From the NCBI GenBank assembly GCA_049115575.1, contig JAGDZU010000004.1, positions 83,094 through 147,093 on the forward strand: 64,000 nt of DNA. The letters run 5' to 3'. The translations under genes were made by a program, and so were the position numbers. The notes below the pieces were generated by a model. The model was not told where the DNA came from. It was given only the letters and a program-made list of their open reading frames with translations, and searched no databases. The DNA comes from Bacteroidia bacterium. GTDB taxonomy: Bacteria > Bacteroidota > Bacteroidia > NS11-12g > UBA9320. Shown piece by piece: positions 1 to 64,000 of this stretch (position 1 is the stretch's first letter; every line of letters begins with the position of its first letter).

Positions 1-1006
1 CATGCATACTTCCACTTGTACCATATGCATTAAAGAACTGTATAACTATCAGGTACAGGAAACTCAATAACACTCCAACACCCAAACTTAGCCCTATACC
101 ACCTCTTGATTTTCTGGCAGACACACTTACACCAATAATGGTAAGAATAATTATGGCAAACGGAGATGCAAATCGCTTGTATTTTTCGGTGACATAAAAA
201 AAAGTATTGCCAGTTCCTCTCATATCTTCCATAGCTATCATCTCATCTAATTCCCTCATATTATACATTTGAATGTCGTCCATCTTTTTGAAAAAATCCT
301 CGGGATTGAACTGTATCATGGTGTCTAAAGTCTTACCTTTTGTGAGATACTCCTTTCCTTGATTAAATTCTCTAATCCAGTAGTTCTTTATTTGCCAACT
401 TTGAGATTCGCTATTCCAAACCATCTTCTCAGCTCCTAATTTCGATACAATTTCTCCATCTTCTAAGCGCTCCATATTCAATTGATAACCAAAACTATCT
501 CTGAGATTAAAGGTCTCCAATGTCATAATTACACCTGGCCTTATCTGTCTTTTGATATACTGCTTAGAATAGTTCTCCCTTTCCCTTATATACTCATTTT
601 CAAAAACAACCCTAGTTTTATCCGCTTTTGGAATAATCCATGCATAAAGACTAAATGACAAAAAGGCCAAGAAAGTTGCCGTAATAACGTAAGGGACTAG
701 CAACCTTAAGAATGAGACACCACTTGCCATGATGGCAACAATCTCTGATTTCTGTGCCATTTTGGATGTAAAGAAAATGACCGCTATAAACACAAATACA
801 GGGCTGAATAAATTGAGTAAGAAAGGAATCCAATTCACATAATAACTCAATATGATAGCCTTAAAAGGAGCATCGTGTTCAATAAAATCGTCAATCTTCT
901 CAGCGAGATCAAAGACGATAATAATAATAGTAAAAAGACCAAGAGCTAAAAGGAATGCTCCTAAGAACCGCTTAATGATATAGTAATCAAGCTTGGTCAG
1001 TTTCAC
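1..1006 (-). CDS. LptF/LptG family LPS export permease (3' end runs off the window)
   Basis: Not in the ORF track; read manually. GTG at 1006 gives MKLTKLDYYIIKRFLGAFLLALGLFTIIIIVFDLAEKIDDFIE..., the typical LptF/G N-terminus. It follows tgt, as is usual in Bacteroidota. Confidence 0.85.
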   Translation of the reverse strand, partial: MKLTKLDYYIIKRFLGAFLLALGLFTIIIIVFDLAEKIDDFIEHDAPFKAIILSYYVNWIPFLLNLFSPVFVFIAVIFFTSKMAQKSEIVAIMASGVSFLRLLVPYVITATFLAFLSFSLYAWIIPKADKTRVVFENEYIRERENYSKQYIKRQIRPGVIMTLETFNLRDSFGYQLNMERLEDGEIVSKLGAEKMVWNSESQSWQIKNYWIREFNQGKEYLTKGKTLDTMIQFNPEDFFKKMDDIQMYNMRELDEMIAMEDMRGTGNTFFYVTEKYKRFASPFAIIILTIIGVSVSARKSRGGIGLSLGVGVLLSFLYLIVIQFFNAYGTSGSMH

Positions 1007-1008
1007 TT

Positions 1009-1365
1009 CTAATAATTGCTTGGTTTAATCTTTTTAATAGCTAAAGCCAAAAGATGATTGATGTCCATACTTTCTTTAAGAATTGGATCTATAATTTGAT
1101 CTTCCAAGTATCCTTCATCCTTTACCATTTCTAGCCAATATTGGCAGGCATCTGCAGATTGCTTAGCTTCATTCATGTTTTGCAGGAATAAAGTTTGCAC
1201 TTGAGTGCTCATCACCCCTTTAGCGCCTATAGCCATTTTGGATGAAGTATCTATCAAATGAGACCTTATTATTATAGCTATGGCTTGGTCTGCCGGAAGC
1301 ACAAGAGCAATCTTCATACAAGCTTTACTCAGAGTTTTAGCCCTTTTATATAAATCGTCAATCAT
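1009..1365 (-). CDS. Four-helix-bundle protein (23S rRNA IVP / bAvd-like family), divergent
   Basis: 118 aa with ...AKQSADACQYWLEMVKDEGYL...ILKESMDINHLL, resembling the 'E.DET.YWLELL...YI' pattern of this family. Confidence 0.6.
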   Translation of the reverse strand: MIDDLYKRAKTLSKACMKIALVLPADQAIAIIIRSHLIDTSSKMAIGAKGVMSTQVQTLFLQNMNEAKQSADACQYWLEMVKDEGYLEDQIIDPILKESMDINHLLALAIKKIKPSNY

Positions 1366-2480
1366 AATCTTTTTTGTAACTTAGGAATGAGCTCATCTTT
1401 CCAACTCCCAAAGGTACCCATCTCAATTTGTTTTCTAGCCTCTCTTACCAACCACATATAGAACTTCAAATTGTGTTCACTTGCAATTTGTCCTCCAAGG
1501 TATTCTCCAGCTTTCATTAAATGCTTCACGTAGGCCTTGCTGTATTCAGGGCTGAGTTCTTCATCTACAGGACTGAAATCATTGGACCATTTTTGATTCC
1601 TTAAGTTGATAGTTCCATTCTTTGTGAACAACATGGCATTTCTAGCATTTCTTGTTGGCATTACACAATCGAACATATCTATTCCTCTACTAATGCATTC
1701 CAATATATTAGCAGGGGTTCCAACACCCATTAAATAGCGAGCTTTAGTCTTGGGAATTATGTCGCAAAGCTCCGCAGTAATTCTATACATATCTTCATGT
1801 GGTTCACCCACTGAAAGTCCGCCTATAGCAATTCCAGCAGTGTCTTTAGAGATACAGTATTCTGCAGATTGTCTGCGTAAATCTGAATAAACACTACCTT
1901 GAATAATTGGGAAGAATTCTTGGTGATGACCGTAGAGGGAATCAGTACCCTTGAACTGATCAATACACCTATCTAGCCATCTATGTGTGATGTGCATTGA
2001 GTTCTCCGCATATTCTTTAGTGGTGGGATAAGGGGTACATTCATCAAATGCCATAATGATATCTGCTCCAATCTGTCTCTGAACATCTATAACCGACTCT
2101 GGGCTGAACATGATTTTACTACCGTCTATATGGCTTTTGAAAATCACACCTTCCTCTACAATTTTTCGTTGATCTGAAATGGAATAAACTTGAAATCCAC
2201 CGGAATCTGTAAGAATGGGTCTCTCCCAACTCATGAATTTGTGCAGTCCTCCGGCATTCTGAATTATTTCAGTTCCAGGCCTTAAATACAAATGATAAGT
2301 ATTGCCCAATATGATTTCAGCGTTGATTTCATTTCTGAGCCTATCTTGTGCAACCGCTTTCACAGTAGCCTGAGTTCCCACAGGCATAAAAATGGGTGTT
2401 TGTATATCCCCATGATCGGTTTTGATAACACCGGTTCGTGCCTGACTACCCTTGTCTTGCTGTTGTAATTGAAAAAACAC
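1362..2480 (-). CDS. tgt: tRNA-guanine transglycosylase (queuine tRNA-ribosyltransferase)
   Basis: Motifs TPIFMPVGT, LGNTYHLYLRPG, ILTDSGGFQV, MAFDEC, GGLSVGE, YLMGVG and FDCVMPTRNARN. Confidence 0.98.
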   Translation of the reverse strand: MFFQLQQQDKGSQARTGVIKTDHGDIQTPIFMPVGTQATVKAVAQDRLRNEINAEIILGNTYHLYLRPGTEIIQNAGGLHKFMSWERPILTDSGGFQVYSISDQRKIVEEGVIFKSHIDGSKIMFSPESVIDVQRQIGADIIMAFDECTPYPTTKEYAENSMHITHRWLDRCIDQFKGTDSLYGHHQEFFPIIQGSVYSDLRRQSAEYCISKDTAGIAIGGLSVGEPHEDMYRITAELCDIIPKTKARYLMGVGTPANILECISRGIDMFDCVMPTRNARNAMLFTKNGTINLRNQKWSNDFSPVDEELSPEYSKAYVKHLMKAGEYLGGQIASEHNLKFYMWLVREARKQIEMGTFGSWKDELIPKLQKRL

Positions 2481-3175
2481 TAATTAAAAACAATGCTAAA
2501 CTGCAATAATCTTGGAGCTAGCCTTTCAATACTGCTTGAGAAGATAAAATCATCAGATGCCATATGATTGCCTATTGCATTTGTGAGTCTAATCTCAGGT
2601 GAAATTTTTGAAAATGTGGCATAGAAGTCGAATCCAAATCCAATATCATATGAAAAAGTATTTGGGTAAAGAGCTACCACTGGTTTGGTGTTAGACCTGT
2701 CTACCTCAATTTGGGAAATGAAATCATATCTGTAACTCATACCCGCTATACCATACAACCTCCAATTCTTATGTCTTTTGGATTTATATTTTAGCAATAA
2801 AGGAAATTCTGCATATGTAGATTCCATCTTTGCTGTAACAACCTGATCTCCTTTAAAGTAATAATCCAGATTACGCTGAACCAATTGAATATTAATCATG
2901 GCTCTCAAGTCAAGATTTTCTGCAAGTCTGAAGTTAGCCAATCCACCAAGACCTAATCCTGGAAAACTCACTGAATTAATTCTTTGTAAAGTATCTGAAA
3001 GTTTAAATGACTCACTAGTAGTGAATTTCACTTTTGCGCTAATCCCAGAAATATTGAATCCAAATCGCACCGCTTTGTTATCATAAAGCGGATTGTGCTC
3101 CTGTGCAGAAGCATAAGCACTCATTAAAATCAATATGAGTACTATACCTATTTTCTTGCGCTGTAAATTGAGCAT
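2480..3175 (-). CDS. porT: Type IX secretion system outer-membrane beta-barrel protein PorT/SprT
   Basis: Signal peptide, YDNKAVRFGF, ESTYAEFPLLLKYKSKR, GFGFDFY..FSKISPEIR and a terminal aromatic residue. It lies downstream of menG/ubiE, as in Bacteroidota. The exact start is uncertain. Confidence 0.8.
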   Translation of the reverse strand: MLNLQRKKIGIVLILILMSAYASAQEHNPLYDNKAVRFGFNISGISAKVKFTTSESFKLSDTLQRINSVSFPGLGLGGLANFRLAENLDLRAMINIQLVQRNLDYYFKGDQVVTAKMESTYAEFPLLLKYKSKRHKNWRLYGIAGMSYRYDFISQIEVDRSNTKPVVALYPNTFSYDIGFGFDFYATFSKISPEIRLTNAIGNHMASDDFIFSSSIERLAPRLLQFSIVFN

Positions 3176-3867
3176 ATGCCAAATGTTAAACGGCGGTCCT
3201 TAACGTTCTGGTATCCACAGTTTTGCATGATTTCTTTAAACTCTTCTCCCTCTGGAAACACTTTCACAGATTCTGGTAAGTAAGTATAAGCCGAATTATC
3301 TCCTGACATCAACTTGCCCCACAAAGGTAAAACTACATTGAAATAGAACGCATATACAAGGGAAAACAAACCTCTAGGTTTGGAAAATTCCAATACACAA
3401 ATCTTACCTCCTGGTCTCAAAACTCGGTTCATTTCTGTAAGCCCTTTCTCAAGATTTTCAAAATTTCTCACACCAAAACCAACCACAATAGCATCGAAGT
3501 AGTTGTCTTCAAATCTCAAGTTTTCACTATCTCCCTCTTCTAAATGAATATTGTTTATTCCCCTTTTCTGAAGTTTCCCTTTGCCCTTTTCCAGCATACC
3601 AACCGAAATATCTACACCGATGACTTCATCCGGATTGAGTTTTAAAGTCTCAATTGCAAAATCTGCCGTTCCTGTTGCCACGTCCAAAATGCGCTTGGGT
3701 TCTACTTCTCTCAGCATTTTTACAGCCTTCTTGCGCCACCCTTTATCTATACCCATAGATAAGAATCGATTCAAGAAATCATAACGGTGTGCTATATTAT
3801 CAAACATAGAGCGTACCTGCTCTTTTTTTGAATCGGTGCTGTTATATGGATTAACTTTGTTGCTCAT
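3148..3867 (-). CDS. menG: Demethylmenaquinone methyltransferase (UbiE/MenG)
   Basis: KKEQVRSMFDNIAHRYDFLN, ILDVATGTAD, GFGVRNFEN, AYTYLPESV. Start moved to ATG 3867 (MSNKVNPY) to avoid overlap with engB. Confidence 0.95.
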   Translation of the reverse strand: MSNKVNPYNSTDSKKEQVRSMFDNIAHRYDFLNRFLSMGIDKGWRKKAVKMLREVEPKRILDVATGTADFAIETLKLNPDEVIGVDISVGMLEKGKGKLQKRGINNIHLEEGDSENLRFEDNYFDAIVVGFGVRNFENLEKGLTEMNRVLRPGGKICVLEFSKPRGLFSLVYAFYFNVVLPLWGKLMSGDNSAYTYLPESVKVFPEGEEFKEIMQNCGYQNVKDRRLTFGICSIYSARK

Positions 3868-3884
3868 TTTAGAGGGCTGCAAAT

Positions 3885-4487
3885 ATGCCATTGGAGTTTA
3901 AGAAGGCAAAATTTATAAGAAGTTATGGTTCCGTTGAACAAATTAAGAACAGCGGAAGAGCAGAGTTTGCTTTTATTGGGCGTTCAAATGTTGGAAAATC
4001 ATCCTTGATTAATGCACTTTGTTCCAATAAAAATCTGGCTAAAACCTCCTCTGTACCTGGGAAAACACAACTCATTAACTTCTTTGAAGTTGAAGAGAAA
4101 ATTTATCTGGTTGATCTTCCGGGATATGGATATGCCAAAGTCTCTAAAAAATTAAGAGAACAATTCGAAGGCATTATTTCCGAGTACTTAATAAAAAGCC
4201 AGAATCTTTATGTGGTTTTTGTATTAGTAGATGCTTCCATTCCTCCTCAAAAGATTGATTTAGACTTCATAAACTGGTGTGGCAAGTTCAAAGTACCCAT
4301 TGCTGTGGTTTTTACTAAAACAGATAAGAAAAAAGGAAAACAGGTTGAGAGCAATATCAGCAAGTTTGAACAAGCCTTATCTTTGAGCTGGGAAGAAATT
4401 CCTGTTGAGTTCTTCACCTCGAGTACAAAAAAAGAAGGTCTGGAAGAAATTCAGCAGTGGATAGTAGAAAGTTTAGAGCATGCATGA
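3885..4487 (+). CDS. engB: Ribosome biogenesis GTPase YihA/YsxC
   Basis: G1 GRSNVGKSS, PGKT, DLPGYGYAK and G4 TKTD. Confidence 0.96.
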   Translation: MPLEFKKAKFIRSYGSVEQIKNSGRAEFAFIGRSNVGKSSLINALCSNKNLAKTSSVPGKTQLINFFEVEEKIYLVDLPGYGYAKVSKKLREQFEGIISEYLIKSQNLYVVFVLVDASIPPQKIDLDFINWCGKFKVPIAVVFTKTDKKKGKQVESNISKFEQALSLSWEEIPVEFFTSSTKKEGLEEIQQWIVESLEHA

Positions 4488-5370
4488 TCACGAACATCCT
4501 CACCAACATCATCAGGACATTAAAAACCTGAGGATTGCTTTTTTCCTAAATCTCCTATTTACCATTATAGAATTTGTAGGCGGTTTGCTTACAAATAGCT
4601 TGGCCATACTATCCGATGCTTTGCACGATTTGGGTGATAGCTTTTCCTTGGGACTAGCTTGGTATTTCCAAAAGATCTCAAAAAAGGGAAGAACAACTAA
4701 CTTCACATACGGATTTAGAAGATTTTCTCTATTGGGAGCCATTATTAACAGTATTATTCTGGTAAGTGGTTCTGTTTTCATTATATCTAAAGCAATTCCA
4801 AGACTGGTTCATGTAGAAGAAGCAGACCCCAAGGGAATGATGATATTGGCCGTACTTGGTATTATTGTGAATGGAGCGGCTGTTCTAAGATTAAGGGGAG
4901 GAAAATCTCAAAACGAAAAGGTGGTGAGTTTGCATCTTATGGAAGATGTTCTAGGTTGGATAGCCGTTCTCATAGGTTCTATTGTCATTTATTTTACTGA
5001 ATGGTACATTATTGACCCTATACTCAGTTTAATGATCGCCCTTTATATTCTTGTCAATGTGATCAAGAATCTCAAAAAGTCACTAAAAATTTTACTACAG
5101 GCCATACCAGAAGGAATAGAGTATGATCAAATCGGTGAACGAATTCAAAATGTCCCCGGTGTAGAACAATATCACGATTTACATATTTGGAGTCTAGATG
5201 GAGATAAAAACATTCTTACTGTTCATCTGGTACTGAATACTACTGAACCGGAAAAAGTGATTCTTATAAAACAAGCAGTTAAACAGGCCATGAAAGAGAT
5301 GGATATCGTTCATTGTACGCTGGAAATTGAACTCCTAGACGAGGACTGCGTTGACAACGACAATGACTAA
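4480..5370 (+). CDS. czcD: Cation diffusion facilitator (CzcD/ZitB-type Zn/Co/Cd exporter)
   Basis: His-rich N-terminus, SLAILSDALHD, TYGFRR, LHLMEDVLG, HDLHIWSL. Confidence 0.9.
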   Translation: MHDHEHPHQHHQDIKNLRIAFFLNLLFTIIEFVGGLLTNSLAILSDALHDLGDSFSLGLAWYFQKISKKGRTTNFTYGFRRFSLLGAIINSIILVSGSVFIISKAIPRLVHVEEADPKGMMILAVLGIIVNGAAVLRLRGGKSQNEKVVSLHLMEDVLGWIAVLIGSIVIYFTEWYIIDPILSLMIALYILVNVIKNLKKSLKILLQAIPEGIEYDQIGERIQNVPGVEQYHDLHIWSLDGDKNILTVHLVLNTTEPEKVILIKQAVKQAMKEMDIVHCTLEIELLDEDCVDNDND

Positions 5371-7776
5371 TTACTGTATTATCAGCTTTCGACTCTCATA
5401 AGCCAAATCGTCGTGGCTTAGACCAATAAAGTATGTGCCAGGTGCAAGTGAAGCTACATCAATAGTTAATCCTTCTTTTTTGCTTTTAAACTTCTTTGTC
5501 AGAACTACCTTGCCTTCGGAGTTGGTGATTTCTACCATACAGCATGGATGTTCGCCTTCAAATTCCAAATGAATCTCTGTACTCGCGGGATTTGGATAGA
5601 GCTTGTACTCCAAATTAATGGGTTCCGGACTTGTGTTAGTAAGCAAGCTTTGGTCATACATACCAAAGGTGTATTGGCCTTTCTTGAGGTCTGAAACTAC
5701 AACGGTTCCCAACTTATTGAATACTGAACCCATGTTCTTTACGTAGTCTGGATGAATTTGCCAATCGCTTATAGCATTAGGTCTATATAATAACACTAAA
5801 CTGTCTTCCGTAATTCTAATTAATTGGTTATCTAAATACCCATTTTGAGGAGCAGAGCTAGGTTGCAAGCCATTATATTCAAATGTTCCTTCAACTTTGA
5901 AATCCGCAGGCCATACCCCGTCAACAGTCCAATATCTCTCCTTGCTCATAGCCAATCCTTCAATTTTGTTAAAATAGTGATCTGGACTGACCCAGTGGTG
6001 TTCTACTCTAAATAAGGCTGAATCGGATGCCGAAGTAACTGTACCTTCAAACAAGGCTTGCTCAAAGTTTATCTGATCTGATTGCTTAACGAACGCCCAT
6101 TCATCTGTAATCGCATCGCTGATCCTTTCATTGAAATCCAAAGCCCAATACACTGGGATAAAGGGAATCTCTGATTTGTCTATGGTCATGAGGTAATCTG
6201 ATCCATCAGTAATAGTTTGTATGGTGACTGACTCAAAATCAGATGAAAATGCAGTAATATCATATACTACATCTTCATAGGTAATGCTGTTAAATCTCTG
6301 GTTCTGTTTTATTCTTATTTGATATGCGTTTGCATCTTGTTCCACAGACACAATATAGAATTGAGCAAATCCAGCTGTTTTAATCCACTGTTCAAAAAAT
6401 TTATCTAGAGAGATAGAGGTGAATTGCTGAAAGTGGTCCCTCATATCCTCCGTGCTAACATCTTTGAACTTAAAGTCCTTTTGGAAACTTGCACAGGCTT
6501 TGAAAAAGGCGCTATCACCCATAAAACCTCTCAATGTATGCACCATATCAGCTCCTTTGTCGTAGACATGCATTCCATAGGTGTTAGCATGACCAATTCC
6601 ACTTACTGGTAGGGTTTGACCATCTCTTAAATGAGCGTAGTGTACTACAGCCTTGTGATTGGATCTAATATCATCTTTATAAGCTTCTTTTCCATATACT
6701 GCTTCAAGAAAAACACGCTCGGAGAATGAAGCCCATCCCTCATTAATCCACATATCTTCTTGAGTTCTGCAGGTTACCGTATTACCCCACCAATGGTGAG
6801 CCAATTCATGAGCAAAAAGGGTTTCATAATTCTTGGAGCCTCCTGCTATACCAAAACGCGGATATGCAATATTGGTAGCATGTTCCATTGCACCACCATT
6901 AAAGGGAACCATATTAAAACCTATGCGCTCAAAACTATGTTCTCCATACTGCTTAACAAAAGCTCGAATACAGTCAGGTAAATTTTCAAAACTTTGCTTC
7001 ATATTGCTTGTGTCTGATGCCACAGAAGCCAACAAAACTGGGGTCCCGTCTACGTTGTACTCAATCATTTCATAAGGAGCAATAGCTACAGAAACAAGAT
7101 AGGTGGGAATAGGGTCTCTCATTTCCCAACTATAAATAGTTTCGCCCCCAATTACTGGGATAACTCCAATAAGGCTTCCATTGCATAAAGCAACATCTCC
7201 ACTATCCACCACTATGTTAAAATTGTATAAGGCTCTATCGGTAAAATTATCAAAGCATGGATACCAGGCTCTTCCAAAATTATGCGGGTCGGCCGCAAAA
7301 CCCACACCTAGATTAAAAGCATAATCTCCATTGAAATAAAAACCTCCCCAGCTAGCGTCTTTAGCCGGATTGCCTCTATAAGCTATCTCCAATAAAAAAG
7401 TATCTCCAACAGCCACGGCAGATACATCACTGTACACGGCATCTCCATTTTGGCTGAAGCTCACAGTATCTAAGTGATTTATAACTGCATACTCTACATT
7501 AAAACCGATGAGGTCCAATTCTATCTGATCTGATGCTTCTTTTTTATGGATCTTAAGTACCGTAACCGCATCCATGTCTTTCTCCGTTCTATAAGAGGTG
7601 AAATCCGCATTTATGAAGTATTCAAGTATATCAAAGCTGTCATTTCGCTCATCGTTAATGGCAGCAGATGAGCTCAAGTGCTTAGAATGCATCTCTTGAC
7701 AAAACTTTTGAGCTGTACAATTTAGACTACCCAAAATCACCAATATTGACATTAATCCAAGTTTCATTGCCTTCAT
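5371..7776 (-). CDS. Secreted M1 family zinc aminopeptidase with T9SS C-terminal sorting domain
   Basis: GAMEH exopeptidase motif, HELAHHWWG...WINEGWA (HExxH-18-E), VYDKGA, and CTD LYPNPAS...GTYF...KLIIQ. The likely start is ATG 7776 (MKAMKL signal peptide). Confidence 0.9.
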   Translation of the reverse strand: MKAMKLGLMSILVILGSLNCTAQKFCQEMHSKHLSSSAAINDERNDSFDILEYFINADFTSYRTEKDMDAVTVLKIHKKEASDQIELDLIGFNVEYAVINHLDTVSFSQNGDAVYSDVSAVAVGDTFLLEIAYRGNPAKDASWGGFYFNGDYAFNLGVGFAADPHNFGRAWYPCFDNFTDRALYNFNIVVDSGDVALCNGSLIGVIPVIGGETIYSWEMRDPIPTYLVSVAIAPYEMIEYNVDGTPVLLASVASDTSNMKQSFENLPDCIRAFVKQYGEHSFERIGFNMVPFNGGAMEHATNIAYPRFGIAGGSKNYETLFAHELAHHWWGNTVTCRTQEDMWINEGWASFSERVFLEAVYGKEAYKDDIRSNHKAVVHYAHLRDGQTLPVSGIGHANTYGMHVYDKGADMVHTLRGFMGDSAFFKACASFQKDFKFKDVSTEDMRDHFQQFTSISLDKFFEQWIKTAGFAQFYIVSVEQDANAYQIRIKQNQRFNSITYEDVVYDITAFSSDFESVTIQTITDGSDYLMTIDKSEIPFIPVYWALDFNERISDAITDEWAFVKQSDQINFEQALFEGTVTSASDSALFRVEHHWVSPDHYFNKIEGLAMSKERYWTVDGVWPADFKVEGTFEYNGLQPSSAPQNGYLDNQLIRITEDSLVLLYRPNAISDWQIHPDYVKNMGSVFNKLGTVVVSDLKKGQYTFGMYDQSLLTNTSPEPINLEYKLYPNPASTEIHLEFEGEHPCCMVEITNSEGKVVLTKKFKSKKEGLTIDVASLAPGTYFIGLSHDDLAYESRKLIIQ

Positions 7777-7813
7777 AATCGCTAAATTCGTAAACGAATA
7801 TATTTTATTCACT

Positions 7814-9811
7814 ATGAAATACTTCAGAAAACTACTCAGCATTACCCTACTCATTTTGTCATGTCAATTTTCTTGGTCCCAAAATTGGGCTAACGAAAGA
7901 ACGGTGCAAGTACGCGCAGAAGTACAAAGCTCCCCAGCGGAAATAACCTTGCACTGGGAAGCCTCTACTTATGCAACTTCATATTCCATATTCAGAAGGC
8001 TTGTAGGCGAAACGGATTGGAAAAATACCATAGTTACTTTAACCGCAACAGATAGCACTTGGACAGATAATAATGTAAGCACCAACGTTGCTTACGAATA
8101 CTTGATTCAAAGAGAAACCAATCTCACCGAACCTTTTGGTGGAGGTGAAGACATGGTTACCAATTCTACCCTTATTTCAGGAATAGAAATAGCCACGCAA
8201 CACCAACGAGGTAAAGTGTTACTATTAATTGATGAGGAATTAGCAGACTCAATATCCCCAGAGCTTCACGAATTGAGAATGGATCTTATAGGTGACGGAT
8301 GGGAATCAATCGTAGTGGAAATAGCAGATACCGCAACTGCAATACAGGTAAAAGATATCATTGACAATACTGCAGATATTGATGTGGTTTATATACTCGG
8401 AAATGTAGTATACCCATATAGCGGAATTTATTGCAGACCTGGTGTGAACTACGAAACCCCTCCAGATGGACATAAAGAAGATGCAGGCGGGCATTGCGGA
8501 GCATGGATAGCAGATGTTTATTACGGATCTATAGACAGCGGATGGACTGACTCGGATTCACTCATAAGTTGGGCAGTAAGAGAAGATAATAAGAATCGAA
8601 TTGGTGATGGCAAGTTTGACAATATGCAAATTCCAAGCAAAGTGGTCATACAAGTTGGGAGAACTGATTTGAGCAGATTGCCAACTATTGGTGGCACAGA
8701 AATAAGCAGAATGAAAGCCTATTTGGCTAAAGTTCACAACTATAAAATCGATGCTACACCAATGTTAAGAGAAGCGGTGATGGAAAATAATTTCTCTGGT
8801 TCTCGAGAGGGATTCTCTGCAGGTGCCATTCGAGACTTCTACAATCACTTGGGACCTGGTAAAACCACTCATGCTGATCTTTTTACAACTACTGCAGGAA
8901 ACAACTACCTATTCAGTTATGTAACGGGGCCTGGTTCATATACCAGTTGTGGTGGAGTTGGCAATACCGCTAGCTTCGTTAGCAGCAATCCAGGCATGTT
9001 TGCACATATGTTCGGTAGTTATTTTGGAGATGTAGATATTAATAACAATATGTTGAGAGCAAGTCTTGCGGCACAGCAAGGTGGCTTGGTGGCATTTTGG
9101 AGTGGGAGACCAAAATGGTTAACTCATGGTTTGGCTCTTGGAGAAAACATCGGTCTGTCGGCTGTTAGAACACAGAATAATGATTGGGACTACGATGTAA
9201 GTTTTTTCCAGAATTATGCTCATGTTAGTTTATTAGGAGACCCTACTTTGAGATCGAGCATGTTTGCTCCTCCAACCAACATAGTGGTAAGCATGAATAA
9301 TGACAGCACTCAAGTATACTTGGACTGGACAGCATCCACTGCATCTGATGTGATAGGCTATTATGTCTATTGGTCAAATGATCAACTCAGTGGCTACAAG
9401 CTCTTAAATCAAACACCTATTGCTGGAACTAGCTTTGCTCATTTTACCCCATTAGGAGACAATAACTATTATATGGTGAGAGCAGAACGATTGGAAACTA
9501 CAGCAAGTGGAAGCTATTACAATCTTAGTCAAGCCAGTCATGTTGAAGTCCAAGGTGTTAAAAGGACTGCAAGTGAAAAACAGTTCACAAAGCAAGAATT
9601 CAACCTATACCCTATTCCGGCACAAGACTTCATTTACTTCAGAACCAGCAGTAATGAAATATTAGACGGGCAGATTTATAATAAGCTTGGACAAGAAGTT
9701 CTCAAAGACATTCATATTGGTAATAACCTAAGACTAAATGTGAGCTCATTACCTGCAGGAGTTTATTTCTTAAAAAGCGCTACAACAGAACAACGGTTCA
9801 TAAAACTTTAA
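7814..9811 (+). CDS. Secreted protein with FN3-like domains, a peptidase C25 (gingipain)-like core and a T9SS CTD
   Basis: Signal peptide, VVYILGNV, ADVYYG, QVGRTD and LLGDPTL (C25-like segments), FN3-like LDWTAS...IGYYVY, and CTD LYPIPAQ...GVYFL. Confidence 0.6.
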   Translation: MKYFRKLLSITLLILSCQFSWSQNWANERTVQVRAEVQSSPAEITLHWEASTYATSYSIFRRLVGETDWKNTIVTLTATDSTWTDNNVSTNVAYEYLIQRETNLTEPFGGGEDMVTNSTLISGIEIATQHQRGKVLLLIDEELADSISPELHELRMDLIGDGWESIVVEIADTATAIQVKDIIDNTADIDVVYILGNVVYPYSGIYCRPGVNYETPPDGHKEDAGGHCGAWIADVYYGSIDSGWTDSDSLISWAVREDNKNRIGDGKFDNMQIPSKVVIQVGRTDLSRLPTIGGTEISRMKAYLAKVHNYKIDATPMLREAVMENNFSGSREGFSAGAIRDFYNHLGPGKTTHADLFTTTAGNNYLFSYVTGPGSYTSCGGVGNTASFVSSNPGMFAHMFGSYFGDVDINNNMLRASLAAQQGGLVAFWSGRPKWLTHGLALGENIGLSAVRTQNNDWDYDVSFFQNYAHVSLLGDPTLRSSMFAPPTNIVVSMNNDSTQVYLDWTASTASDVIGYYVYWSNDQLSGYKLLNQTPIAGTSFAHFTPLGDNNYYMVRAERLETTASGSYYNLSQASHVEVQGVKRTASEKQFTKQEFNLYPIPAQDFIYFRTSSNEILDGQIYNKLGQEVLKDIHIGNNLRLNVSSLPAGVYFLKSATTEQRFIKL

Positions 9812-11580
9812 GGTTTATAAATCTTTCGATTCGCTGATTGGAAGTACGCTTTTTCAAAAGGTCTTCCACAGGAACCATGCAAGTATTTTTTCTGAGGGAT
9901 ATCATAAAACTGCTTGCAACTATCAGAGATCAATACTATCCCGTTGTAGTAATTATAAAATGCCATTCCTCTTGGATTCATTAGCGAATGACTAAACTCA
10001 AACAATTCATCTTGGCCTAAAGCATCTACCAAAGTTTTTGGGATATCGAACTGACTGACTATAGTTCCAATTCTTCCTTTTTCATCCAAGGTATCATGTG
10101 GCTGGATTGAAAGAAGACCACCTGCAACAACAATTGGAACATTAAAATTCACGGATTTATATCCCACGCTTCGTTCCGGCATTATAGTTCCATGGTCAGC
10201 AGTTATAATCACAAGCGAATTATCCCAGTCTCCCAGTTCTTTAATTCCATTCAACAATACTCCCAAACAGCTATCTGCATATGCAATGCTATTCTCATAA
10301 CTATTTGTGTGCTTATTGAAATTAGGAACTTTGAAAGGCTCATGAGAACTGGAACTAAACAACATGTGAAATGCCTTTTCATGTTTAGTCATAGCGTCTT
10401 TGAGGTAAGCATCAAACACCACTTCATCATGGAAACCCCAAGCTCCAGATTCCGAAGAACTAAAATCGCTTTGTTCCTTAACCAGATCCGCATCATTCAC
10501 CAATACCCGAAGATTTGCAAAGTCCAGATTACCTCCATAGTGAAATGAAGTATACCAACCATTATCATGGAAAATCTTAAACAAATTCGGCACCCTGTTT
10601 AAGAGTTCTGGTCTGTTGGTTAAAGTTTGAGTAGCAAGTGAAGGAATTCCGCTAATGAGTGCAGTTAAGCCTCTATCAGACCTAAAACTGGAGGAATAAG
10701 CTCTGGTAAAGAATAGCCCTTCCCGCGCCAATCTGTCTAAATTAGGGGTTATGTTGCTAAGATTTCCAGAAAATAGCAAGCTGTTTTTATTGGTGAAACT
10801 TTCCAATACAATTAAATAGACTTTTGAACTGTCTCTAAACTCTATCTCGCCAATGGAGTTTGCATTATTTTGCTTCCATTCTTCCATAAGAAGCAATTCT
10901 TGTTCTTGTGAAATGAACTCCACTGCACTTTGGCTCTCCCTGTCAATTTCATATGCAACAAGATTCCAGACCGGATTCAAGGCAGCATTATTGTATAAGG
11001 CCTTTTGATGATAGTATGCCGAGCTTATTCCAATTGGGTTTTTTCCAAAGCCACCTCTGCCTAAATAGGCAACAACTAATAAGATGATAATAAGACCAAA
11101 CCCTCTTTTTGTAGCAAGGGTGTCCCACTTCTTGATAAATCTGTAGGCATATCTTGTACAGAATAACATAAACAGAAAACTATAAGCCAGATCTAGCCAC
11201 TCTATAGACGCTATAGCGCTTTTTGGCTCACCTATATACTGCATGAACAGCAAACTAACTTTGCCGCCCCAGTATTTGTAAAAGAACGGATCCACACTAA
11301 GAACGACAATAATTATCGCGGTTAAGGAAATGATATATCCTTTAAATATCCTTCTTGAAATTGCCCTATCCCCAGTAAAAACATAGAGCGCTAGTAAGGG
11401 AATAATTGTATAGCTAATCAATGATAAATCAAGACTTAAACCGTTCCACCATATGAAAGGCAGTTGCACAAAATCTTCTAAGAAGTTTTTATAGTTGATG
11501 AAAATGAAGAAAATCTTAGACCACAGTAAAAGAATAATGAAATAGAGGTAATACTTCGCTATGTCAAAAAACAGCTTCAT
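9808..11580 (-). CDS. LTA synthase / alkaline-phosphatase-superfamily membrane phosphotransferase
   Basis: About 5 N-terminal TM helices, LIVLESF, TPNLD, SSSHEPF and TADHG. Confidence 0.85.
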   Translation of the reverse strand: MKLFFDIAKYYLYFIILLLWSKIFFIFINYKNFLEDFVQLPFIWWNGLSLDLSLISYTIIPLLALYVFTGDRAISRRIFKGYIISLTAIIIVVLSVDPFFYKYWGGKVSLLFMQYIGEPKSAIASIEWLDLAYSFLFMLFCTRYAYRFIKKWDTLATKRGFGLIIILLVVAYLGRGGFGKNPIGISSAYYHQKALYNNAALNPVWNLVAYEIDRESQSAVEFISQEQELLLMEEWKQNNANSIGEIEFRDSSKVYLIVLESFTNKNSLLFSGNLSNITPNLDRLAREGLFFTRAYSSSFRSDRGLTALISGIPSLATQTLTNRPELLNRVPNLFKIFHDNGWYTSFHYGGNLDFANLRVLVNDADLVKEQSDFSSSESGAWGFHDEVVFDAYLKDAMTKHEKAFHMLFSSSSHEPFKVPNFNKHTNSYENSIAYADSCLGVLLNGIKELGDWDNSLVIITADHGTIMPERSVGYKSVNFNVPIVVAGGLLSIQPHDTLDEKGRIGTIVSQFDIPKTLVDALGQDELFEFSHSLMNPRGMAFYNYYNGIVLISDSCKQFYDIPQKKYLHGSCGRPFEKAYFQSANRKIYKP

Positions 11581-12600
11581 CTAAAATCTATTAATATTAC
11601 AGTCATTGTTTAATTCCTTTCCAGAAATCATAAAATCTGCTAGTTCTCTACTTAATTGAGGAGCCATAGAAACCCCTTTACTTCCCAAACCATTCATAAT
11701 AAACATACATTCGTGTTTAGGATGCTGGCCCAGTAGTGGCCTCCTATCTTTAACTGCTGGCCTAATCCCAACAAACTGATTTACAACTTCATAGCTGGCA
11801 CTACTCATTTTCTCAAATCGCTCCAACAAATATGCCTTATTCTTTAATGTTGGCACTAAATCAATGATATGATGTTCGTAGGTTGCCCCAACCTTAAACT
11901 TTTGATTGCCTGTAGGTAGAACAAAGACAGCACCTGTCAGTATTAGGTTTTCATCTAATTCTCCGCTTTCAATTTCAATTAGCTCTCCTTTATTAGGTGA
12001 AAATGGTAAATGCTTGAAATACGGATTGTTAATCATATCATAACCCTCACAAAAAACAATTTTCTTAAATCTAATATTATCATAGGAAAGCGAGTCTAAC
12101 TCAAGCAATTCATGATTAAATATTTCATTTCTATAAGGAGCTTTATCCTTTAGATAAATTCTCATATTGTTTGTGAAAGCAGTTGTATCCAGATGCCCCC
12201 CTCTATGAATTTGTATTTGACCAAAATCATCTTTAGATGGAATGTATTGGCAATACCCTTTGTATTTTTCTAGGTGGGATTTAGAAAGCCAGATGTTTTG
12301 CTCCCCTGCACTACTAATAACTCTTCTTATCTCTTTTGAAAAATAGAAGCTGGACTGGGTTTTAGTTTCTAAATCTCGATAATAAGACTCCAGAGAAGGA
12401 AAGAAGTCATTGGCTCTCCAAGTTAGACTAAAAAATTTACCCGCCACTGGATTCACTATACCTGCTGCAATACTTGTTGAAACATTCCTTTCGTCATTGT
12501 TTACTATGATTGAAGTATGGCCTCTATTGAGAAGTTCATTATGAAGGCAAAGCCCACTAATTCCAGCACCCACAATCAGAAAATCGACTGATTCTGACAT
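11581..12600 (-). CDS. FAD-dependent oxidoreductase (DAO/glycine oxidase family)
   Basis: IVGAGISG, AAGIVNP, KGELIEI, VGATY, GIRPAVKDRRPLLG, NGLGSKG. Confidence 0.85.
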   Translation of the reverse strand: MSESVDFLIVGAGISGLCLHNELLNRGHTSIIVNNDERNVSTSIAAGIVNPVAGKFFSLTWRANDFFPSLESYYRDLETKTQSSFYFSKEIRRVISSAGEQNIWLSKSHLEKYKGYCQYIPSKDDFGQIQIHRGGHLDTTAFTNNMRIYLKDKAPYRNEIFNHELLELDSLSYDNIRFKKIVFCEGYDMINNPYFKHLPFSPNKGELIEIESGELDENLILTGAVFVLPTGNQKFKVGATYEHHIIDLVPTLKNKAYLLERFEKMSSASYEVVNQFVGIRPAVKDRRPLLGQHPKHECMFIMNGLGSKGVSMAPQLSRELADFMISGKELNNDCNINRF

Positions 12601-12639
12601 TCAAGCAAAAATAATCATGCTATTTTTAAGTTATTTGCA

Positions 12640-13056
12640 TTGGTGACAAGAAACCTAATACTTCTTTTAACATTGGCATTAGCGATATGCTCATGCAGAG
12701 ATGAGTTTAATGACCCCAACCCTGACTATGAAGAAATCATAGATCTTATTGCTCCTGAGATTGAACTCTTGAGCCTCAAAGCGGATAGTGTTTATCACAA
12801 TATAGATACCCTTCCTATTCAAATAAGGTATACAGACGATCATCTTTTGGAGCTCATGAAGTTTGACCTAGTTGTTCTAAATGGAACAGCTAATCCGATG
12901 AATCTGTTGATTAACAAAGAAGACACGGTTTTTCTCTTAGATACATTTTACCCCCTTCCTGCATTAGACACAGTTGAACTAGGAATTCTCACTACATGCA
13001 AAGACTATGCAGAAAATACAGCGGTTGAATCGTTCAACATTCAAGTAGTCAGGTAA
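12640..13056 (+). CDS. Putative lipoprotein with Ig-like domain (DUF4625-like)
   Basis: Lipobox AICSC followed by acidic RDE; D..APEI and KDYAENT motifs. Confidence 0.5.
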   Translation: MVTRNLILLLTLALAICSCRDEFNDPNPDYEEIIDLIAPEIELLSLKADSVYHNIDTLPIQIRYTDDHLLELMKFDLVVLNGTANPMNLLINKEDTVFLLDTFYPLPALDTVELGILTTCKDYAENTAVESFNIQVVR

Positions 13057-14922
13057 TTGAGAGCTACATTAGTTGTCATAGCATTTTTTATCTCCTTTAT
13101 TGTAGGAGCTCAGATACTAGATACTACAGATGTTCATACCTATAAAACCTTACAAAATTACCAAGTTAGTGAACAGGGTTTAATCAATTTGGAAGAAGAC
13201 TCCATAAGTATTGACACCTCACTAAAAACTCTTGGGCGAAGTTATGGTGCCATGCACGAGAATTTTGCTTTTTTAGATTTGGGTTTTGAAGGCAGTCCTC
13301 TATTAAAATTGACCAATCTACCTGTTAGAAATCTCAGCTTGGAACTAGGTATGAATGGAATGGACTATTACTTCTATGATTTTGAATTAAATAGATATCA
13401 CTCCGATCGTCCTTTCACCCGATTGAACTACTCTCAGGGTGCCAATGAACTTATATTTATTGACGTTACTCATGGCCAGGAAATTTCAAGAAGGCTCACT
13501 TTCGGTTTAGATTACAGACGCCTGAAGAACCAGAATTTTTACTACTCCAATATTAGCAATGCAGACAGAGTTAGGTTTTCAAATCTGTTCAATACCAAAT
13601 TTTATACTGGCTACTACAATAAAGATAGAAGCTATGAGATGCTGTTTGGATTTCTATGGAACAAAAACAAGAACATAGAATCTGGAGGACTGGAAGACCC
13701 AGCTCTATTTGAATTATTATCTGGTAGAGAAAAAACCAATAATAATCCTAGCTATTTGGGTGATGCCAATAGCCAAATAGCAGAACACGGTTTTAAATTA
13801 ACTCAGTTTTTTAGATTAAAATCGTCTCCATTAGATACGAACAACAAACACGATTTAAGACGTTTTAAAAGTCAGGTGATTTGGAATACAGAATTGAATT
13901 ATCAGCGTTCCGAATACACAGACAACTTACCAGATTCTGCCTTTTATGGACTCAAATTGGCAGAGGTACACGATAGCATATTACATAGGAAGTTTTCGAG
14001 CGGATTGAGCTATATGATTAAGCAAAACAATGCTATGTACATAGCCGGATTGCAGTATAGTAATGACCATATATATCAGGATAGTTCATTTGTTAGATAC
14101 AACTCCCTCTATACCAGAATTGAAACAAAACAGCACTTGTTCAATTGGGATTTAAAGGCCAAACTAGATTTTGGACTAGTAGGATACAATCAATCTGATT
14201 ATAAATTAGATGTGAAGTTTAAACGGAGATTCAATAAATCCCTTTTAGCCTTGGGATGGACAGAATCATCTATAAGACAGAATTATATACAGTCCCAATT
14301 CAGCTCTTCCTATATCAGCTGGCAAGATTCATCTTGGCAATCTGAGAACAATAGAAGAATTGTTGTTAAATACAAAAGAAAAATGGCTAAGTCTGCCGTG
14401 TATATTAAGGCTTCGGTACAACAAGTGAAGGGGTTGATGTACTTTAATGACAGTAGCATATTGCAATCCAATGAGCTAAGTACACTTAGTAATTTAACCT
14501 TGGCCTATAAACTAAAGATGAAGCATTGGGGTGGAAATGCCCAATTCACTTATCAGACTAGTTCTAATCAGCAGGTTTTACCAAGACCAGAGTTGTTTGG
14601 ACAAGCTGAACTCTACCTGCAGCTGAAATTATTCAAGAAACTATTGAACACACAATTAGGAGTAAGTTCAAGAGCCATGTCTGAATTTAATGCACCTATT
14701 TACGATCCACGGATTAGACAGTGGAGAAACAGCAGTGATATTTTTGAATACTATTCACCTATCCAGCTATTTATGAGAGCCAAGATTAAGAGCTTCTATT
14801 TTGGATTCAATGTGTTCCATATCCAACAAGGTTTTATGGGTGAGAGCTATTATAGTTCCCCTAACTACCCTATGATGCCGAGAGCTTTCCGTCTTAATAT
14901 TCAATGGGATTTGGCAAACTGA
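13057..14922 (+). CDS. Putative outer-membrane porin (Bacteroidota Porin_10-like)
   Basis: Signal peptide, LG.EGSP, RPFTRLNYSQG and C-terminal YPMMPRAFRLNIQW. Confidence 0.75.
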   Translation: MRATLVVIAFFISFIVGAQILDTTDVHTYKTLQNYQVSEQGLINLEEDSISIDTSLKTLGRSYGAMHENFAFLDLGFEGSPLLKLTNLPVRNLSLELGMNGMDYYFYDFELNRYHSDRPFTRLNYSQGANELIFIDVTHGQEISRRLTFGLDYRRLKNQNFYYSNISNADRVRFSNLFNTKFYTGYYNKDRSYEMLFGFLWNKNKNIESGGLEDPALFELLSGREKTNNNPSYLGDANSQIAEHGFKLTQFFRLKSSPLDTNNKHDLRRFKSQVIWNTELNYQRSEYTDNLPDSAFYGLKLAEVHDSILHRKFSSGLSYMIKQNNAMYIAGLQYSNDHIYQDSSFVRYNSLYTRIETKQHLFNWDLKAKLDFGLVGYNQSDYKLDVKFKRRFNKSLLALGWTESSIRQNYIQSQFSSSYISWQDSSWQSENNRRIVVKYKRKMAKSAVYIKASVQQVKGLMYFNDSSILQSNELSTLSNLTLAYKLKMKHWGGNAQFTYQTSSNQQVLPRPELFGQAELYLQLKLFKKLLNTQLGVSSRAMSEFNAPIYDPRIRQWRNSSDIFEYYSPIQLFMRAKIKSFYFGFNVFHIQQGFMGESYYSSPNYPMMPRAFRLNIQWDLAN

Positions 14923-14932
14923 TGATTTAAAG

Positions 14933-16354
14933 ATGGTCTTTAACTCCAGTATATTTCTAGTCTTTTTCTTACTCTTTTTTCCTATCTATTGGGCTATAAA
15001 TAAGAGCTTTACAATTCCAATTCGCAATCTTTTCATTATAGTCTGCAGCTACGTATTTTACGGTTGGTGGGACTGGCGTTTTCTATCTCTCATCTTTATT
15101 AGTTCAATAACAGATTACCTCATAGGTTTAGAGCTGGCCAAAACCAACAAACCATCCAGAAGAAAAATCTTGATAGTTGTGAGTTTGGTGGTCAATCTTG
15201 GAATTCTTGCATTCTTTAAATACTATAATTTCTTTATTGATTCAGCTGTGGAGGTCTTTAATATATTGGGCTTTAGCTGGTCTACAACTAGCTTGAACAT
15301 TATACTTCCTGTTGGTATTTCCTTCTACACATTTCAGACCCTCAGCTATACATTGGATATTTATAAAAGCAGATTAAAACCTACCAAGGATTTGCTAGCT
15401 TTTTTTGCCTTTGTTTCCTTTTTTCCTCAATTGGTGGCCGGTCCAATTGAAAGAGCGAGAAATCTTCTCCCTCAATTCTCTATAGCCAAAAAGTTAGAGT
15501 ATCAGATGGTTGTTAGTGGCTTTCGCCTAGCGCTTTGGGGCTTTTTTAAAAAACTGGTAATAGCAGATAATTTTGGGCTGTTGGCAGATAATCTTTTTTC
15601 TCAGGACCACTATAATGTTTGGATTACTCTTTTTGCCGCTCTTTGTTTTGCCATTCAGATCTACGCAGATTTCTCAGCTTACTCAGACATTGCTATTGGT
15701 ATTGCGAAAACTTTAGGATTCAAACTAAGCACTAATTTTAGAGCACCCTACTTTTCAAAATCTTATACTGAATTCTGGCAACGTTGGCATATCTCATTAT
15801 CTACATGGTTTCGAGATTATGTATATATACCTCTAGGTGGAAACAGAACAACAAAAAGCAGGATGCGCATGAACATCTTTATTACATTCTTGCTTTCGGG
15901 TCTGTGGCACGGTGCCAATTTCACTTTTATACTCTGGGGCGCACTCCATGGGCTATTACTTATAATAGAAAAAAGATTTAACGCTTTCCTTAGAGGACCA
16001 CTTTACGCTATTGCCGTATTTATAGGAGTTGTACTTCTTTGGTTGGTTTTTAGAGCTGAAGACTTCAACCAATTAAAGTCTATGACCTATTCTCTGACCC
16101 AATTTGCTTCCTATAGTGATTCGGGGATCCCTGCGATTATTCACAATTTCTCAAATGTGAAGTTTGTTGTGCTGAGCCTAGTGATGGTTCCATTCTTTCT
16201 TGTTGAATACAGAATTAAAGACAGCCATATTGAGGACCATATGGCAAAATACTCAAAGTGGATTAGGTGGTCTATTTACTATTTGTTGATAGTACTCATT
16301 TTAATGCTGACTAACCTTGATGTTAAACCTTCATTCATCTATTTTCAGTTCTGA
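14933..16354 (+). CDS. MBOAT family O-acyltransferase (AlgI/PatA-like)
   Basis: LPVGISFYTFQTLSY, FFPQLVAGPIER, DFSAYSDIAIG, FWQRWHISLSTWFRDYVYIPLGGNR, GLWHGA and terminal FIYFQF. Confidence 0.95.
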   Translation: MVFNSSIFLVFFLLFFPIYWAINKSFTIPIRNLFIIVCSYVFYGWWDWRFLSLIFISSITDYLIGLELAKTNKPSRRKILIVVSLVVNLGILAFFKYYNFFIDSAVEVFNILGFSWSTTSLNIILPVGISFYTFQTLSYTLDIYKSRLKPTKDLLAFFAFVSFFPQLVAGPIERARNLLPQFSIAKKLEYQMVVSGFRLALWGFFKKLVIADNFGLLADNLFSQDHYNVWITLFAALCFAIQIYADFSAYSDIAIGIAKTLGFKLSTNFRAPYFSKSYTEFWQRWHISLSTWFRDYVYIPLGGNRTTKSRMRMNIFITFLLSGLWHGANFTFILWGALHGLLLIIEKRFNAFLRGPLYAIAVFIGVVLLWLVFRAEDFNQLKSMTYSLTQFASYSDSGIPAIIHNFSNVKFVVLSLVMVPFFLVEYRIKDSHIEDHMAKYSKWIRWSIYYLLIVLILMLTNLDVKPSFIYFQF

Positions 16355-17244
16355 TGAAAAAGCTAATTATACATAGCGTTTTGTTTCTGCTTCCATTAGT
16401 GCTTTTACTTGCTTTAGTGCCTGTTGATAGGAGAATTCTATTTAAGGAGTTAAAGGATGATTGTTTAAATAAAGGAATATGGATGCATGATCGCATTCAC
16501 ATAAATACCACACCTATAGATATAGCTTTTCTGGGCACATCACATACTATCAATGCAATTGATGAAAAGGTAATAGAGGCCAATCTGTCTGACTCAACCT
16601 TAGATGTAACCAACTTTGGTTATTGCAGAATCGGCCGAAATCTGAATTTGGCCTTATTAGAAGAAATTGGAAAGAAGAAGACTCCTCAAGTTGTAGTGCT
16701 TGAAATTAGGGAGAATGAGAATTTGAAAGGCCATCCAGTCGCGCCTTATATAGTATCCAGTAGTTCTTTCTTAAAATGGAACTCATGGTTTCACTCAGCG
16801 AGTCTCTCTGATTTGTGGAAGCATTTATCGTATAAAACACAACTTACCCAAGACAAGTATTATAATAGAATTGACAGTCTTCATTTTTTTCCTTGGGACC
16901 ATTATCACAAATCTGCCATCGATACAGCTACAGACTTAACGCATTCCAATAAGCCAATAAAAAAAGGTATTGAACTTAAGTATACTTATCCGCACTCATA
17001 CCTTAAACAAATTGCAAAATGGTGCTCTAATAGAAACGTTGAGCTGGTATTTATCTATCTACCGAATTATTCATACAGAAATGCGGCACCTTTACATATT
17101 GATTTCTATGAAGAATATGGTAAAGTTTGGCTACCACCTGCAGAACTACTAAACAATAACAATCTTTGGTACGATATAGAACACCTAAACACCGCTGGAG
17201 CTAAAAAGTACAGTGAATGGGTTGCCAGTAAATTAGAAGAGTAA
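16354..17244 (+). CDS. SGNH/GDSL-like acyltransferase partner of the MBOAT
   Basis: N-terminal anchor, FLGTSH (GxS nucleophile) and DIEHLN (DxxH). Translationally coupled to the MBOAT gene (TGATG). Confidence 0.7.
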   Translation: MKKLIIHSVLFLLPLVLLLALVPVDRRILFKELKDDCLNKGIWMHDRIHINTTPIDIAFLGTSHTINAIDEKVIEANLSDSTLDVTNFGYCRIGRNLNLALLEEIGKKKTPQVVVLEIRENENLKGHPVAPYIVSSSSFLKWNSWFHSASLSDLWKHLSYKTQLTQDKYYNRIDSLHFFPWDHYHKSAIDTATDLTHSNKPIKKGIELKYTYPHSYLKQIAKWCSNRNVELVFIYLPNYSYRNAAPLHIDFYEEYGKVWLPPAELLNNNNLWYDIEHLNTAGAKKYSEWVASKLEE

Positions 17245-17245
17245 C

Positions 17246-17440
17246 TTATTCTATGATTTCTTTTACACGACCTACTTCTCCGGTCTCTAAAAGAACTTTG
17301 ATTCCATGAGGATGGAACTTTGATTTGGTGAGTATCCTTTCAACAAACCCACTGGTTAGATCTCCTGTAGATTGGTCTTCTTTCATTACAACCATTACTT
17401 CGCTACCTATTTTAACATCATTTCGATTTCTACCGTCCAT
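17246..17440 (-). CDS. YwbE/DUF2196 family small protein
   Basis: K.DQ.TG.LT.G.V..ILTKS.FHPHGIKV.L..G.VGRV family signature. Confidence 0.9.
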   Translation of the reverse strand: MDGRNRNDVKIGSEVMVVMKEDQSTGDLTSGFVERILTKSKFHPHGIKVLLETGEVGRVKEIIE

Positions 17441-17490
17441 TGCTTTTTGGATTTGCTCTTAAAGAGAGTTAGATTTGTAAAATTTGCTAT

Positions 17491-17524
17491 AAAGAAAAAG
17501 TCCCGGCCATATAGGCCAGGACTT
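17491..17524 (-). terminator. Rho-independent terminator
   Basis: Minus strand AAGTCCTGGCC-TATAT-GGCCGGGACTT followed by TTTCTTT. The 11-bp stem has one G-U pair that forms only on the minus strand. Confidence 0.8.
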
Positions 17525-17595
17525 AATTTCAAAGATAAAATACTAAACTACTACTTATGATGAAAATTATTAACCATGTGTACCTTGCGGTACAT
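17491..17595 (-). ncRNA. Candidate sigma54-dependent small RNA (about 100 nt)
   Basis: Bounded by a -24/-12 promoter and an intrinsic terminator. It begins with the hairpin UGUACC-GCAA-GGUACA and has an AU-rich unstructured core. Confidence 0.7.
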
Positions 17596-17605
17596 CTTAT
17601 AGTAA

Positions 17606-17620
17606 GCTAATACTGTGCCA
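17606..17620 (-). promoter_or_regulatory. Sigma54 (RpoN) -24/-12 promoter
   Basis: Minus strand TGGCACAGTATTAGC, i.e. TGGCAC with exact GG-N10-GC spacing. The predicted +1 (about 17594-17595) falls at the start of the hairpin. Confidence 0.75.
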
Positions 17621-17637
17621 ATAGCTTTCTTGTTGAC

Positions 17638-17650
17638 AGTCAGTCTTTTA
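17638..17650. promoter_or_regulatory. IHF-like DNA-bending site upstream of the sigma54 promoter
   Basis: AGTCAGTCTTTTA matches WATCARNNNNTTR with one mismatch, about 45-57 nt upstream of the predicted +1. Confidence 0.4.
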
Positions 17651-17761
17651 AGTTTTTCAACCATCAATTATTCTCTCTTTTTTAGACACTTTTTTCTCAT
17701 TATTGGACTTATGGCAATTAGTCGGTTTGTGTGCTCTTTGAGTTTTATATAGATTGCATGC

Positions 17762-18202
17762 ATGTCAATATCTTATAAAGTAATAATCGTATTAGCCATG
17801 TTCATTTGCTCATCATGCTCTCGACAAGAGCCTGATATTGAGAAAGATACAGCCAATATTGAAGCTCTTCTTGCTCAGCAGCTAGTGGATTGGAATAATG
17901 GAGATATTGAAGCTTTCATGCAAACATATTGGGATTCCGAGACCTTGAGATTTAGTAGCAGAGGTGGTACAGCTTATGGCTGGAATAATGTCTTAGACAT
18001 GTACAAACGCTCATTCCCAGATAGAGAAAGTATGGGGCAGCTGCATTTTGACATAGACACCATATTTACTAATAGATATCCAATGGTTCAGGTAAATGGC
18101 GCCTTCCATCTATATAGGTCGGACACCTTAGAAGGTCCATTCTCTTTATTCTTTGAAAAAATTGATAGTGAATGGAAAATTACAGAAGATCATACATGGT
18201 AA
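17762..18202 (+). CDS. NTF2/SnoaL-like lipoprotein (DUF4440/YybH-type)
   Basis: Lipobox CSSC, WNNGDIEAFM..YW, MGQLHF and WKITEDH. Confidence 0.8.
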   Translation: MSISYKVIIVLAMFICSSCSRQEPDIEKDTANIEALLAQQLVDWNNGDIEAFMQTYWDSETLRFSSRGGTAYGWNNVLDMYKRSFPDRESMGQLHFDIDTIFTNRYPMVQVNGAFHLYRSDTLEGPFSLFFEKIDSEWKITEDHTW

Positions 18203-19246
18203 TTACAGCAGTATATTCCATGAATACGCATCTTCTTTTCTTCCAAATTTGTAGTCTTCAAGTTCTTTCTTAATTCCAACGATACCTTGGTGATTCTCTG
18301 ATTTCAAAGAATATATCTTATCATCTATTTCCAGTTTATCAATAAAGGTTATTGCCGCTGCAGTACCTGTGGCAAATAAACATTCCACAGAATTCTGTTC
18401 CAGTTTGTCTCGAAGGAAGTTCTTGGAGATCTTGGTTTCAACCACTTCCACTCCACTTCTCTTAATTAATTTAATTACCGAATCTCTGGTAATTCCAGCC
18501 AATATACTGTCGTGAAGTTCTGGTGTGTACACCACCCCATCTATAACCATAAACAGATTCGCCGACCCCAACTCTTCCAAATATTCATTTTCCGTTCTAT
18601 CAGTCCAGATTAGTTGATCATAGCCTTGATCCTTTGCAAGCATTGATGGCATAAATGCCGCTGCATAATTCCCAGCTGCTTTGGCGTGACCTACTCCACC
18701 CTGAACTGCTCGGGAATATTTCGATTCTACTTTCACATCTATAGGTCTGTCATAGTAAAAGCCTACAGGAGATGCAATCAGCATAAACCTATACTTCACA
18801 CTTGGGATTGCCCTTAATGTAGGAGAGGTGGCAATAATAAAAGGTCTTACATACAAAGAGCCTTGATGTTGTTCAGGCACCCACGCCCTATCCAATTGAA
18901 GCCATGCTATTATAGCATCCATTATCTGATTTTCATCAATTTCGGGAATAGCCAATCTATTTGCGGAAAGATTCAATCTTGAAATATTGTCTTTCGCTCT
19001 AAAGAGATTTACTTCACCCGCATCAGTCTTATAAGCTTTCAAACCTTCAAAAATGGCTTGGCCATAATGGAATACATGACTTGCAGGATGATATTCCATT
19101 GGACCAAAAGGTCTGATTTCCATTTCACTCCATGTGTCACCATCAAATTCAGCAACTATCATGTGATCAGTAAATGCTTTACCAAATACCAACTGATCGA
19201 AATCAACATTTGCTAAACCTGAACTCTTGCTCTCACTCACTCTCAT
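18203..19246 (-). CDS. ilvE: Branched-chain amino acid aminotransferase
   Basis: FGKAFTDHM, FHYGQAIFEGLKAY, LYVRPF, AKAAGNYA (PLP lysine), ILAGITRDS, TGTAA. Confidence 0.95.
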   Translation of the reverse strand: MRVSESKSSGLANVDFDQLVFGKAFTDHMIVAEFDGDTWSEMEIRPFGPMEYHPASHVFHYGQAIFEGLKAYKTDAGEVNLFRAKDNISRLNLSANRLAIPEIDENQIMDAIIAWLQLDRAWVPEQHQGSLYVRPFIIATSPTLRAIPSVKYRFMLIASPVGFYYDRPIDVKVESKYSRAVQGGVGHAKAAGNYAAAFMPSMLAKDQGYDQLIWTDRTENEYLEELGSANLFMVIDGVVYTPELHDSILAGITRDSVIKLIKRSGVEVVETKISKNFLRDKLEQNSVECLFATGTAAAITFIDKLEIDDKIYSLKSENHQGIVGIKKELEDYKFGRKEDAYSWNILL

Positions 19247-19308
19247 AAATCGGCTTCAAATTAAATGGTATAAAGTGAATAAATGACATTTGTTTATAAT
19301 TTTGCCTA

Positions 19309-19818
19309 GTGAACGATTTGGAAGAATTTGAGATTGGCTTGTTGTACAAAAGCCTTGTAATCCTGAAAGAAAAAGATGAACAGGAAACTTCAAATTCAAC
19401 TGTGGTAAGGGAAGAAGAAAAGCCAACGCCAATTGAGGTCAAAACAGAAGTTGCTCAGCCTCCGGCTGAAGAAAAAATTGTTACGGAAACCTTAAATTCT
19501 AAGTTGTTTATATATCCAAAAAATCTTGAAGAAACTCTTCGAGCTGACAACTCAAATTTGAGTAAGATTCTTCAAGCTCTTCAAGCATCGGATATAATGA
19601 ACAATGCCATACACCTGGAAGATATAAGCACATTGGATCAGCTGAAAGATGTACAAGTGGTTTGGTCTGTGGGTTTATCTCAAAGCCAGCAAGAGTCCAT
19701 TACTAAATTTGGGCATCTCAAGTATTTGAATTCTCCAAATCCTGAGTCTCTGCAGACCAAAGAGGAGAAACGAAAGATGTACGAACCTCTTAAGGCATTT
19801 GTAAAGTATTTTAACTGA
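19309..19818 (+). CDS. Hypothetical protein with weak resemblance to DNA polymerase III psi (HolD)-like Bacteroidota proteins
   Basis: LSKILQAL and C-terminal SL...EEKRKMYEPLK recall the 'L.KIL.AL...L..L...KR.LW..LK' pattern. A perfect -7 box lies 4 nt before the GTG. Confidence 0.4.
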   Translation: MNDLEEFEIGLLYKSLVILKEKDEQETSNSTVVREEEKPTPIEVKTEVAQPPAEEKIVTETLNSKLFIYPKNLEETLRADNSNLSKILQALQASDIMNNAIHLEDISTLDQLKDVQVVWSVGLSQSQQESITKFGHLKYLNSPNPESLQTKEEKRKMYEPLKAFVKYFN

Positions 19819-19903
19819 GCTTATTTGCAGTAATTTCAAATAGGTAATAAGGCTTCAAAAAGCCAATGCAAGTTGTATTTTTGCAGCCCTTTTATAGTAT
19901 CAT

Positions 19904-22303
19904 ATGATCAACAAAGAAGACTTCAGAAAATACAAGAATCAATCTTACTTTCTTAAACTCAAAGAACTCGCATCTACAGATAGTGTTGACCCTTATAAAT
20001 ATCGAATGATATTTTTTGGAGGAACCGGTGCAGTTGGAGGACAAGCAGTGATTGAAGTTCTACATGGTTTTCAATACATAGAGCGCAATCGCTATGCTCA
20101 CAGCAATCAGAGACCTGAACTTGTTATTACAGGTATAGATCTGAAACAAATAGACCAATTCTGTTCCAAGCTATATCAGGTCTTTGGTAAAGAAAACTTC
20201 AAATTGATAAGCGAGGAAGGGGAAACTCCGACTTATATATTTGAAAACCTGGTTGTTCTGAACTTCAAAATTCTTCTAGCTTCTCCCAAATTCAAAAGTG
20301 ATTTAGACGCGGCCTTGCCTTCTTACAATACAGCTGAAGAAAAGATAGATTACTTAAAAGGCGAAGCATCCAAAATAACAGCTCCTTTTGAGGAGTTTGT
20401 TGAAGAATATATCAAGGTAACAGGCATAAAAGGAATTCGCGCTGTATTTAGTGGCATTCCGATTCCAAGTGTGGCTACCTACCATTTTGAAGCCATTGAT
20501 AGGTTGCTTGAAAAACATGGATTGGCAAAGGATGATCCAGACAAGCTGATTGAAAGAAGTATTAAAAGAGAGATTCTTAAAGGACTTGCTCAAGATTTCG
20601 GTAACATCAAAGAAAAATACGCCGACGAAGTTCTTATAGCACACACCACTTCTGTAGGTGGCATGTATCAAATCATCAATGATGAGGCAGTAATAAAAAC
20701 TGGTTACGCTCACTCTTCTCTTGGCGATTTATTGAAAGAAAAGCAATTTTACGCCAATGAGTTAACCATACATTATTCCAATTTTGGATTAAAGAGTTTG
20801 GTAACCGCAGCGGCAATAGGTATTGATTACATATACCAAAAATCTACTCTGCCGCTTAGTAGTGGAGTATCAAGAAAATACCGCATGGCTAGTGAAGGAA
20901 GCAACCTTCCTTTTGACTTAAAGCTGGTTAAAGATGCAAATAGCGACAAACTGATTAATAAGGTATTTCCTTCTCAGAGGCTGAGTGCATCTCACCCAAT
21001 AGTGGATGATGCAGGCATTCCCGTTCCCAAAACGGATTATGATTTTGGCAATGATGAAGAAGAAGTTAAAACTTTAAACGTGTCTTATGCTTTACGCAGC
21101 GGAGAGAATGGATTGTTCTCTCTAGACAACGCTTATGCCCTTTATTTAAACATGAAGATTGCCTCGCAAGAGGAATTGGCTCACGTTCTAGTTTATAATG
21201 CCTTTTTTGGTGATGATGAGCAAAAACCTTGGTTTGACGAGCATGGCATTTGCTATTATACCCAAACAGATAACTCCAGTTTAATCTTTGCGCTACTTAA
21301 TAATAGACGTGAGTTTAGAAACTACCAGACTTCCGCTTTTACACCTAAAGCTTTTCAGGAATTAGGTTCGTCTAAGCATCAAGCTGAATTACACACCAGT
21401 GCTTTATTCATTCTACTGCATAAGTTAAAGAATATCAACCCAGCTCAGGTAAGCAAGACTATAACCTCAAAATACAACATCACCGAGGTGATGGAATTTG
21501 TAGACAAGAACACACCTACTTTGCTCATAGAGGATATAGTGAATTATGGCAAAGACAATGCTAAACTAGGTGCTGATTTCGCTGAGCTTTTTGAGCTGAA
21601 GACTGCGGATGATATTGCTGGCTTTGTTGGGTTTAAAGGCGAACTACATGGTTTTATTAGAACTTTCTTTGACCATTTATTAACTATAGTCAACGACACT
21701 ATCAATGCTATTACCTCTTTAGGAACACCAATCATCTATACCAATAGCAAAGGAAAAGACGTCATTCTTTCCGGACCGTATTTCGCTCCACTGGATCTGA
21801 TCATCAAAGACAATTTTACTTTACTAGAGTACATCTTGGAGGAAAGTGTGAATTACAAAATGAATCAGAATGACTTCCTTGAGTGGGTGATTTGTAACAA
21901 CGGATTAGCAGATATGAGACCTAAAGCCGTATTCAATACAGCTAAAATTTATCAGCAGGGATTGGTAGATGCAATTAGAGTTTGTGATAACATTGAAGAC
22001 TTCAGAAAACTAGTAAATACCCTAAAGCAGAAAAACGGACACAACCTCCGTGAAAACTATCATTATAGCACAAGCGGTCTAGTGGCGTATACCGGAAGAA
22101 TCCTTGGACTTTATGAGCAAATTTCAAATTTTGACTTAAGTTTAGGAACTTTAAATGGTTGGAAAGCTCTTTTCCCGGTTGATTCCAACAATAATCACCC
22201 ATTGATTCCTGGTCTTGTGGAGGCAATGAGAATGTATAGTGAAGGTTTGGGTAAAATTACTGGCTCAGAATTCCTATACCCTAAATATGGATATTTTGAT
22301 TGA
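19904..22303 (+). CDS. Large hypothetical protein with an N-terminal Rossmann-like dinucleotide-binding motif
   Basis: 799-aa open frame with its own TATTTTTG promoter box and MIFFGGTGAVGG. I do not recognise the family. Confidence 0.55.
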   Translation: MINKEDFRKYKNQSYFLKLKELASTDSVDPYKYRMIFFGGTGAVGGQAVIEVLHGFQYIERNRYAHSNQRPELVITGIDLKQIDQFCSKLYQVFGKENFKLISEEGETPTYIFENLVVLNFKILLASPKFKSDLDAALPSYNTAEEKIDYLKGEASKITAPFEEFVEEYIKVTGIKGIRAVFSGIPIPSVATYHFEAIDRLLEKHGLAKDDPDKLIERSIKREILKGLAQDFGNIKEKYADEVLIAHTTSVGGMYQIINDEAVIKTGYAHSSLGDLLKEKQFYANELTIHYSNFGLKSLVTAAAIGIDYIYQKSTLPLSSGVSRKYRMASEGSNLPFDLKLVKDANSDKLINKVFPSQRLSASHPIVDDAGIPVPKTDYDFGNDEEEVKTLNVSYALRSGENGLFSLDNAYALYLNMKIASQEELAHVLVYNAFFGDDEQKPWFDEHGICYYTQTDNSSLIFALLNNRREFRNYQTSAFTPKAFQELGSSKHQAELHTSALFILLHKLKNINPAQVSKTITSKYNITEVMEFVDKNTPTLLIEDIVNYGKDNAKLGADFAELFELKTADDIAGFVGFKGELHGFIRTFFDHLLTIVNDTINAITSLGTPIIYTNSKGKDVILSGPYFAPLDLIIKDNFTLLEYILEESVNYKMNQNDFLEWVICNNGLADMRPKAVFNTAKIYQQGLVDAIRVCDNIEDFRKLVNTLKQKNGHNLRENYHYSTSGLVAYTGRILGLYEQISNFDLSLGTLNGWKALFPVDSNNNHPLIPGLVEAMRMYSEGLGKITGSEFLYPKYGYFD

Positions 22304-22308
22304 TTAGA

Positions 22309-23175
22309 ATGAGAACTCTATTGCTCCTATGTTTTTGTATTTCTCTGCTTGCTTGCACTCAGCAACAATCAGAGAAGAACCACGAACAATCTGAAAAGGA
22401 GCATGAAGATATTTATTCATCAATAGAGTTCCCTCAATTCCAGTCTATTCTGGATAGTGCGCAAGTAGAAGGGAGTATACTCATTCTAGACTTACATGAT
22501 AAGAAATTCTATTCAAACAACTTTGATTGGGCTTCAGAAGGCAGACTACCTGCCTCAACTTTTAAGATAGCTAATTCAATTATTGCACTTGAGTCAGGGG
22601 TGGTTGAGGATGACAGTACATTATTTCCGTGGAACGGCCAACCAAGAAGGATGAAGATCTGGGAAAAGGACTTGATTTTCAAACAGGCTTTTCATGTTTC
22701 TTGTGTTCCTTGCTACCAAGAGGTGGCTAGAAATATTGGAGTAGGCCGAATGCGTGAATACTTAAACAAGTTCAACTATGGAGATATGAAGGTAGATTCA
22801 AACAGCATAGATGTTTTCTGGCTTGAAGGGGAATCACAAATTTCTCAATACCAACAAATTGAATTCCTAAAGAATTTCTACCAAGATGAATTAGCAATAT
22901 CAGCTCGAACAAAAAGCATCATGTCTAAATTGATGGTGATAGAAAAAAACGATGAGTATATACTCAGTGGCAAAACTGGATGGTCTATAAGAAACGGCCA
23001 TAATAATGGTTGGTTTGTGGGTTACATTGAGTATAAATCCAAGATGTACTTCTTTGCTACCAATGTTTCTCCACAAGAAGAGTTTAACATGAAAATGTTT
23101 CCAGTCATAAGAAAGAATGTTACTTTCAAGGCCTTGGAACATCTGAGATCGGAAAGTTCAAGCGCTATTAATTAA
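22309..23175 (+). CDS. Class D beta-lactamase (OXA-like) lipoprotein
   Basis: PASTFK (SxxK), SCV (SxV), YGD, FWLEG, KTG and GWFVG; lipobox LLAC. Confidence 0.88.
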   Translation: MRTLLLLCFCISLLACTQQQSEKNHEQSEKEHEDIYSSIEFPQFQSILDSAQVEGSILILDLHDKKFYSNNFDWASEGRLPASTFKIANSIIALESGVVEDDSTLFPWNGQPRRMKIWEKDLIFKQAFHVSCVPCYQEVARNIGVGRMREYLNKFNYGDMKVDSNSIDVFWLEGESQISQYQQIEFLKNFYQDELAISARTKSIMSKLMVIEKNDEYILSGKTGWSIRNGHNNGWFVGYIEYKSKMYFFATNVSPQEEFNMKMFPVIRKNVTFKALEHLRSESSSAIN

Positions 23176-23178
23176 GAC

Positions 23179-23352
23179 ATGAAAAAGGAAAACAAACTGG
23201 GAGTTGGAATTGCATTAGGTGCCGGAATCGGAACAGCTTTAGGAGTTGCCACCAAGAATATAGGAATGTGGATTGCCATTGGAGTTGCTATTGGTGCTGC
23301 AATAGGAACAGCTTTAATGCAACAAGAAAGCAAAAAAGACAAAGAAGATTAA
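23179..23352 (+). CDS. Small glycine-zipper membrane protein (57 aa)
   Basis: Missed by the ORF track. Sequence MKKENKLGVGIALGAGIGTALGVATKNIGMWIAIGVAIGAAIGTALMQQESKKDKED has two GxxxG-rich helices and starts 3 nt after the OXA stop. Confidence 0.8.
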   Translation: MKKENKLGVGIALGAGIGTALGVATKNIGMWIAIGVAIGAAIGTALMQQESKKDKED

Positions 23353-23520
23353 GTCGTGTTAGTACTTTAACATCTGAGCAATACATCCATCTTCAAAACA
23401 CATTATTGAGCAAAACAACATCAAATGCATTGACAGCATTTATACTTATTGGTTGTTTCATTTAGGTCATCAAGCCGAAGCTAGGATGATAATTAAAAGA
23501 AAACCTTTTATACTTGGAGA

Positions 23521-24402
23521 ATGAAACCTTTAAGGAGATTGAAGTTCATTCTGCTTGTTGTATTTCTAGTCTTTGCAACTGAATCTTGCAAAAAAGATAA
23601 TACCACTCCAGACTGTGATCTAACTGTTATCTTAACGGATACTTCTCTACTAAATGTGGCTTATGGTACAGAAGGCAGGCAAGTATATGATATACATTTA
23701 CCTGCTAATAGAACTATGAGTACTCCAGTAATACTTATGATTCATGGTGGCGCATGGAGAGCCGGGCAGAAAGAAGATTTTAATTCCTACATAAACATAA
23801 TACAGTCTAAATGGGACAGTGTAGCCATAGTTACAATGAACTACAGACTGGCGAGCAATGTAGATAGCATCCACCACGATGAAATGATGGAAGACATTAA
23901 TTCAGTAGTGAATCATTTAAACTCCAATAAATCTTCATACCATATTTCAAATAAGCTGGCTATTATGGGTGCCAGTGCTGGAGGCCAGTTAGCTATGATA
24001 TATGCTTATAAATACAACACTGAGATTAAATGTGTTGGAAGCATCTTTGGACCAACAATCATGAATGATTGGAGTTGGTATAACAGCAACAATGTATTTC
24101 TTGGAGGTTATGTTGGTGATATTTTAGCACAGTATGTTGGTCAAACCTGGGATACAACCGCATACAAAGCAGTAAGCCCATACTGGAACGTAAGCAGTAG
24201 TACACAACCCACTATTATTTTTCACGGCAGTTTAGACCCTATAGTGCCTACTTATCACAGTCAGTGGCTGCACGGCAAGCTGAACAGTTTGTCTGTTGTA
24301 AATGAATATCATGAATACGTTGCATTCCACAGCTTTGATAGCAATCAATCCAATGATGTGTTGACAAAATTAGTGGCCTTTTTCAAGAGCCATTTAGAAT
24401 AG
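23521..24402 (+). CDS. Alpha/beta hydrolase (HSL/BD-FAE-type esterase) lipoprotein
   Basis: IHGGAW, NYRL, GASAGG, HGSLDPIVP and C-terminal H; lipobox ESC-KKD. Confidence 0.88.
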   Translation: MKPLRRLKFILLVVFLVFATESCKKDNTTPDCDLTVILTDTSLLNVAYGTEGRQVYDIHLPANRTMSTPVILMIHGGAWRAGQKEDFNSYINIIQSKWDSVAIVTMNYRLASNVDSIHHDEMMEDINSVVNHLNSNKSSYHISNKLAIMGASAGGQLAMIYAYKYNTEIKCVGSIFGPTIMNDWSWYNSNNVFLGGYVGDILAQYVGQTWDTTAYKAVSPYWNVSSSTQPTIIFHGSLDPIVPTYHSQWLHGKLNSLSVVNEYHEYVAFHSFDSNQSNDVLTKLVAFFKSHLE

Positions 24403-24439
24403 CAGAATCACGAGTGATTCTCCTTTATCTCTTTCGGTG

Positions 24440-25810
24440 TTAATCTACGTTGTCGTGCAGAAATGAATTATTCTGCCTGAGCTCTGGTTTCTTATCTGGC
24501 TCTTCTACCAAAGATGTTCTAGATATTTCAGAGTCCGAAGAATGAGGCTTGTCTTCTAAATTCACACCTTTGCGAATATAGGCGGGTACATTTTCCAATT
24601 CTTCTATTCCTTCATCTTTCTGAGCAGTCTCATTTAAGTCTTTAAGATAACGCATACGTTTTTTCATTTCCTCTATTTTCAGATCTGCCATTTGGCTTTC
24701 AGACTGCTCCTGAGTTTCCTCATTTATAACATCAAAAATGGTAGTCTGCTTTTTAACAGCTGCATCTTCTTCAAGATCTAAAGGGTCTACCTGAAACTCT
24801 ACTTCTTGCTCTGTTTCCTCTTCTTGATTCACGATATATCTATTCTCTTTGCGGTCAAAACCTGTAGCAATAACTGTTACTGAGATATCTCGTCCCAATT
24901 TAGAGTCATAACACAAACCACATTTAAGGCTTGCATCCATGCCAGCCTCTTCTTGTAGAAATTCATTAATAGCTGCATATTCATCCATGGTAGCCTCTTC
25001 GTCTCCATAGCTGATATTTACCAACAAATCGCTTGCTCCTTTAATTTTACTATCGTCTAGCAATGGTGAATTAAGTGCCATATTCACAGCCCGCATAGCT
25101 CTGTCTTCTCCTTCTGCTAAACCAATACCCATAATAGATACTCCACTATTGGTCATAGCGGTTTTTACATCTTCAAAGTCAACATTTATGCTACCGGCTA
25201 TAGTTATAATTTCTGCTATACCCTTAGCCGCAGTAGTTAACACATTATCTGCATGACCAAAAGCTCTTGAAATTGGCAGATTGCCAAATATGTCTTTGAT
25301 TCTATCATTGGAAATTACCAATAGAGAATCAACAGCATCTCTCATTTCGTGTATACCTTCAAATGCAGCATCGCACCTGCGATTACCTTCGAATGTAAAT
25401 GGAGTTGTTACTATGCCAACTGTAAGTATACCCATGTCTTTGGCTGCTTTAGCCAAAACAGGTGCGGCTCCTGTTCCAGTTCCACCGCCCATACCAGCAG
25501 TGACAAATACCATTTGAGTATTTACACCAAGGGTATCAATAATATCTTTAATATTTTCTTCAGCGGCTTTTTTTCCAACTTCTGGATTTGAACCCGCTCC
25601 TCTTCCTTCGGTTAGGGAACTGCCAATTTGAATTTTGTTGGGTATAGGGCTGCTTTCCAGTGCTTGCGCATCTGTGTTGCAGATGAAGAAATCCACACCA
25701 GTGATTCCCTCTCTATACATATGGTTCACGGCATTTCCACCGCCACCACCAACACCAATTACTTTAATTATGGAAGATTTTTCCTTTGGTAACTCAAATG
25801 TAAAACTCAT
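24440..25810 (-). CDS. ftsZ: Cell division protein FtsZ
   Basis: GVGGGGGNAVN, GMGGGTGTG, INVDFEDV, and the Bacteroidota C-terminus NNSFLHDNVD. Confidence 0.99.
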   Translation of the reverse strand: MSFTFELPKEKSSIIKVIGVGGGGGNAVNHMYREGITGVDFFICNTDAQALESSPIPNKIQIGSSLTEGRGAGSNPEVGKKAAEENIKDIIDTLGVNTQMVFVTAGMGGGTGTGAAPVLAKAAKDMGILTVGIVTTPFTFEGNRRCDAAFEGIHEMRDAVDSLLVISNDRIKDIFGNLPISRAFGHADNVLTTAAKGIAEIITIAGSINVDFEDVKTAMTNSGVSIMGIGLAEGEDRAMRAVNMALNSPLLDDSKIKGASDLLVNISYGDEEATMDEYAAINEFLQEEAGMDASLKCGLCYDSKLGRDISVTVIATGFDRKENRYIVNQEEETEQEVEFQVDPLDLEEDAAVKKQTTIFDVINEETQEQSESQMADLKIEEMKKRMRYLKDLNETAQKDEGIEELENVPAYIRKGVNLEDKPHSSDSEISRTSLVEEPDKKPELRQNNSFLHDNVD

Positions 25811-25816
25811 AAAATT

Positions 25817-27100
25817 CTATTTAAAGTCAGTTACGTCGGCCTCGTCTTTCAACCAGTCCTTAATTCGATCAAATAGGGCCTTCTTACTTTTTTCACTTTG
25901 ACCCAGATCTATAGCTAAGCTCTCATTATCTGAGAATCGAGCATCTTCTAATCCTCTCAGTACCAGTCCCACTCCAGTGGCATAAATAGGGCTTTTCACC
26001 TCTTCTACCATGCCCTTAGACAAGTGCTCGGTTGGATATCCTATTCTAGCATCTAATCCCGTTACGAATTCTGCTAGTTGTGCTATATGTTTCAATTGAG
26101 ATCCTCCTCCTGTGAGTACAATACCACCGGCGAGTTTCTTCTTCATATTAGAAGCCTTGATTTCATAGTATACTAGTTCTAGTATCTCTTCAATTCTTGC
26201 TTGTATAATTCTAGCTAAGTTCTTAATCGCTATTTCTTTAGGTTCCCTTCCTCTAATTCCAGGTATGCTCACAATTTCGCTGTCTGATAATTCATTAGCT
26301 AGTGCGCTTCCGAATTTTACTTTCAGCAATTCAGCATGAGCTTTCATAACATTACAACCTTCTTTTATGTCCTCAGTTATAATGTTTCCACCATAAGGAA
26401 TGACAGCTGTGTGTTTAATTATGTTCTCGTGGAAGATGGCCACATCAGTGGTTCCGCCTCCTATATCCACCAAAACTACCCCTGCTTCCAATTCTTCAGG
26501 ACTCAGAACAGATTCAGAAGAAGCTAGAGGTTCTAATGCCAGATCAGCCACTTTTAGTTCTGACTTCTCTACGCATTTATATATGTTTTTTGCTGCAGTT
26601 ATTTGCCCAGTGATAATATGGAAGTTTCCTTCTAGCTTTACACCAGCCATACCAACTGGGTCTACTATTCCAGGTTCGTCATCTACAGAATAGTCTTGTG
26701 GCAATACATGAATGATTTTATCTCCTGGCTTAACAGCTAACTTGAACATATCTGTTTCCAGTTTCTTCAAATCCTCATTATTAATTTCAGCTTCACCATC
26801 ATTTCTAATAATCATTCCTCTGTGCTGTAAGCTATTGATATGAGCACCTGCAATTCCTACATGAACTCGTTTAATTTCCACATTAGATTTTTCAGATGCA
26901 TCTTTTACAGCTTGATGTATTGCGGCTACCGTCTTATCTATATTAGAAACCACTCCTCTGGTTACTCCTCCGTGAGCAGCAACTTTTCCCATTCCCAGGA
27001 TATCTACTTTTCCAAACTCATTAGCTCTTCCTACTATGGCACACACCTTTGTGGTTCCAATATCTAGGCCTACTACAATCTTTTCTTTTGATTCTTCCAT
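25817..27100 (-). CDS. ftsA: Cell division protein FtsA
   Basis: GLDIGTTK, DIGGGTTD, VLTGGG. Confidence 0.98.
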   Translation of the reverse strand: MEESKEKIVVGLDIGTTKVCAIVGRANEFGKVDILGMGKVAAHGGVTRGVVSNIDKTVAAIHQAVKDASEKSNVEIKRVHVGIAGAHINSLQHRGMIIRNDGEAEINNEDLKKLETDMFKLAVKPGDKIIHVLPQDYSVDDEPGIVDPVGMAGVKLEGNFHIITGQITAAKNIYKCVEKSELKVADLALEPLASSESVLSPEELEAGVVLVDIGGGTTDVAIFHENIIKHTAVIPYGGNIITEDIKEGCNVMKAHAELLKVKFGSALANELSDSEIVSIPGIRGREPKEIAIKNLARIIQARIEEILELVYYEIKASNMKKKLAGGIVLTGGGSQLKHIAQLAEFVTGLDARIGYPTEHLSKGMVEEVKSPIYATGVGLVLRGLEDARFSDNESLAIDLGQSEKSKKALFDRIKDWLKDEADVTDFK

Positions 27101-27104
27101 CTGA

Positions 27105-27845
27105 TTAACTACAAACTATTTGATTCGCAAACTTTAAATTGATGGTTTTGTACTTGTCCCAACCAACCCTCTTCATTCCGTGTTTATAGAATTGTTCCAA
27201 TCTATAAAACTTGTCTTCCAGTTCTGTGGCATCTCCAAAGATGACCTGTTGCGAACTGAGTTTGGGTATCAGGATGAGATCTCCTCCATCTGTTACAAAT
27301 ATCTGCTCTGTTATCGCCTCGGCGAAGGGGTTTTCTTGCACATAGCGAGCAAGGGTGTATACTTTCTTAATCATAGATTCAGAAAGATGACCACTTGCTA
27401 TGATAACCCTTGGTGAATTGTACTCACCCCATGAAATCTTAGCACCAGTATAATCCAAAAAATAGGATTCATTCTCATTGCTGTAAATCCTCAATATTGG
27501 AATTCGTTGATCTATGTCTATCTGAAGCTCCCCTCCCAATTGAAAACTCACCTCTGCTTTGGCCACAACATCCATAGCCAATAATTGCTTCTCAATATCC
27601 GCCAGATCAATATTGGCAGAAGGCACTCCTATTAAACCCCCGCTATACCACTGCATGAGTTTATCTTCTATCATAGCGCGGTTTATCATTTGCCTATCTG
27701 AAGGAACACTTATGTTTATGTCTATATCCGTACAGACTTGCTTTAGATGCTTAGCGCGCAGACTCACCAATAAAAAGATAAGTAATCCTATGGCCACCAC
27801 ATAAAGAGTCTTTCTGAGATATAGTTGCCAATTTATCTTAGCCAT
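27105..27845 (-). CDS. ftsQ: Cell division protein FtsQ
   Basis: Single TM helix, QRIPILR and Y.TINLKFANQIVC; located between murC and ftsA. Confidence 0.9.
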   Translation of the reverse strand: MAKINWQLYLRKTLYVVAIGLLIFLLVSLRAKHLKQVCTDIDINISVPSDRQMINRAMIEDKLMQWYSGGLIGVPSANIDLADIEKQLLAMDVVAKAEVSFQLGGELQIDIDQRIPILRIYSNENESYFLDYTGAKISWGEYNSPRVIIASGHLSESMIKKVYTLARYVQENPFAEAITEQIFVTDGGDLILIPKLSSQQVIFGDATELEDKFYRLEQFYKHGMKRVGWDKYKTINLKFANQIVCS

Positions 27846-29202
27846 GGTATTTTTCTTTTAAAGGTTGTACCAAGCGGTCAATATCTCCAGCACCCAAAGT
27901 GAGCAGTACATCAATTTTGTCAAACTCTAATTGATTAAACAGCTGATCTTTTTCTACCAAATGCTTATTGGGCATATCTATGAGTTCAAACAGAAATTTG
28001 GAGCTCACCCCTTCTATAGGTTTTTCTCTAGCGGGATAAATTGGCAGGAGGTATAACTCGTCTAAAGCTTGTAAGCTTTGAGCAAAGTCAGCTGCAAAAT
28101 CATTGGTTCTGCTGTATAAGTGTGGTTGAAAAATACCTACAATCTTCTTGTGTGGAAATAGTTCTCTTACGGAAGAAATAATGGAATCTAACTCTGAAGG
28201 ATGGTGAGCATAATCATCTATAAAGACTAAATCTTCTTCCTTAACAATGAATTCAAATCTTCGCTTAATACCCTTAAATTCGGCCAAGCCTTTTTTAATA
28301 ATCTCTTCAGAAATATCTGCCTTTGAGCAAATCACAGCAGCGGCTACAGCATTTTCAAGATTGTGGATACCGGGAATGTTCAAGTAGAGGTCTTTCATTA
28401 GAATATGATCTCCTTCAACTATACTGAAATAGGTGCCATTTTGCTCCCATCTTATAGCTGTAGCGTGATAATCACCAAGTACATTACTTGCGGCATAATT
28501 CGCTGATTTAATATCCAATTCACTTTGCATGGATTGTAGCAAATTGTCTTTGTCCAATTTAGACGCAAACTGACTAAAAGTGGCTTGAATCTCTTGTGCC
28601 GTACCGTATATATCTAAATGATCAGAATCAGTGGATGTGATTACCGCCCAAGTTGGATTGAGTTCTAAAAATGATCGATCATATTCATCCGCTTCTGTTA
28701 TGCTATAGTGAGCCCCTTCGCCTTCTTGATGATAGAAATTGGAGCCTAAATCCGCTGATATTCCACCAAGAAAAGCAGTAAACCTCTTGTTCGATCTCAT
28801 GAAAATGGCAGCTACCATAGAACTGGTTGTTGTCTTTCCATGGGTTCCTGCAACAGAAATATTTAGACTGTCATCAGTAACCATTCCTAAGACCTTAGAC
28901 CTTTTGAACAAATCAAACTGACCTAAGGTGAAGTACTGAAATATGATATTCTCGTTAGGTATAGCTGGAGTATAGACTATCAGTGATTGTTCTTTATTCT
29001 CTCTGATTTCAATTGGAATCTTTTCAACTTCGTCTTCAAATTGTATCTCCACTCCCTCTGCCATTAATTCATTAATCAACGGACTTGGAGTTTTATCATA
29101 ACCGTAAACTTTCTTACCCATTGCATTAAAGAACCGGGCCAGAGCACTCATTCCAATCCCTCCAACTCCAATTAAATAGTAATATGTATATACCTTATTC
29201 AA
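27838..29202 (-). CDS. murC: UDP-N-acetylmuramate--L-alanine ligase
   Basis: GVGGIGMSALA, AGTHGKTTT, EADEYDRSFL, DDYAHHP, FQPHLYSRT. Confidence 0.98.
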   Translation of the reverse strand: MNKVYTYYYLIGVGGIGMSALARFFNAMGKKVYGYDKTPSPLINELMAEGVEIQFEDEVEKIPIEIRENKEQSLIVYTPAIPNENIIFQYFTLGQFDLFKRSKVLGMVTDDSLNISVAGTHGKTTTSSMVAAIFMRSNKRFTAFLGGISADLGSNFYHQEGEGAHYSITEADEYDRSFLELNPTWAVITSTDSDHLDIYGTAQEIQATFSQFASKLDKDNLLQSMQSELDIKSANYAASNVLGDYHATAIRWEQNGTYFSIVEGDHILMKDLYLNIPGIHNLENAVAAAVICSKADISEEIIKKGLAEFKGIKRRFEFIVKEEDLVFIDDYAHHPSELDSIISSVRELFPHKKIVGIFQPHLYSRTNDFAADFAQSLQALDELYLLPIYPAREKPIEGVSSKFLFELIDMPNKHLVEKDQLFNQLEFDKIDVLLTLGAGDIDRLVQPLKEKYHG

Positions 29203-30277
29203 TTAGTTTCTCTATTTGGGTAAGTATCTCCTTGGCAGCATGAGGTTTGGCAAATGATTTTATCTCTCGTTCCAGAGCTTGAATTTTTGGTTCATCGTTC
29301 AACAGCTCATTGGCCATATTTATTAAATCATCCGCTTGTTTGTCTGGGCATAATAAAGCGGCATTCTTATCAACTAGACTTTGGGCATTTTTAGTTTGAT
29401 GGTCTTCTGCTGCGCTAGGCAATGGCACAAAAATGCAAGCCTTACTTAAGACAGCCAATTCTGAAATTGAAGTAGCACCGGCCCTACTTATAACTATGTC
29501 TGCAGCCCTATATGCCAAGTCCATTCTCTTAATAAATATGGTCTTAACTCCTTGCTCAAATGATCCAGTCTCGCCACCATAGCTCTTGCCTGTTTGCCAA
29601 AGCACTTGTGAATCACTTTGAAGATTTTCTATATGAGCTTCAATTCCAATATTAACAGAACGAGCACCTAAGCTTCCACCAATTATTAGAACCGTCTTTT
29701 TAGAAGGATCTAGACCAAAATGCTCCAATGCTGAAGCTTTGCTCGCATCTGAAGATGCCAAATTTTGCCTAATGGGGTTGCCAGTAATAACAATTTTATC
29801 AGCAGTGAAATATTTATCCATACCTGGATAAGCCACACAAATACAAGAAGCTTTGTTTTTCAATAATTTATTGGTGAGGCCTGGGAATGAGTTTTGCTCT
29901 TGCAACAATAAAGGTATACCTAAGCTCGAAGAAACATAGTTCAGAGGTCCACTTGCATATCCTCCAACACCTATAGTAATATCAGGTTTAAATCTCTTCA
30001 CCAATACAAAAGACTTGAACAGACTAGACAGAAGTTTGAATGGTAAAATCAGATTTCTCCAATCTAACGACCGCTGAAGTCCACTGATCCAAAGACCATG
30101 GATTTTATATCCTTCCGCAGGAACTTTTTCCATCTCCATTCTGCCCTTGGCTCCAACAAATTCAATATCGCTTGCTGGATACTTCTCTTTGATAGCATTT
30201 GCTATGGCAACAGCTGGGAAAATATGTCCCCCAGTTCCTCCCCCTGAAACCAATACTCTAGGCGCTTTCATTTTCAT
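29195..30277 (-). CDS. murG: MurG GlcNAc transferase
   Basis: GGGTGGHIFP, QEQNS, GGSLGA, SRAGA, DHQTKNA. Confidence 0.98.
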   Translation of the reverse strand: MKMKAPRVLVSGGGTGGHIFPAVAIANAIKEKYPASDIEFVGAKGRMEMEKVPAEGYKIHGLWISGLQRSLDWRNLILPFKLLSSLFKSFVLVKRFKPDITIGVGGYASGPLNYVSSSLGIPLLLQEQNSFPGLTNKLLKNKASCICVAYPGMDKYFTADKIVITGNPIRQNLASSDASKASALEHFGLDPSKKTVLIIGGSLGARSVNIGIEAHIENLQSDSQVLWQTGKSYGGETGSFEQGVKTIFIKRMDLAYRAADIVISRAGATSISELAVLSKACIFVPLPSAAEDHQTKNAQSLVDKNAALLCPDKQADDLINMANELLNDEPKIQALEREIKSFAKPHAAKEILTQIEKLIE

Positions 30278-31418
30278 CCTCCCTGTGCTGATAAATAGTC
30301 CTACTTGCGCTTAAGATGATTCCAAAAGCAATACTTGTAAATAAAATGGATGTTCCTCCTCGGCTCACAATGGGCAGTGCCAATCCTGTGACGGGTAGTA
30401 TATTAACTGCCACACCCATATTTATAAATGCTTGTATTACCAAGCTGAAACAGAGTCCTATGGCCATTAAGGCTGCCATTGAATTCTTGGTATGAATTAC
30501 TATTCTAAAGGCTCTATACAACAACAGCAGATAGAGTACAATTAATCCCAGCCCACCTAATATGGAGCCATACTCCTCTATGATTATAGCATAAATAAAA
30601 TCAGCGAACGGAGAAGGCAATAAATTCTTTTGTCTGCTATTACCGGGTCCCTTGCCCCATAGCTTTCCTCTGGCCACCGCTATTTTGGCTTGTTGATTTT
30701 GATATGTTCCGCCATCATCTGAATTCTCCATAAATGATTCTACTCTGGATTTCATGGTTTCTATACGACCAAATTCAACATCGTTGTTCCAGACGTAAGC
30801 AATCAAACTTCCAAAAATGATAGCGCCTATGCCAAACAACAACCCTAGTTGTTTTATGGGAATTCTCCCTATGAATAAAATGAGTAAACTCGTAAAGAAC
30901 AGTACTGCTGAAGTAGAAAAATCTTCTGGAAATATGAGTAAACATATTCCCATTATGATAGCCAATATTGGTAAAAAGGTCTTTTTAAAATCGTGAACCT
31001 CATGTTGCCGTTTAGCCATAAACCTGGCAACGAACATGATTAAGGCTAGCTTTGCTATATCGGATGTCTGTATAGTTAACCCAATGCCTGGTAAACTCAT
31101 CCAGCGCTTTGCATCATTAATCTCTACACCAAAAAACAAGGTGTAAAGTAAGAGTGGCACCGATAGAATTAAAAGAACCTGACTAAGCCTTGAGAAATAT
31201 TGAATATTCACCAGATGGGTTAGCCACATGGCGAATAAACCAAACAATAAAAGTGCTGTATGCTTAATTAAATAGTATTCTGTGTTTCCTCCTCTTTCTA
31301 CATAGGCCAAAGTTCCCGTACTGGAATAAACAGCGAGTATTCCAAATACCGATAGTATAAAGACTATGATCCATATTACTGGATCCCCTTTGAGATATGT
31401 ATTGAAGAGTTTTTTCAC
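30258..31418 (-). CDS. ftsW: SEDS peptidoglycan polymerase FtsW
   Basis: Multi-TM protein with GKGPGNS, DFIYAII.EE.G and PVTG..LP.VSRGG; in the dcw cluster. Confidence 0.95.
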   Translation of the reverse strand: MKKLFNTYLKGDPVIWIIVFILSVFGILAVYSSTGTLAYVERGGNTEYYLIKHTALLLFGLFAMWLTHLVNIQYFSRLSQVLLILSVPLLLYTLFFGVEINDAKRWMSLPGIGLTIQTSDIAKLALIMFVARFMAKRQHEVHDFKKTFLPILAIIMGICLLIFPEDFSTSAVLFFTSLLILFIGRIPIKQLGLLFGIGAIIFGSLIAYVWNNDVEFGRIETMKSRVESFMENSDDGGTYQNQQAKIAVARGKLWGKGPGNSRQKNLLPSPFADFIYAIIIEEYGSILGGLGLIVLYLLLLYRAFRIVIHTKNSMAALMAIGLCFSLVIQAFINMGVAVNILPVTGLALPIVSRGGTSILFTSIAFGIILSASRTIYQHREDENESA

Positions 31419-32758
31419 AGCTGTCTAACTGCTCTTTTGAATTTGTTACCTCTATCTTGATAGTTATCGAAAAGATCGAAACTGGCACATGCAGGTGAAA
31501 GCAATACCGTTTCTCCATTTTGTCCTAGACCATAAGCAAGATCTACGGCTTCTTCAGCCGAACCTGCATTAATCATCATATCTACATCTTTTCTAAATGC
31601 CTGATGTAGTTTCATGCTGTTTTCACCAAGGCAAATTATGATTCTAACTTTTTCCTTAACAAGAGGCTTAAGTTGCTCATAATCATTTCCTTTATCTACG
31701 CCACCAGCTATCCAAATAAGGGGTTTATCCATGCTTTCAAGGGCATACCATGATGCATTTACATTGGTGGCCTTGCTGTCATTAATGAAATTTATTCCTT
31801 TGACTTTTGCTACATGTTCTAGTCTGTGCTCTACATTTTTAAAATCAGACAGACTGTCTCTGATCATTTCCTTTCTAATAAGTAGTGAGTTAGCAATTAT
31901 GGCTGCTGCCATAGAATTGTAGGTGTTGTGCCTTCCGGCAATAGTTAGTTGATTGATTGACATTGTAAAGTTTATGTTTGGTTTTTTTAGACTAATATTT
32001 ATAGAGTCATCGCTGACCCATGCTCCCTCTTCCATCTCTGTGTTTTCATGAGTAAAGGGAATTCGTTGAGCTTGTACTCCAGCAGTTTCTATATGTGTTT
32101 TTATGGTTTCATCATCTAAGCAATAGATGAAGCGCTCTTGGCTACCTTGGTTCTGAGTAATTCTGAATTTTGATTTAACGTAGTCTTCAAAAGAGTTATA
32201 GCGATCTAAATGGTCTGGTGTGATATTCAATAGAACCGCATAATCCAGTTTGGTTTGGTACATACCATCTAGCTGAAAACTGCTCAATTCCAAGACGTAA
32301 TAATCTTTATCTTCAATAGCCACTTGCTTGGCAAAGCTTTGGCCCACATTACCAGCCAGACCTACATTTAACCCGGCTTTGCTAAGTAGATGATAGGTGA
32401 GCAGACTAGTGGTGGTTTTGCCATTTGTTCCCGTAATTCCTATGAGCACGGCCTTGGTATACTTGGCTGCAAATTCAATTTCGGAAATGATGTCTATTTT
32501 CTTTTGTTGAAGCTGTTGAACAATGCTTATATCATCAGATATACCAGGGCTTTTCACAACAAGATCTGCATCAAGAACTCGTTCTAGGGTATGCCCGTTT
32601 TCTTCAAATTCAATTTGGTTGTCACTTAATTCTTTAGCATAAGTCTCCCTTATTTTTCCAGCATCAGAAACGAATACATCCATTCCTTTAACATTCCCTA
32701 GAACAGCAGCTCCAACACCACTTTCTCCTGCACCTAATATGACGAGTTTGCTTTTCAA
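31415..32758 (-). CDS. murD: UDP-N-acetylmuramoyl-L-alanine--D-glutamate ligase
   Basis: [44 protein letters not shown]. Confidence 0.98.
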   Translation of the reverse strand: MKSKLVILGAGESGVGAAVLGNVKGMDVFVSDAGKIRETYAKELSDNQIEFEENGHTLERVLDADLVVKSPGISDDISIVQQLQQKKIDIISEIEFAAKYTKAVLIGITGTNGKTTTSLLTYHLLSKAGLNVGLAGNVGQSFAKQVAIEDKDYYVLELSSFQLDGMYQTKLDYAVLLNITPDHLDRYNSFEDYVKSKFRITQNQGSQERFIYCLDDETIKTHIETAGVQAQRIPFTHENTEMEEGAWVSDDSINISLKKPNINFTMSINQLTIAGRHNTYNSMAAAIIANSLLIRKEMIRDSLSDFKNVEHRLEHVAKVKGINFINDSKATNVNASWYALESMDKPLIWIAGGVDKGNDYEQLKPLVKEKVRIIICLGENSMKLHQAFRKDVDMMINAGSAEEAVDLAYGLGQNGETVLLSPACASFDLFDNYQDRGNKFKRAVRQL

Positions 32759-34009
32759 CTATCTGAGTTTGAAAGTGACTAGAGTGAATATGGCCAACAT
32801 GATTCCGACTATCCAGAATCGGGTGACTATTTTGGGTTCTGCATAGCCCAGTTTTTGATAGTGATGGTGAAGCGGTGACATCTTAAAGATTCGCTTTCCT
32901 TCACCTGTTCTATTCTTAGTGTATTTGAAATAACTCACTTGCATCATCACGCTTAGATTCTCTACCAAAAAGATTCCGCAGAGAATAGGAAGCAGAAGTT
33001 CCTTTCTGAGCATGAGGGCCATCACTGCTATAATTCCTCCAATGGCTAAACTCCCAGTATCGCCCATAAACACCTGAGCTGGGAATGAATTATACCAGAG
33101 AAAGCCTATACAGGCTCCTGTAAATGCAGCAGCAAAAATCACCAGCTCACTCTGATAAGGGATAAACATGACATCTAGATAATCAGCTAAAAGAATGTTA
33201 CCGCTTATAAAAGCCAATGCGGCTAAAGTGACTCCAATTATGGCCGAAGAGCCAGCAGCTAGCCCGTCTATTCCGTCCGTGAGATTAGCTCCATTTGAAA
33301 CTGCAACTATAACCACAATTACTACCAGCATATAAACCAGCCAAGCCCACTTATTAGCCGTTTCCTGGTCTAGCCAAAACAGCACTTTGGAGTAATCTAT
33401 CTCATGGCTTTTAACAAAAGGTATGGTGGTAGTAGTACTTTTATGATCTATGGTATAATAGAGTTGGTTGTTTATCTCTTTAACCTGAACTCCTTCTGGC
33501 GCTTCACTTTCATGAGCTATTTTTATTTGCTCTCTAACAAGTACGTTGTCGTTATAATAAAGACCCAGTGCAATTACTATGGCCAAACCAACTTGACCCA
33601 CTACCTTGAATTTACCTGCTAGACCCTTTTTGTCTTTCTTATATATTTTGATGTAGTCATCTACAAATCCAATCAAGCCAAGCCAAATGGTGGCAAACAG
33701 CATTAGGATAATGTATACGTTATTGAGTTTGGCAAAGAGTAAAGTGGGTATTACAATGGCAGCCAAAATGATAAGACCGCCCATAGTTGGAGTACCCTTT
33801 TTAGCGTTTTCACCATCCAAGCCAAGTTGTCTAATGGTCTCGGCAGCTTGCCTTCTACGCAACAGCTCTATTAATCTCTTGCCAAAAAGCAAGGAAATAA
33901 CGAGGGAGAGAATAACTGCCGCTGATGCTCTAAATGAAGTGTATTCAAACACTCCCGCTCCGGGCAAATCATACATTCTGTCTAGGTATTTAAAGAGATA
34001 GTATAGCAT
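32759..34009 (-). CDS. mraY: Phospho-N-acetylmuramoyl-pentapeptide transferase
   Basis: [37 protein letters not shown]. Confidence 0.98.
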
Positions 34010-35466
34010 TATTCTTGTATCAGTTTTAGATTACGGATGAGTACTTCTTTATCGTCAAATGGGTGTTTAACCCCTTTTACTTCTTGGTATTTTTCGTGGC
34101 CTTTACCGGCAACCAGTATTACATCTCCAGAGTCGGCAAGACTTATTGCAGCCTTTATTGCTTCTTCCCTGTCTGTTATTTTCAAGACCTTTTTAATGTG
34201 ACTGGCGCCTATACCAGACATCATTTCTTTTATGATTTCATCTGGAGATTCATTTCTAGGATTGTCTGAAGTGAGAATGACTTTGTTTGATAGTTTAGCT
34301 GCTATTTCAGCCATAATGGGCCTCTTGGCAGTATCTCTATTCCCTCCGCAACCAACTACACAGATCAATTGCTCGTTTTTGGTGCGAATAGCATTTATGG
34401 TATCCAATACATTCCTTAGAGCATCCGGAGTATGAGCATAATCCACTATGGCAGTCACCCCTTTATACTGCAAATGCTGAAATCTTCCTTCAACACTCTG
34501 CAATTCAGAAAGAGCCGTGATGACTTTAATGTGATCAATATTCAGCAAGAATGATGTGGCATATACAGCCAGAACATTATAGGCATTAAACTTACCAACC
34601 AGCCTCATCCATACTTCATCACCTCTTAAGTCGAGTAGCATTCCAGCTAAATCATGTTCTATTATCTTAGTCTTGAAATCACTAACAGAATTCAGGCTAT
34701 AGCTATACCTACTGGCCTTAGTATTCTGCACCATGATTTGACCGTTCTTGTCATCTCTATTATAAAGCGCAAAAGCATCTGCTGGTAGCTGATCAAAGAA
34801 CTTTTTCTTAGTATATAAATAAGACTTAAAATCTTTGTGATAGTCTAAATGATCATGTGTGATATTTGTAAAAACTCCACCCCTGAAATTGATGCCCGCA
34901 ATCCGGTTTTGGTCAATAGCGTGAGAACTCACTTCCATAAAGGCGTAGTCACAGCCTCCCGCTTTCATCTCTGCTAAAAGTTCTTGAATTCGAATGGCAT
35001 TTGGAGTGGTATGAGTGGAAGTATAGTCTGTTCCATTTATGGCATATTTAATAGTAGATAGTAATCCAACTTTATAGCCCATAGAAGCGAAACTTTCATA
35101 GAGCATAGTGGCGATTGAGGTTTTGCCATTAGTTCCTGTTATGCCAACAACAGCCATGTCCACAGATGGTCTTCCATAAAATGCGGAAGCGATAAAACCC
35201 AAGGCAATAGAGCTGTCTTCAACAACTACAAAGCATTTGGCGCTGACCCCTTCTGGTATACGTTCACAAAGAATCACACTCGCACCCATGTCTATGGCCT
35301 TACCTATATAATCATGCCCATCCACCTGGGAACCAGACAAAGCAGCAAAAAGACCAGCAGTCCTAATTTCTCTGGAGTCTAAACTCAAATGGTCTACGGC
35401 AACATTGTCATCACCAACTATGCGTTTAATCTCCAATTCAGCTATGAGTGCATTCAGTTTCTTCAT
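34009..35466 (-). CDS. murE: UDP-MurNAc-tripeptide (meso-DAP) ligase
   Basis: [27 protein letters not shown] (DAP specificity), AGKGHE. Confidence 0.98.
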
Positions 35467-37526
35467 AGACCTAATTGTAAAAAGATGGTTCTTCCTTTTG
35501 TTGCTATTTCTCCAGCACGAGGACTTTGCCTTATCACTCGTCCGTATCCAGACATCTTTACTTTGTACCCTTCCGATTCCAACAGGTATACTGCATCTCT
35601 TACACCCATTCCGCGTATGTCTGGCATAGTGAAGTCCTCTAGAATTACCTGCTCAGAAGTAGATGTGTCTTTATAAATCATTCCGTCATAGGTTTCACCT
35701 ACAGAACCGGAACTGATCAATTCATTCAGAGTATTAAAATCGCTACCATATCCCTTTAGGCTTGGAGCAGGCATTAAGGTATCTGTGTTTAAATCTTGAA
35801 GAACACTGATGGTGAATATCTTTTCTGCCAATTCCTTGAATACCGGAGCTGCTACATAAGATGCATAGAATACACCTGCACTTGGTTTATTAATCACAAC
35901 TATGACTGAATAAACTGGATTATCGGCTGGAAAATGCCCAACGAAACTGGCATTGTATTGTCTTCTAGCTTGATAACCAGCACTACTGGCAATTTGAGCA
36001 GTTCCTGTTTTTCCACCCATGCTAACCACATCAGATTTGATGTTTCTGGCTGTTCCAACCAAAACTGTTTCCTTAGTAAAGTCCAAGATTTGAGTTGAGG
36101 TCTCTTCCGAGCAAACCCTTGTAGGATCTTGCTCTTCTTCATAGTCTTTATCCACTATGCCTGCATCACTTACCCTACTCACCAAAGAGGGCTTCACTAA
36201 TATTCCACCATTGATAACTGCATTGTATGCTGTGAGCACTTGAAGCGGTGTATGTTGATTTTCATAACCAATGGCTAACCAGGGCAAAGCCAAACTAGAC
36301 CAAGACTTAAAAGAGGGCTGATTTAGGTAGGGATCTGGTTCACCTAATATTTTTATGCCAGTTTTTTTATGAAGCTCAAGTCGTTTGAGATGAGCTATAT
36401 AGTCTGCTGGTTTCTTTTTGTAGTTATCATAAATAACAGATGAAAATATCACATTAGATGAGCGAGCAAAGGCAGACTTAAAACTGAGTTTTTTGTACTT
36501 CCCTATATCAGAATCCTTCATAGGTCTTCCTGAATACATACGCACTCCATTGTAAAGGTCAAGCGTGTCGTCTGGACTAATAATGCCATCTTCCAAAGCG
36601 GCCATTGCTGAGAAAACTTTAAATACACTTCCTGGCTCTATACTTTCACCTATAGCATAATTGTATGCTTCTCTTGGACCTGTTTCTTCGTCGTTTTTTA
36701 AATTTACTATAGCCTTAACCTCTCCTGTTTTGATATCCATAATCAGTACGCAACCATGATCTGCTTTGTGCTTAACTATAGCTTTGGAAAGCGCCATATG
36801 CGCTATTTCTTGAAAATCTACATTGAGGGTGGTATGAATATCCTGACCATTTTGAGGCTCAATCAAGTTGTCTGCATTTAAAGGTCTATAGCCTCCAGAT
36901 ATTTTTTGAACTAGCCTAGAACCACTAACTCCCGCTAGTACTTCGTCGTATTCTCTTTCCAAACCAACGCCTGGATTGTCTTTTGTTCTGTACCCTATGG
37001 TTCTATATGCCAATTGACCAGCTGGCCTAACTCTTCTTGTTGTGAGCAGAGAAATCATTCCTCCCTTATACCTACCCATTCTAAAGATTGGCCATTGCTT
37101 CATAGCTTGCCATTCATTGTAGTTCGCCCTTCTTCTAATGAGCATATATCTACTCCCCTTATTTCTCGCTCGAACAAGTTTGTTCTTATAGTAAGAAGCG
37201 GAGTATTCCGGATAAAGTCGAGCCATTTGCTCTGCCAAGGCACCCACAAACCGATTGAAACTATCTCTATCTACTACGGTAGGATCAAAACGCACTTCAT
37301 AGCTCGGCATGGAAGTAGCCAAAAGACTACCATTGTCTGAGTAGATATTGCCCCTAGTTGGGCTGATCTCTTGTTTTTTAATGGAGGTGCTATCTGAAAG
37401 ACTTAGCCACTTATCACCTTCTTTGATCTGAATGTGAAGCATTTCATAAGACACCCAAAGTCCAAAAAGTACAACTGCAGCAAAGCAGATGGCGACGCGC
37501 CATAATATGCTTTTCTTAATGTTCAT
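35463..37526 (-). CDS. ftsI: Class B penicillin-binding protein FtsI with C-terminal PASTA domain
   Basis: RGNIYS, EPGSVFK, SSN, GKTGTAQ and PASTA MPDIRGM. Confidence 0.95.
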   Translation of the reverse strand: MNIKKSILWRVAICFAAVVLFGLWVSYEMLHIQIKEGDKWLSLSDSTSIKKQEISPTRGNIYSDNGSLLATSMPSYEVRFDPTVVDRDSFNRFVGALAEQMARLYPEYSASYYKNKLVRARNKGSRYMLIRRRANYNEWQAMKQWPIFRMGRYKGGMISLLTTRRVRPAGQLAYRTIGYRTKDNPGVGLEREYDEVLAGVSGSRLVQKISGGYRPLNADNLIEPQNGQDIHTTLNVDFQEIAHMALSKAIVKHKADHGCVLIMDIKTGEVKAIVNLKNDEETGPREAYNYAIGESIEPGSVFKVFSAMAALEDGIISPDDTLDLYNGVRMYSGRPMKDSDIGKYKKLSFKSAFARSSNVIFSSVIYDNYKKKPADYIAHLKRLELHKKTGIKILGEPDPYLNQPSFKSWSSLALPWLAIGYENQHTPLQVLTAYNAVINGGILVKPSLVSRVSDAGIVDKDYEEEQDPTRVCSEETSTQILDFTKETVLVGTARNIKSDVVSMGGKTGTAQIASSAGYQARRQYNASFVGHFPADNPVYSVIVVINKPSAGVFYASYVAAPVFKELAEKIFTISVLQDLNTDTLMPAPSLKGYGSDFNTLNELISSGSVGETYDGMIYKDTSTSEQVILEDFTMPDIRGMGVRDAVYLLESEGYKVKMSGYGRVIRQSPRAGEIATKGRTIFLQLGL

Positions 37527-37824
37527 CTTCTATGACCTTGATTCTTTGAACTGCTCTATTGGGCTCCTTAACTCCTCTTCCTTCTAATCTTTGCTCTATG
37601 TTAGATCTGGAGCGTTTTTGAATGATTTCAGACTTGAGTGTGATATTCTCAGCCCTTAACTCTACCAATTCTTTTTCAGCCTTGTCTATATCTCTAACTA
37701 TATTGTCCGTTCTATGTGTGAGATAGATATAAACGAGAGCCAAACCACCTAAGAAAAGAAGGTAGTTGATCCATTCAGACGTTAATCTGATCTCTGTACC
37801 TTTAGTTTCTTTTTCTTTACTCAT
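37516..37824 (-). CDS. ftsL: Cell division protein FtsL (Bacteroidota type)
   Basis: TM helix followed by a coiled coil; located between rsmH and ftsI. Confidence 0.8.
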   Translation of the reverse strand: MSKEKETKGTEIRLTSEWINYLLFLGGLALVYIYLTHRTDNIVRDIDKAEKELVELRAENITLKSEIIQKRSRSNIEQRLEGRGVKEPNRAVQRIKVIEDEH

Positions 37825-38729
37825 CAGACTCGTTCAGCTATTCTTAGTTTGGCGCTACGCGCTCTATTATTCTTTGCTAACTCTTCTTCGGATGCTACTA
37901 TTGGCTTTCTGTTTACAGCCTTAAAGCATTGATTCCATTGACCAAATGAATCCACCTCTTTTTTACCCTCTACATTCCCGTGATTAATTAGATTTTTCAC
38001 CAAACGATCTTCAAGAGAATGGTAAGACATTACTACAAGTCGACCACCTTGGGCAATCCAAGCAGGCACTTGATTCAATAAATCCTTCAATGCTTCCATC
38101 TCGCCATTCACTTCAATTCTAACAGCTTGGTATATCTGTGCTAATTGCTTGTTCTTTTGCCTAGGATTTAAAACCGAGGTAACGGCATCCTCTAAATCTT
38201 CAACCTTTTCTATAGGTCTCAACTTGCGGTATTCGCAAACGGCTCGAGCCACGGAAGGCGCGTTTTTCAACTCCCCATATTGCCTAAATAAGCTGGTGAG
38301 TTTGTATTGATCATAGTTGTTTAGTATATCCTTGGCGCTGATTTTAGCCTCAGCATTCATGCGCATATCCAGCTCTGAACCTTCAAATCGAAACGAGAAG
38401 CCCCTATCACCTTCATTAAACTGGTGCGAGCTCACTCCAAGATCGGCGAGCAAGCCATCTATTTTTTCTATTCGGTAGTACGTACAGAAATTCTCTAGAT
38501 ACCTGAAGTTGGCTTCACAGAAAATCAATCTCGGATCGTCTATCCTATTCTTAACCGCATCAGAATCCTGGTCAAAGACCATCAGAACTCCTTTATCGTC
38601 AAGCTTGTTGAGTATAGCTTTGGCATGACCGCCGCCGCCGTAAGTTGTGTCGACGTAGACACCGTTGGGTTTTATGTTTAATCCTTCAAGACATTCTTCC
38701 AGCATTACGGGAACGTGATAATCAGTCAT
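37824..38729 (-). CDS. rsmH: 16S rRNA m4C1402 methyltransferase
   Basis: HVPVML, DTTYGGGGH, DLGVSSHQ, LDMRM, SYHSLEDR, RARSAKLR. Confidence 0.98.
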   Translation of the reverse strand: MTDYHVPVMLEECLEGLNIKPNGVYVDTTYGGGGHAKAILNKLDDKGVLMVFDQDSDAVKNRIDDPRLIFCEANFRYLENFCTYYRIEKIDGLLADLGVSSHQFNEGDRGFSFRFEGSELDMRMNAEAKISAKDILNNYDQYKLTSLFRQYGELKNAPSVARAVCEYRKLRPIEKVEDLEDAVTSVLNPRQKNKQLAQIYQAVRIEVNGEMEALKDLLNQVPAWIAQGGRLVVMSYHSLEDRLVKNLINHGNVEGKKEVDSFGQWNQCFKAVNRKPIVASEEELAKNNRARSAKLRIAERV

Positions 38730-39195
38730 CCATTCCCTCCTCTCCTGGTTGACCCATCACATCTTCCGCTAAATCAGAAAACTCATCGGCGTCAATTTGC
38801 ATCATTTCATCATAGAGTTTCTTACTCCATATTTCTATCCTGCTTCCGTAGGCATAAAAGACCGCTCCCCCATCAAGCTCGGCATAATCCATTAGCTTCT
38901 TGGGAATCAAGATCCTGGAGGCCTTATCCGTTTGAACTTCTGTAGCGCCATTGCTGAATTGCCTAATAAACATTCTGTGGCGTTTGTTAAAATGATTTAA
39001 ATGCCCAAGCCCACTCAATTCTTTATCCCAATCTTTTCTAGTATAGAGTGTTAGGCACTTCTCAAAGCCCCTGTTAACCACCATTTTGCCAATAGCATCT
39101 TTAGGCAATTGCTTTTTGAGTCCAGCAGGAATAACAACACGGCCTTTAGCGTCTAGCTTACATTCAAACTCTCCTATGTAAAGTGGATTCTTCAG
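38722..39195 (-). CDS. mraZ: Transcriptional regulator MraZ (probable CTG start at 39195; the ORF track uses GTG at 39255)
   Basis: GEFECKLDAKGRVVIP, RGFEKCL, D..SRILIP, IEIWS. Confidence 0.95.
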   Translation of the reverse strand: MKNPLYIGEFECKLDAKGRVVIPAGLKKQLPKDAIGKMVVNRGFEKCLTLYTRKDWDKELSGLGHLNHFNKRHRMFIRQFSNGATEVQTDKASRILIPKKLMDYAELDGGAVFYAYGSRIEIWSKKLYDEMMQIDADEFSDLAEDVMGQPGEEGMDD

Positions 39196-39234
39196 TTTTT
39201 GGCTCTTTAAAGGCGTAAAAATAGCATCAAATCT

Positions 39235-39259
39235 CCCACTTTCCCCCACTTTCACCCAC
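39235..39259 (-). promoter_or_regulatory. MraZ operator: three GTGGG boxes at 10-bp period
   Basis: Minus strand GTGGGtgaaaGTGGGggaaaGTGGG, directly upstream of a -7-like box TATTTTTA at 39216-39223. Confidence 0.85.
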
Positions 39260-39358
39260 TTTTATTCAGACATAATCCACAGCAGATCATCACGCGCTGA
39301 TTTACAGGCTGTTATAAAGTGGGGCATGAAAAATTAACTGTTTAAATGATGGCTGGAA

Positions 39359-42300
39359 TTAGAGTAATTCAGCCACTTTTTTTTGTAGAATCTGAACGAG
39401 TTCTTCCACTGAATAGGCGGAAATTTGCCCTATATGGGAAGTGTTATTCATTCTGATATTATAGTTCAATAGAATAACAGAACCTTGCTGCTCATAAATA
39501 CCTGTGATTCTATTTCCATGGTCCATGACAGGTACATCCATATATAAAATGGACAAATTTCCCTTATCTGATACCTCTTCTAACGAAGCGTCAAATTTCT
39601 GGGAAAGCATAAGCACATCCTCCAGACTTGATTGATCCAGAAACATACTTCTCACAAAAACTGGCTTAGGTTGATTAAGAGGGATTAGATTCTGTAAATC
39701 GGCGGTGAGTATGCCAATATCAAAAGACCCTTGGGAAGGCATTAACAATTGAGGTTCTTGTATGCCGTGAATATCACCAGCTAATTCGGGAACAGTCTCC
39801 CTTGCATAGGTGAAAATGGTATTTACATCTACAAATCGGTTCTTTCTCAATGCGGCTCCTTTCATAGCTTGAAGAATGGCATATGTAAGTAATCCTTGAC
39901 CATATCTACTCGCTTCATAACTAACAGCATCTGCTGCACAACCGCTTATTATAAACATACCCGTACGTTCCTTCATGCGATCAATTGCTTTAATCTGTGA
40001 AGACTCCACACTTCTAGAAGCAATTAAATTCTCAACCGCCTTACCTGAACCACATGCATCTATAATCATTACTTGCTTAAGAGCCGAAATTTCTTTGAGC
40101 CACTCTGTAATTTCAGCCGTACTTATAGCTTGAGTATTTCTTACATAATCATCTCTATAATCCTGCGAACGAGAAGAAATGGCATCCGCGGTCAAAAAGT
40201 AGAAGTCTCCATATGCTCCGCCATAATTGACTCCATGTCCACTTAAGTAAATAAATATGATATCGTCAGCGGTTGCTTGTTGTGCTATGGTATCAAAGAT
40301 GCTTTTTATCGCATCTTTTGTTGGCCTCACATCTCCCTCGGAATGCAATGTATACAGATGTGTTCTTTCTTTAAAAAGTTTTTCTGCTCCTAGACCAATA
40401 GCAGTGCTTATTGCCTTTGCGTCTGCAGTTGTGTATTTCAAATTGATGTTTTGGTTCACATAATCACTTACACCTAATACTATTCCGTAAAAATGTGGCT
40501 GAATCTGCTTTTCCTCTTCTATCAAATATTCAACTTCCACGCCTTTTCCTTGAACAAACTCATCTTCTGAATAGGCCACCACACCAATGGTGTTGTTATA
40601 GTTGGTATCTGAAGTTAGGTATCTATGCTCACTTACATCGAACAACACCATTTGCTCTTTGAGGCTTGTATCCAGATCTTTGGGTAATATGTTTTCGGCT
40701 ACTTCTTTACCATTGATGAATAGACTCACTTTGCCATAGCCTCCTGCCCTTTTTGTAATCCTAATAGGAACTCTACCCTCTTGAATTTGACCCAATTCCA
40801 CCATTGGTTCTAACTTTATACTACCTACTGATTTGATATCTGGCAGTGCTTCGCCATTCATTATCTTTTCGGCAAGGCCAGGTATCCAGTACCTGTGTTT
40901 GAGTTGATCAAAATCTATAACGTCCTTACCCTGCAACCAATACATCTTTTCCATGGCTCCTGGAGAAGCATCAAAAAAACCATTTGACGCCAAATGGACC
41001 CAACCTCCATCTTCAAGGAAAGAAGTAGTCATGAAGTCATTATTCACAAGATTGACATATACCCTAGATACCCCATCGGCTACAGCAGAAATCGATTGGT
41101 CCGTTAAATAGATATCTCTCAAAGAAGCAAAGGGCAACCTTATGATTACACTGTCTTTGTGAGTTATATCTGAAACCCAATGTATGTCTGGCATACTGCC
41201 AGCAACTAAAACTCCACCATTATAATATTTTGCCCAATCATACCTGTAAGACAATGACTCAAATGATCTCGAGACTTTACCGGCATTGAAATCCCATTCT
41301 CTTAGTGAAGAAGATTCATTCCATGCATTTGCATCCACATCCAATAACATCTTACTACCATCAGAACTCAAATCCAAAACATGCATCCCGGACCATTTCT
41401 TTAAAGGATTTGATACAGAATGTATCTTTCTAAGGGTCTCCAGATTAAACACTTCTGCTTTGCCATTATACCCATCATTTGCCAAACAAAGAAATTCCCC
41501 ATTTGCACTAAACATGGCATGAGTTGCATCTACCCTGCTCTTAAAAGAGCCCACTAATTTTCCATTAGATGTATTATATATGTTATAAATATTTCGATAT
41601 GATTTAGACACCCATAGTTTCCCGTCTTTTGAAAATGCCAATCCCTTGCCATCTCTTCTATAATACACGGAGTCTAAGTCCGTATCCATAATAGACCCGT
41701 TTAATAAAGCATATCTTCCAAGGGGATCAAGTTTAAATCCCCTAAAGTTTGCTTTTAGTTTAACATCTGACCAATGTGTTCCATTTTCAGACAGCCGGCG
41801 AATGTCTTTATTAGAAAAACCAATCATTGTGACTTTGTTTTCTTTGACCACTTTTTGGCCAATAATTTCAAGTATTTCGCCAGAGTATGACCTTTTAGTA
41901 TCTGTTCTCCAATTGATAATGTGAACTTCTCCATTCTCTAAACCAACTAACAATTCTTTGCTTTTATCTAGTATCCTTAATGAACTAACAATGCTTTTGA
42001 AACTGAGCTGATACACTAGGGAATCACCGTTAAACTTTCTGACCTCTACACCCCCTCTAAAGTCTGAGATTGCGAAATACTTGGCTGTAGGACTAACAAC
42101 AAACTCTTTTACATATCCTCTGGTTCTATGTTTAAAAACTTTGCGACCTGTTTCAATATCGTATTTAGCAGCCACATCATATAGATCTATAACCGTAACA
42201 AATTTGCCATCGCTGGAAAAGTGAAACTTTGAAATCATACGAAATCCCATGATTTTAGAGTGCTTCTTTTGAGCACTTGCAACCTCCCACCAACTAAAAT

Positions 42301-42964
42301 ATCCCCCATTCAAAGTTGAGCTAAAAACAAATCTTCCATCGTCGCTGAAAGTGTAGCCAGTATGAATATTTAATTGTTGGATTAGATTACCAGATGCTAT
42401 ATCCCAAATGTTCAGTTTTCCTTTACTAAAAGTGTGTATAAACTTTCCGCCTGGAACTAACCCCCCCTTTATTTGTGAGTTGAGTCTTTTAGTGGTTAAA
42501 CTGTCATAGGTTTTATAGACCGAACCATCTGCCAAATCCCATAAGACAGCTCGCTTGGAAAGCCCTATCAAATATCTATCATCATCCGTAAACTCCACTT
42601 TACCTACTGTTTGGGGTTCAATAAATCGATATTTCAATTTCGAAGTCATTAAGTCATAAACCTCAACCGTGCCATCAGATGTCACTATTGCAATGAATTC
42701 TTCATTATGACTAAACTGTATCTTGTCTTGACCTCCGTACTTGCTTCCTCTGAACAATAGACTCAAGACCACTTTACCATCTGAAACTCTCCAAATATTT
42801 GCGCGTCCATCTTCGGAGGAGCTAAACAGATAATTTCCGTCTGAACTCAACTGTACATCATTTACATGGCCATAGTGCCCATAGGGCATACCTAACCGTA
42901 TATCCTGACCATAAGATAACATCGATATGCAAACACAGAAAAGAAGAATTAAATGGCGTAGCAT
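39359..42964 (-). CDS. Secreted WD40 beta-propeller protein with C-terminal caspase-like (peptidase C14) domain
   Basis: Signal peptide, GH...V..V.LS.DG..L.S.S.DG...IW repeats, SGHG and IIDACGSG dyad motifs, YGQGLLTYA, QEP. Confidence 0.88.
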   Translation of the reverse strand: MLRHLILLFCVCISMLSYGQDIRLGMPYGHYGHVNDVQLSSDGNYLFSSSEDGRANIWRVSDGKVVLSLLFRGSKYGGQDKIQFSHNEEFIAIVTSDGTVEVYDLMTSKLKYRFIEPQTVGKVEFTDDDRYLIGLSKRAVLWDLADGSVYKTYDSLTTKRLNSQIKGGLVPGGKFIHTFSKGKLNIWDIASGNLIQQLNIHTGYTFSDDGRFVFSSTLNGGYFSWWEVASAQKKHSKIMGFRMISKFHFSSDGKFVTVIDLYDVAAKYDIETGRKVFKHRTRGYVKEFVVSPTAKYFAISDFRGGVEVRKFNGDSLVYQLSFKSIVSSLRILDKSKELLVGLENGEVHIINWRTDTKRSYSGEILEIIGQKVVKENKVTMIGFSNKDIRRLSENGTHWSDVKLKANFRGFKLDPLGRYALLNGSIMDTDLDSVYYRRDGKGLAFSKDGKLWVSKSYRNIYNIYNTSNGKLVGSFKSRVDATHAMFSANGEFLCLANDGYNGKAEVFNLETLRKIHSVSNPLKKWSGMHVLDLSSDGSKMLLDVDANAWNESSSLREWDFNAGKVSRSFESLSYRYDWAKYYNGGVLVAGSMPDIHWVSDITHKDSVIIRLPFASLRDIYLTDQSISAVADGVSRVYVNLVNNDFMTTSFLEDGGWVHLASNGFFDASPGAMEKMYWLQGKDVIDFDQLKHRYWIPGLAEKIMNGEALPDIKSVGSIKLEPMVELGQIQEGRVPIRITKRAGGYGKVSLFINGKEVAENILPKDLDTSLKEQMVLFDVSEHRYLTSDTNYNNTIGVVAYSEDEFVQGKGVEVEYLIEEEKQIQPHFYGIVLGVSDYVNQNINLKYTTADAKAISTAIGLGAEKLFKERTHLYTLHSEGDVRPTKDAIKSIFDTIAQQATADDIIFIYLSGHGVNYGGAYGDFYFLTADAISSRSQDYRDDYVRNTQAISTAEITEWLKEISALKQVMIIDACGSGKAVENLIASRSVESSQIKAIDRMKERTGMFIISGCAADAVSYEASRYGQGLLTYAILQAMKGAALRKNRFVDVNTIFTYARETVPELAGDIHGIQEPQLLMPSQGSFDIGILTADLQNLIPLNQPKPVFVRSMFLDQSSLEDVLMLSQKFDASLEEVSDKGNLSILYMDVPVMDHGNRITGIYEQQGSVILLNYNIRMNNTSHIGQISAYSVEELVQILQKKVAELL

Positions 42965-43003
42965 TTTCGGTTTCAGTGCATAAAGTTAAGAAAATCAGGA
43001 CAT

Positions 43004-43036
43004 AAAAAAACCCAGACTTGCAGAGCAAGCCTGGGT
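43004..43036 (-). terminator. Rho-independent terminator of rpsO-pnp
   Basis: Minus strand ACCCAGGCTTGC-TCT-GCAAGTCTGGGT followed by a T run. Confidence 0.9.
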
Positions 43037-43055
43037 CTATCTAGTTTATTTAGTT

Positions 43056-45362
43056 TTAATCCTTGTCTGAAGAAGGCTGATCTCCGCTGTTTCTGTTGCG
43101 GTTATCAGAATTTCTATTATCTCCTCCTCTATTGTCTCTTCCACGGTTATCTCTACCTCTGTTATCTCTTCCTCTATTGTCTCTTCCTCTTCCTCTATTG
43201 TCTCTACCGCGGTTGTTATCTCTTCTTTCTCTTGGCGGACGTTCTACATAACCTTCAGGCTTTTCAAGCAAAACTTTTCTGCTCAACCTCAGTTTACCAG
43301 ATCTCTCATCCACCTCAATCAATTTGACTTTCACTATTTCGTTGTCTTCAAAGACACCTTCCATTTTCTCTATTCGCTCCCAGCTTATCTCAGAAATATG
43401 AAGTAATCCTTCTTTACCTGGAAGTATCTCAACAAATGCACCAAAATCAACAACTGATTTTACTTTACCTTCATAAACAGTTCCCAATTCAGGATCTGTA
43501 ATGATTCCAGTAATCCACTCAATTGCTTTGGCGATAGTCTCTCCTCCAACTCCCGAAATTTCAACTCTACCTTTATCATCAACTTCGTCAATGGTTACTG
43601 TAGCTCCGGTCATTTCCTGAATCTCTTGAATCACTTTTCCACCTGAACCAATCACAGCACCTATTTTGTCTTTAGGTATTTCCATTACCTCAAGTCTTGG
43701 AGCGTGTTCTTTCAATTCTGTGTTAGGAGTAGAAATGGTTTTCTCCATTTCCTTTAGTATATGCATTCTGCCTTCTTTGGCTTGCAATAAAGCTTCTTCT
43801 AATACGTCATAAGATAATCCATCTACTTTCATATCCATTTGGCAAGCATAGATTCCATTCTCGTTACCCACTACTTTGAAATCCATATCTCCTAGATGAT
43901 CCTCATCTCCAAGAATGTCAGACAAAATAGCATAACGACCATTGTCATCTGCAACCATACCCATGGCAATTCCACTAGCACCTGCTTTTACCTGAATACC
44001 CGCATCCATCATAGCCATACTACCTGCGCAAACTGTAGCCATAGAACTACTTCCATTACTTTCCAGTATATCTGAAACAATTCTCAGCGTATATGGAAAA
44101 TCATCTGGAATCATTCTCTTTAATCCTCTTTCAGCTAAGTTACCATGCCCTATTTCTCTCCTACCAGGACCTCTGTTTGGTCTAGCTTCTCCAACTGAAA
44201 AAGATGGGAAGTTGTAGTGTAGCATAAAGCTATTAAAAGACTTTTCTAAATGGTTGTCTATTAACTGCTGATCTAACTTAGTACCAAGAGTTACAGATGT
44301 GAGTGATTGAGTTTCTCCTCTAGTGAACAAGGCCGAGCCGTGAACTGAAGGAAGGTAATCAACTTCCGTCCAGATTTGTCTAACCTCATCCAGCGCTCTT
44401 CCATCAAGACGTTGTTTGTTATCCAACATCATATTTCTCACTGCCTCTTTTTTAGATTTAGCGAGATATCTCTTAACCATAGTCATGGTCTCATCTTCTA
44501 CCTCTTCTCCTAAAGATTCAATATACTCATCCGCAATTGCGTTGAACTTTTCAGATCTTTCATCTTTAGCAGATGGCACCTTAGCAGCATCATAGAACTT
44601 CTGATAAGTTGCGTCTATAACTGTTTGCTTTAAAGCGTCATCATTGGTTTCATGATTGTACTCTCTTGGTGCTTTTCTTCCACCCATTTGATCGCAGAGT
44701 GCAATTTGCGCAGCGCAATCTTGTTTAATATATGTGTGGGCAAATTTTAAGGCTTCCACCATCTCTTTTTCTGAGATACCGTCCATTTCGCCTTCAACCA
44801 TATTAATATCAGCTGCTGTTCCAGCAACTATTAAATCTACATCTGAGTTTGCCAATTCATCCGCAAATGGGTTAATCACCCATTCGCCATCAATTCTTCC
44901 AACTCTCAATGAAGAAACTGGCCCTTCAAAAGGAATGTCTGTTATGGTAAGAGCTGCAGAAGCGGCTAATCCCACCAAAGCATCTGGTAAAATATTAGGG
45001 TCTGAAGACATGAGTTGAATCATCACCTGAGTTTCAGCGTGATAATCAGAAGGAAATAGTGGACGAAGTGTTCTGTCTACTATTCTACAAACAAGTATTT
45101 CTGCATTAGATAGTCTTCCCTCTCTTCTTAGAAATCCGCCTGGGATTCTTCCCCCTGCTGCAAATTTTTCTTGGTAGTCCACAGACATGGGTAGAAAATC
45201 CACTCCATCTCGTGCGTCTTTGTTAGATACTACTGTTGCAAGTAGTTTGGTGTTTCCCTGGCTTACAACAACAGCACCATGTGCTTGTCTTGCAAGTTTT
45301 CCAGTTTCAAGTGTAACGACTTTGTTGTCGCCGTAGTTTAAAGTTTGAGTATATATGTCCAT
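43056..45362 (-). CDS. pnp: Polyribonucleotide nucleotidyltransferase
   Basis: RIPGGFLRREGR, FTRGETQ, ESNGSSSMA and DHLGDMDFKV; KH and S1 domains. Confidence 0.99.
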   Translation of the reverse strand: MDIYTQTLNYGDNKVVTLETGKLARQAHGAVVVSQGNTKLLATVVSNKDARDGVDFLPMSVDYQEKFAAGGRIPGGFLRREGRLSNAEILVCRIVDRTLRPLFPSDYHAETQVMIQLMSSDPNILPDALVGLAASAALTITDIPFEGPVSSLRVGRIDGEWVINPFADELANSDVDLIVAGTAADINMVEGEMDGISEKEMVEALKFAHTYIKQDCAAQIALCDQMGGRKAPREYNHETNDDALKQTVIDATYQKFYDAAKVPSAKDERSEKFNAIADEYIESLGEEVEDETMTMVKRYLAKSKKEAVRNMMLDNKQRLDGRALDEVRQIWTEVDYLPSVHGSALFTRGETQSLTSVTLGTKLDQQLIDNHLEKSFNSFMLHYNFPSFSVGEARPNRGPGRREIGHGNLAERGLKRMIPDDFPYTLRIVSDILESNGSSSMATVCAGSMAMMDAGIQVKAGASGIAMGMVADDNGRYAILSDILGDEDHLGDMDFKVVGNENGIYACQMDMKVDGLSYDVLEEALLQAKEGRMHILKEMEKTISTPNTELKEHAPRLEVMEIPKDKIGAVIGSGGKVIQEIQEMTGATVTIDEVDDKGRVEISGVGGETIAKAIEWITGIITDPELGTVYEGKVKSVVDFGAFVEILPGKEGLLHISEISWERIEKMEGVFEDNEIVKVKLIEVDERSGKLRLSRKVLLEKPEGYVERPPRERRDNNRGRDNRGRGRDNRGRDNRGRDNRGRDNRGGDNRNSDNRNRNSGDQPSSDKD
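43093..43224 (-). repeat. Degenerate 15-bp coding repeats encoding the (R/G)DNRG tail of PNPase
   Basis: RDNNRGRDNRGRGRDNRGRDNRGRDNRGGDNRNSDNRN, with synonymous variation between units. Confidence 0.85.
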
Positions 45363-45429
45363 ATAAAAGCTTTTTAGGGCCTAAACGGACGGGACTTTTA
45401 AGAAAATTACTGGAAAAAGCTTAGGATGC

Positions 45430-45699
45430 TTATTTTCTGATTCCTAATTCTTTAATCAGTTCTCTGTACTTGAGAATGTCTTTCTTAGCGATAAAATTGA
45501 GTAAAGATCTTCTTTTACCAACAAGCTTAACCAAGCTTAATTCGGCTGAGTAGTCTTTCTTATTAACTTTCAAATGCTCGGTCAAATGCTGAATTCTGTG
45601 AGTAAACAATGCTACCTGAGCTTCTGCTTGACCAGTATTAGTATCAGTTCCACCGAACTGAGCTATAATTTCTTTCTTTTTATCTGCTGTTAATTGCAT
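45430..45699 (-). CDS. rpsO: 30S ribosomal protein S15
   Basis: NTGQAEAQVALFT.RI.HLTEHLK.NKKD...L.KLVGKRRSLL, LGIRK. Confidence 0.99.
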   Translation of the reverse strand: MQLTADKKKEIIAQFGGTDTNTGQAEAQVALFTHRIQHLTEHLKVNKKDYSAELSLVKLVGKRRSLLNFIAKKDILKYRELIKELGIRK

Positions 45700-45758
45700 T
45701 ACAAATACTGTTGTACTTAAATGGGCGGCAAAAGTATGAATATAATTTAAATATTGTA

Positions 45759-47843
45759 CTAATAGCCTCCAATAAATTTACGGATAAGCCATTCCAATGA
45801 AATCAGCAGCATAAGAACAATAAAGATGCCTTTCATATCAATTAAAGAACTCCACGTCCTCTCTTCTTCAATGCTCGCATTATGCGATTCACTTTGAGCC
45901 AGTAAATCAACTAGTTCATTGCGCTGATCAAAGGTAAAAAACGCGCCTTTACTCAAGGCCGATATAGATTCCAATAGCGGATACCTCGCTCTTAAATCCA
46001 TTAACTCCACTTGATCTTTAGACACCACAAAGCTTGCTTTAGATGTTAATGACTTACCTGCCACTTCCACTTCTGCACTGAATTCATAGGCTCCATGCTC
46101 CAGACCATGAAGATCCAAATAATATTGTCCATTGCGTTCACCCATAACTCGTTCTTCCACTGAGTTTCCATCTAGAATTAAATCCAGTTGAATTTCGGCA
46201 TGTTCAATAGGTTCTAAACTAGCATTATACAATTCACCCAACAATCTAACTGCCTCTGACTCACCATATATTCTTTTACCGGCATACACTTTAAATGCCT
46301 GCTTCTTGTCTTTCACGCTCAAAAATTGAACAATGCCAGTATTGATAGCATTGACCAGCGAATGAGTTTGATTCTGTTCGTAGTCATTCAATCGCCATCG
46401 CCACATTCCATGCCCGGCTAGAACAGCGTATCTGTAATTCCCGTCTTTCTTGAGTAGAATCAAAGGCTCCGTTGTGGTTACATTGCCAATTTTCTGATAC
46501 AGATAAACATCTGCGGGTCTAAATCCTCCAAACTTGCCAAAAGGCACTTTTAATGGAGCCCATTTACTCAGAGAGCTTTTGAGTGATTCAGGAGAATCAA
46601 AATACTCAAAAGATGAATTCAAGAATCCGACGGCAGAACTCCAGCCCGATTGCATATCTAAGTTAATATCTAAGTCTGCCTTATTGAATAATTGAGCATT
46701 AAACGAAGGACCAATTAGAATATAGACTGCAATACCCTTTGCTTTACACGCATTAACCAACTCCACATCTGCTGGATTGGAAAACCAATCATGAAGTACA
46801 ATTACATCTTGATTGTTAACCGTAAACAAGCTTTGATCTTTCACGATATTTACCGCATACTGCTGATTGCTTTCTATTGCACTCAAGATCATTCCTGCAT
46901 CCGGATGACTGTTTCTACTCCATATTTCAATTTTTTTGCTCGCCTCAACCACATCTACATAAAAACTAAAGTTATTGTTCGCGATATACTTCTCGCTAGG
47001 ATCTGATTGCAATTGAATTTCAATTTTGTTCAAGCCCAGTTTCTTAGCAGGTAGATCAATAGTTTTTTCAATAAAATCTTCATCAGAAGTGAATTGAACT
47101 GTTTCCTCCATAAACTTCTGTCCATTCACAAAAACTCTGAGCATAGAAGATTTTCCTTTAAAATGATCTGCTGATAGCTCTAATTGCACTTGATAATCAT
47201 TGTCTTTAAAAACCAATGAATTGTAATAAACGTCCTCAATGGCTAAATCTGTAACTCTAGAGCTGTCTCCCCACGCCAGACCATAGACGGGCCATTTGCT
47301 GTGAGATGCCAAATTGCTGGGATCTACTCCTTTATTATATATTCCATCACTTAAGAATACTGCAGCAGAAATGTCTTGTCCATACTGATATTTTCCATCA
47401 ATTCTAAAAAGGGCAGACAGATTACTGTATGGTTCTTTATATCCAATTGTACTGTCATAAGGAGTTAGATTGTTTCCCACCCTCACCAATCTCACATCAT
47501 ACTTAGAAGATAACTTAGCTTCTAATTGCGGAAGGAATTCATCAATCTCCGAGGTATTTATTGGCCCATTGGTCATAGAAGAACTGGCATCAACAGCAAC
47601 TAAGAGTATTGGTTTGTAGGTTTTAAACTTGAGACTATTCAACAGCGGACCCAATAGCAATATCAATAGTATGGATGCCAATAGAAACCTGAGAAATGGA
47701 AGGATTAATCGCGCCCACTTATACTGCTTAAAGAAAGCTGTATCCTTATGTCTAGCGTATAAAAGAGCAGCATAACCAGCAGCAATTAGCAAGCAAACTG
47801 CTACAGTCCATAGAGGATATTCAATGCTCAATTTCCAGTTCAT
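45759..47843 (-). CDS. Membrane-anchored VWA-domain protein
   Basis: N-terminal TMs, MIDAS-like DASSSM, LSDG..N.G, WRWR and C-terminal LEWLIRK. Confidence 0.75.
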   Translation of the reverse strand: MNWKLSIEYPLWTVAVCLLIAAGYAALLYARHKDTAFFKQYKWARLILPFLRFLLASILLILLLGPLLNSLKFKTYKPILLVAVDASSSMTNGPINTSEIDEFLPQLEAKLSSKYDVRLVRVGNNLTPYDSTIGYKEPYSNLSALFRIDGKYQYGQDISAAVFLSDGIYNKGVDPSNLASHSKWPVYGLAWGDSSRVTDLAIEDVYYNSLVFKDNDYQVQLELSADHFKGKSSMLRVFVNGQKFMEETVQFTSDEDFIEKTIDLPAKKLGLNKIEIQLQSDPSEKYIANNNFSFYVDVVEASKKIEIWSRNSHPDAGMILSAIESNQQYAVNIVKDQSLFTVNNQDVIVLHDWFSNPADVELVNACKAKGIAVYILIGPSFNAQLFNKADLDINLDMQSGWSSAVGFLNSSFEYFDSPESLKSSLSKWAPLKVPFGKFGGFRPADVYLYQKIGNVTTTEPLILLKKDGNYRYAVLAGHGMWRWRLNDYEQNQTHSLVNAINTGIVQFLSVKDKKQAFKVYAGKRIYGESEAVRLLGELYNASLEPIEHAEIQLDLILDGNSVEERVMGERNGQYYLDLHGLEHGAYEFSAEVEVAGKSLTSKASFVVSKDQVELMDLRARYPLLESISALSKGAFFTFDQRNELVDLLAQSESHNASIEEERTWSSLIDMKGIFIVLMLLISLEWLIRKFIGGY

Positions 47844-47965
47844 TTAGGGTCTTCAAAAATAGCTGATAAGCCAATAGCTTTATCCTATCTGCTACTAAGG
47901 AAAAAATATGAGCAATAGTAACGACTAGCTAGGTTAAAATGGTATGACAATCTTACCTTTGCGCC

Positions 47966-48973
47966 GTGATTAAAACAGACATTATCATAATAGGTGCAGG
48001 TCCAACAGGGTTATTCACCGTTTTTGAAGCTGGATTGTTGAAACTGAGATGTCACCTGATTGATTCTCTACCTCAAGCAGGAGGTCAACTATCAGAAATC
48101 TATCCTAAGAAACCCATCTATGATATTCCAGGTTTTCCTTCCATATTGGCTGGAGAATTGGTAGATAATCTCATGGAACAGATAAAACCTTTCAAAGCTG
48201 GATTTACACTAGGGGAAAGGGCAGAATCCATTGAAAAAACAGATGATGGACAGTTTATAGTTACCACCAATAAAGGTACACAACACATGGCACCTAATAT
48301 TGCCATAGCTGGAGGCCTTGGTTGTTTTGAGCCACGCAAACCAGAGTTGGAAGGTTTAGAGCAATTCGAGGATAATGGTGTAGAATATATTATTAAAGAC
48401 CCTGAAATTTACAGAAACAAGAAAGTAGTAATAGCTGGTGGAGGGGATTCTGCTTTAGATTGGACTATTTTCCTTGCAGATGTGGCTAATGAAGTCACTT
48501 TGGTTCATAGAAGAAAGTCATTCAGAGGAGCTCTTGATTCAGTCGAGAAAGTAAACCAACTCAGTGAAAGCGGTAAAATCAAATTGGTAACAGAGGCTGA
48601 AATCAGTGGTCTGCACGGAAATGGAGTGCTGGAAGAATTAACCATTTCTCCAAAAACTGAGGAGGAATACAAAGTAAACACAGACCACTTTATTCCATTG
48701 TTTGGGCTTTCTCCCAAGCTTGGTCCAATTAAGGATTGGGGTTTAAATATTAATAAAGAATCTATAGAGGTAAATACATTTGATTATCAAACCAATGTTG
48801 AGGGCATTTATGCCGTTGGAGATATAAACCACTATCCGGGAAAATTAAGGTTGATCTTATGCGGATTTCACGAAGCCACATTGATGGTGCAATCTGCATA
48901 CAAACGAATTTATCCAGATCGCAATCTGGTATTGAAATACACCACTGTAACCGGAGTAAAGGAATTAGAATAA
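47966..48973 (+). CDS. Ferredoxin--NADP(+) reductase (TrxB/YumC type)
   Basis: IIGAGPTG, GGQLSEIYPKKPIYDIPG, GGGDSALDW and GDINHYPGKL; no CxxC. Confidence 0.9.
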   Translation: MIKTDIIIIGAGPTGLFTVFEAGLLKLRCHLIDSLPQAGGQLSEIYPKKPIYDIPGFPSILAGELVDNLMEQIKPFKAGFTLGERAESIEKTDDGQFIVTTNKGTQHMAPNIAIAGGLGCFEPRKPELEGLEQFEDNGVEYIIKDPEIYRNKKVVIAGGGDSALDWTIFLADVANEVTLVHRRKSFRGALDSVEKVNQLSESGKIKLVTEAEISGLHGNGVLEELTISPKTEEEYKVNTDHFIPLFGLSPKLGPIKDWGLNINKESIEVNTFDYQTNVEGIYAVGDINHYPGKLRLILCGFHEATLMVQSAYKRIYPDRNLVLKYTTVTGVKELE

Positions 48974-49320
48974 TGGAAGCTAAAATCTATCACAATCCAA
49001 GGTGCACCAAAAGCAGAAATGGATTATCACTATTAAGTGAGCAAGGAGTAAAAACTGAAATTATTGAATATTTAAAAGAGCCACTTGATTTCAAAGAATT
49101 AAAGGCTGTTATCACCAAATTGGGTATCGCACCTTATCAACTTCTAAGAAGGAATGAAGCTGACTTTAAAGCCCATTTCAAGGGCAAAGAATTATCTGAT
49201 GACCAATGGATACAAGCCATGATTGATTATCCTAAACTTATGGAAAGACCCATAGTGGTAGTTGGAAATAATGCTGTTATTGGAAGACCAACCGAGAAGA
49301 TATTAGAGTTGATTGGGTAG
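48973..49320 (+). CDS. arsC: ArsC/Spx family arsenate reductase-like protein
   Basis: IYHNPRCTKSR, P.LMERPIVV, IGRP. The true start is ATG 48973 (TAATG coupling). Confidence 0.88.
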   Translation: MEAKIYHNPRCTKSRNGLSLLSEQGVKTEIIEYLKEPLDFKELKAVITKLGIAPYQLLRRNEADFKAHFKGKELSDDQWIQAMIDYPKLMERPIVVVGNNAVIGRPTEKILELIG

Positions 49321-49327
49321 CCGAAAT

Positions 49328-50929
49328 ATGCAACTCGCCAAAAAACTCAATGAATTCTATCCTATAGGCCTTATAGGACTATGCTTATTCCCTCTGCTTG
49401 TAGGTTGCATTATAAATATTGAGCTTGTCACATTTCGAGATGTAATAATTAACCTGATTTGGTTGCCTCTTTTCAGTATTCCTGCACTACTACTCAAGAA
49501 AAGCTGGCCGCTTAGATTAGCCTCTATTATATACTTATTGGTAGGAATAATTGAGATTACTCATTGGGTCATAGTAAAGGGCCCCATTACTGTCACAAGT
49601 ATACTAGTTCTTGGAAACACGAACTATCAAGAGGCTTCTGAATTTATGTCTTTGAAAGGAACTCCATGGCTGCTTTTGCTAATTCCTTTTGTTGTCCTAT
49701 TTGTGATGGCTTGGAGATCTACTCCTCAACTGTTAACCTATAAAAGGAAAAAAGTAGTACTGGCATTGGTTAGTTCATTGTCTATTCTTTTCATAGCCGA
49801 AAATGCATTCAATAACAGATTAGGACGAAAAGGTTCTCCTCAAATCATTAAAGTAGCAACAGCTTTTAACGAACAGATGGATTTCTACAGAGAAGCTAAT
49901 GTTAAACAAGAAGTTAAGCAAGTAACTGCCACTTCAGAAGTGCCTGAGCAGACTTTAGTTCTTGTGATAGGAGAATCACATAGTAAAAATCACATGTCTC
50001 TTTATGGATATGAAAAAAGAACGACACCACTCTTAGAAAAACGTAATGACATTTATGCTTATACAGATGTAATCGCATCATTCTCAAATACCATTAATGC
50101 CATATTGGCCATGTTGTCTGAAGTGAACGTAGAAAACGATATCAGCATGAAAAGGGCGGTAGACATTATAGATGTCTTTGCATCTGCAGGATTTGAGACC
50201 TATTGGATATCTAATCAGTCCCCTTTGGGAATTTGGGAAAATCGCATTACAGCGTTTGCCAAGAAATCTCATCATTTAAGTTTTGTTAATCTAACAAGCA
50301 ATTCATCTATGGAAACCAATTTTACGGCCTCATATGATGATCGCATTTTTGAGCCCTTTCAAAATATATTGAAGTCAGAACATAAAAAAAAGTTGATTGT
50401 ACTTCATTTGATGGGAAGCCATTCAGCATATGCTAAAAGATATCCTCCAAGTTTTGATGTTTTCAAAGGTGAGGGAGAGCGCAATCGTGTACTAGCGGAA
50501 TACCACAATTCCGTTCTTTATAATGATTTTATTCTGGATAGTATTTTCAATGAACTCCAGACTTACAGCTCCAGAAAACCCAAACAGATAGTATCATGTG
50601 TTTATCTATCTGACCATGGTGAAAATGTCTATGACGAAGGTGATATCGCAGGGCACGATTATGCTAAATGGGTGCCAAAATCAAATATGGAAATTCCATT
50701 ATTGTTCTGGATTTCAGAGTCTTATGCCAGCCTCTGGCCAAAGAAGGCATTGCAAATCCGGTCAAATAGGACAAAGGCATTCATGACCGACGACCTGTTT
50801 CACACATTAATGGATTTGACTCATATAGAATCGCCATACTTAGACATACAGCGCAGCGTAATTAGCGTTAAATACGACGAAAGTCGAAAACGCATGCTAG
50901 AAGACGAGCAAGACTACGATTTGAAGTAA
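49328..50929 (+). CDS. Phosphoethanolamine transferase (EptA/CptA-like)
   Basis: N-terminal TMs, TN.QEA.EF, VIGES, LYGY.R.TTP, catalytic Thr region SNT, HLMGSH and SDHGE. Confidence 0.85.
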   Translation: MQLAKKLNEFYPIGLIGLCLFPLLVGCIINIELVTFRDVIINLIWLPLFSIPALLLKKSWPLRLASIIYLLVGIIEITHWVIVKGPITVTSILVLGNTNYQEASEFMSLKGTPWLLLLIPFVVLFVMAWRSTPQLLTYKRKKVVLALVSSLSILFIAENAFNNRLGRKGSPQIIKVATAFNEQMDFYREANVKQEVKQVTATSEVPEQTLVLVIGESHSKNHMSLYGYEKRTTPLLEKRNDIYAYTDVIASFSNTINAILAMLSEVNVENDISMKRAVDIIDVFASAGFETYWISNQSPLGIWENRITAFAKKSHHLSFVNLTSNSSMETNFTASYDDRIFEPFQNILKSEHKKKLIVLHLMGSHSAYAKRYPPSFDVFKGEGERNRVLAEYHNSVLYNDFILDSIFNELQTYSSRKPKQIVSCVYLSDHGENVYDEGDIAGHDYAKWVPKSNMEIPLLFWISESYASLWPKKALQIRSNRTKAFMTDDLFHTLMDLTHIESPYLDIQRSVISVKYDESRKRMLEDEQDYDLK

Positions 50930-50941
50930 TTCATGAATATC

Positions 50942-52579
50942 TTAGTACTTAATGATTTTAGCTCTAAGCAGTTTGCCTGTTTCTACTTCTAAAAACTCAA
51001 GTATATATACTCCAGAAGGATAAGCCGTAAGGTCAATCTTATTAGAACCTTTAATCAAGTTGATTTTCTGAATCAAATCCGCTCTTGAATTGTAAATAGT
51101 GCATTCCGCATTGGCCACAGCCTCTACTGAAAGTGTATTCAATACGGGATTTGGATAGACTTGAGTCGTTAACAAATCACGAGATTCCACTCCCACCAAG
51201 AAGTTCAGATAAATTATTAATTGATCTGTTAGTATGCAACCGTTGGTATCTGTTACCGTTACTTCTACAGTCGTAGTATCCATATTCAACACTATAGATG
51301 AGGTAGTATCTCCAGTACTCCAGACATAAGTCATGTATGTAGTATCTATCATGAATATTGGAGTTTGAGTTCTATTGTAGCTCACAGTGGTATCTATATT
51401 TGCAAACAACTCGGTGGTATCTGTAAAGGCACATTTACTCTCCAACCACAAATCATCCAAATAGAGTGCGGTTCCTTCAGCGGCCTGTTCTGGATTATCG
51501 AAAAGCTTCCGACTACTCATAGCAACAATGTTTAGCTGGTTTACTTTATGAACGGCTGTATCATAACTTATGGGAATATTAAACTTGGTGTATGAGTTGG
51601 TTGCGAGTAAATTTAGTATTCCAAAGAAAACATCGTGTGAAGTATCTTGACTTGCGTCATACACAGATCCAATGATTGCAACCACGCCTGTATCCATTCC
51701 AACTGGTTCATACTTGTAGTAACCACTAAAGTCTGTTGGAATTGCATTGTACTCAAAACCGCCTTTAAAACCTCCAGGACCAGGAGGATCTCCGTTGTAT
51801 AGCCATCCCACCTTTGAGCGGTTTTCAATATCAACTGTTACTATTTTAATTGCATATATCCCCGAGCGAGCATCCATTGTTTGTTGAACACTGAATGTAT
51901 CATTATCTGCCAAAGACATGAAGTTAACAGAGTTCCATCCTATAGGTTCTTTAGTGACCACAGAATCCCAACTTTCAAAACTATAATTCTGTAAAGCTGC
52001 AGGAGTTGGTCCAGCTGAATTCACAAAAGCAACATCATCAATCAAAATCCAAGTGTTGGGATCAAACACGTTATCATCAAATGGGTCAGTACTAACAACT
52101 CCAAAAAACACCTCGTTTTGTGAATGAGTAGGAACAGGGAAAGAAAATCTTGTCCATGTATTTACAATACCACTAATTGGCGACATCACCATGGTGGTGT
52201 CTGTTGGTGAATACTTAAAGGTCATTACAAGGGCTGTATCGCCTGCGGGAATATTGCATTTATACCAGCCTGTAACCGAATCAAAATCAGAAGTATAAGG
52301 CGCTCCTCCATCAGGGCCATTTTCTCCAACTGTTCCCATTAAGAAATATCCAAAAGTTGAATCTGCATTATTTCTGAGCTCAATTGCGTGGTTTCCGCTA
52401 TGAGCATCCCCTGATTTATTTACATTCATACTTCCATCTTGAAAATTACTGGTGAGCCAGTACTGCGTGTTTTCAAAATGAAATTTATCAGCCCAATTTT
52501 CAAATCCTCGATTTGGAACATTTTGTGCATTGAGATTTGCAAATAAAAAAAGGCATAGGAGTAGGTAAAGGTTTTTCAT
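50942..52579 (-). CDS. Secreted T9SS cargo with two tandem PCMD/carbohydrate-binding-like domains
   Basis: Repeated N.GFE.W / NYSFESW...DA.SG..AI...GWYK/GYYK...IDD/LDD modules; CTD VYPNPV...GVYIL...KIIK. Confidence 0.65.
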   Translation of the reverse strand: MKNLYLLLCLFLFANLNAQNVPNRGFENWADKFHFENTQYWLTSNFQDGSMNVNKSGDAHSGNHAIELRNNADSTFGYFLMGTVGENGPDGGAPYTSDFDSVTGWYKCNIPAGDTALVMTFKYSPTDTTMVMSPISGIVNTWTRFSFPVPTHSQNEVFFGVVSTDPFDDNVFDPNTWILIDDVAFVNSAGPTPAALQNYSFESWDSVVTKEPIGWNSVNFMSLADNDTFSVQQTMDARSGIYAIKIVTVDIENRSKVGWLYNGDPPGPGGFKGGFEYNAIPTDFSGYYKYEPVGMDTGVVAIIGSVYDASQDTSHDVFFGILNLLATNSYTKFNIPISYDTAVHKVNQLNIVAMSSRKLFDNPEQAAEGTALYLDDLWLESKCAFTDTTELFANIDTTVSYNRTQTPIFMIDTTYMTYVWSTGDTTSSIVLNMDTTTVEVTVTDTNGCILTDQLIIYLNFLVGVESRDLLTTQVYPNPVLNTLSVEAVANAECTIYNSRADLIQKINLIKGSNKIDLTAYPSGVYILEFLEVETGKLLRAKIIKY

Positions 52580-52722
52580 AGGTCCCGTATTTATTAACTA
52601 CAAAGTTCCTTATAGATTAGCCTATTAAAAACTATTTACAACTGAGTTTGGTCAATGCACGAGGTGATATTAGCCAGCAATCTTGATGTTAGCCAGCTAG
52701 TACAATTCAGCCATTTGCTACT

Positions 52723-54012
52723 TTAGGTTATTTCCCAATGCTCTTTGAGATCTACTGGGATTCTAAACATGGCATCTTTGCCAGGTCTATAATGCTTGGA
52801 GAGCTGTGCAATCACTGTTTTTCCAACTTTAGACATTAACTCTTGCAACACAAAATCTTCTCCTTTTTCTTTTAATCTCCCCAATAATCCTCCTAATAAA
52901 CTAGTATGCTTTTTTAAACTTTCATCTTGAGTTCTTTCACTATGTGCTTGAAGACGTTTGTGATACTCATGTAAGTGATTTACGTGGTCCGCGTTTAAAC
53001 GCGAATTGTACTCCTGTCTAGCATTTTCACCTGCAGGCATTTCAAACATATCAGGATGATCTTTTCCATAAGTAGGTTCCAACATTTTATAGAAACAATC
53101 TGGATAGTCATCATCTTTGAGCATCTTCTTCATCATATGTAAGATTTGCCTTTCACTCATTAAAAACTTCTTCATGGTTTCTACAAGAGCTTTGCACAAC
53201 AAAATTCCTGAATGACTCTCATCTCTGAACAGATGGTTGTAAACCGCATGCTGTAAAGACCAAGCCTCATCCATATTAGAACAGATCAGTTCATCCTTCA
53301 CCCCCATTATTTTACCTATTCTCTTCCAAGTGTGAAACCACGCTTCTTGATCACTTCTAGATAGCTCGTGGCCAAGAACTGGAAGACCTTTGATTATTTC
53401 AAGTGAAAATGTCTGATTTGTAGCAACAAGGTCTTCTTGACTTATCGGCTTGCCCCATGTATGGTCCCATGGATTGTCTTTATCCTCTAAGATTAAATGT
53501 CTCATTGCGGCATGCATTAGTCGCACTTTCAAGGCAATTAATATTCCTTGTTTATCGGGTTCCCACCAATGACCATCCATTACATCAAAAATGAATTGTG
53601 CCGTTTCTATAATTCTTCTTTCGGGTTGGCTAATAAGGAGTTTGGTTATGCGCAAGACATTCGCCGGCTTCTCGGCCATATAAGTATATGGGAGAGATCT
53701 AAAAAATAGTATCAGACAGAAATCGGGTCCATACTTTTTCCATACCTCGCTGGCTTGTTTAAACATTCTGATGTCTTCATCGGAAAATTCAAAAGCCAAC
53801 TCGCTTGTTACAAAGGATCTCATGACCTCGGGCAGGACTGCAGGAACAGCTGAGTCGTTCTTTGCCATCCCTTCGAGGAGAGACCTTAGATTACTCATAG
53901 AACTTGAATTATAAAGAGATAAAACAGCGCTGTCAGCTGGATCATCCATCTGCTCGCGCAGTTCATTTAAGTTAATGCCTTTCCAACTGAATTGCTCTTT
54001 TCTTGCTTTCAT
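52723..54012 (-). CDS. DUF2236/MpaB-Lcp family heme oxygenase-like protein
   Basis: DDPAD, SLPYTY, RRIIETAQF, KVRLMHAAMRH, WGKPISQEDL..T and W..IG..MG. Confidence 0.82.
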   Translation of the reverse strand: MKARKEQFSWKGINLNELREQMDDPADSAVLSLYNSSSMSNLRSLLEGMAKNDSAVPAVLPEVMRSFVTSELAFEFSDEDIRMFKQASEVWKKYGPDFCLILFFRSLPYTYMAEKPANVLRITKLLISQPERRIIETAQFIFDVMDGHWWEPDKQGILIALKVRLMHAAMRHLILEDKDNPWDHTWGKPISQEDLVATNQTFSLEIIKGLPVLGHELSRSDQEAWFHTWKRIGKIMGVKDELICSNMDEAWSLQHAVYNHLFRDESHSGILLCKALVETMKKFLMSERQILHMMKKMLKDDDYPDCFYKMLEPTYGKDHPDMFEMPAGENARQEYNSRLNADHVNHLHEYHKRLQAHSERTQDESLKKHTSLLGGLLGRLKEKGEDFVLQELMSKVGKTVIAQLSKHYRPGKDAMFRIPVDLKEHWEIT

Positions 54013-54076
54013 TTAGTACACTTTAATTGTGGACTAAACTACGCATAAAAAAAGCCGGAAAAAGAAATAGATGGAT

Positions 54077-54907
54077 TTAGCTCAAGGTTCCAGACTTGAT
54101 GTGTAAATCTCTTTGAGGGAATGGTATTTCAATGTTTGCTTTATCTAGAGCCACTTTGGTAGCCTCATAGCAATCAAAATATACGTCCCAATAGTCCTCA
54201 GACTTACAAGTTGGTCTTACTGCAAGGTTCACAGAATTATCGCCTAACTCCAAAACACCAACAAACGGTGCAGGATCTTTTAATACTTTAGGGTTGGCAT
54301 GTAATGCTTCTAAGATTACTTCCTTTGCTTTGGGAATATCTTCTGAATAGCCAATTCCAGTAACCAAATCAACTCTCATTGTTGGCTCCTTAGAATAATT
54401 CACAAGTTTATCATTGGCAACTACTCCATTAGGTAAAATAGCAGTATTACCTTTAGGAGTGGTTAAGATAGTATTGAAAATGGTTATTGTTTTCACATTT
54501 CCCAATTCACCTTGAGTTTGAATAAGATCTCCCACCTTAAAAGGTTTAAAAATTAAGATAAGTACACCTCCAGCAAAATTAGCTAGGCTGCCTTGCAAGG
54601 CGAGTCCAACTGCTAAACCGGCAGCACCTAATATGGCAACAAAACTCGTGGTTGCAATTCCAACCATACTTGCCACTGAAATAAGCAACAGCGCTTTCAG
54701 GGAAAAATTGATTAGACTGCTTAAAAATGGAATCAAGGATTCATCCATTTCTCTTTTTATCATTGTGCGCTTAACTAATCTTGTAATACGAGCAATAAGC
54801 CAGAATCCAATTATTAAGGTGAGAATAGCTGTTACAAAACCAGGGCCATTTTCCTTTAAGAATTCAACTGCAAATTCTTTCCATTCAACCATCTTATCTT
54901 TATCCAT
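54077..54907 (-). CDS. mscS: Small-conductance mechanosensitive channel
   Basis: GAAGLAVGLALQGSLANFAGG, PFKVGD, IPFPQ. The likely start is ATG 54907. Confidence 0.95.
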   Translation of the reverse strand: MDKDKMVEWKEFAVEFLKENGPGFVTAILTLIIGFWLIARITRLVKRTMIKREMDESLIPFLSSLINFSLKALLLISVASMVGIATTSFVAILGAAGLAVGLALQGSLANFAGGVLILIFKPFKVGDLIQTQGELGNVKTITIFNTILTTPKGNTAILPNGVVANDKLVNYSKEPTMRVDLVTGIGYSEDIPKAKEVILEALHANPKVLKDPAPFVGVLELGDNSVNLAVRPTCKSEDYWDVYFDCYEATKVALDKANIEIPFPQRDLHIKSGTLS

Positions 54908-55000
54908 AGTGCGAATGTATTTGCATATTCCATAATATTCAAAGGATTCGCAATTCAACGTTCGAACTATTCTACATTTGTAATACTTTCGCCCTTTCAA

Positions 55001-57346
55001 ATGAAGATTTCTTACAGCTGGTTAAAAACACTCATTAATACGGACTTAAGCATTGAAGACTTATGTGATAGATTAACTATGAGTGGGCTCGAAGTAGAGC
55101 ATGTGGAACGAATAGAATCTATCAAAGGTGGATTAGAGGGTTTGGTTATTGGTGAGGTATTAGACAAACAGAAACATCCCAATGCAGACAAACTCAGCTT
55201 AACCAAAGTAGACATTGGAAATGGCGAAGCTCTATCTATCGTATGCGGTGCACCAAATGTAGAAACTGGCCAGAAAGTGGTGGTAGCACCTGTTGGTTGT
55301 ACCATATATCCCAGTGATGGCGAACCATTCACCATTAAGAAAACTAAAATTCGAGGAGAGGAATCGCAAGGCATGTTGTGTGCTGAAGACGAAATCGGAT
55401 TAGGCTCTGGGCACGAAGGCATTCTAGTCTTGGATCCTAGTAGTTCAAAGGGTAAAGCAGTGAAAGATCTTTATGATATTGAGACTGACCATCAGATTGA
55501 AATTGCTATAATTCCCAACCGTGGCGATGCGGTATCCCATCTTGGGGTAGCTAGAGAAATTCAGGCTTTAACTGGCCAGAGGTATAAAAGACCTGGAACT
55601 ACTTCTTTTGATGCCCGTGGCCCTATGAGAGTGGACATAGACATCTCCAACAACGATGCATGTCCAAGATATGCGGGTATTAGCATAAGCTCAGTGAAAG
55701 TGGCTCCCTCTCCAGACTGGCTACAGAATAGACTTAAGGGTATAGGCTTAAATCCAATTAACAATGTAGTGGATATAACGAACTACATACAACACGAAAT
55801 TGGACAACCTATCCACGCTTTTGATTTGGACAAGATTGAAGGTCAGCAAATACACGTTCGCAACGCGAATGAGGATGAAAGTTTTATCACCTTAGATGGC
55901 GAAGAGAGAAAATTGAAAGAGTTCAATCTGGTTATTGCAGATGCTCAAAAACCTATGGCCTTAGCAGGAGTTTTAGGTGGGCTTGATTCTGGTGTCACAG
56001 ACATTACTCAAAACATATTCATAGAAAGTGCTTATTTCAACCCTAGTTCTATTAGAAAAACCGCGAAGCATTTCGGAATTAATTCTGACGCATCCTACAG
56101 ATATGAGCGGGGTACTGACCCTAACATTATAGAATATGCTCTGAGAAGAGTAGTTAATCTAGTACAAGAGATTTGCGGTGGAGATGTCGCATCTGAGATT
56201 GTTGATATATATCCCAATCCAATTCCAGACAAAGAAATTGCCATAAAGCTCCAAGACCTCAATAGCTTCACTGGACATACCATAGAAAAAGAAGAGGTGA
56301 TTGACATTCTACAAAACCTCGAAATAAAAATAGCGGCAAACAATGGAGAAAACCTCATGCTACATGTTCCACCTTATAGGCCTGATGTTGACCGACCAGT
56401 GGACATATATGAGGAAATTCTAAGGATTTACGGTTTTGATAATATTCCAATTCCAAGTAAGGTAAACTACATCCCTTCGGTGATAGAAAAAACAGCTCCC
56501 AATAAGCTACAATCAAAAATTGCCAACTATTTAGCCGACCTCGGTTTTTATGAAATAATTAATAATTCTCTGCACCCAAGTGCCAACTATTCAGAAGAAG
56601 AATTAAAAACAAGCATTAAGATGCTTAACCCACTTAGCCAGGAAATGGATATTCTTAGAATGGATATGATGCATTCTGCCTTGTCTTCCATCAGTTATAA
56701 TTTGAATAGAAAAAACGCTGACCTCAAATTTTTTGAATTCGGGAAGGTGTACCAAAAGATTGATGACAAGTACATAGAGCAAGACGTTCTTCAAATTAGC
56801 GCAACAGGCAAATTGGACAAAGAACATTGGTCTACCAGTGACGCTAAAATTGAACTTCAACACTTAAGAGGGGTAGCACAGAACATATTGACGAAATTGA
56901 ATATTGGACCTAAGCAATTCAAGAAGATCATTAAAATACGAACGGTAGATGGCAAGCTAAAAAAGAGATATGGGCTCAAACAAGAGGTGCATGTCTTGGA
57001 TTTGGATTGGACCAAATGTCTACATCTCAATAATCCTGAGTTTAAATTAACAGATATTCCAAAATTCCCAGTAGTTAGAAGAGATCTTTCATTGATTCTA
57101 GACCATAGTGTTGCATTTACAGACATTAAACAAATTGCAGATCAATCTAGTAAAGGCATGTTGCGTTCATTGAATGTTTTTGATGTTTATAAAGGCAAAC
57201 CCCTTGAAGAAAATCAAAAATCAATTTCTCTCGCCTTCTATTTATACAATGAACAAAAGACTATGGAAGACAAAGAGATTGATCATATCATGGAAAAAAT
57301 GATCAATAACTACGAACAAAAACTCAATGCTGTAATTAGAAAATAA
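55001..57346 (+). CDS. pheT: Phenylalanine--tRNA ligase beta subunit
   Basis: HPNADKL, CGAPNV, PNRGD, INNVVDITNY, SYRYERG, RRDLS. Confidence 0.98.
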   Translation: MKISYSWLKTLINTDLSIEDLCDRLTMSGLEVEHVERIESIKGGLEGLVIGEVLDKQKHPNADKLSLTKVDIGNGEALSIVCGAPNVETGQKVVVAPVGCTIYPSDGEPFTIKKTKIRGEESQGMLCAEDEIGLGSGHEGILVLDPSSSKGKAVKDLYDIETDHQIEIAIIPNRGDAVSHLGVAREIQALTGQRYKRPGTTSFDARGPMRVDIDISNNDACPRYAGISISSVKVAPSPDWLQNRLKGIGLNPINNVVDITNYIQHEIGQPIHAFDLDKIEGQQIHVRNANEDESFITLDGEERKLKEFNLVIADAQKPMALAGVLGGLDSGVTDITQNIFIESAYFNPSSIRKTAKHFGINSDASYRYERGTDPNIIEYALRRVVNLVQEICGGDVASEIVDIYPNPIPDKEIAIKLQDLNSFTGHTIEKEEVIDILQNLEIKIAANNGENLMLHVPPYRPDVDRPVDIYEEILRIYGFDNIPIPSKVNYIPSVIEKTAPNKLQSKIANYLADLGFYEIINNSLHPSANYSEEELKTSIKMLNPLSQEMDILRMDMMHSALSSISYNLNRKNADLKFFEFGKVYQKIDDKYIEQDVLQISATGKLDKEHWSTSDAKIELQHLRGVAQNILTKLNIGPKQFKKIIKIRTVDGKLKKRYGLKQEVHVLDLDWTKCLHLNNPEFKLTDIPKFPVVRRDLSLILDHSVAFTDIKQIADQSSKGMLRSLNVFDVYKGKPLEENQKSISLAFYLYNEQKTMEDKEIDHIMEKMINNYEQKLNAVIRK

Positions 57347-57630
57347 TGTCTCTAATTGATCGCCTCAACCATATCGAGAACAAGCTCAAATCACTACAAA
57401 ATGAACGCAATCAGCTTCAACATGATAACCTTGAGTTAGAGAAGCGAATAGGAGAATTGGAAGCCAAACTTGAAAACTCAAATGCGGCAATTTTAAATTT
57501 AGAAGAACAGAATAAAATAATTAAACTTGCAGGAGGGCTATCTTCCAATCAAGACAATGAGGCTGTAAGACAGCAAATAGACGACTTGATTAAAGAAGTA
57601 GACCACTGTATAAAATTAGTAAAAAGATAA
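57346..57630 (+). CDS. ZapB-like coiled-coil protein
   Basis: Heptad coiled coil ending EVDHCI; lies in the pheT-zapA-rny context. Confidence 0.7.
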   Translation: MSLIDRLNHIENKLKSLQNERNQLQHDNLELEKRIGELEAKLENSNAAILNLEEQNKIIKLAGGLSSNQDNEAVRQQIDDLIKEVDHCIKLVKR

Positions 57631-57643
57631 GTTGAACAGACGG

Positions 57644-57919
57644 ATGTCTGAGGAGGAAATATCCATAAAGATTAACATCTGCGATCGCTTTTATCCCCTG
57701 AGGATCAATGCATCAGAGGAAGAGAATGTGAGGCGCGCAGCGAAAATAATAAACGAGAGAGCCAAGTACTACATTGAAAATTTTTCAGTGCAAGACAAGC
57801 AAGATGCTCTTTCAATGGTCGCTTTAGAATTTGCATCTGAAATGGACGCAAAAACCAAGAGCGAAGATCTAGGTGATGTAGAACAACGGCTCGACGACAT
57901 AGAGCGATTGTTAGATTAA
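57644..57919 (+). CDS. zapA: Cell division protein ZapA
   Basis: IKINICDRFYPL...EEE.VR.AAK.IN, DKQDALSMVAL. Confidence 0.9.
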   Translation: MSEEEISIKINICDRFYPLRINASEEENVRRAAKIINERAKYYIENFSVQDKQDALSMVALEFASEMDAKTKSEDLGDVEQRLDDIERLLD

Positions 57920-57958
57920 TCAAGAGTATTTCTCACATCCGCATAAAGAAAAAACCAA

Positions 57959-59494
57959 ATGGTAGAAATAATCATTGCGGCAATAGTAGGCCTAGCTGTA
58001 GGAGCCATCGTAATATGGGTTATTACAGACAAAAAGAATAAGTCCAAGTCAAACGAAATACTAAATGAAGCAAAGGCTAAGGCCAATGCTTATAAGAAAG
58101 AAAGAGAACTTGAGGCAAAAGAAAAATTCCTTCAATTGAAGAATGAACATCAGAAAGATATTCGCCAGAAGGAAAAAGAATTAGATAATCGCTTTTCTGA
58201 AGTTAAAAGAAAAGAACAGAGCATGGATGACAAAAACCGCAGTCTGCAAAAAAGACAAAAGGAGGTTGATTCCATTAAGCAAAGTCTAGAGCAGCAGCTT
58301 GAGATTGTTAAAGTTAAAAAAGAGGATCTTGATTCCCATATTAAAGACCAGATTAAGAAGCTAGAACAAATCTCTGGGCTTTCACCAGAAGATGCCAAAA
58401 CGCAAATGATCGAAGCAGTGGCACAAGAAGCAAGAACAGATGCTTTAGCGCAGCAGAAATTAATTGTTGAAGAAGCCAAGCTTGCTGCTAATAAGGAAGC
58501 AAAAAGAATGATACTTCAGACCATTCAAAGAACTGCTGCCGAACAAGCTATAGAGAATTCAGTAACTGTTTTCAACATAGATAATGATGAAATCAAAGGA
58601 AGAATTATTGGTAGAGAGGGCAGAAATATTAGAGCGTTAGAAGGTGCAACAGGAATTGAAATTATTGTTGATGATACACCAGAAGCCATTATTCTTTCTG
58701 GCTTTGATCCGGTGAGGAGAGAAATTGCGAGATTATCACTGCACAGATTGGTAAGTGATGGCAGAATTCACCCTGCGCGAATTGAAGAGGTTGTTGCCAA
58801 AACTCGTAAAGATGTTGAACAAGAAATTGTTGAATATGGTGAGCGCACAGTTATTGATTTAGGAATCAATGGACTTCATCCGGAGCTAATTAGAATGGTT
58901 GGTAGAATGCGTTTTAGAAGTAGCTACGGACAAAACTTATTAAAACACTCTAGAGAAGTGGCCAACTTATGTGCAACTATGGCCGCAGAATTTGGTCTTG
59001 ATGCCAAAAAAGCCAAACGAGCAGGTCTTTTGCATGATATTGGTAAAGTTCCTGAAAACGAAAGTGAAACACCTCACGCACTACTGGGAATGAAAATGGC
59101 TGAGAAGTATGGTGAACATCCTGATGTTTGCAATGCAATTGGAGCTCACCACGACGAGATTGAAATGACTCACTTGATTTCTCCTATAGTACAAGCTTGT
59201 GACGCTATAAGTGGTTCAAGACCTGGTGCCAGAAGAGAAGATTCAGAAAGTTATCTCAAGCGTTTGCAAGACCTCGAAAAGCTAGCTCTTGGATTTGAGG
59301 GAGTTCAGAAGTCTTTTGCAATCCAAGCGGGTAGAGAGTTAAGGGTGATAGTTGATAGTGATGAACTGGATGATAAAAAAGCGGATCTTCTGTCTTTTGA
59401 CATCTCTCAGAAAATCATGAAAGAAATGATCTATCCTGGTCAAATCAAAGTAACCGTAATTAGGGAACGAAGAGCTGTAGCTTACGCCAAATAA
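57959..59494 (+). CDS. rny: Ribonuclease Y
   Basis: TM helix and coiled coil, [16 protein letters not shown] domain [17 protein letters not shown]. Confidence 0.98.
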
Positions 59495-59495
59495 A

Positions 59496-60719
59496 TTGGA
59501 CTTCCTGCTCAAAAACATACAAGAGCTCATTGGTATTACCAACACATCAAACGCACCCAAGAAAGGTGCGGAGATGAAAGAAGTACATCGTCTAGAGAAC
59601 GCTTACCTCTTGGTGCATGATGGCAAAATAATGGACTTTGGTCCTATGGATGACTGTCCAACATTTGATGGTGAAACACATGACCTAAGTAATAGAGTAG
59701 TTCTGCCAGCGTTTATTGATTCACATACTCATCTAGTCTTTGCAGACAGCAGGGCTGGAGAGTTCAAGATGAGACTCGAAGGAAAATCTTATCAGGAGAT
59801 TGCTGAAGCAGGTGGAGGAATACTCAATTCCGCAGCAAAGTTGGCTGAAATGAACGAGGAAGAGTTGTATGAAAGAGCTATGATTCGACTTCAACAAGCC
59901 ATTAAAGGTGGTACAGCTGCCCTGGAAATAAAAAGTGGATATGGCTTAAGCACCGATGCGGAATTAAAAATGCTCAGAGTGATTAAAAAACTGAAGGCAA
60001 ATGCGAGCATTCCAATCAAGGCAACATTTCTAGGCGCACATGCGCTACCAACAGAATTCAAAGACAATAAACAGGGTTATATTAATTTGGTCTGCAATGA
60101 AATGCTTCCTATCATTTCTAGAGAAGGTCTTGCTGACTATATAGATATTTTCTGTGAAGAAGGATACTTTGATCTTATTGATCTGCAACGCATTATAGAA
60201 GCAGGACAGAACTATGGTTTAAGGGCTAAAGTTCATGTGAATCAATTTAAAAGTTTCGGAGCTGTCCCCCTTGCATGTAAACTAGGTGCACTCAGTGTAG
60301 ATCATTTAGAAGTGATGAATGATCAAGATATAAAAGCATTGAGAAAAAGCAATACCATAGCTGTAGGACTTCCATTGTGTTCTCTTTTTCTTGATATTCC
60401 TTATGCGCCAGCGCGCAAGATGATTGATGAGGGAATAGCATTTGCAATGGCGAGTGACTACAATCCAGGTTCCTCACCTTCAATGAACTTAATGCAGGCA
60501 TTTAGTCTAGCTTGCACTCAAATGAAACTCACCCCTGAAGAAGCCTTTAATGCGCTTACCTATAATGCGGCATTTTCCATGCAGATTGAACAGGAAATGG
60601 GTAGCATACAATTAGGTAAAAAGGCCAATCTCATAATTAGCAATCAAAAAGCGAAAGGTTTGGAAGACTTCCCCTATTGGTTTGGTGAGAATCTAATAGA
60701 GCAAGTTGTATTGGCGTAA
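59496..60719 (+). CDS. hutI: Imidazolonepropionase
   Basis: DSHTHLVF, GGGIL, EIKSGYGL, GAHA, DIFCE.G.F, SDYNPGS. Confidence 0.96.
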   Translation: MDFLLKNIQELIGITNTSNAPKKGAEMKEVHRLENAYLLVHDGKIMDFGPMDDCPTFDGETHDLSNRVVLPAFIDSHTHLVFADSRAGEFKMRLEGKSYQEIAEAGGGILNSAAKLAEMNEEELYERAMIRLQQAIKGGTAALEIKSGYGLSTDAELKMLRVIKKLKANASIPIKATFLGAHALPTEFKDNKQGYINLVCNEMLPIISREGLADYIDIFCEEGYFDLIDLQRIIEAGQNYGLRAKVHVNQFKSFGAVPLACKLGALSVDHLEVMNDQDIKALRKSNTIAVGLPLCSLFLDIPYAPARKMIDEGIAFAMASDYNPGSSPSMNLMQAFSLACTQMKLTPEEAFNALTYNAAFSMQIEQEMGSIQLGKKANLIISNQKAKGLEDFPYWFGENLIEQVVLA

Positions 60720-60797
60720 TCTCCCTCCACATTTAATAATATTTCCTAATCTTATTCTCTATTTATTACTTTTGATATTAATCAACACCTTGAGCTC

Positions 60798-61067
60798 ATG
60801 AAGAAACTCCTTCCATTATTCCTTGCACTTGGACTATTTATAAGCGTTCAAACTAGCTGTAAAGACAAAGAAGATGTAAAAGACCTCATTGAAATTCTCA
60901 AAAAGAAAAAAGCTGCGAAAGATGGCGAATGCAAAGGTGACAAGTGTAAAGATGGCTGGGGATGCAAAGATGGAGAGAAGGACAAGGACGGTGAGAAGGA
61001 CAAGGATGGTGAAAACGACAAGGATGGCGAGAAAGACGGCAAAAAACGATGGAAAGGTCGTAAATAG
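60798..61067 (+). CDS. Small low-complexity lipoprotein
   Basis: Signal peptide with QTSC-KDKED, three Cys and KDGEKD repeats; upstream TACTTTTG box. Confidence 0.7.
   Translation: MKKLLPLFLALGLFISVQTSCKDKEDVKDLIEILKKKKAAKDGECKGDKCKDGWGCKDGEKDKDGEKDKDGENDKDGEKDGKKRWKGRK
60966..61037 (+). repeat. Four 18-bp tandem coding repeats (KDGEKD)
   Basis: aaagatggagagaaggac / aaggacggtgagaaggac / aaggatggtgaaaacgac / aaggatggcgagaaagac. Confidence 0.9.
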
Positions 61068-61079
61068 ATCTTCCTTTTT

Positions 61080-61355
61080 GTGCAACAGGACTACATCATA
61101 GCTTTTGGACCAGCGATTATTATCTATATCCCTCTGGCAATCATCATTGGATTTGCGGGAATTAACAGAAAAGGCGGATTTTGGAGAGCTTTTCTTCTAT
61201 CCCTAGTGCTCACACCATTAATAAGTTTATTCATTACCATAGGATCTGCAAAAAAGGACCCTAGAGGATGTACTCATTGCGGCAACGACAAGAACGAGGC
61301 TGAATATTGTGGTATTTGCGGCAAGAATTATGAAGGAGACCTGCTTGAGCCGTAA
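61080..61355 (+). CDS. Small membrane protein with C-terminal CxxC...CxxC zinc ribbon
   Basis: Two TM helices, GFWRAFLLSLVLTPLI and CTHCG...CGICG. Confidence 0.7.
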   Translation: MQQDYIIAFGPAIIIYIPLAIIIGFAGINRKGGFWRAFLLSLVLTPLISLFITIGSAKKDPRGCTHCGNDKNEAEYCGICGKNYEGDLLEP

Positions 61356-61465
61356 GATTAGAAAACTCCAGTAACTTTTATATTTTCTATCAGCCTATTC
61401 TACATTCAGACAAGAAATGCAAGAAATTTTTGATTTAAACGTCATCTACTTGAAAACCCTTTGTT

Positions 61466-62875
61466 ATGAATGTAAAACTTATTCTTCCCGCATTAGCGGA
61501 AGCTGAAAGTCCATTCTGGCGACCAATTAAGTATTCCCTATTCCCACCATTAGGCCTGGCCACATTAGCAGCCTATTTAAATCCCGATGATGAAGTTGAG
61601 CTTCAAGATCAACACGTAGAAAAACTAAACTTAGAAGACGCCCCAGATCTGGTCATTATTCAAGTTTACATCACCAATGCATATAGATCTTACCAGATTG
61701 CGGATTACTACAGAAGCATAGGTTCTTATGTTATTCTAGGTGGACTACATGTTACATCTTTACCTTCTGAAGCCATTAAGCATGCCAACAGCATCTTTAT
61801 TGGCCCAGGTGAAGACACATTTCCAAAATTTCTTAAAGACTTTAGAGCCAATAAACCTAAGTCTGTCTACTATTCTCAATTGAGAACTTTAAATGATATC
61901 CCACCGATCAGAAGAGATTTGATCAAACGCGAAAGATACCTTGTTCCCAACTCAATAGTGGTAAGTAGAGGATGCCCGCACCATTGTGATTTCTGCTATA
62001 AAGACGCCTTCTTTGAAGGTGGTAAATCATTTTATACTCAAAAGGTTGATGATGCACTCAGTGAAATAGATAGACTACCAGGCAAACATCTCTATTTTCT
62101 TGATGACCATCTTTTAGGTAATTCGAAATTCTCAACTGCCCTTTTTGAGGGAATGAGAGGTATGAATAGAGTTTTCCAGGGGGCTTCAACCGTGGATGCT
62201 ATATTGAGAGGGAATCTGATTGAAAAAGCAGCTGATGCTGGCATGAGGAGTGTCTTTGTGGGATTTGAAACCTTCTCGCCTATCAATCTTAAAAACAGCA
62301 ATAAGAAGCAAAATTTAAAGAAGGATTATGAGGCTGCTACAAAAAGACTACATGATTTGGGAATTATGATTAACGGGTCCTTTGTTTTTGGAATGGACGA
62401 TGATGACAATAATGTGTTTAAAAGAACAGTGGATTGGGCAGTAAGCAATGGAATAACAACATCAACATTTCACATACAGACACCATACCCTGGAACTAAA
62501 TTATATTCAGACATGCTAAATGCTGGAAGGATAACTAGTGATAATTGGAATCTCTATGACACTAGACATGTTGTTTACAAGACTAATAAATTAAGCCCTG
62601 AGGAACTCAAATCTGGATACGACTGGTCTTATAAATCATTCTATTCTTGGACAAATATTGCCAAGGCCAGCCTCACTCACACTCAACTTAAACACCAACT
62701 AAAACATTTTGCATATGCTGGAGGATGGAAAAAGTTTGAACCGCTTTGGAATTTCATAATTAAGACCCAAGGCTTGAACAAGATGTTGCCTTTACTAGAA
62801 TCAATCTTATCTAAGGTAAAACAAGATAAAAGTGAGCCTTCATTGAGAAAAGAGAACACCGTGTTTGGCACATGA
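61466..62875 (+). CDS. Cobalamin-binding-domain radical SAM protein
   Basis: PPLGLATLA, LGGLHVT, SRGCPHHCDFC (CxxxCxxC), GFET and TPYPGT. Confidence 0.9.
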   Translation: MNVKLILPALAEAESPFWRPIKYSLFPPLGLATLAAYLNPDDEVELQDQHVEKLNLEDAPDLVIIQVYITNAYRSYQIADYYRSIGSYVILGGLHVTSLPSEAIKHANSIFIGPGEDTFPKFLKDFRANKPKSVYYSQLRTLNDIPPIRRDLIKRERYLVPNSIVVSRGCPHHCDFCYKDAFFEGGKSFYTQKVDDALSEIDRLPGKHLYFLDDHLLGNSKFSTALFEGMRGMNRVFQGASTVDAILRGNLIEKAADAGMRSVFVGFETFSPINLKNSNKKQNLKKDYEAATKRLHDLGIMINGSFVFGMDDDDNNVFKRTVDWAVSNGITTSTFHIQTPYPGTKLYSDMLNAGRITSDNWNLYDTRHVVYKTNKLSPEELKSGYDWSYKSFYSWTNIAKASLTHTQLKHQLKHFAYAGGWKKFEPLWNFIIKTQGLNKMLPLLESILSKVKQDKSEPSLRKENTVFGT

Positions 62876-62909
62876 TGAAATTGTGCTTCCTCCATCCTAT
62901 TTTTGGCTT

Positions 62910-63818
62910 ATGCCACATGGAACCCATAATGCTCTACCTGACGATAGAAATGAACACATCTTGATTTCAGTTAATGGTGAATTATTCCCTCGCCAAGAAG
63001 CCAAAGTATCAGTATTTGACAGCGGATACTTAGTAGGTGATGGTGTATGGGAAGCGTTTAGGCTTCACCATGGTCAATTAGTTTTTATTGAAGAGCACTT
63101 GAAGCGTTTATGGTGGGGAGCCGAAACCATAGGTTTGGAATTGCCATTTAACAAATCCGAGCTCAAACAACAAATTAGGGCGGTTATTGAAGCAAACCAA
63201 ATGAGCGATGGGGTACATATTAGATTAATGGTAACAAGAGGCAATAAGAAGACACCCTCACAGGATCCCAGATTGACCATTAGCCCACCAAATGTGGTTA
63301 TTATACCAGAGTACAAATCGGCAAGTCAAGAAAAAGGCATTAGTCTATACACTGCTAGCATAAGAAGAGCAGGTGAAGACTTTTTAGATGCTCGTTTGAA
63401 TTGTCACAGCAAACTTCATGAAGTCATTGCTCTAAATCAGGCATTGAATGTTGGGGCTGATGAAGCCTTGATGTTAGACCCTCATGGTTATGTTGCAACT
63501 TGTAATGCCACTAATTTCTTTATAGTAACTAAAGGAGAAGTTTGGACGTCACAAGGAAAGTATTGCATGAACGGCATTACTAGATCCAAAGTGATTGAAT
63601 TATGCCAGAGCAACAACATAAGTTGTAAACAAAGAGACTTTACCCTTGATGATGTCTATAATGCAGACCAAGCCTTTGTCACTGGAACATTTGGCGGTCT
63701 TACTTCGGTTCATACAGTAGACAATAGACCTATCACTAATCGCGGTATTGATCTTGTATCTCAATTGAGAACACTTTATGCGTCACTCATCCAACAAGAA
63801 ATTAAACATGAGCAATAA
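62910..63818 (+). CDS. PLP-dependent class IV aminotransferase-like protein
   Basis: SVFDSG...GDGVWE, HL.RL, DEALMLD..G.V..CN.TNFF, GITR, VTGTFGG. The likely start is ATG 62910. Confidence 0.9.
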   Translation: MPHGTHNALPDDRNEHILISVNGELFPRQEAKVSVFDSGYLVGDGVWEAFRLHHGQLVFIEEHLKRLWWGAETIGLELPFNKSELKQQIRAVIEANQMSDGVHIRLMVTRGNKKTPSQDPRLTISPPNVVIIPEYKSASQEKGISLYTASIRRAGEDFLDARLNCHSKLHEVIALNQALNVGADEALMLDPHGYVATCNATNFFIVTKGEVWTSQGKYCMNGITRSKVIELCQSNNISCKQRDFTLDDVYNADQAFVTGTFGGLTSVHTVDNRPITNRGIDLVSQLRTLYASLIQQEIKHEQ

Positions 63819-64000
63819 AACCATTCGCATCAATCTATGGTCGAGTCCAAGAAATATATCCACTGCATTGATGTATTCCTTTGCTCAACGCTCGGATTGC
63901 ATGGTAGTGGATGAACCCTTATATGCGCATTATCTCAAAAAGAGCAACGCAAAATCTTATCACCCAGGTGCTGAAGATATTCTTAAAGAGATGGCAACTG
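63808..64000 (+). CDS. Sulfotransferase-like P-loop protein (Sulfotransfer_5 type), truncated by the window end
   Basis: Read manually: MSNKTIRINLWSSPRNISTALMYSFAQRSDCMVVDEPLYAHYL. It overlaps the aminotransferase end. Confidence 0.8.
   Translation, partial: MSNKTIRINLWSSPRNISTALMYSFAQRSDCMVVDEPLYAHYLKKSNAKSYHPGAEDILKEMAT

What the first reader, a model, noticed from the sequence alone, without database searches (positions are those of the whole stretch)
17491..17650. Stand-alone sigma54-driven small RNA locus
Seen in sequence (minus strand), in order: an IHF-like site (17638-17650); TGGCACAGTATTAGC with exact GG-N10-GC spacing (17620-17606); a hairpin UGUACC-GCAA-GGUACA with a GNRA tetraloop starting at the predicted +1 (about 17594); about 55 nt of AU-rich unstructured sequence; and an 11-bp terminator whose G-U pair and U-tract fix the minus orientation. 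Established: sigma54 promoters need an enhancer-binding ATPase and often IHF, and Vibrio Qrr sRNAs are a precedent for sigma54-driven sRNAs. Inference: this is an unannotated trans-acting sRNA of about 100 nt, controlled by an activator encoded elsewhere.
Basis: partly seen in the sequence, partly recalled or inferred. Interest (0 to 1): 0.85.

Follow-up and report, generated by a model that had tools for sequence, protein, structure and literature searches.

The report
Conserved sigma54-type small RNA gene
This is a real, previously uncatalogued small-RNA gene of about 105 bases, kept almost letter for letter across one family of uncultured aquatic Bacteroidota and preceded by a conserved sigma54-type promoter with its enhancer, so it is a new example of a known kind of regulator.

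Summary
On its own it is weak evidence: the promoter pattern occurs 2 times in the window against 0.56 expected. Comparison with relatives makes it strong.

- **Distribution:** a covariance model finds one copy in this genome and copies in 42 of 66 genomes of the same family. I found no credible copy in 85 sister-family or 147 class-level genomes.
- **RNA shape:** both hairpins covary. The roughly 50-nt "unstructured" middle is the most conserved part, with 22 invariant columns. The downstream gene is not conserved. Rfam has no match.
- **Promoter:** 35 of 40 loci keep a -24/-12 element at a fixed distance from the 5' hairpin. They also keep an IHF-like site and a tandem-dyad enhancer 87-89 nt upstream. 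Five loci have a Bacteroidota housekeeping-type promoter instead.
- **Machinery:** rpoN and three enhancer-binding proteins are present.
- **Activator, unresolved:** one REC-AAA+ regulator, followed by an Hpt gene, co-occurs with the RNA (36 both, 6 RNA only, 5 regulator only, 19 neither). One complete genome contradicts it.
- **Candidate targets:** these carry conserved ACUACUAC leaders. They are a small exported protein, a hybrid histidine kinase and a second small transcript.

Expression is untested. Verdict: a new member of a known kind.

The parts
17489..17595 (-). Small-RNA gene, about 105 nt, from the predicted start at about 17595-17593 to the end of the U tract
   Evidence: Model R1 gives a single hit in the window, 17489-17595, at 125.1 bits. 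It is the only strong hit in the whole genome. Homologues occur in 42 of 66 family genomes.
17579..17594 (-). 5' hairpin of 6 pairs with a GCAA loop, beginning at the predicted transcription start
   Evidence: Fold. Among 15 short-hairpin homologues, 94.4% of cells pair and 2 of 6 pairs show compensatory changes; versions slid by 1-3 columns pair at 4-58%. Other lineages carry a different hairpin sequence with a GAGA or GUGA loop at the same place.
17525..17578 (-). Single-stranded conserved core, the likely pairing or binding surface; the invariant block is about 17540-17562
   Evidence: 22 invariant and 28 nearly invariant columns in 41 sequences fall mostly here. It is unpaired in the centroid fold. 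It is about 88-92% identical between genera whose neighbouring aminotransferase is 42-64% identical.
17488..17524 (-). Intrinsic terminator: stem-loop 17498-17524 plus U tract
   Evidence: In the alignment, 7 of 10 pairs have at least one sequence with both sides changed and the pair kept.
17605..17620 (-). Sigma54-type -24/-12 promoter element
   Evidence: An equivalent element sits at a fixed distance from the 5' hairpin in 35 of 40 loci. GG is kept in 34 of 35 and GC in 23 of 35; I counted these by eye. It is one of only 4 intergenic matches to the strict pattern in the genome, and another precedes dnaK.
17638..17650 (-). IHF-like site between enhancer and promoter
   Evidence: TAA-N4-YTGAT stands at the same place in 16 of the 32 rows, counted by eye; others differ by one or two letters. 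The genome has two HU/IHF-family genes.
17673..17708 (-). Candidate enhancer (UAS): two tandem dyads of the TTCY-N7-RGAA type with centres 21 bp apart
   Evidence: Its start lies 87-89 nt upstream of the TGG in 29 of 32 loci. This locus scores 28.1 bits in the genome scan.
18203..19246 (-). Class IV aminotransferase gene, the conserved upstream neighbour; not part of the RNA
   Evidence: Pfam PF01063. tblastn finds it next to the RNA in most loci.
17762..18202 (+). Divergent lipoprotein-like gene with a weak DUF4440 match, present beside the RNA in only some lineages
   Evidence: E = 0.004, below the Pfam cut-off.
17246..17440 (-). DUF2196 (YwbE-like) gene downstream; not conserved beside the RNA
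   Evidence: Pfam PF09962. It is found only in this genome's own locus.

Best explanation
A gene for a trans-acting small RNA of about 105 nt. It has a 5' hairpin, a roughly 50-nt single-stranded and almost invariant core, and an intrinsic terminator.

It is transcribed by RNA polymerase with sigma54. An NtrC-type enhancer-binding protein would bind a tandem-dyad enhancer about 90-125 bp upstream of the start. An IHF/HU-type bend between the two would bring the activator to the promoter.

Shown here: the gene is conserved, structured and stand-alone, and the promoter architecture is conserved.

Inferred: the RNA acts through its core. Most likely it pairs with ACUACUAC-containing leaders of a few mRNAs and so changes their translation or stability. 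The candidates are a 52-aa exported protein, a hybrid sensor kinase and some type IX secretion cargo.

The activator is not identified. The best lead is a REC-AAA+-DNA-binding regulator followed by an Hpt gene. With the hybrid kinase, that would give a phosphorelay feeding a sigma54 sRNA, as in Vibrio LuxQ/LuxU/LuxO-Qrr.
For: **Real RNA gene**
- One strong R1 hit in the genome.
- Hits in 42 of 66 family genomes and 12 of 13 genera.
- In 85 sister-family genomes there is only one weak hit, E = 0.008.
- In 147 class-level genomes outside the family there were 6 weak hits. I read the 2 best and both are gene 3' ends plus terminators.
- A 23-nt core pattern finds 38 stretches in 185,579 species genomes, all of them uncultured Bacteroidota-type records.
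- The terminator has 7 of 10 pairs with compensatory change, and the 5' hairpin covaries.
- One relative carries two tandem copies.

**Promoter**
- The -24/-12 element is at a fixed distance from the hairpin in 35 of 40 loci.
- The enhancer is at 87-89 nt in 29 of 32 loci, with an IHF-like site between them.
- rpoN is in this genome, in 63 of 66 family genomes and in 42 of 42 good-quality ones.
- Three EBPs are present.
- The same strict motif precedes dnaK. A transcriptome study of Flavobacterium psychrophilum lists sigma54-type promoters before GroES/EL and before a putative regulatory RNA, Rfp36 (PMC9723704, passages read).

**Activator lead**
- The EBP-C orthologue against the RNA: both 36, RNA only 6, EBP only 5, neither 19 (my tally).
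- An Hpt gene follows it in the two genomes examined.

**Targets**
- The 5' leader of the 52-aa ORF has 14 + 10 nt complementary to the core.
- Its 12-mer is invariant in 5 genomes of 3 genera while the coding region drifts.
- ACTACTAC stands just before the kinase start codon in 4 of the 16 loci examined.
- The same tandem dyad precedes both genes.
Against: - No transcript evidence exists. The four contigs from RNA-labelled libraries that were laid are of low depth (3-4.7). Three run on into promoter DNA and the fourth covers the promoter itself, so they may be DNA.
- The -12 GC is absent in 12 of 35 sigma54-type loci, by my own count.
- Five loci of one genus have a TAnnTTTG housekeeping-type box and no TGGCA, so sigma54 control is not essential to the RNA.
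- The promoter motif alone is not significant in the window.
- Against the EBP-C lead: G016 is 100% complete and has the RNA with a sigma54-type promoter, but only the two other EBPs. The genus with the swapped promoter still shows the co-occurrence (5 of its 6 RNA-bearing genomes have EBP-C). Related genomes are not independent samples.
- The tandem dyad also stands before units without a recognisable sigma54 promoter, so its binder may not be an EBP.
- Against base-pairing targets: antisense matches of 10 nt or more are not enriched genome-wide, 404 against 290-591 in controls. Counts before start codons are small, 6 of 69 against 1 of 69.
- A conserved stretch of about 50 nt is longer than known seeds usually are.
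Confidence: 0.68

Rival explanations
1. It is a real small RNA that works as a protein-binding or decoy RNA rather than by pairing with mRNAs. The long invariant core, with its repeated UAG/AGU units, would be a platform for an RNA-binding protein. Alternatively it would partner the second small transcript.
For: About 50 nt are nearly invariant across genera, more than a seed needs. Antisense matches show no genome-wide enrichment. A second conserved, terminator-ended transcript carries 9 + 12 nt complementary to the core, with duplex z of -1.4 to -3.9 in 5 genomes.
Against: No candidate protein was identified. Conserved complementarity in the mRNA leaders of two genes fits base pairing. The two modes do not exclude each other.
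Confidence: 0.15
2. It is a real small RNA that sigma54 does not transcribe. The conserved TGGCAY-N5-T element would be the site of another factor, and the tandem dyad would belong to an ordinary transcription factor acting with the housekeeping or an ECF sigma factor.
For: The -12 GC is missing in 12 of 35 loci. One genus uses a TAnnTTTG box. The dyad occurs next to units without a sigma54 motif.
Against: The -24 GG is kept in 34 of 35 loci with fixed spacing to the hairpin. That places the RNA 5' end about 12 nt after the -12 element, which is sigma54 geometry and not -35/-10 geometry. This locus has no TAnnTTTG box. The enhancer spacing and the IHF-like site are typical of EBP promoters. 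The same motif precedes dnaK.
Confidence: 0.12
3. It is a cis-acting leader or attenuator of the downstream gene, or a 3' element of the upstream aminotransferase gene.
For: A terminator lies 55 nt before the DUF2196 start. The aminotransferase is a conserved upstream neighbour on the same strand. The best sub-threshold Rfam matches include leaders.
Against: The downstream gene is not conserved. In this genome a gene on the opposite strand lies between the aminotransferase and the RNA. The unit has its own conserved promoter. The Rfam scores are far below threshold, 29.2 against 58.7.
Confidence: 0.03
4. It encodes a tiny peptide: an 8-codon frame starting at the ATG inside the core.
For: An ATG-led 8-codon frame ending in two stop codons is present in most copies.
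Against: The start codon is missing in several lineages that keep the rest (L025, the L027 group and L053). Conservation continues unchanged for about 30 nt past the stop.
Confidence: 0.02

Closest known systems
Qrr sRNAs of Vibrio (LuxO/sigma54-dependent; Rfam Qrr)
   Same: A short terminator-ended sRNA with a sigma54 promoter and an upstream activator site. A possible phosphorelay of hybrid kinase, Hpt protein and REC-AAA+ activator is encoded elsewhere in the genome. There is possible feedback on the kinase and activator mRNAs. One relative has tandem copies. Sigma54/EBP control of a Qrr is stated in the title and abstract of PMC10162802 (search listing); the rest about Qrr is recalled.
   Different: There is no sequence or structure match in Rfam. 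The phylum is different. No Hfq-type partner is known to me in Bacteroidota (recalled). The activator is a generic NtrC-family protein, no closer to LuxO than to Aquifex NtrC1/NtrC4. The dyad differs from the LuxO site as I recall it. No quorum signal is implied.
GlmY/GlmZ (Enterobacteria) and CrcZ/CrcY (Pseudomonas)
   Same: These are sRNA genes with a sigma54 promoter, an IHF site and tandem EBP sites upstream (recalled; the CbrB paper PMC6296734 was seen only as a search listing).
   Different: They are unrelated in sequence and act mainly as decoys for proteins (RapZ, Crc/Hfq). They occur in Proteobacteria only.
Rfp36, putative regulatory RNA of Flavobacterium psychrophilum
   Same: It is in the same phylum, and the paper's table lists it under a predicted sigma54-type (SM4) promoter (PMC9723704, passages read).
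   Different: Its sequence is in supplements that I could not open, so homology is untested. Model R1 found no credible hit outside the family in the 147 class-level genomes sampled.
GibS and other Bacteroides sRNAs
   Same: The layout is the same: a 5' hairpin, a single-stranded seed and a terminator (recalled). The weak Rfam alignment to GibS covers the whole unit.
   Different: The score is 22.7 bits against a threshold of 115, so it is not a member. As I recall, GibS is not sigma54-dependent.

Membership tests
Sigma54-dependent promoter | GG at -24 and GC at -12, ten bases apart, about 12 nt before the start | tested here: met
   Window 17620-17606. In relatives GG is kept in 34 of 35 loci and GC in 23 of 35 (by eye).
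Sigma54-dependent promoter | rpoN and at least one enhancer-binding ATPase in the genome | tested here: met
   rpoN. Three proteins carry PF00158. rpoN is in 63 of 66 family genomes.
Sigma54-dependent promoter | Upstream activator sites, often with an IHF bend | tested here: met
   The tandem dyad lies 87-89 nt upstream in 29 of 32 loci. An IHF-like site is present. HU/IHF genes are present. Binding itself was not tested.
Sigma54-dependent promoter | Transcription lost without RpoN or its activator | not testable with these tools
   The lineage is uncultured. RNA-library contigs were uninformative.
Trans-acting base-pairing sRNA | Own promoter and terminator, independent of neighbouring genes | tested here: met
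   The downstream gene varies; the upstream aminotransferase is syntenic but separate.
Trans-acting base-pairing sRNA | Conserved accessible seed with conserved complementary sites in targets | tested here: inconclusive
   The seed is conserved. Two leaders have conserved complementarity. There is no genome-wide enrichment.
Qrr (Rfam) and every other Rfam 15 family | Score at or above the family's gathering threshold | tested here: not met
   0 matches at gathering score in the window. The best sub-threshold match is L20_leader at 29.2 against 58.7.
LuxO-LuxU type phosphorelay | REC-AAA+-HTH activator with an adjacent Hpt gene and a hybrid kinase | tested here: inconclusive
   An EBP-Hpt pair is present in G000 and G071, and a hybrid kinase is encoded elsewhere. 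This is a likeness of architecture only. The protein is no closer to LuxO than to other NtrC proteins, and no link to the RNA has been proven.
Cis-regulatory leader or attenuator | The same downstream gene in relatives | tested here: not met
   DUF2196 is found only in this genome's own locus.

The most novel reading that the evidence does not exclude
A Qrr-like circuit outside the Proteobacteria. A hybrid sensor kinase would pass phosphate through a small Hpt protein to an NtrC-type activator. The activator would bind the tandem dyad and switch on this sigma54 sRNA. The RNA would then pair with ACUACUAC leaders of the kinase and activator mRNAs (feedback), of a 52-aa exported protein that could be a signal precursor, and of type IX secretion cargo. 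A second small transcript under the same dyad would act as its sponge.
Probability: 0.18. Interest if true: 0.8.

Novelty: new member of a known kind. Interest (0 to 1): 0.52.

Why it matters
Few regulatory RNAs of Bacteroidota are understood, and I know of none in this uncultured aquatic family.

Here comparison alone yields a complete unit: enhancer, bend site, -24/-12 promoter, RNA and terminator. It also yields a short list of candidate partners that share the same upstream dyad.

That gives a concrete set of parts to rebuild in a tractable host: RNA, promoter, three candidate activators and two conserved leaders. It could test how sigma54 and small RNAs are wired together in a phylum without a known Hfq-type chaperone (recalled).

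The replacement of the sigma54 promoter by a housekeeping-type promoter in one genus is a natural experiment on how such a gene is rewired.

Tried and rejected
**Rfam.** There was no match at gathering score in the window, nor in the loci of the second transcript and the small ORF. Sub-threshold matches were rejected as terminator plus A/U-rich likeness.

**Expression.** One search for runs found no run holding half or more of the sampled words. Four RNA or possibly-RNA runs were laid, and each gave one low-depth contig from a relative. Three contigs run on into promoter DNA and the fourth covers the promoter itself. They say nothing about transcription, ends or strand. I name no habitat from them.

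**Whole-genome duplex scan.** The first version timed out. The k-mer-seeded version gave long, loop-rich duplexes without accessibility terms and with no shuffled control. I used it only as a pointer.

**Enrichment tests.**
- Antisense matches of 10 nt or more numbered 404, against 591, 591 and 290-569 in controls. There is no enrichment.
- ACUACUA is not a general leader motif: 4 of 443 putative leaders.

**Enhancer motif.**
- An IUPAC form of the enhancer was too insensitive. The 31 known sites carry 1-6 mismatches to it. The planned count of dyads per family genome was therefore dropped.
- The enhancer matrix was built from the RNA loci themselves, this one included, and its genome hits have no shuffled control.
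- The matrix finds no site near the three EBP genes. By eye, dyad-like repeats with other spacing precede EBP-C.

**EBPs.**
- EBP-A has an orthologue in 66 of 66 genomes, so its profile is uninformative.
- The apparent split of EBP-C in this genome coincides with masked bases (N) in the held copy, so it cannot be judged. I did not try to fill them.

**Outside the family.** Of 6 weak hits outside the family, I read the 2 best. Both are the ends of protein genes plus terminators. The other 4 were not read.

**E. coli-type promoter.** The hit TTGGCA-16-TAAGAT was set aside because, as I recall, Bacteroidota housekeeping promoters use other boxes.

**Papers.**
- For PMC9723704 I read passages. Its supplements, which hold Rfp36, were not available.
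- For PMC8895600 I read passages and found nothing on a LuxO-Qrr type circuit in Bacteroidetes.
- All other papers were seen only as search listings.
- Those three searches turned up no described sigma54 sRNA of this family. That is not proof of absence.

Full report
**What is there**

On the minus strand the following lie in order.
- A tandem dyad at 17708-17673.
- An IHF-like TAAAAGACTGACT at 17650-17638.
- TGGCACAGTATTAGC at 17620-17606.
- A 6-bp hairpin with a GCAA loop at 17594-17579.
- An A/U-rich stretch at 17578-17525.
- An 11-bp terminator at 17524-17498 followed by a U tract.

The unit sits in a 320-bp gap. On one side is a divergent lipoprotein-like gene (17762-18202, plus strand). 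On the other is a DUF2196 gene (17440-17246, minus strand).

The RNA folds well: -31.7 kcal/mol, z = -4.74. The promoter pattern alone is not significant in 64 kb: 2 found against 0.56 expected, and 10 of 100 shuffles reach 2. Rfam 15 has nothing at gathering score. Its best sub-threshold match is L20_leader at 29.2 bits against 58.7.

**It is a conserved RNA gene**

*Distribution.*
- A DNA search of 40 relatives matched 20 of 24 genomes of the same family. The best-kept part is window 17580-17488, at about 88-92% identity between genera.
- The neighbouring aminotransferase is only 42-64% identical in the same comparisons.
- A 23-letter core pattern found 38 stretches among one genome each of 185,579 species. 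All are records of uncultured Bacteroidota-type organisms.
- From 42 distinct copies I aligned 41 and built model R1.
- R1 finds one strong hit in this genome (125.1 bits; five others at E 0.35-0.9).
- R1 finds hits in 42 of 66 family genomes, in 12 of 13 genera, and in 28 of 42 good-quality genomes.
- In 85 genomes of the sister family there is one weak hit, E = 0.008.
- In a class-level sample, 6 of 147 genomes outside the family gave weak hits. The two best are the 3' ends of protein genes plus terminators.

*Structure.*
- In the terminator, 7 of 10 pairs show compensatory change. One pair is U-G in 25, C-G in 10 and U-A in 6 sequences, which fixes the strand.
- In the 15 short-hairpin copies the 5' hairpin pairs in 94.4% of cells, with 2 of 6 pairs compensatory. 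Slid versions pair at 4-58%.
- Other lineages have a different stem with a GAGA or GUGA loop at the same place.

*The core.*
- The middle of the RNA holds 22 invariant columns.
- The short ORF inside it loses its ATG in several lineages, so the constraint is on the RNA.

*Neighbours.* The downstream gene is not conserved. The upstream aminotransferase is.

**The promoter**

I aligned 40 loci that have at least 260 nt of upstream sequence.
- 32 matched a relaxed -24/-12 expression at the expected place. Three more have near matches (L044, L063, L065).
- Five, from genus g4 and look-alikes, instead have TTG-N17-19-TAnnTTTG just before the hairpin. I recall that as the Bacteroidota housekeeping promoter form.
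- By eye, GG is kept in 34 of 35 sigma54-type loci and GC in 23 of 35.
- The distance from TGG to the core anchor is 64 nt in short-hairpin copies and 71 nt in long-hairpin copies. The promoter therefore keeps its distance to the start of the hairpin.
- Upstream, a 36-nt tandem dyad (two TTCY-N7-RGAA units, centres 21 bp apart) begins 87-89 nt before the TGG in 29 of 32 loci.
- Between dyad and promoter, TAA-N4-YTGAT stands in 16 of 32 rows (by eye).

*Required machinery.*
- The genome has rpoN. So do 63 of 66 family genomes.
- It has two HU/IHF-family genes.
- It has three EBPs: EBP-A (REC-AAA+-HTH_8, 453 aa), EBP-B (AAA+-HTH_8, next to lptE) and EBP-C (REC-AAA+, followed by an Hpt gene).

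*Genome-wide.* The strict promoter pattern occurs 23 times in the genome. Four occurrences are intergenic: this one, one before dnaK and two others. In Flavobacterium psychrophilum, sigma54-type promoters were mapped before GroES/EL and before a putative regulatory RNA, Rfp36 (PMC9723704, passages).

**Which activator**

- EBP-A has an orthologue in all 66 genomes, so its distribution says nothing.
- EBP-C orthologues (66-90% identical) are in 41 of 66 genomes.
- Against the RNA my tally is: both 36, RNA only 6, EBP-C only 5, neither 19.
- The Hpt gene follows EBP-C in G000 and G071.
- By sequence EBP-C is a generic NtrC-family protein. Its best solved relatives are Aquifex NtrC4/NtrC1, and LuxO scores similarly.

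*Against EBP-C.*
- G016 is 100% complete and has the RNA with a sigma54-type promoter, but only EBP-A and EBP-B.
- The co-occurrence also holds in the genus whose RNA has lost the sigma54 promoter.
- Related genomes are not independent samples.
- In the held copy of this genome the EBP-C gene contains masked bases, so its apparent split cannot be judged.

**What the RNA may act on**

A matrix of the enhancer finds four other sites of 20 bits or more in this genome (no shuffled control).

*Site 1: the 52-aa exported ORF.*
- The site precedes a 52-aa ORF with a signal peptide, downstream of mfd.
- Its leader has 14 + 10 nt complementary to the RNA core.
- In the four relatives that a DNA search recovered, the 12-mer TAAACTACTACT is invariant while the coding part drifts.

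*Site 2: the hybrid kinase and a second transcript.*
- The site lies between two divergent units.
- One unit is an 872-aa hybrid sensor kinase (HisKA-HATPase-REC). ACTACTAC stands 4-12 nt before its start codon, as it does in 4 of the 16 homologous loci examined.
- Homologues of the kinase N-terminus are in 27 of 66 genomes, and 25 of those have the RNA. Many of these matches cover only the last third of the query.
- The other unit is a terminator-ended transcript of about 150 nt, conserved in 5 genomes. It carries 9 + 12 nt complementary to the core. Predicted duplexes have z of -1.4 to -3.9.

*Other leaders with ACUACUAC.* These belong to three type IX secretion cargo proteins and a single-domain receiver.

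*Against.*
- Long antisense matches show no genome-wide enrichment.
- Counts before start codons are small: 6 of 69 against 1 of 69 for the reverse motif.
- The dyad also stands before units without a visible sigma54 promoter.

**Verdict**

The locus is a new family of small RNA with a textbook sigma54 enhancer architecture, confined to one uncultured Bacteroidota family.

It works like Qrr, GlmY/Z or CrcZ in how it is switched on. It is not a member of any catalogued RNA family.

The activator, the targets and the likeness to a Lux-type phosphorelay are inferences of decreasing strength. Expression has not been shown.

Noticed in passing
Outside the window: G000:C4:345989-346160 (+), locus L102 about 1490-1660: A second terminator-ended transcript of about 150 nt, directly after a copy of the tandem dyad. 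It is conserved in 5 genomes of 3 genera, and its conserved centre is complementary (9 + 12 nt) to the core of the small RNA. It may be a sponge or a partner RNA. Rfam has no match.
   Followed up: partly
Outside the window: G000:C2:351146-351449, locus L101 2147-2446: A 52-aa exported protein gene downstream of mfd. It is preceded by the tandem dyad, and its leader is complementary to the small RNA. The leader is better conserved than the protein.
   Followed up: partly
L027, L028, L029, L062 and L076 (genus g4 and look-alikes): In these copies of the RNA the sigma54-type promoter and the dyads are replaced by a TTG / TAnnTTTG housekeeping-type promoter. Even so, within genus g4 the RNA still co-occurs with the EBP-C regulator (5 of 6 RNA-bearing genomes). 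This is unexplained.
   Followed up: partly
L012 (G008:C13), two copies about 330 nt apart: Tandem duplication of the whole unit, each copy with its own dyads, IHF-like site and -24/-12 element.
   Followed up: no
Outside the window: G000:C1:693087 (-): A strict sigma54-type motif directly upstream of dnaK. This suggests sigma54 control of chaperones, as reported for a Flavobacterium.
   Followed up: no
Outside the window: G000:C4:544941 (-) and G000:C2:263804 (-): These are the two other intergenic matches to the strict sigma54 pattern. After the first there is no obvious start codon within about 95 nt, and a small hairpin follows.
   Followed up: no
window 50662-50677 (-): The second match to the sigma54 pattern in the window. 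My crude ORF test placed it inside a long open frame.
   Followed up: no
G013:C35, G074:C315, G081:C277, G075:C33: In these relatives a copy of the tandem dyad lies just downstream of a fourth enhancer-binding protein of about 395 aa (REC-AAA+, too short for a C-terminal DNA-binding domain). This genome lacks that protein.
   Followed up: no
Held copy of G000, EBP-C gene region: The held sequence contains a few masked bases (N) inside this gene. They make it look frameshifted, so nothing can be concluded about its integrity.
   Followed up: partly

Follow-up and report, generated by a model that had tools for sequence, protein, structure and literature searches.

The window, i.e. the whole stretch of 64,000 nucleotides that was analysed, contains a gap of 322 bp between a DUF2196 gene on the minus strand and a DUF4440-like gene on the plus strand, and this gap holds a compact minus-strand unit (Table 1). 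The predicted RNA gene is ~105 nt long and runs from ~17595 to ~17490 on the minus strand. Its transcription start is placed at ~17595 +/- 2 because of the spacing to the -12 element and the position at which conservation begins. On the minus strand, 17578..17525 has the sequence quoted in an earlier sequence-only reading of this DNA, which had described the core of a putative sRNA as the reverse complement of a generic Bacteroidota translation start; the opposite strand is ...GATAAAATACTAAACTACTACTT-ATG-ATG-AAA-ATT..., and its two ATGs lie at 17557 and 17560. The same reading took the core to be single-stranded, and most of it is indeed unpaired in the predicted fold once the transcript is trimmed to its likely ends. 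This fold of 17596..17488 consists of a 5' hairpin, a core with weak local pairs only, and an 11-bp terminator stem (z = -4.4; none of 200 shuffles folds equally well).

Table 1 Features of the RNA locus and its surroundings (positions are those of the window)
Feature	Position	Strand	Remark
Candidate regulator-binding palindrome, TGACTGTCA core	17633..17643	-	~22 nt upstream of the -24 box
Sigma-54-type promoter, TGGCAC (-24) and GC (-12)	17604..17620	-	canonical spacing
5' hairpin UGUACC-GCAA-GGUACA	17579..17594	-	predicted fold
Core, 55 nt	17579..17525	-	mostly unpaired in prediction
Core module A, AUGGUUAAUAAUUUUCAUCAU	17556..17579	-	includes both CAU (17562..17560, 17559..17557), the 'anti-AUG' of the sequence-only reading
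Module A elements CAUCAU / UUAAUAAU		-	
Core module B	17535..17556	-	includes the family-invariant AAGUAGUAGUUUAGUAU (17556..17540); has GUAGUAG
Spacer CUUUGAAAUU, core to terminator	17525..17534	-	70-90% conserved
Intrinsic terminator, 11-bp stem, 5-nt loop, then UUUUUCUUU	17488..17524	-	terminator scan
17-codon ORF (MMKIINHVYLAVHLIVS)	17557..17610	+	judged non-gene
DUF2196 gene	17246..17440	-	downstream neighbour outside the RNA; Pfam PF09962, E 7e-28
DUF4440/SnoaL-like gene, 146 aa	17762..18202	+	divergent; syntenic in most relatives

A terminator scan found the terminator on the minus strand only, and fold prediction gave no alternative anti-terminator structure beside this strong terminator. 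The stem covaries, with compensatory changes in eight of the 11 pairs; this count was reached by 1/500 shuffles and the covariation score by 0/500. Two RNA-library contigs of low depth cover the locus, at 17462-17636 and 17491-17610, with flanks that lack cover. These contigs carry no strand or end information, and one of them extends upstream of the predicted start. Promoter and intrinsic terminator, as predicted from the sequence, suggest that the RNA is a transcription unit of its own, independent of the neighbouring genes.

Sigma-54 promoters follow the consensus TGGCAC-N5-TTGCW, with GG at -24, GC at -12 and a fixed spacing. The promoter in the window reads TGGCAC-AGTAT-TAGCT. Of 44 variants of the RNA, 35 have TGG[C/T]A[C/T] at a constant distance from the core. 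T12 recurs in 32 of these 35, G14 in 29 of them and C15 in 27, and no constraint is seen at positions 7-10 and 13. The -24/-12 pattern with its fixed spacing fits a putative sigma-54 promoter. One genus contributes six variants in which the -24/-12 box gives way to the TTTG/TAnnTTTG promoter that is standard in Bacteroidota. The genome of the window encodes one rpoN (PF04552, one match, 178.7 bits) and, as enhancer-binding activators, at least two full-length proteins (PF00158, 245 and 230 bits) along with one gene split over two frames. The split activator domain (G000, C2:687716-688133) occupies adjacent open frames of 223 and 255 aa, and the gene may be frameshifted or broken. Upstream of the promoter, the palindrome reads TGACTGTCA here and CTGATAATCAG at the same position in most relatives (judged by eye, not counted). 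It was seen in the forms TGATAATCA and TGACTGTCA, at the same position in L002-L016, L032, L047, L051, L072 and L075, and both half-sites switch together between the forms, as expected of a site for a dimeric DNA-binding protein. With ~22 nt between it and the -24 box, it sits closer to the promoter than the sites of sigma-54 activators usually do. The promoter pattern suggests that the RNA may depend on sigma-54.

No Rfam 15 family matched at its gathering threshold anywhere in the window; on 17200-17900 the best sub-threshold scores were 29.2 against 58.7 for L20_leader and 22.7 against 115 for GibS. By BLAST, 26 of the 36 genomes compared from the same family (f1) contain the element and none of the 24 from the sister family (f2) does; its conserved part is exactly 17580..17488. 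Across the order, a covariance model identified it in 42/65 f1 and 1/85 f2 genomes, mostly as a single copy. A 17-mer scan over the genomes of 185,579 species returned 66 loci, of which 40 score at least 42 bits with the covariance model, many of these 40 having gone into building that model. The labelled loci carry Bacteroidota-type names, as judged by eye rather than by cross-tabulation, and the rest come from unclassified bacteria. In Flavobacterium the scan gave no sRNA-like locus, the single match (L041) failing the covariance model. Some genomes (G008, G013 and G112) have two copies of the RNA. Those of G008 lie in tandem, 329 nt apart (L003:1557-1687 and L003:1886-2016), each with its own -24/-12 box, and the second copy in G013 is divergent (60 bits).

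Comparison of the 44 variants shows that the A-U-C of CAUC and AAGUAGUAGU.UA are invariant, as is AAGUAGUAGUUUAGUAU, and that at least 90% retain the C of CAU. About 50 nt are invariant across 11 genera, far beyond the usual length of a seed. The sequence-only reading had proposed to check whether homologues conserve UUUUCAU and GUUUAG more than the flanking sequence. Both do stand above their flanks, but the best-conserved part is GUAGUAGU and not UUUUCAU, and the U-run is missing in 6/44 variants; UUUUCAU is kept except in the six sigA-type variants. The g4 variants lack most of module A. The 5' hairpin has another top in relatives (CUUUC-GAGA-GAAAG) on the same UGU/ACA base. With a core that is invariant or nearly so in 44 variants and mostly unpaired in the modelled fold, the RNA would present a conserved and accessible seed. 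The proposed minus-strand sRNA is supported by its 44 variants, the covarying terminator and the promoter motif, and we assign it, on comparative grounds, to a strongly conserved and previously undescribed sRNA family of an uncultured Bacteroidia family.

The usual gene order around the RNA is ilvE, the DUF4440-like gene, the RNA, a gene for a protein with tandem OmpA domains, and a Porin_10 gene. In most relatives (loci compared, L004-L027) it is a gene for a ~360-aa protein with two OmpA domains that lies between the RNA and the Porin_10 gene. In the window (region compared, 13057-17440), the place of the OmpA-like gene is taken by an MBOAT gene (14933-16354), a gene for 296 aa (16354-17244) and the DUF2196 gene (17246-17440). 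The OmpA-like genes downstream have TAnnTTTG boxes of their own after the terminator in many relatives (by eye), and no complementarity to the RNA was seen in the leader of the adjacent OmpA-like gene.

The start-like appearance of the core was evaluated against the 2269 genes called in the window's own genome (2.64 Mb, 38% G+C). The start context of this genome is of the SD-less, A-rich Bacteroidota type in which AUG-AAA is common, with A occupying +4 in 64% and +5 in 58% of the called starts. Of 756 unambiguous starts, one half served to train a position weight matrix and the other 378 were held out; the matrix assigned 3.6 and 4.0 bits to the pair of ATGs at 17557 and 17560. These values correspond to the 73rd and 78th percentile of the 378 held-out starts, to the 98.9th and 99.2nd percentile of 40,000 ATGs, and to the 98.3rd and 98.8th percentile of 6,648 intergenic ATGs (top 1.2-1.7%). 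The resemblance to a start site is real, i.e. beyond what chance gives, and not extreme.

A generic anti-AUG function, as put forward in the sequence-only reading, predicts that complementary targets are enriched at start codons. No enrichment over shuffles or over inside-gene windows was found at 2018 starts (windows of -40..+24; controls from inside genes and from the antisense strand). In comparison with 300 dinucleotide shuffles of the core, exact complementary words at these starts numbered 267 vs 261 +/- 40 for k=8, 79 vs 80.6 +/- 19.4 for k=9, and 35 vs 24.1 +/- 8.5 for k=10, the last count being as high in 32/300 shuffles. The mean duplex energy of the full core was -13.6 at starts vs -13.7 inside genes, and the same was obtained for shuffles (11 only). 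The anti-AUG segment (core 11-26) came to -10 kcal/mol or below at 14/2018 starts vs 25/2018 inside-gene windows, a start count that 13/25 shuffles do as well, and it never reaches -12 kcal/mol at any of the 2018 starts. Four sub-segments of the core were tested with 25 mononucleotide shuffles each, and none was start-specific. The invariant segment reached -12 or below in 20 windows vs 7.9 +/- 4.7 in shuffles; it is not start-specific, as 20 inside-gene and 17 antisense windows also reach this value. It should be noted that these global start tests ignore accessibility and are of modest power, and that duplex energies leave out intramolecular structure. The three matches within the window that had been cited (7-12 nt) do exist and, as was said of them, are too short to carry weight alone.

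When the 2018 genes were ranked by duplex energy with the full core, the first place, at -27.7 kcal/mol, fell to a gene outside the window (contig C1, 778829-783664), by a narrow margin over the next genes at -27.5 and -27.3. Its product has 1611 aa, PKD domains and a type-B sorting domain of the type IX secretion system (T9SS), and orthologues of ~1,600-1,650 aa occur in both f1 and f2. The word ACUACUAC, taken in mRNA sense from the invariant part of the RNA, has 7 of its 69 genomic copies just upstream of starts, and T9SS cargo makes up three of the six largest genes that carry it. For occurrence upstream of starts, ACTACTAC ranks 1/560 among words of the same composition and only 167/28,345 overall.

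The two modules of the core were examined separately on the orthologues. For module B (core 18-45 against leader positions -60..+3), 15 of 30 loci allowed the start to be placed. Eleven of the 12 placed f1 leaders gave -14.5 to -20.1 kcal/mol, within the top 0-1.7% of 2269 genes, and at most 3/200 shuffled leaders match those energies. In these 11 leaders an (ACU)n motif is the predicted pairing partner of the invariant AAGUAGUAGUUUAGUAU. The exception is a locus of the same-genus genome G001 (-6.8) on a 1.9-kb contig, which may be a paralogue. Conversely, all three placed f2 leaders reached only -6.0 to -7.6, and the 7-mer is present in 10/12 placed f1 leaders vs 0/3 placed f2 leaders. The (ACU)n motif is predicted to be unpaired (P = 0.58-0.98), and the position of the target site varies from -6 to -56 relative to the AUG. 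In the g8 leaders L143, L197 and L198, (ACU)n sits in a loop of 23-24 nt, closed by a stem of 6-7 bp whose end is only a few bases short of the AUG; the loop resembles that of a kissing-type antisense target.

Module A (core 1-24 against -6..+27 of the mRNA) gave -15.8 to -18.5 kcal/mol in 6/11 orthologues and -11.6 in one more, compared with a 1st percentile of -12.9 for the background and a 5th percentile of -12.1 for T9SS cargo genes. In those six, the predicted duplex of UUAAUAAUUUUCAUCAU spans the AUG together with the first ~6 codons. Weak module A pairing is seen for this genome's own target gene, with -9.2 kcal/mol (14th percentile), as well as for G004, G007 and G015. The full-core duplex is two-part, with the AUG inside it in 11/11, and the best-case mRNA site, AUGAGAAAAUUAUUAAC, matches the plus-strand image of the RNA over 17 nt with a single one-base gap. 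Four further RNA-bearing genomes place both modules in the top 2.4% or better; for module A these four, all of one genus, gave -18.4 to -19.4 in three cases and -11.9 in the fourth. In this further test starts could not be placed for 4/11 loci; both g4 orthologues are among the loci left unplaced over the two tests. Neither site is present in the orthologues of the sister family or in that of the RNA-less genome G026, and second paralogues fail to reach both modules, one of them reaching the top 1.8% on module B alone. Complementarity to the start region is conserved across species, and the controls are negative.

Co-occurrence of the RNA and the target points in the same direction, and is suggestive only. 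An orthologue (E <= 1e-20) is present in 20/24 RNA-bearing f1 genomes vs 2/9 RNA-less ones (Fisher p = 0.002), where the cut-off was chosen after seeing the data, the genomes are related so that counts are not independent, and one of the two orthologue-positive RNA-less genomes is only 88% complete. Four RNA-bearing genomes (G003, G006, G014 and G016) have no orthologue at this cut-off, and other targets must therefore exist.

Several further candidates were tried and rejected. A 537-aa gene that matches in this genome served as negative control: 19 of 23 loci were placed, and 17 of the 18 other placed leaders were ordinary, the remaining one, from f2, lying in the top 3.4%. Orthologues of an 872-aa hybrid kinase are confined to the genus. 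For a 1048-aa T9SS type-A protein two complementary sites are kept only within the genus. Its leader (G000, C1:427828-430974, L098/L113; G001, L114) carries a 12-nt complement of core 3-14 and AACUACUAC, in an order opposite to that in the RNA, and this arrangement is kept in the same-genus genome and hardly beyond. T9SS cargo was also considered as a class-wide regulon and dismissed: the 7-mer was found in 3/122 vs 15/2147 genes (p = 0.07), and duplex energies were alike. A T9SS C-terminal sorting domain occurs in 122/2269 genes (5.4%), with 101 of type A and 23 of type B over the Pfam cut-offs, a secretome that is very large given a genome of 2.6 Mb. An unbiased search for words upstream of starts returned the TAnnTTTG promoter box as its top motifs. 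The top words at -35..-1 of the G000 starts are all TAnnTTTG, the Bacteroidota -7 box, and this enrichment implies that many mRNA leaders are shorter than ~30 nt.

The start-like look of the core is explained by its complementarity to the 5' end of one conserved gene, and the RNA most likely mirrors one real start site, as far as the comparison indicates, rather than recognising start sites in general. What stands of the pairing across the AUG proposed in the sequence-only reading is the predicted pairing of the CAUCAU segment, on one gene; the generic, many-target mode does not. A global regulator, whose anti-AUG seed (UUUUCAU) would pair with the A-rich leaders and AUG-AAA of many mRNAs and dampen translation broadly, is accordingly judged decidedly unlikely. 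It would fit the good start-site score of the plus-strand complement and the frequency of AUG-AAA among the starts of the genome, and five genes match ATGAAAATTA in register. Yet complementarity at 2018 starts is no higher than in 300 dinucleotide shuffles, full-core energies are equal at starts and inside genes, the anti-AUG segment stays short of -12 kcal/mol on all 2018 starts, and 6/44 variants have lost the U-run. A protein-binding sponge or scaffold, in which the invariant (GUA)n/UAG-rich stretch is a platform for an RNA-binding protein and the mRNA complementarity is secondary, seems unlikely to us. The ~50 invariant nt over 11 genera would suit such a platform, and sRNAs of Bacteroides are reportedly bound by RbpB (PMC11697453). 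Left unexplained, however, are the two complementary sites kept in one orthologue group while its leader otherwise diverges, and the absence of both sites where the RNA is absent.

The genomic surroundings bear on two other readings. The RNA is invariant whereas the gene downstream of it changes between genera, which makes a cis-acting leader or attenuator of the downstream same-strand gene (DUF2196 here, OmpA-like in relatives) very improbable. A co-oriented gene does follow 58 nt past the terminator here and 80-190 nt past the core in relatives, but many OmpA-like genes have their own TAnnTTTG box (by eye), and the terminator is strong, with no anti-terminator fold found. That the start-like sequence is the real start of a small plus-strand protein (MMKIINH...) is barely credible. 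ATG-ATG-AAA has a good context and opens a frame of 17 codons; among the 44 variants, however, this frame ranges from 4 to 56 aa, shares its first 7 residues only and has lost the ATG in 9/44. Moreover, invariance is as strong over the 30 nt that precede the ATG as over the codons themselves, and the promoter and terminator signals are on the opposite strand. A mini-ORF on the sense strand (MVNNFHHK) was discarded too, since frameshifts and loss of the ATG are tolerated among variants.

The anatomy of the gene, its conservation and the conserved two-site complementarity are results of computation on the genomes compared. The best explanation, and one that we consider probable, is a dedicated trans-acting antisense sRNA with two sites, likely a translational repressor of the mRNA of the ~1,600-aa protein. 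Transcription of the RNA, its sigma-54 dependence, repression rather than activation, and an inducing signal are what we infer from this arrangement. On activation of a sigma-54 activator, the RNA would be transcribed from the minus strand. Its invariant GUAGUAGUUUAGUA would contact the open (ACU)n motif in the target leader, and the adjoining UUAAUAAUUUUCAUCAU would then cover the AUG and the first ~6 codons. Ribosome loading and initiation would be blocked, possibly followed by decay of the mRNA. The RNA could instead activate its target, e.g. by opening the leader stem.

A farther-reaching proposal concerns the origin of the family, and we hold it tentatively, as possible rather than probable: a sigma-54-controlled family may have been born by inverted copying of its own target's 5' end, and it may now be a dedicated clamp that holds the mRNA for a giant T9SS type-B surface protein at two sites, the leader loop and the start codon. 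If this is true, the RNA would be, as far as the literature searched shows, the first sRNA paired with a T9SS cargo gene and the first sigma-54-dependent sRNA proposed in Bacteroidota, and some sigma-54 signal would be tied to remodelling of the cell surface.

Bacteroidota have neither Hfq nor ProQ and largely ignore Shine-Dalgarno sequences, and to our knowledge few sRNA-target pairs have been described in this phylum. Comparison alone yields here a concrete, testable pair, with a two-module seed and a target family, and the sister family and the RNA-less genomes provide natural negative controls. The data would also suggest a route by which such RNAs originate, namely an antisense copy of the 5' end of the target, and a link from sigma-54 control to the type IX secretion cargo proteins that shape the surface of these bacteria.

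The closest parallel is GibS of Bacteroides thetaiotaomicron (Rfam RF04182). Its report describes a trans-encoded RNA that represses two SD-less mRNAs by means of a conserved, unstructured seed of 30-50 nt spanning their start codons (PMC7366714). The two RNAs are alike in having a long, conserved and unstructured seed that spans the start codon of a specific SD-less mRNA, in our case by prediction. The same report places the GibS seed at the very 5' end and its targets among metabolic genes, whereas the present RNA has its seed after a 5' hairpin, a predicted T9SS cargo gene as target, a sigma-54-like promoter, and another lineage as host. The window's RNA does not belong to the GibS family, as the RF04182 covariance model gave 22.7 bits vs a gathering threshold of 115 (E = 0.91). 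Of the suggested SD-independent sRNA that spans a start codon, the predicted pairing across the AUG is retained; the idea as such is not new, as GibS is already published for Bacteroidetes (PMC7366714). What appears to be new from the sequence comparison is the sRNA family together with an unusually clear comparative target prediction, the GibS-like mode being already known.

Rfp18 of Flavobacterium psychrophilum is conserved beyond one species, with predicted and partly shown control of the mRNAs of secreted metalloproteases and an adhesin; it pairs via a stem-loop, and its deletion lowers the target mRNA (PMC9723704). Compared by this description, both are Bacteroidetes sRNAs tied to secreted or surface-protein mRNAs, and they differ in that Rfp18 pairs through a stem-loop and the present RNA, by prediction, through its open core. 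In the open-access full text searched, no report was found of a sigma-54-dependent sRNA in Bacteroidetes, or of a T9SS cargo gene targeted by an sRNA through such pairing. Among Proteobacteria, Qrr1-4, GlmY/GlmZ and NrsZ are sigma-54-dependent sRNAs that act with Hfq. They share with the present RNA a -24/-12 promoter, a conserved unpaired pairing region and sometimes tandem copies (as in G008 here); they belong to other phyla and have no sequence relation to it, and the sigma-54 dependence proposed here is read from the promoter. MicA, RybB and MicF are envelope sRNAs that repress outer-membrane proteins by blocking translation initiation on abundant surface-protein mRNAs. They differ in sigma factor, phylum and chaperone from the present RNA, which apparently has one main target, to which it would pair at two sites.
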